From Eledone cirrhosa (lineage: Eukaryota), in the NCBI GenBank assembly GCA_964016885.1, contig OZ024749.1, forward strand, positions 20,832,001 to 20,896,000: a stretch of DNA of 64,000 nucleotides, given 5' to 3'. Of the stretch, positions 1 to 64,000 are shown piece after piece; position 1 is the stretch's first letter, and each line of letters begins with the position of its first letter. The notes below the pieces were generated by a model. The model saw only the letters and a program-made list of their open reading frames with translations, had not been told where the DNA came from and did no database searches. The position numbers and the translations under genes were made by a program.

Positions 1-826
1 GCCCTTCGCGTCGGCCGCAACGGAATATCTATCGAATATTTCGACAGTCAATTAAACAGAATTAGGTGTAAAATAAACTAGGAGAAAACAGAATACATTT
101 AAATACCTCTACCATGGTTTCATCCGCATTTTGAGATTTCCAATAATTATGTAATAATTATGTCACTTGAGCACCGGATTCATCAGGAAGTTTGCTCTGA
201 TCTAGACACTAAAATTTTCGAAAGTGATCGCGCCAAGAATTCATTCAAAATGGCTACGAATCGTGACGTAGTCGCGGTCAGGTTGGAAGGAGTGTGGTAG
301 TTGCTTACGGCTGGTGGCTTTTTTGCTAGAAAGCACAGCACAATACAGCCAAATTTGTATCTCAACCTAATGGGAGATTATTACATATAAAAGTTTACAT
401 ATATATATACATATATATACATATACGTGTTTTGCAACGGGTCACATTGTGGCTCAATGAAAATTTTATAAATTAAATAATCAGAGCTATATATCATAAA
501 ACATGTCTATAAAATCACAAGATAAAATATATACCATTTCCTCTCCCAATTAGCATAATTAACTATACAAAAAATCGAATAGACCAGGCTATAAGAATGA
601 GGCTTCTATGAAGAAATCTCCAACAAATAACCGAAACTAGCCCTTCGCGTCGGCCGCAACGGAATATTTATCAAATATTTCGACAGCGTAATCGCCCAGA
701 TACAGTCAATTAAACAGAATTAGGTGTAAAATAAACTAGGAGAAAATAGAACACATTTAAATACCTCTACCATGGTTTCGTCCGCATTTTGAGATTTCCA
801 ATAATTATATAATAATTACGTCACTC

Positions 827-827
<1 letters not shown>
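1..827 (-). mobile_element. Penelope-like/retrozyme-like non-autonomous element, partial tandem (about 640-bp period) with hammerhead-bearing pseudo-LTR
   Basis: 1-170 is repeated at 641-827 (cccttcgcgtcggccgcaacggaata...cctctaccatggtttc), the second copy ending in (TA)n. The first copy contains a complete hammerhead core on the minus strand. Confidence 0.65.
105..191 (-). ncRNA. Type I hammerhead ribozyme (long stem II loop)
   Basis: Minus strand: acttc CTGATGA atccg [long loop] cggat GAAA ccatggt A gaggt. Stem I acttc/gaggt, stem II atccg/cggat, palindromic stem III ACCAUGGU, cleavage triplet GUA. Confidence 0.8.
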
Positions 828-906
<79 letters not shown>

Positions 907-1301
907 ATATGTACATATATACATATATACCCATATATACACCTGCATATACATACATAGATACATACTTAGATGCATACCCCACCCACACACACATACA
1001 TATATGCATATACACATATATATGCATATATACATATATATGAAAATTAGCTGGAGGACTTGGAAACATTTTAATTTTCATGGCGTCCCTTAATGAAATA
1101 TATTATTTTAACGGAATGTTGCGACACATGTATCGTTGCTTATATTCAAACTAAAAATAAATATACTCTACATTATAACATGTATTGAGTTCTCTTTTTT
1201 TGTATGGCTGAACAGCTAGACACTATCATAATATCATATACATATGTGTGTGTGTGCTTATGTGTTGTATGTGTTTCCCTGTTTTTTCTATTCAAGTTCT
1301 A

Positions 1302-1360
1302 GCTGCCTGATGAGGTCATAACTGTTGAATAATAGTTATCACCAAAATATATATTGCAGC
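1302..1360 (+). ncRNA. Degenerate type I hammerhead ribozyme (G12>A)
   Basis: gctgc CTGATGA ggtcataactgtt-gaat-aatagttatcacc AAAA tatatat T gcagc. All three stems pair; GAAA is mutated to AAAA. Confidence 0.7.
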
Positions 1361-1960
1361 GAATATGAATAAACAAAATTAATTTTAACCTGTTGACTTA
1401 CACTTCTTGTTTTAAATTAGTCCGGAGGAAACGCAACCACCTGCAAATTTTGTTGACTGCTCTAAGCTGGAAATAGAAAGTTTGAGTCAGGTTGTATCCA
1501 TAGGCTACAAGAAGCAAGAAGGCTGAGAAAATCATTATCAAACATAACAGCAACATTATCCAGTAAACCTTGCCCTTACACAATCTGTAGACTTTCTGGC
1601 TAATCCTAAGCAGGTCTAAAATGCCATACACGACATAAACTGATTGAACTGAATAGGTTTTTTTTACCTTCATATATCGAAATCAACAGGGGTGTCCACC
1701 ATACATAACACTGCCAAAACGTTCTCTTTAAGGTAAGAAGGACACATTGAAGCCTCTGCCATTTTTAAAGACAAGATGGCCACGACAGGAATGCCTTATA
1801 CTGTCTGAGAATTTTACAGCTTGCTTTTATCAATAAATTTATGTATTCAAGAAAACAGGGAAAAGGCTTTCCACAAATCTTTCTAAGAACATTTGGTTAA
1901 TAAAAGAAAAAGGTTCGGAAATATTTTAAATTACGTTGTTTCAAGACTTTCACATATCAA
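1361..1960 (+). mobile_element. Possible decayed Penelope-like ORF N-terminus following the hammerhead pseudo-LTR
   Basis: Stop-interrupted plus-strand reading LVRRKRNHLQILLTALSW...KAEKIIIK directly downstream of the hammerhead. Resemblance to Penelope N-termini is weak and from memory. Confidence 0.3.
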
Positions 1961-2587
1961 GCCAATGATCAGAGATAATAGAACAGTGAAGATACAACTC
2001 AAAGTATTTACTCGCAATTATGTCCCTCCTAATTTACTCGGATACTCGGAATACTCAGAAAAATATGAATTTAAACATCTCAAAGACACGATATCTCCCT
2101 AAAAAATGTTTAATATTTTTTAGACACAATTATTAAGATTTTGGTGGGGGCGGGGTTATAGTTTTTTTTTTGCATAAATATACATATTTTTTTTGCATAA
2201 ATATACACATTTTTTCATAAACACATGTTTCTTTATGCTAATTGCATTGATTTGACACCGCTTTGTCAAAAAGATGTATCGCCATACAATAGGTTATTTA
2301 TATTCCATATTATCTCACCAGCGTTCGCTATGATATTCAAAATTGTTCACGGTTTGTTTATTTTAAATATTTTTTTCAATGTGTGTACCGGCTTTTAATA
2401 GTCACCCAAATATCGGCAACGAGAAACTCGGAGTAAGATGTTGTGAAAGTTCAGAGAATTCAGCAATGTAGTAAAGACACAGGAGTATTTAATATAGGAG
2501 GAATTGTGTAATCTAGGATGGTCACACTTGGAACGCCTCGTCTGTAGTTAAATAACAACAACAGCAAATCAAACACGACCGTCGAAA

Positions 2588-2669
<82 letters not shown>

Positions 2670-2670
2670 T

Positions 2671-2830
2671 AGAAGTGACTTCTACACGACTAGAACTGTT
2701 TCATTCGAAAGAAATCATGGGGACTTTCCTGATGATTTCTTACGGATGAAACAGTTTTAGTCTTGTAGAAGTCGTTTCTATAATAAAATAAATATGCATA
2801 TATAATACTAGCGTATTGATACGGTTTATA
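2671..2830 (+). mobile_element. Tail-to-tail inverted pseudo-LTR with hammerhead-like core (family also at 49047)
   Basis: Arms 2671-2707 and 2743-2779 are reverse complements. Core gact..CTGATGA tttcttacggat GAAA cagtttt agtc at 2722-2762. Flanked by (TA)n. Confidence 0.6.
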
Positions 2831-4029
2831 TAGAACTGGTTGAAACGGGACGCTAATGAATGTGTGTGTTGAGAAAGAGAAGGAGAGGGAGAGAGAAGGG
2901 GAGAGAGACATCCAGACACAGACATTTGTATATATATATAGAGAGAGAGACAGACAAATTAGAGACATCAGACAAATATCCATCCTTCTTTCCATTACTG
3001 TCCCCCTCCACACATACTCAACATTCCTCCCTACATATCCTCACCCACACTTCCGCCTCTTTACTCCCTCCTACCACTGATCCTCATCCAGTTTTGGAAT
3101 TATGGGAGTGTTCTGTTTTTGTTTGACCAATATGTGTTAAAGAGATCAATATATGAGACGCAAACATAGCCTTCTGGTTAAACACAATCACGTAATCTTG
3201 CCTTCGATTCCACTCCGTGACACCTAACATAAGTGTCTTCTACCGCATACCCTGTGAGTGAAATTTGGTAGACAGGGGCTATGTGGAAGCCCCTCTTCCC
3301 GTCGTGTAAGCATATGTGTGTATGTGCAAGTATAATGTTTTATGTCTACCAGTGTAAACGGTGTGTTCTTTTACGTTAACGTAGACTTTCGATTGGTAGA
3401 GATCGATAAAATAAGTGCTGGAGTTGATACCAGATTGATTTCAAACAAAAGCTCCTGTTGGAGGTGCCCCGACGCCGCCTCCTAAAAATATCCGCCTCTA
3501 GTGGTGTAGCATAAATGAGTTAATGAATAGAATGTGAAGCTTCTCCAATAAACATTGTCAACAATATAGACATCTCTTTCCAGGTTTAGTAAGGAAGTTG
3601 AACTTTCCCAACCTCCCCGACAATTGACCTGATCTGTTCAACACGAATAATGATGATGATAACGAGGAGGAGGAGGTGGAGGAGGAGGAGGAGGAGGAGG
3701 AGGAGGAGGAGGAAAGGAGGTGGAGAACGACGTAATCTAACCGACCATCCAATCAAACAACCGCATCATTGAAAATTAAGCGAGTATCCTCCAATTTTCC
3801 TCTGACTTCTGTATTTTTTTCTCTATATTCGTCTCTGTCTTATAAATGTCTTCTCTCTTTCTCCCCCCTCCCACCCTTCTCTCTCTCTCTCTCTCTGCAT
3901 GTGTGTGTGTCTAGATGTAGGCGTGTGACACTCAAGTAGCTCACTCAGTATGTGTGCGTATATAAAATTTAATACATATAAACCATACTATAAACACATT
4001 CCCTAATGTATGCATGTATGAATATATAT

Positions 4030-4084
<55 letters not shown>

Positions 4085-4631
4085 TTATATATATATATAT
4101 AATGTGTATGTGTGTGTGTTTGTGTGTGTATGATGGCTGCAAACTCAGCTAAAAGTATTGCAATCGATTGTCAGATTATAGAGTTTGGTGCACTTTTAGG
4201 CTACGGCCTGGCATACGAACCTGTAATAGATCCTGAACAAGCAATGCCTGTGCTTTACTTTGAAGGCTTTTTTAAGTGAGGAAAGGCCTTGCACTCAACC
4301 AATCCCACTCTCTGATCATCGAAAACACTACCCAAAAAGGAGAACTGGTCAACATCATCGGATGCTTCCGAAGCCACAGGTTTTTTTTTTTCAGAGTTTC
4401 CCTCTCTTAGAAAGGTGTTGTGACAACAACTGGGGGCCTTTCACTCCCAGGTGAAAAGAAAAAGTACTATTTGGATGGCCGTTGGCTCTGCTGAGTTCCT
4501 CCGCCCTTTGCCGGGTCTTGTATTTCATCCCGCAGGGTGTCCAAATATCACCCTCCCCACAAAGAAGCTTGGTGGGCTTGCCGGTTTAGTCATCGACGAC
4601 CCGATCATGAGACAGGTTGTATATATACACT

Positions 4632-4713
<82 letters not shown>

Positions 4714-5099
4714 TACACACATGATAATGACCATTCCATCTTTTTGCACATTTAGGATTGCGAAACAATTTGAATGAGATTTGGCTGTTGTTTCTACATG
4801 TCAAGAGACCAGTTAGAGGTTCCCTGATAGGCTCGAGTATGGTTTGGGTAATTTCCAAGTTCTATCACCTTGCGTGACCGCATGGTCAAGTGTCATTTAC
4901 CTTAGCCTTAAGTTGACCCATGCCTTGTGAGTGGGAAACCCGTCAGAGGAGTTGCACCTCTAATTGTCGCATATTGTGTTACGTTAAATGTCATTGAGAA
5001 TTGGGGTACACATGTCTGTAGAATACTCAGCCACCTGCATGTTAATGTCATAAGTAGGTTGCCAACTGAGATAGCCTTTTGCCTAAATTAGAAAGGGCG

Positions 5100-5490
5100 G
5101 CGGATTGACATTATCGGTAGAGCGTCGAACAACATACTTTGCGGCGTGGAGTTACGGCTCTTTATGTTCCGAGTTCAAATCCCACTTTGCTTTTCATCCT
5201 TACGGGGTCGATAAATAAAGTACCAGTAATACACTGGTGTCGATTTAATTGACTTCTCTTTCCCCCGAAATTGTTGGCCTTGTGCCTAAATCAGAAATTA
5301 TTGAGAATCAGTAGAGCGTCGGACAAAATGCTTTGCGGTATTTACCCTGGTTCTTTACGTTCTGAATTCAAATCCCGGCGACGTCAACTTTGCCTTTCAT
5401 CCTTCCAAAGTCGATAAATGAAGTAGCAGTCAAATACTGATGGCTGGTTTAATTGATTTTTACGCCCTCCTTAAAATTAGAAACCTTTAT
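5100..5490 (+). mobile_element. Two head-to-tail tRNA-derived SINEs (family 1)
   Basis: tRNA-like head (ggtagagcgtcgga...gagttcaaatccc) followed by the conserved domain ttgcctttcatccttacggggtcgataaaataaagtaccagt, found many times in the window. Confidence 0.85.
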
Positions 5491-5569
5491 TAACAATTAT
5501 ACTATCAATGGGTATTGTTATTCTATTTGAAAAGCTACAGACACGCACATACATACACTTCTCTATCTG

Positions 5570-5905
5570 GGCTGTTAGTAAGGTACATACTCGTCTTCAG
5601 CTGTTAGAAAGGTACACACTCACACATACATACACTGCTGAGTCCTATTTGAGAAGCTGCATACTCACACATACATACACACACTACTCTATCTAAATCC
5701 TTCCTCAGCTGTTAGTAAGGTACCTACTCACACATACATACACACACTACTCTATCTAAATCCTTCCTCAGCTGTTAGTAAGGCACATACTCACACATAC
5801 ATACACACACTACTCTATCGAAATCCTTCCTCAGCTGTTAGTAAGGCACATACTCACACATACATACACACACTACTCTATCGAAATCCTTCCCCAGTTG
5901 TTAGT
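5570..5905. repeat. 63-bp minisatellite, about 5 copies
   Basis: Unit ctgttagtaaggcacatactcacacatacatacacacactactctatctaaatccttcctcag; unit starts at 5711 and 5774. Confidence 0.9.
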
Positions 5906-5949
5906 CGAGTAGATTTCGTTATATCGAATTTTCTTTCTCTTTTACATTG

Positions 5950-6170
5950 TAGACAATGTTTCTCACAAAATATGGACCAACTCAAGGAGCGCTATATACT
6001 TGACTTCGCCTGTGGAAGTTCTTCTCCAAGATAAATCTTCGAGGTTTTCATCCAAACCCAACAACACAACTCCCAGGCGTGCCATAGTTACAGGCACCGT
6101 TCTGGTTTCCGCATTGCACATGCTCGCTTTTGCAATCGCTAAGTCTATATATCGGGAGAGTTTTTAAAAG
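5950..6170 (-). mobile_element. 3' fragment of an R4/Dong-like RLE non-LTR retrotransposon
   Basis: Minus translation KLSRYIDLAIAKASMCNAETRTVPVTMARLGVV...EVKYIALLELVHIL resembles the K..KY.DL...VPV..GALG...ALLGT..IL C-terminus of this clade. Confidence 0.55.
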
Positions 6171-6469
6171 CCCTTCCTTATATCAATACATACGTAGTTA
6201 GAAACATACAGTTAGAATCATATATACTTATACACACGCACACACACACATATAAACATATATATATATATACACTTATATAAATATATATGTTACAAAA
6301 CTTTATTGCAGTAGGTGGACTGACAAGGCGGCAGGACGTGTATAGAAATAGTGAAAACACAATCAATTGAAAAATCGTAAAAAAAAACTATAACAAAAAG
6401 GTCACAACAAAAAAGTATCAGGCGTTGTGTAAATAAATACCATCGCGATTTCGACATCTTCATATATAA

Positions 6470-7775
<1,306 letters not shown>

Positions 7776-8004
7776 TTATATAGATAAGACCATTATTGTT
7801 AGGTTTTTAAAGCGCTAGAGGTCGGTAAATAACAATATATATCATTTGGAATATCCCGCGTACGGTGAACAAAGAAGTCGTCAGGAAATGTTACTAAGGG
7901 AATATTAAAACTATCAAATAAACTAAATTTATTTAAAATAAGGAAAAAACACAAACTTGAGTTGTGTTGGTTTGTTCCAGAGTTTGTCTCTTACTGTACA
8001 TAGC

Positions 8005-9420
8005 TGCTGTTGTTGTTGTTACTGTTGTTGTTGTTGTAGTTACTGTTACTGTTGTTGTTACTGTTGTTACTGTTGTTGTTACTGTTGTTGTTATTGTTGT
8101 TGTTACTGTTGTTACTGTTGTTGTTACTGTTGTTACTGTTGTTACTGTTGTTACTGTTGTTGTTGTTACTGTTGTTGTTGTTACTGTTGTTGTTGTTACT
8201 GTTGTTGTTGTTTTAGTTACTGTTACTGTTGTTGTTACTGTTGTTACTGTTGTTGTTACTGTTGTTGTTATTGTTGTTGTTACTGTTGTTGTTACTGTTG
8301 TTACTGTTGTTACTGTTGTTGTTGTTACTGTTGTTACTGTTGTTACTGTTGTTGTTGTTACTGTTGTTGTTATTGTTGTTGTTACTGTTGTTGTTGTTAC
8401 TGTTGTTACTGTTGTTACTGTTGTTGTTGTTACTGTTGTTGTTATTGTTGTTGTTACTGTTGTTGTTATTGTTGTTGTTACTGTTGTTGTTGTTACTGTT
8501 GTTACTGTTGTTACTGTTGTTGTTACTGTTGTTGTTACTGTTGTTGTTACTGTTGTTACTGTTGTTACTGTTGTTGTTGTTACTGTTGTTGTTATTGTTG
8601 TTGTTACTGTTGTTGTTATTGTTGTTGTTACTGTTGTTGTTGTTACTGTTGTTACTGTTGTTACTGTTGTTGTTGTTACTGTTGTTACTGTTGTTACTGT
8701 TGTTGTTGTTGTTGTTGCTACTGTTGTTGTTGTTACTGTTGTTACTGATGTTGCTGTTGTTGTTGCTACTGTTGTTGTTGATGTTGTTACTGTTGTTGTT
8801 GTTATTGGTATTGTTGTTGTTATTGGTACTTTTGTTGTTACTATTGTTGTTACTGTTGTTGTTGTTACTGTTGTTGTTACTATTGTTGTTACTGTTGTTG
8901 TTGTTACTGTTGTTGTTATTGTTGTTGTTACTGTTGTTGTTGTTACTGTTGTTACTGATGTTGCTGTTGTTGTTGCTACTGTTGTTGTTGATGTTGTTAC
9001 TGTTGTTGTTGTTATTGGTATTGTTGTTGTTATTGGTACTGTTGTTGTTACTATTGTTGTTACTGTTGTTGTTGTTACTGTTGTTGTTACTATTGTTGTT
9101 ACTGTTGTTGTTGTTACTGTTGTTGTTATTGTTGTTGTTACTGTTATTGTTGCTGCTGTTGTTGTTGTTGCTGTTACTCTTGATGCTATTACTGTTGCTG
9201 TTACTGTTGTTGTTGTTGTTGTTACTGTTGTTGTTGTTGTTGTTGTTGCTGTTACTGCTGTTGTTACTGTTGTTGTTGTTGCTGTTACTGTTGTTATTGT
9301 TGTTGTTGTTGTTGTTGTTGTTGCTGTTATTGTTGTTGTTACTGTTGTTGTTGTTGCTGTTACTGTTGTTGTTGCTGTTACTGTTGTTGTTGCTGTTACT
9401 GCTGCTGTTGTTGTTACTGG
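8005..9420. repeat. (GTT)n/(ACT) trinucleotide array with a higher-order internal duplication
   Basis: Directly visible. The variant block gatgttgctgtt...attggtattgtt occurs at about 8750 and again at about 8960. Confidence 0.95.
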
Positions 9421-9866
9421 CATCCGATTATTTTCCAGAATTCCATGGAGCTTATCCCGGGTTTTAAGCAACCAACAATTCAAGATTCTCCCCCCCCCCC
9501 TCCATTTCATCAGATGTTTAACTCTGTTGCTGCTGCTACTACCACCACCCCTACTACTACCACCACCACTGCTACTACCACCACCACTACTACTAGTTTG
9601 CAGTTGAATTGTGTTCAAGAACCTAACACTTAGTCCGGGAATCGAACCCACAACATTACGATCATGAATACAACACTAATCACTACTAGGGCACACCTCT
9701 TTCACACACACACAATATATATATATATATATACACACACATATATCACCATCATCATCACCATCATCATCACCAACACCACCACCATCATCATAACCAA
9801 CATACAAGCGTGTACGTATGTATGTTTATATATATATACATAGATAGAAAGAAGTGGATGTGTGGA

Positions 9867-9907
<41 letters not shown>

Positions 9908-10104
9908 CTATACATACATTTATACATCCATACACATACATTCACACACACACACACACACACACACAGAAGTGTGTGTGTAGACGAATGCATTGATGTG
10001 TTAGTTGGTCAATATTGACTGCTTTACGTTGACAGGTCTAAACCGTGTCATTCAGTACTTCTATATTATACTGTGCCGTGATCGATTTGGTTATTGGTAT
10101 TGAT

Positions 10105-10425
10105 TTAGTTACTGGTGGTCTGGTGAAGGTCATTGGTGGTCTGGTGAAGGTCAGTTTAGTTACTGGTGGTCTGGTGAAGGTCAATTTAGTTATTGGTGGT
10201 TTGGTGAAGGTCATTGGTGGTCTGGTGAAGGTCAGTTTAGTTACTGGTGGTCTGGTGAAGGTCAATTTAGTTATTGGTGGTTTGGTGAAGGTCATTGGTG
10301 GTCTGGTGAAGGTCAGTTTAGTTACTGGTGGTCTGGTGAAGGATATTGGTGGTCTGGTGAAAGTCAATTTAGTTATTGGTGGTCTTGTGAAGGTCAGTTT
10401 AGTAAATGGTGGTCTGGTGAAGGTT
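10105..10425. repeat. Minisatellite of mixed short units (ggtggtctggtgaaggtca core)
   Basis: Repeating tggtggtctggtgaaggtca(gtttagttac/att) units. Confidence 0.9.
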
Positions 10426-11049
10426 GATTGATTATTAGTGACCTTCCAGTGTGACGGAAGGATACACATGATTAAACTAGACCACACTCTTGCGGTGTAG
10501 GCTGATGGAAGAACTCAATACCAAACTACACGACTAGATTCCCCCAGCAACTACAGGCACTGTTGTTGCTGGTGGTGATGGTGGTATGATGATGGCGGTG
10601 CGGTTCATTTTCAGCTGAGCTGAGTGAACTATAGTAAAGAGTCTTGCTTAAGGAGAGAGCGCACCACCCAATATGGAAAACGAACGCCTTGGTGCAGGTG
10701 TAGAACCACCACACGGCCACGGGAATAGTTGGGGGGGGGGGGTGCATGCGTTTGTAGGCGGGGGTGAGGATAGAGATGGGGGAGGCGTTGAGGATGGGGG
10801 GTCAAAAGGAAACGCTGTTGGAATGCTAGAAGTGGAGACAGTTCAATAATAAATCACAAAAATACGACAGCTCGGTGTTTACAGATGACAATAAAATGTC
10901 AAATGTAAAAAAATATAAAAAAATGTAAAGCTGGGATAAAATGACAATAAAATTGGAGACAAAGATTAACCTAAGTGAATATCGTAAACTGGGAGATATA
11001 TAAAACTGTAAATTAGAATACTTACAGATATACGACTTAGCAATAAATA

Positions 11050-11470
11050 ATGGTTTCAGATTTAGGCACAAGGCCAGCAATTTGGGGGGAGAGAGACGAA
11101 AGTCGATTAAATCGACTCCAGTGCATTACTGGTACTTTATTTTATCGACCTTGTAAGGATGAAAGGCAAAGCTAAACTCGGCGGGATTTGAACTCTGAAC
11201 GTAAAGGACCATAACTATGCCACTAAGCATGTTGTCCGACGCTCTACCGATTCTGCCATAATAATGGTTTCTTATATAGGAACAAGGCCATAAATTTTGG
11301 GGGAGGGGAAAGTCGATTAAATCGACCCCAGTGCGTGACTGGTACTTTATTTTATCGACCATGTAAGGATGAAAGACAAAGCTAACCTCGGCGGGATTTG
11401 AACTCAGAATGTCAAGGACCATAACTCTATGTCGCTAAGCATGTTGTCCGACGCTCTACCGATTCTGCCA
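11050..11470 (-). mobile_element. Two tandem family-1 SINEs
   Basis: Reverse complement of the SINE consensus (actggtactttattttatcgacc...aaggatgaaaggcaaa...gatttgaactc...gacgctctaccgattctgcca), twice. Confidence 0.85.
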
Positions 11471-11485
11471 TAATAATACTTTCCA

Positions 11486-11760
11486 TTGGCTAAGGAGGGC
11501 AAACTCTCCAAGTATCTGTCGCTCTGCGACAGGTTCGCGGACGTGCCCCTAACAATGGAGACTTCTGGTGTCCTTGGCTCTAGGGTTACCTTCCTACTTA
11601 CCACCATAGGTGCTGAGCTGGCTAGCCGCAAGTGTGAGCCTCGCGAGATGGAATGGCTCTTCCAGCGCATCTCCCTTACCATCCTCCGGGGAAACCCTTC
11701 TCCATTCTGTCCGCTGGGGCCGTGGGACGGCCAGCACGTGGGACCCCATTTGCTCATAAT
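11486..11760 (+). mobile_element. 3' fragment of a CRE-like RLE non-LTR retrotransposon
   Basis: KLSKYLSLCDRFADVPLTMETSGVLG...IGAELASRKCEPREMEWLFQRISLTILRGN matches the K..KY...P...ET.G..G...PRE..WL.QRIS....RGN restriction-like endonuclease tail. Confidence 0.7.
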
Positions 11761-12128
11761 ACAGAGAGATAGGGAGGCCGATAGAGATGGAGGCGATGAC
11801 AGTGGGAGTTCATCTCTTCCGTGTTCGGACACATTTATCAATTCTATGTTGCTGTTGACACTTAAATATTTGGGAGAGGGCTTCAATTGTATCCCTAACC
11901 ATGTATTCACTACTTTGTTTATGCTATATTAAGCGTGTTTTAATTAGACTAGGTTTTAACGTATGTAAATTATGTTTATAGTTTTACTTCTTTACATTTT
12001 AGTTTTACTTTTTTATTATTATTTTTTTACTTTGTTTATTTTTGTAAAACGATTGGAAACAGAATTTGAGAATTGTGTTAAAAGTCGTTAATCGTATTGT
12101 TTGATACTGGCGAAATAAAAGAAAATAA

Positions 12129-12229
<101 letters not shown>

Positions 12230-12465
12230 TGTATGTATGTATGTATGTATGTATGTGTGCGTGTGTGTGTGTGTGTAAATAAATATGATACGTATATAAA
12301 TATAATATATCTTTATTGTTATGCTTTGGGAGGGTCATGTTGCCAATAAGAAACACACGCACCAGTTGCTTTCACTCCAATTTATTATAAATTTAAGAAT
12401 TTATAAATTCCCGGTTAATATAATATATCTAATATATATAAAAATATAATCTCTCTTTCTCTCTG

Positions 12466-12531
<66 letters not shown>

Positions 12532-12533
<2 letters not shown>

Positions 12534-14833
12534 GCATTTTTCGGACGATAAGGCGCACCTGATTATAAGGCGCACTATCTATGAACGGGTCTACTTTCAT
12601 ACATAAGGCGCACCGGATTATAAGGCGCACCTGATTATAAGGCGCACTATCTATGAACGGGTCTACTTTCATACATAAGGCGCACCGGATTATAAGGCGC
12701 ATATAGCGAAACAAAACTTTTAGGTAGGTAGACTTTATTCAAGACATTCACGTTAATAACACTCAATATTGTTCACTTTAATAATTGTTTCTACTTTTGG
12801 CATAAGGCCAGCTATTACCCCCACCGCATTACTGGTACTTTATTTTATCGACCCCGTAAGGATGAAAGGCAAAGTCAACCTCGGCGGGATTTGAACTCAG
12901 ACCGTAAAGGTCAGAAATTACAGAAAATTGTCAAAGTCACTTTATTCCCGTTCCTCTTCTTGATCCACAAACCCATCAAAGTCTTCATCCTCTGTATCTG
13001 AGTTTAACAGTTGGACGATTTCGGCATCAAGCATGCCCGGATCCCTCTCGTCATCCTCCCAGTCAGTATCGTCGCTGTTAACTGGCTGATCAGTGATGAT
13101 TCCGGCCTTCACGAGCGCTCGGACGACAGTTGAGACCGACCCCTTGGCCCAGGCATCGATGATCCGTTGGTAGACAGTGGTATAACCAGCCCCCCGGCAT
13201 TGCCTCTCTGTCTTGGTGAAGGTGTGCTCGCCTTCTGTCATCCACTGCTCCCACGCGGCTCGCAATTTAACCTTAAACGACTTGTTAATACTAATATCTA
13301 GCGGTTAGAGTTCTTTGGTCAATCCTCCCGGAATGATGGCAAGCTCCAAGTTAGTTTGCTTCACTTGGTTTTTGACGGTATTGGTGAGATGGGTGTGCAA
13401 TAGGGACGGATATGTGTGGAAAAAAACTACCCGGTCTCTTGGCGTAGACTTCTCCCAGCCACTCGCTTATTTTCTCGTCGTCCATCCAAGCCTTTTAGGT
13501 TGACCTTGACAATAACTCCGGCCGGAAACTTTTCCTTTGGCAGTGTTTTCCTCTTGAAAATGACCATGGGTAGTAGCTTCTTGCCATTGGCCTGGCAACC
13601 GAGAACTACTGTTAAAGATGACTTCTTGTTCCCTGTGGTGCTTATAGATACCGTACGGATCCCTGTTTTCTCGACAGTACGGCTCATGGGGATGTTGAAG
13701 GTGAGGGCACCTTGTCCGTGTTGGAGATGCGGGCTGGCTAGATCTTCTTTTCAGTGATCTTGTTCGTGCAGAAGATGGCCAGCTTTTCTTCGTAATACTC
13801 TGGCAGCTGCTGCGAGACGGTAGTTCTTGTGCGGATGGAAAGATGACGCCTTTTCATAAAACGAAAGCACCAAGAAGGACCTCCTTGAAAATCGCTGATC
13901 TTCATGCCACATGCCATCACTGTCGCCTTGTGTCAAATGGAGACTGTGGAGACACGTCTACCTGCTGTTCTCTGTTCAATGATCCACTGTTCAATTATGT
14001 CCTCTAGCTGTGGCCACCTCGCTTTGTTCCCTCGGAAACTCTGTTTGGTCTTCTTGACGCAGGTCATCTTCTTTCTTCCTCCACTTCCGTACCATTCACT
14101 CGATGATGCTGAACTCTTTCGCAGCTGCTCTATTCCCATGTTCTCTTGTGTGACTGATGGCTTTGACTTTGAAATCCGCTTGGTAAGCATGTCTCTTCAC
14201 AGGTGCCATTTTTAGGCATACTAATAATATATTGAAGTCCAGTGCATGTCATAAAAAGTGGCAGAGGTGAGCGCAAAAGCCTCGTCTTGTTACCTAGATA
14301 GCTACTCTTCTCTGATTGGCTCATCGCCGCCAGAAGAAAGTGGAGGGAGAAAGTTAGGCTGCCTAAGTGAGTAAACAATGACTTACCCCTCACGGCATGG
14401 CTAGATCATGATCTAGACACTGTCAAGTAGACAGACGAATATTTTGAAAATGTTTGAATTTAAAGGGAGGCTGCGAATGAAATTTGAAGGATTTTTCATT
14501 ATGAAGATGCCGACCACAGTGTAAACTTCCGAAACATTGAAGTCAAAATGCCAGCATAAATCGTAATTATAAGGCGCACTGCGCAGGTTCAGTTTGTTGC
14601 TCACGCTAGTGCCGTTGGGAATTTACCATTAGCGCATGCGCGTAAAATCAGACCCGCTGTAATTTGATTGGCTACTGGGTCGATCATAAGCATAGAAATT
14701 GCTTCTGCTTTCAATCATGAGTTAAATTTGGCTCACTAAATGATGTGAAGGTAATAAATCACAACCAGAAATCATACATAAGGCGCACCGGAGTATAAGA
14801 CGCACTGCTGATTTTTTATAGTCCGGAAAATAC

Positions 14834-14835
<2 letters not shown>
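12532..14835 (-). mobile_element. Full-length decayed pogo-family (Tc1/mariner superfamily) DNA transposon
   Basis: TIRs ccgcattttttcggacgataa (12532) and ttatagtccggaaaatacgg (14835). Inserted in (TA)n, with subterminal ataaggcgcac repeats at both ends and transposase remnants inside. A SINE is inserted at about 12781-12915. Confidence 0.9.
12942..14209 (-). pseudogene. pogo/POGK-like transposase pseudogene (Brinker-type DBD, CENP-B HTH, DDE_1)
   Basis: ATG at 14209: MAPVKRHAYQADFKVKAISHTREHGNRAAAKEF. Then frameshifted segments KKTKQSFRGNKARWPQLE, FQGGPSWCFRFMKRRHLSIRTRTT, TTGNKKSSLTVVLGCQANGKKLLPMVIFKRKTLPK, and an acidic tail SDTEDEDFDGF. Stops and frameshifts present. Confidence 0.9.
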
Positions 14836-14882
<47 letters not shown>

Positions 14883-14886
<4 letters not shown>

Positions 14887-15068
14887 GTTTCTACTTTTGG
14901 CACAAGGCCAGCAATTACCCAGTGCATTACTGGTACTTTATTTTATCGACCCCGTAAGGATGAAAGGCAAAGTTAACCTCGGCGGGATTTGAACTCAGAA
15001 TGGCAAGGGCCGTAACTCTATGCGTCAAAGCATAGCGTCAGACCCTCTACGATACTGCCAATCCACCA
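14883..15068 (-). mobile_element. Family-1 SINE
   Basis: Reverse-complement SINE consensus, near identical to copies at 23675 and 29079. Confidence 0.85.
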
Positions 15069-15364
15069 TATATATATATATAATAATTATTATTTCATTT
15101 ATTAGCCACAAAGGCGACATGTAGGAGACAATACAAAGACAGGGACAGTGGGGGTTTGCAATAAGGTCGAGTAAAAGTGCGCAATGACAAGACTAATTTA
15201 ACAATGAAGATAATAATAATAAGGAGTTGACGGACCCAGCGTATTTATCAATGCCAGGACCGGTTGTATCTCAGTGTACTCAACAGGCAATGTAAGATAT
15301 ATTCCCTGAGTATACACATAGTTATTCGCTTCAATACAACGTAAAACGGGTGCCTGTAACAGTT

Positions 15365-15477
15365 CCCGGACTCGAGTTTCGGCCGCACTTAATGCAGCAG
15401 TAGGGTGAACTGCACCCTCCGTCTGCATATATATTATGTAACAATGCATAATCGGCGTATGCGGCTTCATCAGCGGG
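15365..15477 (-). ncRNA. Type I hammerhead ribozyme (intact core, branched stem II loop)
   Basis: Minus strand: cccg CTGATGA agccgca [long loop] tgcggcc GAAA ctcgagt C cggg. Palindromic stem III ACUCGAGU, GUC cleavage triplet. Confidence 0.85.
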
Positions 15478-15518
15478 TATCGCCTAATCAATAACCAATC
15501 GATCGACAGAATCCAAAC

Positions 15519-15628
<110 letters not shown>

Positions 15629-15834
15629 TGTCGGTGTTGGTTGGTGGGAAGGTTAGTGATGATGATGATTATGATGGGGTGAGGAGAGAGGGGGTAGTGG
15701 GGACGGTGGTGGAGGTGGTGTGGTGGTGGTGGAGGTGGTGGTCATTTAAGTAATCCATACCATGTGAATGGCGTCCTCTCGCTGGTCATTGCAGTTGGTT
15801 TTACTGCAGTTGACTTTTACCCTGATAATAACTT

Positions 15835-15871
<37 letters not shown>

Positions 15872-15989
15872 TACACACACATGCACACACGCACACGCAC
15901 ACGCACACGCACACGCACACGCACACGCACACATCACACTCCATCTCTCTCTCTCTCTCTCTTTGCTGTTACAGTTGATACTGTTTTTA

Positions 15990-16600
15990 CCGTTGTGGCT
16001 ATAGTTGTTGCTATTGCTTTTGTTATTGTTGCTGTTGCCGTTGTTGTTGTTCTTGGCGCTATTGTTGTTGTTGTTCTTATTAGTGATATTGTTGTTGTTG
16101 CTATTGTTTGATGCTGATGTTGTTGTTATTAGTGTTATTGTTGTTGTTGTTGTGCTATTGTTGTTGCTGTTGTTGTTGTTAGTGCTATTGTTGTTGCTGT
16201 TGTTGTTGTTAGTGTTATTGTTGTTGTTGCTATTGTTTGATGATGTTATTAGTGTTATTGTTGTTGTGCTATTGTTGTTGCTGTTATTGTTGTTGTTGTT
16301 GTGCTATTGTTGTTGCTGTTGTTGTTGTTGTGCTATTGTTGTTGTTGTTGCTATTGTTGTTGTGCTATTGTTGTTGTGCTATTGTTGTTGTGCTATTGTT
16401 GATGCTGATGTTATTGTTGTTGTTGTTGCTATTGTTGTTGTTGTCGTTGCTATTGTTGATTTGGATGTTATTGTCAATGGTCCTGACTTTACCGTTTCTC
16501 TTGTGGATTTTATGATACTGTTGTTGTTGTTGCTGCTATTAAAGATCTTGCTGCTGCCATTGTCATAGTTGTTGTTGTTGTTGTTATTGATGTTATAATA
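15990..16600. repeat. Degenerate (TTG)n array
   Basis: Directly visible. Confidence 0.9.
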
Positions 16601-17079
16601 GCTATCAAAGCTAATGAATATAGAATTAACCTCCACGTAACCCGATTTCTCCTCCCCCTCCTCTATACCTCCATAACACCTCCCCTCCTTCACCCTCACA
16701 TACACAACACCCTTCACAGCCCCCCTCCCCCACAACCTCCCCTCCACCACCCACCACATACACACAACAATCTCCCCCCACTCCGTCTCCATCCATACCC
16801 ACATACCCTATCTCCCCACTCCCTCCACCCCCCCCACACACACAACACTCTCCACAACCCCCTCCCATTCCACTCTCCCCTACACACATACAACACCTCC
16901 AACATCCCTCCACAACAACCTCCCACGCCCCCTCCACATATACAACCCTCCCCCACTCCTCCACACAATATCCCTCCCCCACATTAGACCAATTCACACA
17001 ATTCAACCAAATGTTTTGCTGACCAAGGTCACGCCCATCTCATCAGCAGGGTAAACGATGGACAATAAATGTAGTAGGA

Positions 17080-18610
17080 GTGGTGGTGGTGGTGTAGTAG
17101 TAGGGGTAGTAGTGGTGTGGCAGTGATGTAGTAGAGAGGTGTAGTAGCAGTAGTAGTGGTGGTGATGGTAGTGGTGTGGTGGTGATGTAGTAGAGAGGTG
17201 TAGTAGCAGTAGTAGTGGTGGTGATGGTAGTGGTGTGGTGGTGATGTAGTAGAGAGGTGTAGTAGCAGTAGTAGTGGTGGTGGTGGTAGTGGTGTGGTGG
17301 TGATGTAGTAGAGATATGTAGTAGCAGTAGTAGTGGTGGTGACGGTAGTGGTGTGGTGGTGATGTAGTAGAGAGGTGTAGTAGCAGTAGTAGTAGGGGTG
17401 GTGGTAGTGGTGTGGTGGTGATGTAGTAGAGAGGTGTAGTAGCAGTAGTAGTGGTGGTGATGGTAGTGGTGTGGTGGTGATGTAGTAGCAGTAGTAGTGG
17501 TGGTGGTGGTAGTGGTGTGGCGGTGATGTAGTAGAGAGATGTAGTAGCAGTAGTAGTAGGGGTGGTGGTAGTGGTGTGGTGGTGATGTAGTAGAGAGGTG
17601 TAGTAGCAGTAGTAGTGGTGGTGATGGTAGTGGTGTGGTGGTGATGTAGTAGCAGTAGTAGTGGTGGTGGTGGTAGTGGTGTGGTGGTGATGTAGTAGAG
17701 ATATGTAGTAGCAGTAGTAGTGGTGGTGACGGTAGTGGTGTGGTGGTGATGTAGTAGAGAGGTGTAGTAGCAGTAGTAGTGGTGGTGATGGTAGTGGTGT
17801 GGTGGTGATGTAGTAGCAGTAGTAGTGGTGGTGGTGGTAGTGGTGTGGTGGTGATGTAGTAGAGAGGTGTAGTAGCAGTAGTAGTGGTGGTGATGGTAGT
17901 GGTGTGGTGGTGATGTAGTAGAGAGGTGTAGTAGCAGTAGTAGTGGTGGTGATGGTAGTGGTGTGGTGGTGATGTAGTAGAGAGGTGTAGTAGCAGTAGT
18001 AGTGGTGGTGATGGTAGTGGTGTGGTGGTGATGTAGTAGCAGTAGTAGTGGTGGTGGTGGTAGTGGTGTGGTGGTGATGTAGTAGAGAGGTGTAGTAGCA
18101 GTAGTAGTGGTGGTGATGGTAGTGGTGTGGTAGTGATGTAGTAGAGAGGTGTAGTAGCAGTAGTAGTGGTGGTGATGGTAGTGGTGTGGTGGTGATGTAG
18201 TAGCAGTAGTAGTGGTGGTGGTGGTAGTGGTGTGGTGGTGATGTAGTAGAGAGGTGTAGTAGCAGTAGTAGTGGTGGTGATGGTAGTGGTGTGGTGGTGA
18301 TGTAGTAGAGAGGTGTAGTAGCAGTAGTAGTGGTGGTGATGGTAGTGGTGTGGTGGTGATGTAGTAGAGAGGTGTAGTAGCAGTAGTAGTGGTGGTGATG
18401 GTAGTGGTGTGGTAGTGATGTAGTAGAGAGGTGTAGTAGCAGTAGTAGTGGTGGTGATGGTAGTGGTGTGGTGGTGATGTAGTAGAGAGGTGTAGTAGCA
18501 GTAGTAGTGGTGGTGATGGTAGTGGTGTGGTGGTGATGTAGTAGAGAGGTGTAGTAGCAGTAGTAGTGGTGGTGATGGTAGTGGTGTGGTGGTGATGTAG
18601 TAGAGATGGT
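17080..18610. repeat. G/T-rich minisatellite with 59-bp and 46-bp unit variants
   Basis: Unit gtagtagagaggtgtagtagcagtagtagtggtggtgatggtagtggtgtggtggtgat; the short variant lacks agaggtgtagtag. Confidence 0.9.
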
Positions 18611-18719
18611 AGAGGTCACAGGAAGATTACAACATGGGCAACATGGACACATGTATATGTGTGTGCGAGTGTGCATGTATATATATATGCGTGTGCGTTT
18701 ATGTAAATTATATATACTA

Positions 18720-19018
18720 GTGAAAGGTATGTTTCTAACTCGCTCATATATTCACACAGCTTATGCTGACAGAATAACCATGTTGCTTATGTTTCTTTCC
18801 ATCTTCGGTTAGCTTTCCCCTGTGTTGTTTACTTGTCTCACTCGCTTTACGCGTTTCAATTGTCCTAATAACTTATTTTAGTTATTATCGCACCAACGTG
18901 AGGTATATGATTTTTAATGCGATGAAATACCAATGATCGTTGGCGAAATCACTGATGAGGGACTCATTTTATAACATGTAATCCATGTGCAACCATGCAG
19001 TATTCTTCTCCCCATATT

Positions 19019-19020
<2 letters not shown>
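18720..19020 (+). mobile_element. Non-autonomous repeat family A (copies at 28295-28840 and, inverted and diverged, 27690-28120)
   Basis: cgctcatatattcac...ctcgctttacgcgttt...gaaataccaatgatcgttggcgaaatcactgatgagggactcatttt is shared with 28565-28835. Confidence 0.75.
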
Positions 19021-19076
<56 letters not shown>

Positions 19077-19083
<7 letters not shown>

Positions 19084-19295
19084 TAACAAATTAAAGTTTA
19101 AGCAAAGAATCGCTGCTTTCACCCTTAACGGGATTTTCAGAAGATCCCGTTAAGGGTGAAAGCACCGACTCTTTGCTTAAACTTTAATCTGTTATTTTAA
19201 TAAATATTTGCTCTACGGTTCTTATATATTTGATATATATTTATCCTTATCGAGCCCTCTTTGGATTTTAGTCTTCAAATTTATTATTATTACTA
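19077..19295. mobile_element. Foldback repeat family B with about 60-bp inverted arms (copies at 29266-29480, related at 40395-40520)
   Basis: aaataacaaattaaagtttaagcaaagaatcgctgctttcacccttaacggga / tcccgttaagggtgaaagcaccgactctttgcttaaactttaatctgttatttt. Flanked by (TA)n. Confidence 0.8.
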
Positions 19296-19669
19296 TATAT
19301 ATATATATATATAATCGTTTCCTGGGTCCTGTATTTTCGTTGCTCTAGTGATGCGGCTGGACTGCCGACCGCTATATCTGATTTGCTAAGCTGTCTGAAC
19401 GTAATGTTATTACTCTGGGGTCTTTCCTCATCTGAGTGCTCAAGTTACAGACCGATTATGCATATACGCTAGCTTGGCCGTATTCTAAAGCTTCGTCAAT
19501 GCTGTACTAAAATTTATATATATATTTAGGTTTGAAGGTTCACCACTGGATAGAGCTGGTCAATTCCGTATGGTCAATCTTGATGTAATAATATGGAGAG
19601 TACTCAACGTAAAGCAGCACCACCGTCTTCGTTTGTGTAGTTGGTGGTGCGAGTACGGAGTTAAATATT

Positions 19670-20000
19670 ATAATAAAATAACAGGAGGCTGGACTTGTGT
19701 ATAATAAATGATCATAGTATAATAAACCTTGAAAGGTTTATTATACTATGATCATTTCAATGACCGGGTTCCGTATGAATCTGGTGATATCATCAGGTAT
19801 TCGAAATATAATAAATGAATGTAACAGATAAAATCCATGGGGCTGAAAATCATAGACCCGAGGACGACCGACCATCTAGCATCTTCCACTTTAGCCGGTC
19901 ATCACCGGATTCATAAGGAACCCGGTCATTGAAATGATCATAGTATAATAAACCTTTCAAGGATTTACACAAGTCCAGCTTCCTGTTATTTTATTATTTA
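19670..20000. mobile_element. Tail-to-tail inverted pseudo-LTR element (Penelope-like)
   Basis: Arms about 19670-19790 and 19900-20000 are reverse complements, with a nested near-perfect palindrome at 19706-19757. Contains a hammerhead. Confidence 0.75.
19743..19800 (-). ncRNA. Type I hammerhead ribozyme (eroded stem II)
   Basis: Minus strand: atac CTGATGA tatcaccagattcatacggaacccggtcatt GAAA tgatcat A gtat. Palindromic stem III AUGAUCAU. Confidence 0.7.
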
Positions 20001-21349
20001 CTATATATATATATATATAAGCAAAAGGAATATTTAATTTGTTGGTAATTCAACAAATATATATATTTATAACTGATTCAAAGCACTCGACAAGTTTTCT
20101 GATATTAATAAATGGAAACTATATTTATACTACTATATATATTTTAAGGGTACCAAAACTTTGGTACGCACTCATCAGATAAAATACAAAGTTTGTTTTA
20201 TAAATATTGACATATCCAGGAAGGAGATCTTAACGGTTCAAGTTTTTCCTGGATAGTTAGGGGTTGTCCTCCCCCCCCCACCCACCCCCAACATTTTTAC
20301 GGTGAATTTTTCGAATGTTTGGGGCCTCATAACTTAACTAGCACAGGGCCTCATTTGTCCTAAATCCGGCACTGACCAAACTGTGTGTGTGGGGGGGGGG
20401 GGGTAGTAATATCCGTATGTGTGAAAAAATAAAAAGGTAAGCAGTGCTCAATCGAGAAGAGAGCAGAAATATTTATTTATGTTCATACATGGAACAAAAG
20501 CGCCACCTATGGCTTTAGGTTAGATCTTTAAGTTAGATCTTTACTTCCAAAAAAACTTCTTTCATCTTTGAAGCCGTAACTCCTGATGAGGTCGTAGGGG
20601 CACCCTGGTAACATACGGCATTTCTAGGGCATTTTTAAAACCTGGCAGAGCCCATTTCCTCCCCAGGTCTGATTACAGCAGATTTCTTCCAGAGAAGAAT
20701 AGAAAGTGAGAGGCAGTGAAAGTGAGAAAGAGATACAGAGGAAGAACCGGTCCCAGTACTTCACTGGGACTTTTTTTTATCGACCACGAAAGGATGAAAG
20801 GTAAGTCAGCGGGATTTGAACTAAGGGCAGAGAACGAATACTGCCAAACCTTCTATCCGACGTTCTAACAACTCTGCCAATTCACCACTCCCAAAGAGCT
20901 ACCACCGCTCATCTAAATATATTCTATTACCATGTCATGACAGTCACATGAAAGACGTTCGTAGTAATTCGGTGTGACGGTTTCAAATCCTAAACCGGCT
21001 TTAAAAGAATTCAACTAATTCAACTCCATTATCAAACGTAACGCTTCTTGCTGCTGATACTACTACTGCTACTACTGCTGCTGTTACTACTACTGGTGCT
21101 ATTACTACTGCTGCTGCTACTATTGCTGCTGCTACTGCTACTACTACTACCACCTCTACTGCTGCTGCTACTACTAATACTACTACTGCTGAAGCTGCTG
21201 CTGCCACTACTACTACTACTACTACTTTATGTCTATATCTATATTTGTATACCTTTCTATCTAGCTGGATAGTAAATGAGAGGGAGAGAGAGTGAGGAAG
21301 GGGTGTGTGAAAAAAAGAAAGCTGTGAAATCCCTTCTGATTTCCTCCCC

Positions 21350-22530
21350 CTCTCACCACTCCTACCACCACCACCACTATCACAACCAACACAACCACCA
21401 TCATCATAATCATAATCACTACCACCACCACTACCACCCCATCACCACCATCACTTCATCGCCACCCTCACTACAACCAACACCACCAACACCATCACCA
21501 CCTCCACCACCACCACCATCAACACCAACACCACCAACACCATCACCACCACCGTCACCACCACCACCACCACTACCTCCCCTCCCCCCATCGCCACCAC
21601 CAACACCAACACCGTCAACACCAACACCACCAACACCATCACCACCACCGTCACCACCACCACCACCACCGTCAACACCAACACCGTCAACACCAACACC
21701 ACCATCACCACCACCGTCACCATCCCCCCATCGCCACCACCAACACCGTCACCACCAACGCAACCAACACCATCCATCCCCCATCGCCACTACCACCACC
21801 AACACCACCACCACCACCCTCCTACACCCACACATCCGTCCAATGGAGGACCACATTAATAATTCATTAAGTTAAGTGTTGTTAGAAAAATGTTGGATGA
21901 CGACATGGTGGAAAGATTCTTCTAAATATCCATTTACTCATCACACCTCCACCACCACCACCACCTCCACCACCTCCACCACCACTACCTCCACCACCAC
22001 CACCACTACCTCCACCACCACCACCACCTCCACCACCACTACCACCACCGCCACTAATGTTACCACCACCACCACTACCTCCACCACCATCTCTACTACT
22101 ACCACCACCATCTCTACTACTACCACCACCACCACCACTACTACCACCACCACCACTACCTCCACCACCATCTCTACTACTACCTCCACCACCACCACCA
22201 CCACCTCCATCACTACCACCACCGCCACTATTGTTACCACCACCACCACCATCTCTACTACCACCACTACCGCCACTATTGTTATCACCGCCACCACCAC
22301 CACCACCACCACCACTACCACTACCACCACCGCCACACTACCGCCACTATTGTTACCACCACCACCACCACTACCACCACTACCACCACCGCCACTATTG
22401 TTACCATCACCACCACCACTACCACCACCGCCACACTACCGCCACTATTGTTACCACCACCACTACCACTACCGCCACTATTTCTTATCATCATCATCCA
22501 CATAACCACCACCTCCACCACCACCATCAA
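21350..22530. repeat. Degenerate (ACC)n/(CAC)n arrays
   Basis: Directly visible. Confidence 0.9.
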
Positions 22531-22604
22531 GTGTATAAAAACACACACTACTACAAAAATTAACATCACAACATTTCATTCGTCGGAGGTAATATGTTGT
22601 AAAA

Positions 22605-22810
22605 GCGCGTGGCTGAGTGGTTAGAGAATTGGATTCGCAATCAAGAGCTTGTGAGTTCGGTTCCCGGATCGGGTGACGCGTTATGAGCAAGATACTTTAT
22701 TTCACGTTGCTCCTTCTACCTGGAGTTACGACCGATAGAGAGTATTAGCAATTGGAAAGACCAATGGAAACATTGTATCCTCGGTCCGATTTGACGAAAG
22801 TCGATCGTCT
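22605..22810 (+). mobile_element. tRNA-derived SINE family 2 (also 9600-9700, 27380-27585, 40165-40375 minus; 61675-61880 plus)
   Basis: tggctgagtggttagagaattggattcgcaatc...gtgagttcg (A/B-box-like), then gagcaagatactttatttc...gaccaatggaaacattgt. Confidence 0.8.
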
Positions 22811-22859
22811 ATATATATACACACACACACATATATATACACACACATATATATATATT

Positions 22860-23160
22860 TAAGTTAACAAGGTATCGTTTAGGGTAATCCAAGTAGAGAT
22901 TGTGAATACTCTGTGTCGAGGATTGTTTTAACGTTCGGCGTTGTTTGACTCAACAAGGAGTTTCCTTCGTTGGGTGGCCGATTTAAGAACGTTCCTAGGT
23001 AAGCGGTTCTTGCAGTAATGATAGTAAATGAGTGCAGAATACGATGGTCGGCTGTACAATAGGGCTTATTCAAAGTATTAACAATTGTTTCATTAGTCCG
23101 ATGTGTCTAAAAATCGCTGTTCGTAAAATGCTACGTTACTCGATTTTAATTATAGACACA
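22860..23160 (-). mobile_element. Hammerhead-family element, inverted relative to the copy at 26521-26690
   Basis: Minus strand ...tttagacacatcggactaat GAAA caattgt T aatactttgaataagccctattgtacagccga matches 26595-26660. The 5' half of the core is lost. Confidence 0.7.
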
Positions 23161-23272
23161 CCCTCTCACACCCAGGACCCTATATAGCAAACATTACCAT
23201 CAATATTCACCTCCATTAAGATAACACTTCAAAATATCCCAATCCTAATTACCCATCTGTTATCATTATCTT

Positions 23273-23848
23273 TATTGGCAGTATCGGTAGAGGGTCGGAC
23301 GCCATGCTTTGACGCACAAAGTTACGTCCCTTGCCATTCTGAGTTCAAATCTCGCCGAGGTTAACTTTGCCTTTCATCCTTACGGAGTCGATAAAATAAA
23401 GTACCAGTCACGCACTGGAGTCGATTCAATCGACTTTCCCCTCCGCCAAAATTGCTGGCCTTGTGCCTATATAACAATTATTATTATTATTATTATTATT
23501 GCGGTGAATTGGCAGTATCGGTAGAGAGTCGGATACCATCCTTATGGGGTCGATAAAATAAAGTACCAGTAATACACTGGAGAATTTCTGGCCTTGTGCC
23601 AAAAGTAGAAACAATTATTCAGTCCTTTGTATTGTCCCCTATATGTCTGCCCTTGTGGCCAATAAAGGAAATCAGTGGATTGGCAGTATCGGTAGAGGGT
23701 CGGACGCCAAGCATAGAGTTACGGCCCTTGCCATTCTGAGTTCAAATCCCGCCGAGGTTAACTTTGCCTTTCATCCTTACGGGGTCGATTAAATAAAGTA
23801 ACAGTAATACACTGGGATAATTGCTGGCCTTGTGCCAAAAGTAGAAAC

Positions 23849-23888
<40 letters not shown>

Positions 23889-23935
23889 GGGGTCGATAAA
23901 ATAAAGTACCAAAGTAGAAACAATTATTATTATTA
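23273..23935 (+). mobile_element. Cluster of 3-4 family-1 SINE copies/fragments with (TAT)n tails
   Basis: Repeated ttggcagtatcggtagagggtcggacgcc and ggggtcgataaaataaagtacc. Confidence 0.85.
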
Positions 23936-23939
23936 TTGG

Positions 23940-26445
23940 CTGCTGTCAGTCAGTCGTGTTATTGGAGCTCCGCAAAAGTAGGACATTTTCTGTTTATTTT
24001 CATTTATAATAATTGTTGTATACTTTCAAAAGAGTCGTAAGACTTTCGTCTTTGTCCTGTGAAGGGGGGACTTATTTAATATTTGTAATATTTGGGCCTT
24101 TTGGCCCAAATATTTGAACTTTTTGTATTAAAAAAAAAAAAAAGAATTCTAGAAAAAAAAAAGAAAACATGGCTGAGCCACGTCCCCCCAACGTCTGCTG
24201 TCGTGTGGTAGCGACCTAAATGTTGAGTGGAAGGAAGCGGCAAACACAATGAATTATACTACAAATACATTTAGCAACATCACCACAAACAGCGTGTACA
24301 GCTGCAGCAGCAACACCAATACTGAGAACAATAACCTTTAAAAAAAAACAAAATAACAACGACAACACCAACCACAGCAGTAACAGCGACAACACCAACC
24401 ACAGCGACAACACCAACCACAGCAGTAACAGCGACAACACCAACCACAGCGACAACACCAACCACAGCAGTAACAGCGACAACACCAACCACAGCAGTAA
24501 CAGCGACAACACCAACCACAGCGACAACACCAACCACAGCAGTAACAGCGACAACACCAACCACAGCGACAACACCAACCACAGCAGTAACAGCGACAAC
24601 CAAAAGCGAGACAACAGAAATGATGACAACAAAAACAACAACGAAATTAACACCACTAACCAGAACATAAACAGCACCAACAGCAACAATACCAACTGCA
24701 CCGAGAACAACAACGGCGGCACCAAAGATATAACCAACTGCAACACTAATAACAGCAACAACACCAACAAGAACAACGACAACAACAAAACTTTCGCTGC
24801 GACAGCAGCCAAGAAAAGGCCATGCTTCAACATGGACTTGACAGACAAGGAGACAAAGTTGGCCAAGGCATGGAAGCTCATGAAACAGGAACAAACCTGG
24901 GCCAACTTAACTGTCCCGGCAGTGGCCATAGAAGCAGTGGAGAAGAGAACTCTGGTCTTTAGATGCATTTCAGCTGAGACGAAAAGAACCACAAACTCTC
25001 CCCAAGCAGACGTCGAAGCTGTGCTGAGGTGCATCAGAGGAGATACAGAGTACGTAGCGAGGGGTCAACAATACGGCACCATCTTGGTGATGTTTAAGTC
25101 GGAGGCCCTCGCTTTGAAGCACTCGACGACCCCTTGCAAAACCAGCAAGGTTATTATATACCCCTCCTACATGGGAAAAAGAACAATTAGAGTCCGCATT
25201 CCCAGGATTCCACCTGGACTGGATATGTGGTAGCTCTTGGGATGCGTGATTGTAGAGGGGTCAGATGCCGTCCCAATAGAGGTAACCAGGACAGGAAGAG
25301 AGGACTGGTCCGGGGTTGATCTGGAGATACTTCTCCAGATCAAACCTGAAGAAAAAAATTAAAATCCCGGAACAGATCCGCCTTCAAAACTGATGGCTGA
25401 GGGAAAAGGTCGCACTGTTTCAGTTGCGGCAAAAAAACACACTTGCGAGTCTTCTGCCCTCAGCTGTTGAAAAATTCAAGGGGCCAAAAGTCTCCGCTGC
25501 TGCCGACGCCGGGGCCTCATCGCGAAATAACAACACCAACAACAAAATCTGCAGCAGCAACACCAGCAGAACCAACAATAGCTGCAAAGACAACCAAGAC
25601 CACCCAGGAGCCAATCCAAAGAAGCTCTCCCACTCGCTCCCTCTCGAACACACACACCCAAATACGTACTGCCACTTACATCTGACACAAACACAGAAAC
25701 TTCTTCATCACTGAGCGAAGATGAGGAACACCAAAAGCCAAAAAAAAAAAGAAAAAAAAAAAAAGAAATCTCACAACAGCAAACAAAAAAGACACATTCG
25801 CACCAAACACATACTACAACACCCACCCCCACAACAACACAACCGTCAACACAAACACCATCTCCGCCAACAACGCAACCACTAACATAAACAACTAAAA
25901 GAAAACACACACAGCAACAACTTACAACCACAACAACACCTAACTTCTTGTTAGTGAGGAAATCGAACACAAAACTACTGAAGCTCATAACACGAAGTAA
26001 GGAAATAGAGAAAGACGGGGAGGCGTTTAACACCTGCACCTTCAAGGTGCCTCAAACACTTTTGCTGGTGTATTTATAACACAATTATAACACAATTAGA
26101 GAGGGCTTCCCAAGTTCGCGCCTCGCCAACTTGGAACGGTTCCTCTTCAAATTCTTGTGGAGGGGACAGGTGTGGTCGCCGTAGGTGGGTGAATTTGAGG
26201 AGAAGGTGCCCTTCCCTGGTGCTCTCGAAGCGTCGGGTCGTTCAGGATTGGTGGGATACCTGAGTGAATCCTGGGTGGTGATCTCCTCATTGGGGAATTG
26301 TCCTTGTATTTTTATTGTTATTTTGTTATTATTATTTATATTGTTTACACGTTGTATATGTAAATCCCCACTGTCCCTGTCTTTTGTATTGTCGCCTATA
26401 TATGTCGACCCTTGTAGCCAATAAATGAAACTATTATTATTATTG
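23940..26445 (+). mobile_element. Internally deleted Tx1/L1-clade LINE remnant
   Basis: Disrupted ORF1 (N/S/D/T-rich repeats, YPSYMGKRTIRVRIPRIPPG) with a CCHC knuckle CFSCGKKTHLRVFC at about 25415-25456. Short ORF2 remnant SRLANLERFLFKFLWRG at about 26115-26165. 3' end cccttgtagccaataaatgaaac followed by (TAT)n. Confidence 0.75.
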
Positions 26446-26520
26446 TTGTTATTGCTTTTATTCTTGTTATTTTTTCCTGTATCTATAAATACTAGCGCAC
26501 TGTATCATATACACAGATCA

Positions 26521-26629
26521 GTATTCTGGTGATTTGGTCGGGTGTCAATTGTAATTAAAATCGAGTGACGTAGCATCTTACGAACAGCGATATTTAGACA
26601 CACCGGACTAATGAAACAGTTGTTAATAC
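26521..26629 (+). ncRNA. Type I hammerhead ribozyme (A6>G variant, long stem II)
   Basis: gtatt CTGGTGA tttggtcgggtgtc [loop] gacacaccggactaat GAAA cagttgt T aatac. Stems I and II pair; stem III is near-palindromic. Confidence 0.7.
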
Positions 26630-26692
26630 TTTGAATAAACCCTATTGTACAGCCGATCCACGTTACTCTTCACTCATTTACAATATACATAC

Positions 26693-26769
<77 letters not shown>

Positions 26770-27582
26770 ATACATACATATTTGGAAAGGGAGTAAGGTT
26801 CTATACAAAACAGGGGTTATAGAGAAAAAGTGGAATTGGAAATAGCACGGAATTTAAGGATCTGTTTTTCTTTTTTTCTTCTTTGATTCGTCAAAGTGAC
26901 GTTATTGAAAAATGAGAGGAACAAGTCTTTAAAAAAGGAATTTTAAAATGTATATAAAATATATAAAATATAACCGGTTTCGATGTATTAGTGTAAACCA
27001 TCTTATAAAATGTTGAATATTACAATTTAAAAGAATTAAAAAGAATTTAAAAAATTTAAATTTAAAATTAAGTGTCTGTTCATCTTTCTTGTGAAGACTG
27101 GGTCTAAAATGGATCCTTATATATATATATAGAAAGAGAGAGAGAGAGGTAATCATAGTACTACTACCTCTACGGCGGGCTTCTGCAGTTTCCGTCTACT
27201 AAATTTCATTCATAAGGCATTAGTCAATCCGCGACTATAGTGAAAGACACTTGCCCAAGGGGCCGCACAGAGGAACTGAACCCAGAACAACGTTGTTGCG
27301 AAACTTGCTCCATACACCTATACCTGCGCCTAAAATATATATATGTATTTATCGACAGTCGACAAGATCCCAGACTTCATTCACTTCACGATTGGGGTGG
27401 AACTCGTCAAATCAAACCGAAGAAACAATGTTTCCATCGGTCTTTCCTAATACTATCTATTGGTCGCAAGTCCAGACAGGAGCAACGGGAATCAAGGACA
27501 TAACGCATCGCCTGGTCTGGGAATCGAAATCACAATCCCACGATTGTGAATCCAGTTCTCTAACCACTCAGCCACGTGCCTT

Positions 27583-27678
<96 letters not shown>

Positions 27679-27988
27679 ATGAGAATAAACGTGCTGCGTG
27701 GTTGCAAATGGGTTACATATGAATAAAGTTACTCCTTCATCAGTGATCTTCCAACCATCATTGGTATTTCATCGCTTTAAAGACCATATACCTCCGGTTG
27801 GTGCGAGCAACGGGTAAAAAAAGTCGTTGGGACACGTAAATAAAGGGGACAGCGAGAGTGTAAACACACAAAGATGTGGAAGCAACGAAAAGTGAGGAAG
27901 AACGAGTCAAGTCCCAAATTTCCATGGATATAAGTTCGGTGAAATCGTGAACGAGAGAGAATAAAGACTATCAAACGTGGTTGGAATG

Positions 27989-28119
27989 TGAGCAAGGAAG
28001 GAAATCCGTACAGGTCTAACGGGAGCAAATAAAAAAAAAAAATTAAAAAAAATATATATATATATATTTTTTTTTTTATTTCCTCCCGTTAGACCTGTAC
28101 GGAATTCCTACCTTGCTCA
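27989..28119. repeat. Foldback hairpin at the end of a family-A-related element
   Basis: tgagcaaggaaggaaatccgtacaggtctaacgggag / ctcccgttagacctgtacggaattcctaccttgctca around an A-tract/(TA)n/T-tract centre. Confidence 0.9.
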
Positions 28120-28122
28120 TAT

Positions 28123-28197
<75 letters not shown>

Positions 28198-28205
28198 TAT
28201 ATATT

Positions 28206-28296
<91 letters not shown>

Positions 28297-28847
28297 GCGC
28301 TACCTGCAGTATTTTTCTCCATATTTTATTACATATATTTACCCAAACTGCGATTCTGTGTTTTTCTCTCTCTCTCTCACTGTTCCCCCATTCTCTCTGT
28401 TTCTCCTACTTTCTTTCGCCCCCTCTGTCATGTCAGTTAGCTCTTCCTCACACTTTCACTCACTCACTGTTTCTCCTCTCTTCGCTTCATCCTATACACG
28501 ACGAAAGCTAAATTTTTCTCTCTTCTCACATGGCCCTCGTTCGTGTCAGGTCTTTTTTATAAAGCGCTCATATATTCACCTAGCTTATGCTAAACAGAAT
28601 AATTATGAAGCTTGTTCCATTCCCCTACGGTTAGCTATACTCTTTGTTGTTCTCCTGTCTCACTCGCTTTACGCGTTTTAATTGTCCTAATAACTTATTT
28701 TAGTTATTATTGCACCGACGTGAGGTATATGATTTTTAATGCAATGAAATATCTATGTTCGTCGGCAAATCACTGATGAGGGACTCATTTTATTACATGT
28801 TATCCATGCGCTACCTGCAGTATTTTTCTCCATATATTATTTTATTT

Positions 28848-29071
<224 letters not shown>

Positions 29072-29475
29072 CAGATGCGGTGGATTGGCAGTATCGGTAA
29101 AGGGTCGGACGCCATGCTTTGACGCATAGTGTTACGGCCCTTGCCATTCTGAGTTCAAATCCCGCCGAGGTTAACTTTGCCTTTCATCCTTACGGGGTCG
29201 ATAAAATAAAGTACCAATAATACGCTGGGTAATTGCTGGCCTTGTGCCAAAAAGTAGGAACAATTATTAAAATAACAGATTAAAGTTTAAGCAAAGAATC
29301 GCTGCTTCCACCCTTAACAGAAGATCCTGTTAAGGGTGAAATCAGCGATTCTTTGCTTAAACAAATTTTTTATCTGTTATTTTAATAAATATTTGGTCTA
29401 CGGTTCTTATATATTTGATATATATTTATCCTTATCGAGCCCTCTTTGGATTTTAGTCTTCAAATTTATTATTAT

Positions 29476-29549
<74 letters not shown>

Positions 29550-29740
29550 GGAAATTAGTAAAATCGGCGGTTTGCAAGTAAATTCGGCCTACTTATATGA
29601 AATGATGAGTTAACAAAGCACTCGATAAGTTAGGGCCTTAGAGTAATAACATACGTTTAAATAGCTTGACAAATCGAACATTGTAGTAGGCGAATCTAAC
29701 ACACAATATATACCAAAGTAACGATAAAACTAACAGGTTG

Positions 29741-29968
29741 AAAAAAGTTACAACTGGAACATAGTTGTGGTTTTTAATATAGCATGTTTCAAAAGTATAT
29801 ATATATATGGTATAGTCCCATAACTCCTGATAGAGTCGTAGGGGGACCGTATTAACATACGGTGTTTCTTAGGCATTTTAAGCCTGGCGGAGCCCATCGC
29901 TCTACAGGCCTGAGTACAACAGATGTTTTCCAGAGCGAGGAAGAATCGTCCTCAGTACTAAACTGGTA

Positions 29969-30043
<75 letters not shown>

Positions 30044-30571
30044 AGTATTTGAATCTATTAAAAAAAACATTAATATTTATCAACCGAAAATATAAACAAA
30101 TTCAAATACTATTGGGAGAACGTTAAAGTGTTATGGAAGTCTAAAGATGCACTTAAAAGTTATCAGTGATAAAAATATAACATGCAGTAGCTAAAGATAT
30201 TATGCTAAACTATTACACACTGATGCACATACCGTATACAACTCACCAAATACTAGAGTATATGTTTGATATTGCTTATTAATTGAAGTTATAAAAATTA
30301 TAAAAGCTCTGAAATATAAAATCACATTGCGCTTTGAAATATTCTTTGCCTTTATATGGTTTGTATTGTCAAATCGACTAAACTATTATGACCATCATCA
30401 CCGTTTAACGTCCATTTTCCATGCTTGCATGGATTAGACAGTTCGTCCTCGACATGGGACAAGTCTGGGCAGATTGGCCGCGCCGTACCTTGCTCAGACG
30501 GAACTGTAAAATTTGGCCGGGATATTTACAGCTGGACGCCCTTCCTAACACCAACCACATTATACATATAT

Positions 30572-30662
<91 letters not shown>

Positions 30663-31037
30663 TCGAAACCGTAGTGATTTCCAGAGGTTCACTGAAGAGA
30701 TGGGATTGTTCGTCTTTCCGTTTTCTTTCCCATTGTTTTTAACCTGTGTGCACCCTATTTTGAATGTGTGTGTATTAGCTTTTCATCCTTTCGAGGTCGA
30801 TAAAAAAAGTACCAGTTTAGTACTAGGGACGATTCTTCCTCGCTCTGGAAAACATCTGTTGTACTCAGGCCTGGAGAGCGATGGGCTCCGCCAGGCTTAA
30901 AATGCCTAAGAAACACCGTATGTTAATACGGTCCCCCTACGACTCTATCAGGAGTTATGGGACCATACCATATATATATATACTTTTGAAACATGCTATA
31001 TTAAAAACCACAACTATGTTCCAGTTGTAACTTTTTT
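29741..31037. repeat. Near-perfect inverted repeat, about 230-bp arms (29741-29970 and 30808-31037)
   Basis: Arm 2 is the reverse complement of arm 1 with only a handful of differences by eye. Confidence 0.9.
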
Positions 31038-31394
31038 TATTAATCTTTTTTCTTTTCATATTTCCTTATTAGTTTGTTTGAAACAATAAAGTTTCTAGAC
31101 TTACGCAGTCACATCATCAAGAGGTGCAGTGTGATTGGGTTACAATACAATAAATGGGACAATACAGAAGCAAACATACACACATACATATAATGATTGA
31201 AAAGGTAAGAGAAAAATGAAAGAACAAAAATGAAGGACGTATAAAGCTATTGATCGACTAAACATTGATATGTATTCAGTGTTCACTAAGTGGTTTGTGG
31301 ATCAGAAAAATCGAATTGATAAAATATACTTGATATGTGTTCAATATTTGAACTAGAAAGAAATAAGGAACAGAAATGAGTCAAAGTATTCCTT

Positions 31395-32020
31395 GTGGTG
31401 TAGTGTAGGGTGGTGTGGTGTAGTGTTGTAGTGTGCTGTTGTGTAGTGTAGGGTAGGGTGGTGTGGTGTAGGGTGTGTATGGGGGTATAGTGTGGTGTGG
31501 TATGGTATGATGTAGTGTGCTGTGGTGTGGGTAGGGTGGTGTGGTGTGATGTTGTGTGGTGTAGTGTTGTGTTGTGTAATGAGGTGTGTGGTGTTGTGTA
31601 GTGTTGTGTGTGGTGTAGTGTGGTGTGATGTTGTGTGGTGTAGTGTTGTGTTGTGTAATGAGGTGTGGTGTGTAGTGTGGTGTGATGTTGTGTGGTGTAG
31701 TGTAGTGTTGTGTTGTGTAATGATGTGTGGTGTTGTGTAATGAGGTGTGTGGTGTAGTGTGGTGTGATGTAGTGTAGTGTTGTGAAGTGTTGTGTGTGGT
31801 GGAGTGTGGTGTGATGTAGTGTTGTGTAATGAGGTATGGTGTGTAGTGTGGTGTAGTGTTGTGTTATGTAATGATGTTGTGTGGTGTAGTGTAATGAGGT
31901 GTGTGGTGTAGTACGGTGTGGTGTAGTGTTGTGTTGTGTATTGAGGTGTGTGGTGTGGTGTGATGTTGTGTGGTGTATTGATGTGTGTGGTGTAGTGTGG
32001 TGTTGTGTTGTGTGGTGTGT
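31395..32020. repeat. Degenerate (GTGTA/GTGTG/GTTGT)n pentamer array
   Basis: Directly visible. Confidence 0.9.
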
Positions 32021-32099
32021 AGTATTAATTTCAAATAGTATCAATTTTTTCTGTGTTCTGTAAAATAAAAGACTGGTGTAAAACGACTTTAGCATAAAA

Positions 32100-32585
32100 A
32101 TAATTCGGCTTTGCCGAATATTAAAAATAAAATAAGAATTCCTCGTCTTAGCACAGCTGATACATAAATGTAAGTATGCATGCATACCCCCCCCCCCCTA
32201 TATATATATATTTTTATTTATACATACACATCGACGTATGGGTTATATCGAACATTATTAATAATGTTCGATTCGTTTGGAACCAAACGTTTGGAGTCCG
32301 ATTAGAAGCTGTGCCGTGCCGGAGATCGATCGTCACCGGTTTGTTCACTGTTTGTTCAACACTGACGTTGGGGAACAATCGACATGTTTCTGGATCATTA
32401 CCCTTCATCAGGACTGTATACTTCTCTGCCAATGTGTTGAAAATATATAGTATTTTCCTAAGTACACATCGGCTGAGTAGCCTCATTTACATACCGAGTG
32501 AATTATGGCTGGCCTTGCCGAATCTTAAAAATAAAATGAGAATTTTGATCTCACCCTAGCATAGCTGATACATAAATGTAAGTAT
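32100..32585 (-). mobile_element. Small element with about 75-bp terminal direct repeats enclosing a hammerhead (retrozyme-like)
   Basis: ttgccgaat.ttaaaaataaaat.agaatt...tagca.agctgatacataaatgtaagtat at about 32110-32177 and 32515-32585. Confidence 0.65.
32375..32417 (-). ncRNA. Minimal type I hammerhead ribozyme
   Basis: Minus strand 43 nt: acagtc CTGATGA agggtaatgatcca GAAA catgt C gattgt. 6-bp stem I, palindromic ACAUGU stem III, GUC cleavage triplet. Confidence 0.85.
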
Positions 32586-32949
32586 CGACACGTATATACA
32601 CACACACACACATATATATATAATATATACATACATACACATATACATATGTACGCTTTATAAAAGCTAACACAATATTGTTAAACATTCAACTGATACT
32701 TTGATCTATAGTTTAAGCCAATTCTAGACTTTTGTGGGACGTTTCTCTCTCTCTCTCTCTCTTTAGATGTGTTTTACACTCTCACATATATACTTGTCAG
32801 TCATTACATATGTATATGTATGTGGAGATGTGTGTGTAATTCTCTGTGCAACTTACTCAAGCCTAACGTACCAAACGAACGCACAAACACACCCACACTA
32901 ACATGTTTCTATCTTGTGTTGTGTTCCTATTTTTTTGTTTTTACCCATT

Positions 32950-33515
32950 GATCAGTGAGTCACTCCAGGTAGAGCTGTTACTTCTCTGAATTGAGAGATC
33001 ACTGCTCTAATACTACGGGCATGTGGTTAGAATGTCTCAGGAAAGAATCACTGAACAGACTTGTTGTTCAGAGATCAGAGAGTCACTCCAAGTAGAGCCA
33101 GTACTTCTCTTAATTGAATTGGATGATCTCAGCTCTGATATTATGGGCATGTAGTTAGAATGTCTCAGGAAAGAATCACTGGACAGATTTGTAGCTCGGA
33201 GATCAGAGAGTCATTCCAGGTAGGGCCGCTACTTCTCCGAATTGAGAGATCACCGCTCCAATACTATGGCCATGTGGTTAGAATGTCTCAGGAAAGAATC
33301 ACTGGACTGATTTTACGGGCAAAACCAACAGGTAGGAGACCCAGGGGTAGACACTGAGCAAGATGGTTGGATAAAAGCCATGAGCTTGGCTGGTCACGCT
33401 TGGGGATCCAGCTGGATCAGTTGGAGACGGTTGCTTCTGACAGGACCCGCTGGACTGAGTGTTTGAGGACTCTGCCCCAACAGCCCTCCCAAGAATAAGT
33501 GGGCGAAGAAGAAGA
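32950..33515 (+). mobile_element. RTE-clade LINE 3' fragment with an internally triplicated segment
   Basis: IRESFQVGPLLLRIERSPLQYYGHVVRMSQERIT...PTGRRPRGR. The atcag.gagtca.tcca.gtag...gttagaatgtctcaggaaagaatcactg segment occurs three times. (GAA)n tail. Confidence 0.8.
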
Positions 33516-33739
33516 CTGAAACAATTGACTTCTCACATTTGCAGGGGCTTTGTAATCCGGCAGGTATCATAATAAATCCGGCGAATAAATTTAAAGATTA
33601 GAAATTTTTTTTTTTATCGTACGTAGCTGAAGTAAAAAGGGAAGTCTGGCAGTGATAGGGATGAGGTGGGGTAGCAGTTATATAGTATGTGTGAATCCAA
33701 AGACTAAATCTTCGATGAGTGTGTGACAATGCTAATAAT

Positions 33740-34730
33740 AATTATTTCTACTTTCGGAACAAGGCCGGCAATTTGAAGGGTAGGGAAAGTCGATTAAATT
33801 GACACCAGTATGTGACTGGTACTTTATTTTATCGAACCCGTAATGATGAAAGACAAAGCTAACCTCAGTGAGATTTGAATAAAAGGACGCAACTATATGC
33901 CGTAAAGCATGTTGTCCGACGCTCTACCGATACTTCCAAAGAACCCATAATAACAATAATTGTTTCGGATTTAGGCACAAGGCCAACAACTTGGGGGAAG
34001 GGGTAGTCGATTAAATCGACTCCAGTATGTTACTGGTACTTTATTTTATTGACCATATAAGGATGAAAGGCAAAACTAATCCCAACGAAATTTGAATTCA
34101 ATACATAAAAGGCCGTAAATATGTGCCGCAAAGCAACTTTCCCGATGCTCTACCGATACTACAAAACCACCACAAATAGTAAAGACCCGCTTCGGTCACA
34201 AATGACCATAGGATTTGCATCTAGAAAGTTCCCCTCCGAGGTACATGTGCAGGTGAGATTGTTTGTGGAAGACCAGCAGTCACCCATGTATACCAGTCTC
34301 TACACGCCACCGATGTTGTCCAAAGGAAAGGCTAAGGCTGACAAAGCTTGGCACCAGTGACGTCACAACTCATTTCTACAACTGAGTAAACTGGGGAAAC
34401 GTGAAATAAAGTGTTTTGCTCAAGAACACAACGCAAAGCCTGGTCCGAGATTCGAACTCACAACCTCATGATTGTAGCCCGATGCCCTAACCACTAAGCC
34501 ATACGCATTCACATATAATAATTGTTTCTACTTTAGGCACAAGGCCGGCAATTTTAGGGGAGGGGAAAGTCGATTAAATCGACCCCAGTGCGTGACTGGT
34601 ACTTTATTTTATCGACCTTGTAAGGATGAAAGACAAAGCTAACCTCGGCGAGATTTGAACTCAGAATGTAAAGGACCATAACTCTATGTCGCTAAGCATG
34701 TTGTCCGATGCTCTACCGATTCTGCCATAA
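33740..34730 (-). mobile_element. SINE cluster (three family-1 copies plus one other tRNA-SINE)
   Basis: Reverse-complement SINE consensus at about 33740, 33955 and 34518; tRNA-like head at about 34440-34510. Confidence 0.8.
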
Positions 34731-34839
34731 TACTTTCCATTGTTTATTAAGGGCACTCCGAAAGTTTGACTGACCGGGTCAATAGATAACAATCCGTGTT
34801 AATAGGTGTTACTCGGCAGCTAACTACCCGAGTTTTTGA

Positions 34840-35780
34840 CAGTCCTATCAACACTACATGCTGTTGTTGTTATAGCTCACACGTATGCTGGTTTAGTTGT
34901 ATCTCAGAGGTTTCCGGAGTTTTTAATGAGGGGCCCCTGTCTATCAACACTCTGCATATTATTGTTACAACTCACACCTATGTAGTCTTAACGGATCCCC
35001 TATGAAGTTGTATCTCATTAGAGGTTTCTTGAGCGTTTTAATGATATAAACCCCAGTCATGTCAACATTTCGTTGTTGTTACAGCTCACACGTATGTAAA
35101 TTTAGCTGTAGGTGGAATTTGGGAGACAAGTGACAGGCAACAGAGCAAAGCACCCTTAGCAAGTGTCAACACTGTTGTTATAGTTCACACCTGTGAAGGT
35201 TTGGCAGACCCCCTACGAGGTTGTATCTTAAAAGTTTCTTTGGCATTTTAATGATAGGGACCCTAGTCATATCAGCAATCTACATGTTGTTGTTTGAAGG
35301 TTTATCTGACCTCCTTTCATAGGTTTCTCAGGCGTTTTAATGATAGTGACCCTAGTCATATCAACACTTTGGATATTGTTGCGGGTTTAGCTGGTTCTCT
35401 ATGGGGTTGTATCTCATAGGGAATTTTTTGTCCTAACAACACTCTACATATTGTTGTTACAGCTCACACCTATGTAGGTTAGGCTGGCCTCTTATGAAAT
35501 TATATCTCAAAGATTTCTTGGGGCTTTTAATATGGACCCCAGTCCTGCCAACACTGTTGTTGTTACAGTTCACACTTATACAGGTTTAACTGACTATCTA
35601 CAAGATTGGATTTGAAAGGAGGTTTCTTGGGTGTTTTAACGATAGGGACCACAGTCCTATCAACACTACATTTTGTTGTTACAGCTCACTCCTAGGTAGG
35701 TTTGGCAGACCTTCTACAAGACTACATCTCAAAGGAGGTTCTTGGGTCTTTTAATGATAGATGAGGGTTTCAGTCCTGTT
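34840..35780. repeat. Old diverged tandem repeat, unit roughly 115-125 bp
   Basis: Recurring ttttaatgataggga.cc.agtc.tatcaacact...gttgttacagctcacacctatgtaggttt. Confidence 0.75.
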
Positions 35781-37229
35781 ATGAAAAGCAGTAAAAACTT
35801 AACAACTCAACACACCACTCCGTACATGCATCGAACACGCGACCTTACAGTTTGTGACTTCCTCATTGGGAAGAAATGTTGGAAGCAACAGAACCACACG
35901 TCTTTCTGTGTAGAGAGGTTATACCATGCTAAATATTTTACAATTGGCAGCAGAATCGATAGAGTGTCGGACATGCTTTGCGACATATAATAACGGCGCT
36001 TTACGTTCTGGGTTCAAATCCTGCTGAGGTTAGCTTTTCGTTTCATTCTTATGGGGTCGATAAAATAAAGCACCAGTAACGTACTGAGGTCGATTTAATC
36101 TATTTTTATCACCCCTAAAATTATTGACCTTGTGCCTAAATAAGAAACTATTTATTCTACAACAAAATTTAATAACATGTTTAGACATTGACGAAAATGT
36201 AATAACCCAGACACGAAACACCTCATAGCACTTATTACAGGTAAATTAACCTACATGTCCCCATTGTGTGTTCTGTATTGAAACTTAAATTATTGGTAAC
36301 CTTGGTAACTTACTAATGTGGAGGAGGAGGGAGATGGACCTCCGTCACCTTCCACTATGGGTGATCCAATCGTTCGACCAAACAGAAAACAGCCAGCTCG
36401 TGAAATTAGTGAGCAAGCGACTGAGTATTTATTCCACAAATACCTTAAGGGAATTCTCAAGGAGATTCAGCATGTGACAATGTGTGCTGAGACTGGCACC
36501 TCTGAATTATAGGTACAGTTCATTAGGTATTATGAGACATGTGGCTGAGTATTCCACATGTACCTTTAACGCCATTCTCAGGGAAATTCAACGTGGCACA
36601 ATGTGCAAGAGTGTTGAGACTATATAGACACCTTTGAATTACAAGCACAGTCCAAACGACGGGCTTCCCAACCATCACTGTCTACCAAAGTTTAGCCACA
36701 CGGCTCAAGTTGATCCGAGGTTATATAGTAAACAATATTTGTCCAAGATGCCTGACACTGGGATCGAACCGGAGACTGTGTGGTTGTGAAGCAAACTCCT
36801 TAACCATTCAGCCATGCTGCATTGAGCATAAAGCGGTGGGGACTTCTGGCGTTCTTGGTCTCCCGAACAAACCTCCCTACTTCAGACCTGCAAACCTCTA
36901 ACATCCCGAACGGGAAGTACCATGAAAAAAGTGTCCCAAAACGAGAAATGGGGTAAATTTGATATAATTGTTTCTGCTTTAGGCACAAGGCCGGCAATTA
37001 CCCAGTGCATTACTGGTACTTTATTTTATCGACCCCGTAAGGATGAAAGGCAAAGTAAACCTCGGGGAGATTTGATATAATGAAAGCTATACCCATTTTC
37101 TCAAGAAAAGACATCTCTCATCCACCCCAGAGTGGTTGGGAGATCTCCCCGTCTGACAGGTCTGTTACTCACTGCTGTCGGGGTGGAGTGTGCCACCCGC
37201 AAGAGTATCTATCCCCCTCCCTCCACGCG

Positions 37230-37380
37230 ATATCGGGTGCAGTTGACTACCCACAGGAGTACTCCCTCACACGTGATATCGGGGTAGGGTTGGCCACCCA
37301 CAGGAGTACTCCCTCATACGTGATATCGGGGTAGAGTTGGCCACCCACAGGAGTACTCCCTCACACGTGATATCGAGTTG
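37230..37380. repeat. Short minisatellite, 3-4 copies
   Basis: cccacaggagtactccctcacacgtgatatcggggtag repeated. Confidence 0.85.
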
Positions 37381-37544
37381 TGGAGTTAATCACAAAACCC
37401 CACCCACCGATTTGGAATGGCTATTTCAACGCCCCTCCCTCGCTGCTGTGCCCTGGATACTCTTTCTTGATTGTCCGTTGGATCATAAGTCGGTCCTTAT
37501 CTAAGGTGCTGCCCCACTATCCGTCAAGACAACCAGCGATAGCA

Positions 37545-38230
37545 CGAAACATTCTTTATAACGAGGTCGACCGAATCAAATCGAGCGTTTGTTTGTTATT
37601 TACCTCGGGGATTGAAAAAAAATGGCTTACATACACACGCAATTAATAATTGAAATTATATATGCAGGTAAAATTCCGTTATAACGAATTTTTCAGTATA
37701 AGGACATTTTTTCAATCCCCGAGGTAATAACAAACAAACGCTCGATTTGTTTCGGTCGATCTCGTTATAAAGAATTTTTCGTTACAACGAATTTTTTAAT
37801 ACCCCGTGAATTTCGTTATAACGGAATTTCATTGTATAAGAAAGGTTCTGGGAAAGTAAGAGTCGCCCCTTACCAACCTCGAGTAAATTATAAGGCAACA
37901 ATTTTTAGTGTTTTTCAGAGGCAACACAGACTGTGGTGGGGGTGTACTACATACATGTAAATGAGTAAAGCGATCATATGTCGTTAATACAGGGAAATTC
38001 CGTTATAACGAAATTCACAGGGTATAAAAAATTCGTTGTAACGAAAAATTCTTTATAACGAGGTCGACGGAATCAAATCGAGCGTTGGTTTATTATTTAC
38101 CTCGGGGATTGAAAAAAAATTCGTTGTAACGAAAAATTCTTTATAACGAGGTCGACCGAATCAAATCGAGCGTTGGTTTGTTTATTTACCTCGGGGATTG
38201 AAACAATTTTCGCTATACTGAAAAACTCGT
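37545..38230. mobile_element. Cluster of Tc1/mariner-type MITEs (another fragment at 43370-43452)
   Basis: TIR caggtaaaattccgttataacg ... cgttataacggaatttcattg|ta at about 37665-37835. A second copy starts ta|cagggaaattccgttataacg at about 37990. Internal cgaggtcgaccgaatcaaatcgagcg repeats. Confidence 0.8.
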
Positions 38231-39082
38231 ATCACAGCAAACTCATCAGTCCAATGTTTTAGTTACTATACATAGTGAACTCATCCTCTCTTATATACAT
38301 ATATATACACCAGGTCCGAACACAAAAGAGACAAACTCTTATATTAGTTTTACTCATTAGACCGCGACCACGCTGAGGCACTTCCATAGAAAGGTTTAGT
38401 CGATCATATCCACCCCAGTACTTTTTTAAAAAAATATATTTTTCAATTCTAGCGCTTGTTTAATCAATCTTTTACTGAAGCACGAGACAGACCTGCCAAC
38501 CTCTAAAAACCCCAAACGGGGAGATTTTACATAATGAAAGACATCTCTCACCTACCCCAAAGTGGTTGAGAGATCTCCCCGTCGGACGGGAAGAGTTGAC
38601 AGGTCTGACTAAGTGACGAGACATAAACAAAGAATAAACGTAAAAAAATGACACGACACGTACGTAGTTTCTGCCAACCAAATTTCACTCTCAAAGTATT
38701 ATTGGTCAACCGGAGACTATGTATAGCAGCTGACACCTATCCAAAGCACCATATAGTATTTAACGGAACTCCTTCATCATACAATACCTGCGCATGCGCA
38801 TTGTGTTTATTACATTATCCTCTCCCTGTGATAGGTTTTAAACTTAGTTTCGATATATATCTTACTAATAGGTTCCAGGTTTTGTTGATTAGACATGAAC
38901 AATTATTTGGTAGTTAATTTACTTGTGGTGGGTGTTGGTTTAATATCCCCACAACCCTATTTCCAGATACACCTGCCTACATGCAAATTGTAAATAATAT
39001 AATATATACTATGTATAAATAAATAAATATACATGTATATATAGGGAGACAACAAGCAAGCTTTGTTTTGAAACGGCTAGCG

Positions 39083-39295
39083 AATTTGAAAATTAGGTAG
39101 TAACATGTGCTTACGCCGTATTTGACTAAATAGAATTACTACTGTTAGTTGGGATTTAAAAAAACCCTCTGAATGGAAAAAGGATGGGTATTGATGTACC
39201 TGGGACACGAACCCATGTACATCAATAAATCCCAACTAACAGACTAATTCTATTTAGTCAAATACGTCGCAAGCACATGTTACTAATTTTCAAAT
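39083..39295. repeat. Inverted repeat with about 75-bp arms (MITE or tail-to-tail element)
   Basis: tttgaaaattag..gtaacatgtgctt.cg.cgtatttgactaaatagaatta..ctgttagttgggattta is mirrored at 39226-39295. Confidence 0.85.
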
Positions 39296-40914
39296 AAATA
39301 TATATTTTTTATAAGTATGTACACGTACTGTAGTATGTATATATATATATATATACATACATGCACACATATATATATATATGTACGTATGGATTCACCG
39401 AACATTTATTATCCCGATTAAGCCGTACATATATATGTGTGCATGTATGTATGTATGTATATATATATATATATATACATACATACTACTGTACGTCTGT
39501 ATACATATATGTATGTACGTGTACATACTTATATTTAAGTAACAGTCGTACTAAGAGTGGGAAATGAAATTTCGTTTCATTTTTTCCGTTTATATATTTT
39601 TTATTTCGCTATATTTATATAAGTATCATTTGGTATTTAATATACTATTATATCATCTCTACCGACCCCGGTGGTGCGGATGGGCCAACTTTGAGAACCT
39701 CTGGTTTATTGTGTTGTGTTTTGTGGCTGAGTAATTTATATTTGTGTTGTGGGTCTTGGTATAGGTTTAGTACTGTGGTATTCGTTTGATATTATTCTGC
39801 TCATGGGCGGTGAATTGGCAGTATCGGTAGAGGGTTGGACGCCATGCTTTCTAGCATAGTTACCTCACTTTACGGTCTGAGTTCAAATCCTGTCGAGGCT
39901 TTCATCCTTATGGGGGTCGATAAAATAATAAAGTACCAGTAATGTACTGGATAATTGCTGGCCTTGTGTAGAAACAATTATTCTGCTCATGGGATTGTGA
40001 GAAAATTATATTCGAATATATATATATATACACACACACATTTCTGTCTCTCTCTGAAATTAAGACTCTTTTCCCACTAAATTAAAATATATTTCTTCAT
40101 TGTACTGTGTCGTTTGCTTTGTTATTTCTGTTTACCTTTTGCAAACACACACATATATATATAAAGAATCGATCGACTTTCGTCAAATTGGACCGAGGAA
40201 ACAATGTTTACGTTGGTCTTTCCAATTGATAATACTATCTATCGGTCGCAACTCCATGTAGGAGCAGCTTGAAATAAAGTGTCTTGCTCAATCAAGGACA
40301 TAACGCATCGCCCAGTCCAGGAATCGAACTCACAACCTCACGATTGTGAATCCAATTCTCTAACCACTCAGCCTTCACTATATATAAAGTACAGGTTGAA
40401 GTTTAAGCAAATAATATCTGCCTTCACCCCATGCGGGATCTCCAACGAGTTTATATCATATATACAATCCTTATGGACCCCTCTTCAGATTTTGGTCTTT
40501 GTATTTATTATTACTATATATATACAATGAATTTCATTTCTCCGAGTTACTATTTTTCAAAAATTACTTGGTTTTCCACCATACACCCATACCTAACAAA
40601 TGGTGCACACATCTACTCACTATGCGACGCCACCCGCCATCTAATATACATATATACACATTGTCACACGCATGAAGGTATAATATATACCATGACGTAA
40701 ACCAATCACGGCAAACTGCGGCCTGTTGGCTTTCTGAATGACGCATCTAATATTTAAATTGCCTTGAATTCGTTAGTAGTGTAGCCTGCCTTATCCTATG
40801 CAGCCAACTGCTCGAAAAATGTTGCCCATACGTGTCATAAACACACGCTCGATGACCCCACTAATGTAAACTGATTTACTCATAAACTTACATAAATACA
40901 CTCCGAACTCTGTG

Positions 40915-41545
40915 CCTAACACTTGTATACTCAGTTGCAGAGTACTGTTCACCGGTCTGGGCAGGGAGATGTTATGCCAAGCAGGTTGACACCATCCTCA
41001 TCTCAGCTATGAGAATAACATCTGGCACACTGAAATCTACACCTACTCAGTGGCTGTCTACCCTTTCTAATAGTTCCTTCTCACGTGCGGCGTGAGATGA
41101 TCCGTGAGGCAACACTTCTTACCAAGTCCACGCCCGACCTTCTCATTCACAAAGACCTGGAAAACTTTCCCAATATGCGCTTGAAATCACGCAAACCATT
41201 CTGGGAATCAATGAAGACCCTTCAAGACTTTGATCTGAAGGAGTGGCGAATATCACGGAATGAGTCCAGATTTGCGAACCATGACCCCACATCTCAACCA
41301 ACCAGCTTTGACCTTCCCAGAAAGCTATGGGTGTCCCTTAATCAGATCCGCACAACACATGCTAGGATAGCCTGTCATCTCCATCGATGGAATATGAAAG
41401 CGAGCTCTGACCAGTGTTGCATGTTATCCGGGATTGTCCCCTCAGACATTTTCCCGGCAGCCTGGAGTCAATGCATAATACTACAAATGACGTCTTAGTC
41501 TGGCTCACCAATCTCCATGTCTCTAACCATTGTACATGTCATACA
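40915..41545 (+). mobile_element. Vingi/Ingi-like LINE 3' fragment
   Basis: LVYSVAEYCSPVW...AMRITSGTLKSTPTQWL...RLKSRKPFW...LPRKLWVSLNQIRT...HVIRDCPLRHFPGSL across frameshifts. Clade assignment is from memory. Confidence 0.65.
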
Positions 41546-42139
41546 AAAGATTCACTGAAACCCAGACGCCCTACCACCGCTGCACGCACGTATCTAGTTT
41601 TACATACATCGCATTCTTTTAGTCCTCTTTTCCGAGAAAAGACTAAAGTCGGAAACGTTGAGATATTCTTTTTCCTCACAGGCATGAAACTATTTAAACT
41701 TTATATATAACTGTTCCCCGTGTTTGTTTTATTTTTTAACCTCGAAATATGTATTGTATAAAACATACATAGTTAGTGGGACACTCTGTTAGAAGCGACG
41801 GAGAGTGCTGCAGTTTCTCGTGAAATTAACGTGTACATGGCTGAGCATTCTACAGACACGTGTATTCACAAGTTCTCAGAGATTTAGCGCGACGTGGCTG
41901 GGTCCTTTGAATTACGAGCATAACTAATTTTCAACGGCTGAGTGACAATGCGCAGCCCGATGGGGAATCGAATTCACGAATTTATGATGAGGATCCGAAC
42001 ACCCTACCCACTAAGTTATTCACCTACATAAAGACAAACACCGCTAGTTTTCATTTAATAACCAGATGTAATTCTTTTTTACCAACCCTCCTCTAAAATG
42101 TTCTTTATGACTTACAGAAACGAAGTCAAGATGAAAATA

Positions 42140-42145
42140 TTTATT
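42140..42145 (-). terminator. Candidate distal polyadenylation signal (AAUAAA) of PTBP
   Basis: TTTATT on plus. It sits at the boundary between the TE-rich and TE-poor zones and is followed on minus by U-rich sequence. Confidence 0.3.
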
Positions 42146-43674
42146 ACAAAGTTCGGTAAACTTGATATCGGAAACCAGATTTAAAATTATTTATCAAACT
42201 CCAGATAAACAACTGCAAGCCTCCATCATAAACTAACCTTTAGTTATCTTGTTACTTTTTTATTTATTATATAATTTAAAACATCTTTCGTACGAAAGGA
42301 AAACTTGCAGCATTATAAACATACATATATTTATATATATATAAACCTTACAATTTGAGTCGATGTTCCCATAAATCTTGCCAATTCACAGTGTCGGCTC
42401 CCAGGGATTACTGTTTTATTAGTTAAAATGAATTTCTCCCTTCCAAACATATGTAGTACACACGTTAAATTTATGAGTATTGCAAGGGAAATACATTTTC
42501 TTCTTTGGTTTACAGGGTGTGAAATTCTATAGCGTCTACCGCCAGCTGGGATATTTTAAATCTAACACAACCAAAAACTTTAGACCAAGTGTAATCCTGA
42601 AATGTCAAGGTTAAAAAAAAAAAAAGTTAGTTAAGTTAGGGAGGGGTAGGCAGGAGTAATGTTTATCACCCACCGCTCCACACATGGGGAGAGTTCATTT
42701 TACAATCTCCTTCCCAAAGAGAAGGCAACCTGACACCGAAACTTCCTTTACTATGTAGTGTTTATGTGTACGTTTCCACATTACGAAAAACTCAATATAT
42801 TTCACACCAGGCATTAGACATCCTTGTTCGAGTAGTGAGCCGCTTAGGGTGTGACTCATCATAAAGCGGGACGCACTACTAAAGAAACCAAAAATTCAAA
42901 GCAATTTTGAAATCAGAAATGAGACAATCGTGACAGCCCAATGGGCCGCAGTTTGCCCACACCCAATCAATGACTGATTTTAATTTTTTTTTTAAAAACC
43001 AAGCCAGGAATTACAATGCACATGACCCATTTTATTAGACTTGTGGCGAAGGACGTATTCTAAACTCGGGACATAAACCAAATCCCTGCATCAGAGTAAA
43101 CCCTGTTAAAGATGCCAAAGGGACAGGTGTTGGAGAGTGTCTTATATCCACATAAAAGGTTAGGCCGAAAAAATATTTAATCACGAATAAATATGTTGGC
43201 AAGGTTGTTCGAAGTTGAAATACTTTATAGAAGGGTTCACTTATTCAGCAACCCCCAAAACATGCTGCGCCTCGTCGAACGTTATTTTCTATTTATTTCT
43301 TGTTAGTAGCGTCAAGAGCCGTTGAATGTGGCTATATTAAATCCATGTCGACAATTTTATAAAAATATTACGAGATCGACCGAAACAAATAGTGCGTTTA
43401 CTTATTACCTCGGGGATTGAAAACAATTTCGTTATAACGGAATTTTACCTGTATACTTTTATTTTTAGATGATGCAGTTGTGTAAAAAAAAAAAAAAAAT
43501 TCTATAGGTTTACTTTTGATATCTGCTAAACTATCGATTTGTGAAGTATCACAGCGCGGTCCACTATATTTCAAAGTTAATGTGTCTGTATATTATAAAT
43601 AGAGGGTGAGTGCGATTCGGTTTGGCACGAATCTTGAGTGCAGGTTGGCGTTTCCGAACAGTCTTATTTACGTG

Positions 43675-43706
<32 letters not shown>

Positions 43707-44773
43707 GTACAATAGGCGCCACAGCATGCTACTTTTAGTTTCACCATCTGAGCTGCGCATTACAAGTTCAAGTTTCAAATACTGCACTACATATATATAT
43801 ATGTTGGAGTTTGGTAAAGAATATCCAAAATTACGAGAGCGCTCAATCTGTGGAAAGAGTTCGTAGAATATAGATTTATTCCACTACCTTAAGCCGTCGT
43901 CAAGATACAATCGTTTCCCTACAGTCAAACTTTTCATTGAGACCAGATCTGTTCTTCAGCTTTAATCTGACACGATTTTAGTGAAACAATTGTACCTTAA
44001 TGACACCATTTAATTGAAATCTATAGAAGTATACAATTTTCTCTGAATATGTGATTTTAGTAGGCCATTATTTCGTGTCGAGACAGACGTTGCCCCCGCC
44101 TCCAAACCTTGCTAAATAAATGCAACTAAGGAAGAAGAATACTTAAGATGGGAGGAAAATGCTTAGAAATGGTAGCTTCTAATAAAAATAATGAAGCGAG
44201 AAGATGATAAAGAATAAAAAAAAAAATTATAAGCCACAGGAGAGTGTGGAGCTCAGGGGGAGAGAACTGAGCTGGTCTCGGTAGTAAAACAGAACATCGT
44301 TAATGAGGAAGCACCAATGAATTAAGAGGATTCATTTAGGTTGTGGAAATCATCCAACCAAAATATATACCGCCCCACATATATCTTAGGGTCACCTGGT
44401 ACTATGTTATGGGTGAGGGGGAGTTAGAGATCGATATTCAATCAAGGTTGGCGCTTCCCCATTTGATGGCTTTTGTTGGTATGTAAAATGAAAAAAGGGG
44501 GGAGTAGAAGCAACAACAGCAGTAATAGTAGTAGTAGCAGCAGCAACAGTAGTACTAGTAATAGTGGTGGTAAAAGAAGTAGAAAAAGTCAATGGTGATT
44601 TGTTGTAGATTTTGAAATTGGTGGTGGTCAGATCATGAAGAAGTAGATATATATATGTAGATATATATATATAAATAATAAAATTGAACGGAATGAAGTG
44701 GAACAGGTAGTAAAAGTAGTAGTAGTAGGTAGAGTCCAGCAGTTGATGGATGAATGAAGAGGTGGCTGAGACA

Positions 44774-44808
<35 letters not shown>

Positions 44809-45383
44809 TAGATTTTGTTAGTTATTTTTTATGTTTTTTTTTTTTTTGGCAGCAGGAAGAAGAAAATGGAGCTGAAAAGAGAGTAGTGAGTTTTTTTTTT
44901 ATAGGTAAGACGTAGAGACAGAGAGAAGCACTTGAAAGAAGTTTTAATAGCACAAGAAAAATAATAATAATAAAAATAAATGATACAATAGCAATCAAAA
45001 GTCACAGAAGTAAACAGTAGTAGTAGTAGTATAGGTGGTAGTAGTAGTAGGCATAAGAGACAAGAGTTAAAAGTACAGTTGTTGCTGGCTAGCAAAATAG
45101 TAAAGTAGTATAGGTAGTAGTTTAGGTAGAAGTGTAAATGAAAGATGAGCACAAATGATAGGGAAAAAAATGAAATGGTGGAAAAAAGGAAAAAGCAAGT
45201 ATATGTAGAATAAAAGACACTATATATATTTATATATGTGTGTGTATATATATATAGAACATTGGAAGATGTGCTTAAACTAATTCAGAGAAAGTGGTCA
45301 ATAAAAGAAAGTGAAATATAGATATATCGATAGATAGATTAGGCAGGGTTGGGGAGCAGGACGTGGGTATTTTTTTCCTCTCC

Positions 45384-45425
<42 letters not shown>

Positions 45426-45589
45426 TTTTAGTTCTTTTTTAAAAGCCTTTTTGTTGCTGTTGCAAGAAAATGTTTTCCAAAGAAAGCTGAAACACTGAAT
45501 TACAGGGGGAGGGGGAGGGGGAGTTTTTGGTGGGTCAGGATTGGTTGTATTTTTTTTACCTTCTCTTTCTTCTAAAGCAAAAATATAAT

Positions 45590-45815
45590 AATAGTTTCTG
45601 GTTTAGAGGCACAAGGCCAGCAATTTTCGGGGGGGAAAGCCGACTAATTATATCGACTCCCAGTACTTCATTGACTGGTACCTTATTTTATCGACCGCAG
45701 ATGGACGAAAGGAGAAGTTCACCTCGACGGGAGTTTTGAAGTCAGAAACGTGTAAAGAGCAATAAGAAAAACACTGCAAAGCATTTTGCCCGACGCTCTA
45801 ACGATTCTGCCAAAT
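45590..45815 (-). mobile_element. Older family-1 SINE copy
   Basis: ggcacaaggccagcaatttt...ctggtaccttattttatcgacc...cgacgctctaacgattctgcca. Confidence 0.8.
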
Positions 45816-47665
45816 AATGATAATAATATGTAAACACCTCCAAATAAATTTTCTCAAGACACACACACCTACCTGTGTATTGCATGTGTGGATTAGTTAA
45901 TCGAAACACCACTCAACATTTAATACAAAACAATACTTTTAATAGTTTTTTTCACTTTTACATTTTATACAAATGGGAACTTGGTTTGTCCTATATATAT
46001 ATATATATTAGACATTTTACTGGTTTCAGTCAGACTGTGGGCATGCTGATGCACAGCCCAATAAAAACAATTTTTCCTTTAATTAAAGTTATTTTTAAAA
46101 ATATTTTTTTAAAGAAATTATTTCACCTGGTTCTTTCAAAATGTTATGATTTCTTAAACTTAAAAAAAATGAAACTACTAGGCAGTGCAACAAGTAAAAA
46201 GTGATTATCATTATTATTATTATTATTAAGATAAAGTAGATTTAATTTAAAGAAAGAAAAAAAAAAATCTTTAAAAAGTACAAAACTAGATTTCAATTTT
46301 AACTTAAACTCATGGTTAATAATAATAGAAAAACAAAAACTACCAATTTTTTGTTTGTTCCCTTGAAAAGAAAAAAAAAGTCATCCCACACCGACATCAG
46401 ATTCCTAGATGAAGATCTCCACACCCCCTGCTCTCATCTAGAACGGCTTACTATGGGCAGAGAAAATAGCATCCTTTCAGGAAGGGGGAAAAACAAAATT
46501 GGGATCGTCAATTAATTCAGAGAAAGGATCGACAGATACGTAAGTATATTATAGGCTCCAACCTATATATATATATGTGACTCCCAACTCTTAAAGATTC
46601 AGAGATTTGAAGATATAATATAGAATCCCAAAGCTGTTTGTTTAGAAGCAGAGCAGATAAGGGAAGGGTGAAATATGCTAAAATGAAAACCCCTGTCAAT
46701 GGACAAGATCCTATTCTGTTTGAAGATGGAGAAAAAAAAAAAAAACTAGAAAAAGAGTAAATTATAGGTTATAGCTAAGAAAAGGAGAAAGAAAAAAAAA
46801 AAAAAGAAAAAAAAAAATCGCCAGAAAGTTCAGAAATCAGAGAAATAGAGAGAGATGATGAAGACCTTTTTAGCTTGAGGAGTTATAATGTTGAGAGAGA
46901 GAGAGAAACACAAATAGTCTGAAGAACTTAGAAGCATATGTATGTGTTAGAGAGAGAGAGAGATATGTGTGAAGCCAAAATATTAAAGATAAGTAGGAGT
47001 CATTGCCGATAGAGAGAGAGGAAAAGATAAAGCAAGAGAGAGAGAGAGAGAAAGAGGGAGAGATAGGAGGCACGATGAGTTGCCAAAACAGGAAAAAAAC
47101 TAATCAAGTAAATGAAAATTAAAAAGGCATCATCATGAGTAGTAGTAATAGTGGTGGTAGTAGTAATAATATAAGTAGTAGAGTTGATAGAATTGAAAAC
47201 GAAACTAAAAGATAAAACAGTATTTCTCATTATGTCTTTAATAAACTAATAATAATAATAATAATGCTGAGCTTTTTTCTAGGTTATTATGGTTTAGTAA
47301 TTTTTATATGTATTTTATATATTCAGAGAGAACTAGGTGCATTTAGAGTTGTGAAAACCAGGCTTATAAGAAGCAGTCTGGTGATAATAGAAAGTAGTAG
47401 CAGGATGTGAAAATGTTGTAATAGTGGGATGTGGAAAGGGAAAGAAAACTGTAATAGTGGGACATGGAAAAGGAAACAAGGTAAACAGCTCTAACTCTGT
47501 TGCACCTGAGATAAACAGGAGACACAGCAGTTGTTAGAGGTCAAGGATTTAGTTGGGAAGGAAGGGAGAAGAGTGCAATTGTGCTTTAAGATAGAAATAG
47601 TAAAATGTTATCCCTGTTTTAAAAACATGTTCCCAATTTGAATATTAATTTACCTCCTTCTGCAA

Positions 47666-47706
<41 letters not shown>

Positions 47707-48177
47707 TATAAATGTGTATATATACATATATACACACAAAGAAACAATATACAATCTTTTACTGTCATTTTGACTGAAGATTGAAATGCAAGAAGGGAAA
47801 AGACGAGAGAAAGATATGGAGGGTGAAGGCAGATATTGCATCCTGTGTTTATGTTAGCCAATGTTGGTGTAAAACATAGACTACCACAGAGATAGACAGA
47901 GAAGGATGGGTGGAGAGACAGATATATAATGATGATGTTGTTGTTGTTAGGATTGCCAAGTGAAAGAGCCAAAAGAGAGGCATGGCTGAAAGGAAGGAAG
48001 GCAAGGTTTTCAGATGAGAACTTGCACCCAAATCACCCTTCACCCGCCTGTGGTAGCAACAACTTGGAACCCACTAGATATGGTAAGATGTGGAATGGTA
48101 GACAGCGTTAACTGACATGAGGCAGTCAGATACGCCAGTTAAATGGTTGATACAACACCAAGTACAATCACACACAC

Positions 48178-48183
48178 TTTATT
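48178..48183 (-). terminator. Candidate polyadenylation signal (AAUAAA) of PTBP
   Basis: Minus strand AATAAA followed by GU-rich gtgtgtgtgattgtacttggtgttgt. Confidence 0.4.
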
Positions 48184-49046
48184 TATCGCAAATTCAATCT
48201 TCATTCCTCATCTGCCCCAATCCTCACTCAATGTTAGTTTATTATGTAATGTATACATATATATTTTATATTACTCATTTTTTCTTTTTTTTTTAGATTT
48301 TGAATATTATTATACATATAAGTTTCCATTTTTTATATATATTTTTTAAATTTTATTTTAAATTTCTCTCATTTAAATCTTCTACAATAGACTTTCAAAT
48401 TGCAAAAATATATATATATTATATTTTGTCTCTTTTTTTATATATTTATTGTACAAACCCCAGGAAAGGTTTGCAATTTCAAATACTTGATAATGCAAAA
48501 ATAGGATGATGTGTATATATAAAAATTACAGCTAGGTAGGGGGCTGCCAGCCAAAAATTGTCGAACTGGAAGGGGGAGAAGCAGAACCACTGGGGGAGGG
48601 GGATCTAGATTTTCTCTCTCTCTCTTTCTTTCTTTCAATCTCACTTTCTCAAACAATGACAAAATAAAAGGGGGGGAGGAGACGAGGATTTGAAGACCCA
48701 CAATAAATAAAAAAAAAAATAAAAAATTGAGACTTGGCTGTGAAATTCTAGTGTACTCAATATTTAAAATATAAACAGGTGTCTTTCTGACTGCTGCAGC
48801 TAAAATGATTTTAAATGGACCAATATATATATACACACCTGTTCTACATATATATACACAAATGCTAGTAATATGTCATATATATGTTATATGAGATGTT
48901 ACTTAGTACTCCATACTTAAGGAAAGTAGAGCGTAGATATAGGATAGAATAGCTGACTGAAGCTTAAACCAGTGATGGCATTTTCCCATTGAACAGCTTG
49001 AGTGCTGGGCATTCTACTATATATATATATATATATAATTTTATTA

Positions 49047-49200
49047 TAGAAATGACTTCACAACTAGAACTGTTTCATTCCTGATGATTTCTTACAAATG
49101 AAACAGTTTTAGCCCCGTAGAAGTCATTTCTACAATCAAATTAATATACCTATTCTCTAACGCATTGAGTACCATTTTTTTTTATATTGGGATCCTACAT
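49047..49200 (+). mobile_element. Second copy of the 2671 hairpin/hammerhead-like element
   Basis: tagaaatgacttcacaactagaactgtttcatt c CTGATGA tttcttac aaat GAAA cagttttag...agaagtcatttcta. (TA)n flanks. Confidence 0.7.
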
Positions 49201-49654
49201 ATATATATATATAAATAGAACAGGTTTGTAAACTGCGCTCAACAGACGACCTAAAAACACCATCTGGCACTTTCTTCTATGTCATCTTAGCTTGAGGGAG
49301 AGGCAAAAGAACAGAGCAACCAGCACCAAAAGCCAATATACTGTAATATAAATGTGGTCAACAGACAGTGAAGTCTATAAAGACAAACACCACCAAGTGG
49401 TGGTGGTAGTAACTAACAGTATATCTTATTGGTTCATTAACCACACCGGTTCAATATATAAGACATGACCAGGGCTATGAAGAGCTACCAACAACTGACC
49501 CTAAGATGAAGCTATCAATAGAACCCTATAGTCAAACAAAACAACTCCTCCATACTACAGCCAATTTGTTCACCTTGTCCACCACTACATAAAGTAGGAC
49601 TGGAGTGGAGAATAAGAGTATGAGAGATTAGGGTCGATAGCACAACGCTAAACA

Positions 49655-49850
49655 GACCCTAAAGCGGAACTTCAAAACGGCTAATAATAAAAAGATGGAT
49701 AGATGCAAGAGCCAGGGAAGGAACTGCTGACAAAATATGAGTATGTTGACAGGCCCTAAAGCGGAACTTCAAAACGGCTAATAATAAAAAGATGGATAGA
49801 TGCAAAAGCCAGGCAAGGAACTGCTGACAAAATATGAGACTATGTTGAAA
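49655..49850. repeat. Tandem duplication of about 97 bp
   Basis: ccctaaagcggaacttcaaaacggctaataataaaaagatggatagatgcaa...gaactgctgacaaaatatgag occurs twice. Confidence 0.9.
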
Positions 49851-51950
49851 CTGAACCAGTCACAAAAAGAAAAATACCTATATTCACTTTATATTCTATT
49901 TTGAGGTACAAAATTTTAACTGGCACACTGCGACTTGATCACTGAGTCAGTGTGACTGTCAATGACCAGGCCACATAGTAAGTGCCCCCAAAAAACCTGA
50001 TACCCCAAAGAGAATTGAAAAGTGAATATAAGTGGGTGTTTTTAAAGAAAAATAGGTTAAAATGACTTTCCTTTGATGTAACTAAAACAGAATTTCAAAT
50101 AAAACTAAAAGAAATGTGGGTCTATTTTTCCCCAAAATAAACCAAAGACAAGGAACAACATCAATCACTCCAAAGAGGGTCAGGAGAAAAGAGAAAGAGG
50201 ACACACTAGTTACTTCAAACCAAGATGACAGACAGGCCATTCCTCTGATAAACCTAATTGCTTAAGTCTCTCTTCTCTGACAACTTACTAAGATACATGA
50301 AGACAGTCCTGAGGACAGAAAGCACCTCCGCAGTTGGAGCAATACCCAGCAGACAGCTGGCCTTATGGAGCGAGGAAGGGGGATCCCAAAGTAAAAAAAA
50401 ACAATAAAAACAAAAGGGGCCATGACCAAATGAGGAAGAAAATAACATATTTGGAGATTACCTACATAACTGTTGACAGAACTTTCTCAGTTTCCCAGAG
50501 GCAGCCATTAAAAAAAGGGGAAAAAAACAAAAACATTGTGTCAATAATAAAATAGTACCTCCCTTATATTGTCAAAAATAAGGACAAAACCTCCCTTTTG
50601 ATTGAAGGCCATCACCAAACCAACAACTGCCCATGCTTACAGTGCTGTAAAGTAAACAGAAAAACTGCCTACACATACAGCACAGTTCAATAAGAGTATG
50701 GGGTGCCATAAACAGAGAAGAGGTGATGGCGCTCCAGTTATCAAACTGCCCTAATCAATAATAAAATGATTATAACCAAAAAGCTTATTAAATATGATGA
50801 TCGCGTTAACCACCCCTGCCCCCTCAACCCCTCCGGCACCGTCTAGGACTCAACAAGTTGTACTATCAAGGTTATAGCAGGTTGACATCTTTTTATTAAA
50901 ATATATATTTTAAGACTTTTGAGGAGAAGAAATAATGGGATGAACACCAGAGTTAAGTCCTGTTTTGTTTTTTTTTTTTGTTTCTTGGTTGGTTTTTTTT
51001 GTACTCTTTTTTTTTTTTTCAGAAATAAAATTTTTTTTTTTAAAGTTTTCTTTTTTTTTTTCGAGTGTTGTGTGAAAGGAAGAAGAATTAAGAAAGAAAG
51101 AAAGAAAAAATGTTAAAGACAAATAAAGTTTTTTTTTCAAGTGTCACATGAAGAGTTTAGGAGGGAGGAGGAGGGCGGTGCCATCAGCAGTGGGAAGGGG
51201 GAGGAGGGGGAAGAGAGAGGGAGTTTGGAGACAGCAGAATACTGCCCACCCAAAAAAAACAGCCAAGTTCACCTTTTTATTTTTATTAAATTTTTTTTTT
51301 TAACTTTATGTGCCCCAGAACACTAGAGGGTGTGTTTTATTTTATTATTATTGTTGTTGTGAAGATATAATTTAAAAAAGAAAATAAAAATCCCGGGAAG
51401 ATAAAAAAAAAATAATTAAAATACAGGGAGGGGGAGGAGGGGGAAATGATCTAAAAAAAAAAAAAAAATTATTTTCCCTCCCACCCATAACCCCACCCAG
51501 TAAAGGAAAATAATTTCTTTTTGCTTTAGATTTTGTCCTGTTTGCCCAAATATTCCTGTCTGCAGTCATATCCCCAAACCAGTGGTCACAAATAGAATTA
51601 TTTCACATAGAGGGAAGGTAAGGAAAAGGGTGGGGATATGGGGCTGCATCTTTTTGTAAATTTTTTTTTTTTAAAAAGATTTCCTGTTTTCTGTAGCTTA
51701 GAGTTGATGAAATATTTTGTATTATAGTGAATATTTTAGTTTTTTTTAACTCTTCTTTATTATTATTCTTTTTTTAAAGGGGGGAGGACAAATCCTTGGA
51801 CTCAACAAGGCACTTATCAGCTATATTTTAATTTCACAGCAAAGTGGAAAACCTTTTTTTTTTTTTCTTTTTTCAGTGAATAAGCAAACAAATAAGGACT
51901 GGTCTGTTGTATGAAAAATGGTGGTGTTGTGGTGTGTCTTATGTGTGGGT

Positions 51951-51987
<37 letters not shown>

Positions 51988-52240
51988 TGTATGTTAAGTG
52001 TATGTATGTGTATATATATATATATGTGTGTGTGTATGAAGCACTGGCAAAAAATGAGATAGGAAGAGGAAGAGGGGGAGTAGGGAAAAGGAAAGGGGGA
52101 GTTTAACAAGTGCTGCTGCTTTCTGGTGGCTCTTCTTGGTCATGTTTCTGCTATAGTGCAGTGGCACAATTGCTGGGGCTTTGGGTGTCGACAGTGCCAT
52201 TGCCTGTCTATCTGCCGCTCGCAACAACACCCTCACAGCT

Positions 52241-52309
52241 TCAAATTGATGACTTGGAAAATGAAACACGCAAATGATTGCTTTCACTCAATGGATAGTT
52301 GTGGAGGCA
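52241..52309 (-). CDS. PTBP1: PTB last coding exon (RRM4 end): CLHNYPLSESNHLRVSFSKSSI*
   Basis: Acceptor ttttcag at 52310-11; TGA at 52243-52241. Matches the PTB C-terminal LHN....NHHLRVSFSKSTI motif. Confidence 0.95.
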   Translation of the reverse strand, partial: CLHNYPLSESNHLRVSFSKSSI

Positions 52310-52556
52310 CTGAAAACAGGAGAGAGGGAGAGAGAGAAGTTAAACAGTTAAAAGCAACATGTAAATGCTAAAGGGTTAATAAAATACAGTGTTTCAATTA
52401 ATAATAAGAGATTTTATGAAATTATTAATTCTTTTATCACTAACATAGTAATTTAACACGGGGGGTTCTTATATAAAATTAGAAAGCATTTAAAGTGGGT
52501 GGTTTTGTTTTGTAGAATAAAGAGCCAACCCACCACCAACAGGAGGTAATACTAGG

Positions 52557-53160
52557 AGAATCTAATTCAGATAGCCCAGTACCCAGTATACTCTAGCAGA
52601 ATCTAGTTCAGACACAGCCCAGTACCCAGTATACTCTAGCAGAATCTAGTTCAGACACAGCCCCGTACCCAGTATACTCTAGTAGAATCTAGTTCAGACA
52701 CAGCCCTGCACCCAGTATACTCTAGCAGAATCTAGTTCAGACACAGCCCCGTACCCAGTATACTCCAGTAGAATCTAGTTCAGACACAGCCCTGCACCCA
52801 GTATACTCTAGTAGAATCTAGTTCAGACACAGCCCTGCACCCAGTATACTCTAGTAGAATCTAGTTCAGACACAGCCCCGTACCCAGTATACTCTAGTAG
52901 AATCTAGTTCAGACACAGCCCCGTACCCAGTATACTCCAGTAGAATCTAGTTCAGACAGCCTAGTACCCAGTATACTCCAGTAGAATCTAGTTCAGACAC
53001 AGCCCTGCACCCAGTATACTCTAGCAGAATCTAGTTCAGACACAGCCTAGTACCCAGTATACTCCAGTAGAATCTAGTTCAGACAGCCTAGTACCCAGTA
53101 TACTCCAGTAGAATCTAGTTCAGACACAGCCCTGTACCCTATCCCAAACAGAGTCTAGTT
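52557..53160. repeat. 43-bp minisatellite, about 14 copies, in the last PTB intron
   Basis: Unit agaatctagttcagacacagccccgtacccagtatactctagt; unit starts at 52598, 52641 and 52684. Confidence 0.95.
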
Positions 53161-53211
53161 ACTCTACAATAGCAATAATCAAATTAAAAGAAGAACAATA
53201 AATATACTCAC

Positions 53212-53275
53212 AATAAGAGCTTTCACAGCTTCTTCAATGGATCCCATTTGGATGAGGGCCATTTTCCTGTCTTTC
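53212..53275 (-). CDS. PTBP1: PTB exon (RRM4): KDRKMALIQMGSIEEAVKALI
   Basis: 64 nt, tag/GTGAG boundaries, phases 2-0 consistent with neighbours. Confidence 0.95.
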
Positions 53276-53460
53276 CTAGAATAGGGGAAGAATAACAAAA
53301 AAAAATTAATAGATGTCAAACCATTTACCCAAAAACTCTTTGCTCTAAAAGTGCACTTCTCTTTACACCCCCCCCCCCCAACAGTTGTTAAATATATACT
53401 GTTATACATTTTAATCCACACATCTTTGAAACAGATATATTGGTATGGTTTGCCTTAGTT

Positions 53461-53507
<47 letters not shown>

Positions 53508-53986
53508 TTAACATACAACCCCAGCCTATGTTAAATACCAAAAAACAGCCCTGGTACTTAAAAGCACTCTAAAGGAGTGTATTTAGTCCATAAAGAGGTT
53601 TTCACATTCCTTAATCCTTGGCATGCCTTCTACAGTTGGATACCCTTCTTGTTACTAACCACTTTACAGAGTGTACTGGGTCCAGTTCATCGTGGTGGCA
53701 ACACCACTAGGGAGGTTGTCACGTCCTCAACACAACTGAAGAGACCTCTTGACCCATTATATTCTATGGCTGGGTACCCTTCCTATCACTAACCTCTTTA
53801 CAGAGTGTATCGAGTGCATTTCATCATGGTGGTTGCAGCACTAGGAAGGTTGGCATGTCCTTGACAATTGAAGAAACCTTCTGACCCTTTGTGTTTCATA
53901 GCTGGATATCCTTCCCATCACCAACCTCTTTACAGAGGAAAACATTGATAGTGATAAAGGAAGGAAAATACCCCAACAATACTTAC

Positions 53987-54061
53987 GGAAAGAATTTGAA
54001 CCCTTTTACAGTGCCATATTCAGCAAACATTTCTTTGAGCTGTTCTTCAGGAACATTAGAT
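53987..54061 (-). CDS. PTBP1: PTB exon (RRM4): SNVPEEQLKEMFAEYGTVKGFKFFP
   Basis: 75 nt, cag/GTAAGT boundaries, phases 2-2. Confidence 0.95.
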
Positions 54062-54572
54062 CTGGAATAAAGAGCATGGTAAAATGAAGTTTTAGACCAG
54101 GCTTAAACTCAACATAATAAATTTAACAATATTAGCATGAGCTGGATATGACTTTCATCAGATAGTATTCTATGGCTGGATGCCCTGCTTAAGACCAATA
54201 TCATCCCTTAAAAAAAAGTATGGTATGGATCTACACATCTGACTGAGCTGTCTTGTATACGTAGGACCTAAACAAATATCACTGCCCTGTGGAAGTACAC
54301 ATAACGAACAAGCAGTATTTGTCAAATTCAGTCACAAGACATTGGTCGGTCCAAAGCTACAGAAGGCATTTGCTCAAGGTGCCACACCGGGAGATAGAAT
54401 CCAAGACCACATCTATGCCAGTATATCGTTATACACAGCCATAAACCCAAGCAAATATTATCCATACAGATAATGAACTCAACTTGATGACCTACCAAGA
54501 TACCACACTAGATATAAAATAAAACTAATCCCACCCTTCAGAACAACCAAACCCAGCCATCATATGCGGTTT

Positions 54573-55228
54573 ATCATCATCATCATCATCATCATCATTT
54601 TACGTCCGCTTTTCCCTGCTTGCAAGGGTGGGACGGGTCTTATTCAGCACAGCATCTCTCCACTCGTCACGGTCCCTCGTCATCTCCACCGTGAGCTTCA
54701 ATGATCTGAGGTCTGTTCTCACCACCTCCGCCCATGTTTTTCGTGGTCTACCTCTACTACGTCTTCCTTCAACTGGCATTTCCTGGCACTTCTTCACCCA
54801 TCGGTCATCCTCCATGCGCATCACATGTCCATACCACCTCAGTCTCCTCTCCCGTACACTACATTCTATCCCTCTCAGACACAGTTTCTCTCTCAACACA
54901 TTTATGCTGGGTCGTTCACGCACATTTACACTGCACATCCAACGGAGCATGCTTGCCTCATTTCTCTCCAGCCGTCGCATATCTTCTGCAGTAGCTGCCC
55001 ATGTCTCACTACCATGCAGCATCGCGCTCCTCACACAGGCATCATACAACCGGCCTTTCGTACGCAGGGAGAAACCCTTCTTCGTCAACAGAGGAAGCAG
55101 CTCCCTAAACTTCTTCCAACCCGTCCTTATTCTAGATACTATGGCCTCGGAACACCCTCCTCCCATGCTAATCTGATCTCCTAGGTACCGGAAGCTATCC
55201 ACCACTTCTATAGCGCCCTCTCGCATTT
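54573..55228 (-). mobile_element. Young 5'-truncated RTE-clade LINE in a PTB intron (sense orientation)
   Basis: Uninterrupted ORF IEVVDSFRYLGD...RIRTGWKKFRELLPLL...LHGSETW...RLRWYGHVMRM...RGRPRKTW, with (GAT)n tail at 54573-54598. Confidence 0.92.
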
Positions 55229-55510
55229 GAAAAAATTTATATATAAATATAATCATCATCAACGTTTTTAATGTCCACCTTCCCTGCTAGCAAGGGTTGG
55301 ACAGGTCTACATAGACCAAGTCAGTACAATAGTGAAGCTATTGATTTTCCAGACAGAGCAGGGATCTGCAGTTCACTTGTGTACGTTCTCATATCTTCGA
55401 CACAACTGAGAGTCTTCCCAACCCTTTGCTTGGCAAACTGTACAGCCCTTCTTATCACCAATCTCTTTACAGTGTGTACAAAGAAAAAGAAGGGAAGTGG
55501 TAATACTCAC

Positions 55511-55629
55511 GGAATGTTAGATAAATGCAAAACTGCTGAGGGGGGGAATATGTTCTGACAGTTCTTTGAACCTGGTCGCTTGAATCTGTGAAGTGGGGAA
55601 TTTGTGTAGTCTCTTGTTAAGCCGGAATC
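55511..55629 (-). CDS. PTBP1: PTB exon (RRM3-4 linker, RRM4 start): [40 protein letters not shown]
   Basis: 119 nt, cag/GTGAG. Diagnostic SPLHRFKKPGSKN..NIFPPSA.LHLSNIP motif. Confidence 0.97.
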
Positions 55630-55736
55630 CTGCCAAATAAAATAGACAGTAGCAGAATGATACGAGAAAAAAACAAACCAGAATTAAATGGAAATTTCAA
55701 GTAAAATGTCAACGCCAACAGAAAGATATCTGCTAC

Positions 55737-55834
55737 CTGCTGGCCTTCCTTCGGCATTTGTACCACTGTGTGTTTCGAGGGAGCCACCCTGATCTGTTTG
55801 CCGTACAAGGTCAGCTTATCCAGGTAAGTTTTGG
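55737..55834 (-). CDS. PTBP1: PTB exon (RRM3): AKTYLDKLTLYGKQIRVAPSKHTVVQMPKEGQQ
   Basis: 98 nt, cag/GTAGC, phases 1-0. Confidence 0.95.
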
Positions 55835-56414
55835 CTGGAAAACAGAGAAAGAGATCATCAGTGTGTGTTATCAGGAAGAATTTAGTTGGTGTGGTTTTTA
55901 CAAAGAAAAAAAACATAGATATAGAATCGTCAATCAATAATACGAGCATGATCACTTTACATCCTCTTTCCACACCAGTATGGGTCAGGCGGATTATCAT
56001 GGTCAGAAACCAGAAAGATCAGAGCAACCCGATCTTGCTCCTATGTTCCATTTAGTTTTCTAGAGTAAGATGCCCTTCCTAATACTTGCCACACCACAAT
56101 GGAGGACTAATGATCATGATGTTGTGGGTTCATTCTTGGTTGGCTTGTGTGTTGTGTTCTTAAGCAAAACACTTCATTTCACATTGCTCCAGTATACTCA
56201 CCTGAAAATGAGTACCAGCAAAAGCTGGGGTTTACCCTGTGATGGACTGGCATCCTGTCCATGGGGTAATCTTGAGTTCTAAATCATTTAATGCCACAGA
56301 AACCAGGATAAATACTGTTTGGATGAGGCTCTGGGCTCGAGACAGGCTTTAGACTTTTTTTAGAGCAACAGTAATAGAAGAGATAGAGAAAGAAAAAGAA
56401 AAAAAAAAGCATAC

Positions 56415-56507
56415 CTAGTTGAGCATGGTGAGGCTCGGCCATTTGTACCAGTGCGTTGTCCTTCTTGTTGAAAAGGATTTTCACGCGTTGCACATCACCG
56501 TACACAC
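56415..56507 (-). CDS. PTBP1: PTB exon (RRM3): [31 protein letters not shown]
   Basis: 93 nt, cag/GTATG, phases 1-1. Near identical to the PTB RRM3 motif [16 protein letters not shown]. Confidence 0.97.
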
Positions 56508-57399
56508 CTGAAAAAACAAAAACAACCAGATGTACCAAGACTGGAGTTAAATAACAAACACACTTACTTCAGATTGGTCTGTAAGGTGTGACTTTTTAGT
56601 ACTACTACTAAATATACCTGCCAACCTGTCTATCACAGCAGATATAAATAACTTTAAACCTTTATATATCCAATATTGCACCTGAATCTACAATACAAAG
56701 CTAGATATCTTGAAGTGTTAAAAAACTAACCACAATATTACTAAATCATGATTTTTTTCCTCTCCAAAATTATTTGAAAACCATAGGCAGTGTCTTTCAT
56801 TAGAAATTTGCCTATATTTGTGCTAGATTAGGCTTTTAGTACAATACCACAGCCAGGATATCTGCCACTAGTTTATCACAGTAGATACCAACAGTGTAAC
56901 CCTTTTGATAAACTGCTCACGGTTCTACAATACAAAGCTGTTTATTTTAAAATGTATATATACATCTAAAAAAATCTCTTTATAATTTATGTTTAAGAAC
57001 CCGAGAAACTTATTACCACCCACTAAAATAATAAGCAGTGTCTTTCAGTAGAAACATGGCAATGGTAAAATTAACTAACACACATTCTGTACTACTAAGA
57101 TCAGTCTTGGCTTTTTAGCACTATACTAACTATGTATTTTCTAACAAGTCTCAACTAACAGTAACCAACATTAACATACACAATGCACTAAAAATCATCT
57201 ACATCGACTTATAAAAAGTCAAACCATTATCATGTAAGTGGGGGAAGGAAATTAAAGATAACCGTTGCAGATGAAGGAAAATTGGTTTGGTACCAACAAG
57301 GGCCAAATTATCTTTTAGAGTGCATGTGTTATAATCATTGTTGTGGCATGCTAGTGTGTGTTTGGTTTATATAAATGTGACGCTGGCTGGTAAATTAAG

Positions 57400-57550
57400 A
57401 AAGTTTTATAAGCTAATATATCTGCTCTGTAAATTAATACACCTGGATTATAAATTAATAGTTGGTAAACTAACACAACATCTGGCCTGTAAATTAATAC
57501 AACATCTGCTTTGTAAATTAATACATCTGGTTTGCAAATTAATGTATCTG
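57400..57550. repeat. Short diverged tandem repeat (about 22-bp unit)
   Basis: tgtaaattaatac(a)acatctg repeated. Confidence 0.75.
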
Positions 57551-58583
57551 CTATGAGGTCTATGGAGAATATGAAGATGGAAGGTGCCAGAAAATGTTTT
57601 AAGAAAATATCAATGCTGTGAAGAAGTTTAGCAAAGTGTTCAATGATTGGACTTAAATCTTTAGCTACTTTGATAGAAGACACGATGACCGAGGAGGAAG
57701 AGGACTTTGGAATCAGTGGTATAGCTGAAGAGTATATACCATCGTTGAGTGGAGTGGACTATTATCACATCAACAGCTCTAGAGAAGACCTGACTGAACC
57801 AAGTCACATGGCAAGGTACTACTCCACCACAACCATCATCACTTACCTGAGGTGAGGCATTTTTATTAAAGAAAATAAATAAATAAACAGGTGCTACTTC
57901 AGGAGTTAAAAAAAAACCCTCAGAGGGGTAAATTCTGTACATATAGCAAAACCCACACAGCCCTTGACAAAAGAAACCATCATACTTTAAATAAGAGCTC
58001 TTAGACTATCTTGGATGTTGGAAAAATATATATATATATATATATGTACATAAAAAAAAAAAAACTTTGCAAAACACCTCGCCTGGTGTCAGGAGCGAGA
58101 GAGAGAGCCAGACAGAGAGAAAGATGAAAGGGATGGGGTCAGGGATATGGGCCAGAAATAAATAAAAAATAGAAAGGAAAAGAAAAAAATAGCTAACAAT
58201 AAAAAAAAAAAAGATAAATAAATAGATAAAGCATGATGGAAGTCAGGATTGTTATTAAATTGTTCAGAGGAAGCTGAAGTAAAAGTGTGATTGATTCTTT
58301 GAGAAGGTTGCTTTTTGGTTAAGTTAGTTGTAGCACTACACAAACAGAAATATAAGAGTTGGACACAGCAGAAACTCAGTCAGGTAGTAGTATTAACAGC
58401 AGCAGTAGTAGTAGTAGCAGCAACATATCTTTGTTATAAAAGGATAGAAGAGAAAGAGCATTAAATAGAGTCAGCTGAACTTTTATATTTTCTAGAATTA
58501 ATAAAAAAAAAAAAAAAAAAAAGAAAACTTTATTTCGTGAAATGAAATCAAAAAGAAAGAAAGAGTGCTTTAAAAAAACATAC

Positions 58584-58617
58584 CAAAAAGGGTAAAGAGA
58601 ACATCGGGCGTGACCAT
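58584..58617 (-). CDS. PTBP1: PTB 34-nt exon: MVTPDVLFTLF(G), equivalent of mammalian PTBP1 exon 11
   Basis: ctag|ATGGTCACGCCCGATGTTCTCTTTACCCTTTTTG|gtatg. It is required to join the phase-0 upstream exon to the phase-1 downstream exon. Confidence 0.95.
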
Positions 58618-58619
58618 CT

Positions 58620-58725
58620 AGAGTCAGAGGAACAGGAGTATAGCAGAGCGGAAGATAGGGTGAAATCAGTGTCCAAGTGAGCGATAGATAGTCCATGGAG
58701 AACACCAGCGAAGTAAGTTGGGACG

Positions 58726-58756
<31 letters not shown>

Positions 58757-58858
58757 AGAGATAAAACAGGAACAAATCAGTGGTTGTGAATTTTTTTCGA
58801 AAAAGAAAAAGAAAAGAAAAAAACATGAGATTTATTTTTGTGGCAATGAAAGAAATGT
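58620..58858 (-). promoter_or_regulatory. AG-exclusion zone / extended pyrimidine tract upstream of the 34-nt exon
   Basis: No CT dinucleotide on plus (no AG on the transcript) between 58620 and 58858; rich in UCUU/CUCU. Confidence 0.8.
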
Positions 58859-60289
58859 CTTTTTTTTTTTTCTTTTTAATAAATAAAACTCTGAAAAAGT
58901 AGAGCAGCAAGTAATAATATCAACGGTAGCAGTAATACAGTATAGTATAGGTAGCAGTAGAAGGTAGGTTATTAGTTTGGTAGTGGGTGGTGAGGAACAT
59001 AGCTAGATAAGATAGTTTGGATAGCAAATAGAAGCAGTATCGTATCAGTAAAGGAGAGAGGAAAAAGATGGAGACCGAGAAGATGGTATAATTAATTAGT
59101 AACGGAAGATAGATTAATAACATGCTAATAAGGAAGCATGCATAACGAAGGAGAGAGGGGTGAGGTAGGGAAAATTTAATTTAAAAAAATATATATATAT
59201 ATATGGAGCAAAGAGATGGGTGTTTAAAGAGAACCAAAATATTATCTATATTGGAGCCTTGAAGTTGTGTGGATGAGAAATAGGATTGAGTAGGTAGATG
59301 GACTGAGACAGGCGATGTTGAGAAACAGGGTAAAGACACCACAGTAGTAGTAGTAGTAGTAGTAATAGTGTTTGTGTGGCTCCAGTAAATAATACAGACA
59401 CAAAGCCGATAAAGAATTGGTGCCAGAAAGGAACCAAAAGACAGGAAATTATTTGAAGACATTAAATTAACAACCAAAAGGAGTTGTTTCTCACGAGATA
59501 AACATCAGAGAAAATAATAATAATGATTATCAGAAATCCTGCCACAACCATCACCGTCACACCTCTGCCAATCTTGACCCAACAACAAGAATCACCATTA
59601 GATCTCCACATTTCATCAAGGTAAAGAAGAAGAGTCTTTTGGTTTCACAAAAGACAAGTATTTTTTTGTGGGGAGGGGGGAGACACTAGAGAGTATTCTA
59701 ATTCTAGCCAGCACTATATAAATAAAAACAAAAAAAAAACAACAACAACAAATAACAAACCAACCTTCATCCCACCATGGATGGGTCTTTAAGAGGCAGA
59801 AGAGCATAAAATAAAATAATGTGTAACAGAGATTGGAGGGAGATAGGAGGCGACAGAGGAGTTTTAAATTTTAAAAGGGGTCTTCAGAACGAAGACTTAT
59901 TTTTTTTGGAAAGAACCAACCTGGAGTAAAGATTTAAAAAAAATAAATAAATAAAAATGAAAACAAAATTCCAAAATTCCTGAAGGAGTTTTTCCTTGGC
60001 AGCAGTCATTGTGGTGTAGAAAGTTTGGCCGATCAAGATGATTGTAGAGAGTTTGGTCTGTCAGTGTGGTGGTACAGCAGCAGATTGAGGAGATGATGGA
60101 AGTAGATGAAGGAAGAGCAGATAGATCAGATGAGATAGACGGACAGACGGACGGACACCCTGTCAAATGTATGTAGAAGTGATAGATAATAGATATAGAT
60201 AGATAGACTTAACACCCCAGTCTTTCTGTCCAGATGTTTTTATGTGTATGTATATATATACATAAACACACATGTATTTATTATATATA

Positions 60290-60320
<31 letters not shown>

Positions 60321-60539
60321 GTATTTCTTATATATGTATATATACACACACACACACATTTACATATATATATACACACACATATATATTAATATACATA
60401 CATATCTGTATACATATATATATATATATGTGGATTTACTTTCCTTTTTCTTCTGCATAGTAAATTGTTGCTGGTAGGAAGTAGAGATATATATATGCGT
60501 GTGTGTGTGTGTGTATGTATATATATATATATATATATA

Positions 60540-60583
<44 letters not shown>

Positions 60584-60612
60584 CATATATTTTAGAATAA
60601 AAGGGCACATAC

Positions 60613-60731
60613 CTCTTCATCCAGATTGGAAACCAGGAGTACACAGTTACCAGCTTGAGATTGCAAGGGCATATTGAGCCGGGCTGCACCCATACCTGTA
60701 GCAGTCAAACCAAAGCCAGACATCGGTACAG
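60613..60731 (-). CDS. PTBP1: PTB exon (RRM2-3 linker end, RRM3 start): VPMSGFGLTATGMGAARLNMPLQSQAGNCVLLVSNLDEE
   Basis: 119 nt, cctatcag/GTATG. VLLVSNL is the RRM3 RNP2 motif. The 5' boundary is less certain than the 3' boundary. Confidence 0.9.
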
Positions 60732-62093
60732 CTGATAGGACAGAAAAACAACACAATTAATTTGACTACAATAGTCCCTGCTTCAGTTAGGAGCCCACAC
60801 CTTGCAAGTTTAGTACGCAGTCGACGTCCTAAACACATTTTCTGTTGCTGCAATTCCACGGCCTTTTTTGAAACCCTAATCCATTATTTATTAATTTATT
60901 AAGTTATCTCGTTTACAGTGAAAGATAATGAAGCAGGGAAATTCCTACCTATCATGATGTTTTTGCAAAAAGCTTTACAATTTACAATTCAATTTAATTT
61001 ATTTAAATTAGATATAACTTATTGATATATTAATTTTAGATTCAATAGACAAAACAAAAATATAAAAAAGGAAGACAACCACAACAACAATGATGACGAA
61101 CAAGGCAAGATCAGTATATAGAAGTGGGTTAGTGAGAGAGAGAGAGAGATTAAGAGAAGTATCATGCAAAAAATAAAAACTGGTTTAACTACCCCCACCC
61201 CCCAAAACAACACAGTCATGACACGACACTTGGTGTAGACAAGCCGGAAAATAGAGAGAAACTACAAAATATACCTCCCGCAACAAACTTTTCTTCTAGG
61301 AGTTGCAAATGGTAGATAGTATCAGCAATGGAAATGTTTCCTTAGACCATTCTGACAAGCCCCACCTAACTTGGTAAGCGAGTGATGTCTTGGATCAGGT
61401 CGATCTACTATTACTACTAAAAAAAAAAAAAAAAACCCTTTGATACCAACCGACCTGCCCAAAACTGCCTCAGGTCCTATGAGAAAAAAAAAAATCCTCT
61501 ATTTTAAAGGGCTCCTATTGCTGTACCATTACAAATACCAACAAAAATGAAATATATGAGTAGAATGTAGTCATCCGACTGTCATAGCCTTAGTATGGAA
61601 AATCGACAGCTATGATGATAATGATGAACTACATTAGACAAACTTCTGTTTTGCCAGAGTGATAGGGTGAAGGCCCATGGCTTACTCGTTAGAGAATTAG
61701 ATTCACAATTGTGAGGTTGGGAGTTTAGACCAAGCAATGTGTTATATCCTTGAGCAAGACACTTTATTATTTCAGATTGCTCTTTCTGACAGGGGCTGCA
61801 ACTGGTAGATAGTATCAGCAATAAAAAGACCAATGGAAACATTGTTTCCTTGGTCCACTTTGACGAGTTCCGCCACACACACAGCAAACGAATAAGGTCT
61901 GAGATCTTGTCGATGGGGGGAGGGGAGAAGAGATATCCTGAAGTTTTTCTCAAAGCAAACCCTACAAACGACAATGGATGTTAGACTGACCAATGAATTA
62001 AGAGAACTGGAAGAAACACCACAAGGTATTCCATCCTAACTGGCTATAACAATTACCAATGTGACAAGCAGATACTTTTTAGCACACAAGCAT

Positions 62094-62120
62094 TTACTAC
62101 ACGTTTCACTCATCAGGCAA
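62094..62120 (-). ncRNA. Hammerhead-like motif lacking stem II, intronic, sense to PTB
   Basis: Minus strand: ttgc CTGATGA gt GAAA cgtgt A gtaa. Confidence 0.4.
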
Positions 62121-63295
62121 CCATATGTGTGCGTCTATACCCGGGTCTTGAGCACTCTAGTTTGAAATTAACACGGGAGGCTGACATGTGCCACCTTAAT
62201 GCAAGGGAGATTCAGCGCAACAAAGCCAGCTGAAATAAAGTGCCTTGCCCAAGAATACAATGTACCATTAAGGATTGAACCCACATCCTTATGACCAGAA
62301 GCTGAACACCATAACCATCACAGCATGCTTTACCAAACAAAGCTTATTGGTATTGGTATTTCATCTAAAACAATTGCTCAACCAACTGAAATTAATACAA
62401 CCTCTACATGGTCACTTGACTTGTGAGAAATAGCAACCGAATTTCCCACAATTAACACTACCATTTTGAAAAAGGGTCAGACAACTCTAGTTATTGGTGA
62501 GAAAAAAGGGGAACTTGGTTGGAATGTCTTCATCATAAGATTGCCCATCATCTGAGAGAGAGAGACAGCAAAATTGGAGGTGCCCCAGCATGACTTCAGT
62601 CTGACAAACAAAAAACTGTAAGCAGGACAGGCTCCTTGAATCTAACCTTCCTTTACATGCAGAAAGAGCCCCCACCCAAACACACACCATTAGTAAAATT
62701 ATCATTGAAATGTGACCCCTTACAAAATTCACAAACATTCCTTTCTGTAACAGATTAGGGATAGACAGAACGAGAGTGTGTGAGAAAGAGAGCGCGTGTG
62801 TGTCAGAGAGAGAGAAGCATTTCCAGAGACAACAACAATCAGCCCATTCTTCAGTAATTGAAATGACAGTTCGTTAAGCGGATACGGAATTGACTTAATT
62901 AGATAAGGAGATAGATAGAGAGACTGGTCAGTTGAGATGATATAAAGGAAAAGAAAGACAAAGGCAGTACATCTAAAAGGTGTTTAGAAAGAGAATAATT
63001 GATGTAGCTGTTAGTAACAAGAACAGAAAGACTAGGAGATATTAAGTACATCAAAGACAGACAAAAGACTGAAGAGGGTTAATAACAACAACAACAGTAA
63101 TAATAACAGTAACAATAACAGTAATGGTCATATAGAAAACAAAAAGCTGAGCATGCAGAGATATTAATTGAGAAAAATCATTGAACAAGCATAATTAGAA
63201 AAAGAGAAAGAGAAAAAGGATAATAAATAATAAATAGTAGTAGTAGTAGTGGTAGTTGTAGTAGTCGGGGTAATAGAGTTGGAAGAGAGACTTAC

Positions 63296-63316
63296 CTGGC
63301 GGGCCCACTCCAGGAG
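63296..63316 (-). CDS. PTBP1: Candidate 21-nt microexon in the RRM2-RRM3 linker: (A)PGVGPP
   Basis: ttctcttgcttgtag|CTCCTGGAGTGGGCCCGCCAG|gtaagt. Phase 1-1 and frame-preserving, compatible with the next exon. A GC-rich island in AT-rich intron. Confidence 0.75.
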
Positions 63317-64000
63317 CTACAAGCAAGAGAAATGCAATAGAATCAGGCTAGAGCCTTGGAAAAAGAATTTGGTTTATTGAGAATGAAAAGACATGTCAAA
63401 GTTGAGAAACGGTAGGTGGGGGGGGGGGGGAGAGACAGATAGAAATAAGATAGGAGTGTTACCTGAAGAAGAATGTATTTAAGAAAGAATGAGACAGAGA
63501 CACCCTCCCTAGGTTTCTGTTTTTTTTTTCATTTTTTCTTCCTTTTTCTTCTTTTTTTTTTTTGCAAGACCAATATAGCATGCAAGATAGAAGAGACAAA
63601 AACCATGAAGGAAGACGAAGACGATCCAAGCAGAGGAGATAAGAATTCCAACAAACCCCCACTTGAAGTTAGAAGACAGAGAGACAGACAGAAGAATGAT
63701 ATGGTTAAAAAAAAAAAAAATAATTCAGAAAAAAAAAAAAGATGAAGAAGAAAACAGAAATTGTCGTTAATTCTTTAAAATTAAGACAAGAAAAAGAAAA
63801 AGAAGGATGTGGATTATTGAAAAACAGACATTGAGAAAGATTTAGCAAAACTTTATATCTCCACCACCACCATTTTTTCAAATGAATTAGCTTGATTGAA
63901 ACTGGTTTAAGTTTGTTTATCTAGCAGAGATATAGCCAGAAATAGTTTGTCAAATGAGCAAGCAAAGCTAAATCCATGCCATGAAGTACTTAAAACCAGG

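Follow-up and report, generated by a model that had tools for sequence, protein, structure and literature searches.

The window, that is, the whole stretch of 64,000 nucleotides of Eledone cirrhosa analyzed here, carries on its minus strand the 3′ portion of an octopod PTB gene, a single-copy gene whose other part was found in the adjoining genome sequence. Exons A to H make up one open frame spanning RRM3 and RRM4, and a peptide of exon E matches, without a difference, PTB proteins recorded under three Octopus species. The gene is a PTB orthologue with a cassette exon, exon B, at the equivalent place in RRM3 and with boundaries common to 21 genomic loci. A genome search with one RRM3 exon and one RRM2 exon returned one match each, a PTB locus count of one that, as the result of two exon searches, is a lower bound. 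The same genome encodes the zinc-binding domain of UPF1. The features of the locus are as follows:

60613..60695, minus strand: exon A, end of the linker and start of RRM3 (gene model; the X4 contig joins A to B, loose end)
Acceptor at 60731, minus strand: longer form of exon A
58620..58858, minus strand: AG-free pyrimidine-rich zone of 239 nt before the cassette exon
58776..58782, minus strand: candidate distant branch point CACUGAU with its A at −160 and a U-rich tract after it (predicted)
58665..58671, minus strand: second branch-like CACUGAU with its A at −49; its tract is weaker, and it is either a rival or a decoy (predicted)
58584..58617, minus strand: exon B, 34 nt, frame-shifting, in RRM3, with an internal UUCUCUUU at 58601-58594
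58521..58583, minus strand: donor GUAUGU, then a U/C-rich stretch containing four UCUU and one AGCACU
56415..56507, minus strand: exon C, containing the skip-frame stop (gene model and X4 contig)
56481..56483, minus strand: premature TGA when exon B is skipped (gene model)
55737..55834, minus strand: exon D (gene model and X4 contig)
55511..55629, minus strand: exon E (gene model, X4 contig and Octopus protein match)
53987..54061, minus strand: exon F (gene model and X4 contig, loose end)
53212..53275, minus strand: exon G (gene model)
52241..52309, minus strand: exon H, last coding exon, with the normal stop (gene model)

Exon B (minus strand, 58617-58584) has a TAG acceptor and a GTATGT donor, encodes MVTPDVLFTLF(G) and contains TTCTCTTT at 58601-58594, in agreement with the original prediction, made from the letters of this DNA, of a 34-nt exon with an internal motif. 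Four sequencing runs, their kind unrecorded, contain the stretch, and three were examined. A spliced X4 contig of 907 nt and depth 456 joins A-B-C-D-E-F; exon B is real and is included in this RNA-like contig. No contig that skips exon B was present among the X4 matches listed, and contig assembly drops rare forms. Parts of the intron that follows exon B, 57010-58382, are covered by X4 contigs of low depth (4-5.5, about 1% of that of the exons); they possibly reflect slow splicing or pre-mRNA and are too weak to count.

When exon B is skipped, the reading frame ends after VCTVMCNA at the TGA 56483-56481, which lies 66 nt from the next junction and 422 nt from the last. The gene model thereby upholds the predicted position of this stop and its five downstream junctions, and the distance to a downstream junction exceeds the threshold of 50 nt. 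In flies, the need of NMD for downstream junctions has given mixed results, according to a review (PMC6173133). A premature stop is not particular to exon B. Skipping exon D or exon E yields one too, and therefore the stop alone is no evidence of regulation; we rejected it as such, since other frame-shifting exons also give a stop.

The locus shows further variation. Exon D has a tandem GT/GC donor (55733-55737, minus strand); the X4 contig uses the GC donor 3 nt beyond the GT, which adds a valine present in some Octopus isoforms. The linker between RRM2 and RRM3 varies among Octopus isoforms by a 21-nt microexon at 63296-63316, a 36-nt alternative acceptor at 60695-60731 (both minus strand) and a further linker exon at 64462 in the adjoining DNA. 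We take these variants to recall the alternative linker exon 9 of PTBP1. The last coding intron holds a 43-bp minisatellite of 13.8 copies at 52552-53139. An intron stretch at 54600-55220 (minus strand) resembles a LINE retrotransposon at its 3′ end, with a tail of ATG repeats, and the broken reading frames at 12900-14250 (minus strand) resemble a pogo/Tc1-type transposase.

The AG-free zone and its branch-point candidates

The AG-free run at 58858-58620 is 239 nt long and 74% pyrimidine (A42 C60 G21 T116), which confirms the CU-rich zone of approximately 239 nt that had been predicted upstream of exon B; by the last-12 rule its length is 241 nt. At 239 nt it exceeds the threshold of at least 150 nt set for an AG-exclusion zone. 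It is the longest among the 18 acceptors of the gene, the others having zones of 30-120 nt. When real and look-alike acceptors on the gene's sense strand are taken together, 100 in all, no other zone reaches 150 nt. Shuffling the zone left it without any AG in 270 of 20,000 cases. With both strands counted, runs without AG that reach 239 nt or more number 15 in the window, and most of the others are simple repeats; the run is a weaker signal than the original prediction implied. A wider AG-poor region of 648 nt was not significant (421 of 5,000 shuffles) and was dropped as evidence.

The tetramer UCUU occurs seven times upstream of exon B, once within it and four times downstream, with no excess over composition, so that the UCUU runs predicted downstream are present and not enriched. 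The counts of PTB-type tetramers were equalled or surpassed by 15% (upstream) and 17% (downstream) of intron windows. Across 16 zones, UCUU stood at shuffle level (76 versus 79), and we rejected UCUU counts as evidence.

In the octopus, the distant-branch rule selects CACTGAT both at −160, with its U-rich tract, and at −49. The tract is stronger at the −160 site than at −49 (U fraction, 0.74 versus 0.37), and the candidate at −160 is probably, with moderate confidence, the one in use. A U-tract followed by CAG at 58890-58898 (minus strand), just upstream of the AG-free zone, is a possible cryptic acceptor. Two further motifs, CCCAACTT at 58715-58722 after the U tract and AGCACT at 58564-58569 after the donor (both minus strand), resemble motifs in corresponding positions of bivalve-like and vertebrate loci, by post hoc counts.

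The cassette exon and its introns in other animals

Exon B was located in 21 of 30 genomic loci and was not found in the DNA at hand for the other 9. Its length is 34 nt in 19 of the 21 and 31 nt in two bivalve-like loci. Three of the 21 are vertebrate; the other 18 were collapsed to 13 lineages, which together with the window make 14. Among the acceptor zones measured, with just 1-5 others per locus, the one before exon B is the longest in every one of the 14 invertebrate lineages. Zones of at least 150 nt precede exon B in 9 of 14 lineages, compared with 0 of 35 other acceptors, and the median zone is 226 nt for exon B versus 47 nt for the others; the lineages are related and not independent, so p-values overstate their independence. 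In five arthropod-like lineages the exon B zones measure just 71-103 nt. Two vertebrate loci that served as positive control have zones of 411 and 453 nt, with TACTGAC at −358 and −389, respectively, close to the values for human PTB and nPTB.

An alignment of the intron across molluscs, one of the checks proposed with the original prediction, gave no mollusc match to the octopus zone, the best being L012 (p=0.096). Neither did the octopus zone align convincingly to any of the 15 other zones in a test in which masked letters did not count as matches; the lowest p value of the 15 tests, 0.007, belongs to a match that is a U-tract. A block of about 50 nt is common to two bivalve-like zones, with a score of 65 against a null maximum of 21. 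These two loci, L012 (exon at 4309-4339) and L019 (4000-4030), are those with the 31-nt exon, which is one codon shorter and of the same frame class; their zones are 212 and 242 nt long, and their shared block has branch-like heptamers at −72/−65 and −103/−96. The intron is kept as an arrangement, not as a sequence.

Several patterns that we noticed post hoc may serve as leads. The donor GTAYG[TA] occurs at 14 of 17 exon B donors versus 6 of 30 others, CAC[TA] follows the donor in 12 of 17 versus 7 of 30, CCC[AC]?ACT is present in 7 of 16 zones with 2.2 expected, and the share of fixed third codon positions is 0.62 in exon B versus 0.43 in exon C.

Skipping of the exon was seen in assembled contigs of other animals. 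A metagenome scan kept 80 of 193 confirmed loci: 45 are contiguous across B-C, 30 have an intron before C, 4 are skipped and 1 was unparsed. The four are spliced contigs without exon B (one gastropod-like, one annelid-like and two arthropod-like) and amount to 4 of the 25 spliced contigs of the intron-bearing type. The gastropod-like pair, L034 and L028, is identical in 126 of 127 columns apart from a 34-nt gap; L018 and L016 agree in 127 of 127 columns and L087 and L082 in 123 of 127, the first-named contig of each pair lacking exactly the 34 nt, and the skipped contig L024 is without a close partner. In trees, L028/L034 fall with caenogastropods (SH-aLRT 96-98), L018 and L024 fall among arthropods, and the proteins matching L082/L087 group with the annelid Dimorphilus (100/99; node open in a second tree), all placements being inferred from a limited set of named references.

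Skip-frame tails including the stop fit 27 of 63 stored PTB proteins that end soon after the exon A motif, for which the null is 1 in 100,000 random 8-mers. The 27 come from vertebrates and insects (Anopheles atroparvus, Chironomus riparius, Menopon gallinae and one dipteran-like), and the named ones may be products of gene models. There was no mollusc skip protein among the 378 proteins tested and no mollusc skip form among the protein cluster members; proteins of the oyster cluster whose start lies within exon C were left uncounted as ambiguous. A targeted search of short cephalopod proteins returned one intron read-through and no skip form.

One arthropod group departs from this pattern. 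A set of 24 contiguous loci, which group among arthropods, carries a diverged peptide at the place of exon B; we presume the group to be copepod-like. The loci L050, L057 and L067 are genomic; an intron follows exon C in all three, but no intron separates B from C. Nor does one separate A from B in L057 and L067, the two whose sequence extends that far. Skipped forms number 0 of 24, and the early skip-frame stop is kept in 9 of 19 distinct loci with the diverged peptide versus 30 of 34 of the intron-bearing type. By these sequences, the clade has lost both introns that flank the 34-nt exon, with relaxation of the early stop, and with the flanking introns lost it could not skip the exon. Should the great age of a long zone with a distant branch point hold, the disappearance of this zone and of both introns in the clade would amount to a natural knockout of PTB feedback.

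A probable feedback switch and its alternatives

Why would an octopus PTB gene keep a 34-nt exon behind such a long zone? We propose that exon B, the frame-shifting exon in RRM3, probably acts as a negative-feedback switch by which PTB limits its own level. The branch point chosen by U2 would lie far upstream, with −160 as the best candidate, leaving a long pyrimidine tract before the exon. Abundant PTB would bind the long tract, the exon and the downstream intron and thereby force skipping. The skipped message would stop after VCTVMCNA and be destroyed by NMD, which would lower PTB and buffer its level. We regard the switch as conserved because skipped contigs occur in four invertebrate lineages, the long zone is found in 14 of 14, and proof exists in C. 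elegans.

Protostomes and vertebrates likely received the switch, along with its long AG-free zone, from the ancestor they share; what persisted is an arrangement and not a sequence, and this age is drawn from protostome and vertebrate loci. That the long AG-free zone together with a distant branch point, and not just the exon, has been kept since this split with no alignable sequence has, in our view, a slightly better than even chance of being correct. The original prediction traced the architecture to the bilaterian ancestor; the zones, longest in all 14 lineages, speak for this, but the octopus zone aligns convincingly to none of the others. Its other general claim, a switch conserved in an invertebrate, agrees with the skipped contigs of four lineages and with the long zones, but such conservation is not new, having been in print since 2016 for C. 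elegans ptb-1 (PMC4876481).

The alternative that survives best contests just the branch-point step of our explanation. The switch might use the near branch point at −49, the AG-free zone being a platform for PTB binding and not a scanning path. The heptamer at −49 is identical to that at −160, the block shared by the bivalve-like loci has its branch-like heptamers at −72/−65 and −103/−96, and a branch heptamer passes the tract rule in just 4 of the 14 invertebrate zones. Nevertheless, the tract is stronger at −160, and in human PTB a high-scoring site at −51 is dispensable, whereas the one at −351 is essential (PMC1940037, PMC1431707). Use of the near site is a possibility that we find doubtful.

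Exon B could also be skipped under the control of another factor, or be skipped without decay and give rise to a stable two-RRM protein. Skipped contigs occur often enough to be assembled (4 of 25 spliced contigs of the intron-bearing type), UCUU is not enriched, and the CAC-type motifs after the donor (12 of 17 versus 7 of 30, post hoc) may indicate another protein. This explanation is unlikely, however, in view of the skipped form in worm and human, which is PTB-dependent and NMD-sensitive, and skipped forms are visible in the worm without a block of NMD (wild-type PSI about 77; PMC4876481).

Quite improbable is an exon B that is constitutive in the octopus, like exon 10 of human ROD1/PTBP3, with the AG-free run as a by-product of poly-U and low G in a repeat-rich genome. 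X4 shows inclusion only, AG-free runs of 239 nt or longer occur 15 times in the window, and the wider 648-nt region is not significant. Yet the zone is the longest of 18 acceptors and stands alone among 100 with look-alikes included, the pattern of long zones recurs in 14 of 14 lineages, a gastropod-like contig skips the exon, and ROD1 exon 10 has a conventional branch point. Hardly credible is a repeated, independent origin of skipping at an ancient pair of introns: the octopus intron has no sequence alignable to the 15 other zones (best mollusc p=0.096), but the same exon, boundaries and donor type (14 of 17 versus 6 of 30) occur across groups, with the long zone in molluscs, other spiralians, arthropods and vertebrates and skipping also in nematodes.

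Taking exon B as PTB's own feedback switch, we see a textbook loop, proven in vertebrates and one nematode, extended to molluscs and other spiralians. The PTB feedback mechanism itself is already known; what this analysis adds is comparative: skipping in spiralians, conservation of the zone and one intron loss. These data suggest that selection maintains the layout of an intron, AG-free and rich in pyrimidines, across very long spans of time even as its individual letters are replaced. If true, the long zone with a distant branch point would be among the oldest intronic regulatory architectures known. The octopus offers a testable single-gene PTB circuit in a large-brained animal without a PTBP2 paralogue.

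Relation to known PTB switches

The octopus locus is a probable further case of the known PTB feedback switch and adds modest evidence that the intronic architecture is also ancient. We found no literature report of a mollusc PTB switch or of an invertebrate AG-free zone at this exon, although subscription papers and supplements may hold such. Passages of PMC8797185, PMC4094481, PMC7764535, PMC10551640 and PMC6173133 contain nothing on invertebrate exon skipping.

Skipping of human PTBP1 exon 11 is PTB-dependent and NMD-sensitive, and human PTB has a zone of 381 nt with a verified branch point at −351 (PMC1940037, PMC1431707). Like it, the octopus gene has an equivalent short RRM3 exon, a frameshift on skipping and a long AG-exclusion zone, in which a branch-like heptamer is followed by a U-rich tract and a second candidate lies near −50. 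Unlike it, the octopus zone measures 241 nt and not 381 nt, and its candidate lies at −160 and not at −351. By a published estimate, only between a fifth and a half of the AG-free zones of 100 nt or more in human mark distant branch points. Compared with the vertebrate loci, the octopus intron has no alignable sequence, and the octopus switch is a predicted one.

In C. elegans, ptb-1 exon 11 is 34 nt long and skipped, and the skipped form is NMD-sensitive, as seen in smg-2; skipping depends on PTB-1 and is absent in the ptb-1 mutant, and conservation with mammals was stated (Tomioka et al. 2016, PMC4876481). The words "branch" and "AG exclusion" are absent from the main text of that paper. Worm and octopus share a 34-nt RRM3 cassette in a protostome PTB gene, the skipping of which gives a frameshift and a stop. 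They differ in that NMD sensitivity and PTB-1 dependence were demonstrated in the worm, whereas in the octopus, a spiralian, both are predicted.

Exon 10 of PTBP2 (nPTB) is the same exon. Human nPTB has a zone of 438 nt with a predicted branch point at −389, and the vertebrate locus that we measured has a zone of 453 nt, TACTGAC at −389 and the donor GTATGT. Cross-regulation from PTBP1 to PTBP2 needs two paralogues, unlike the octopus genome, in which one PTB gene was found; regulation of that type therefore does not apply, and self-regulation alone is possible. Finally, human ROD1/PTBP3 exon 10 is the equivalent coding exon, with no skipping among ESTs and a branch point about 21 nt upstream, and ROD1 is without the long zone that the octopus has.
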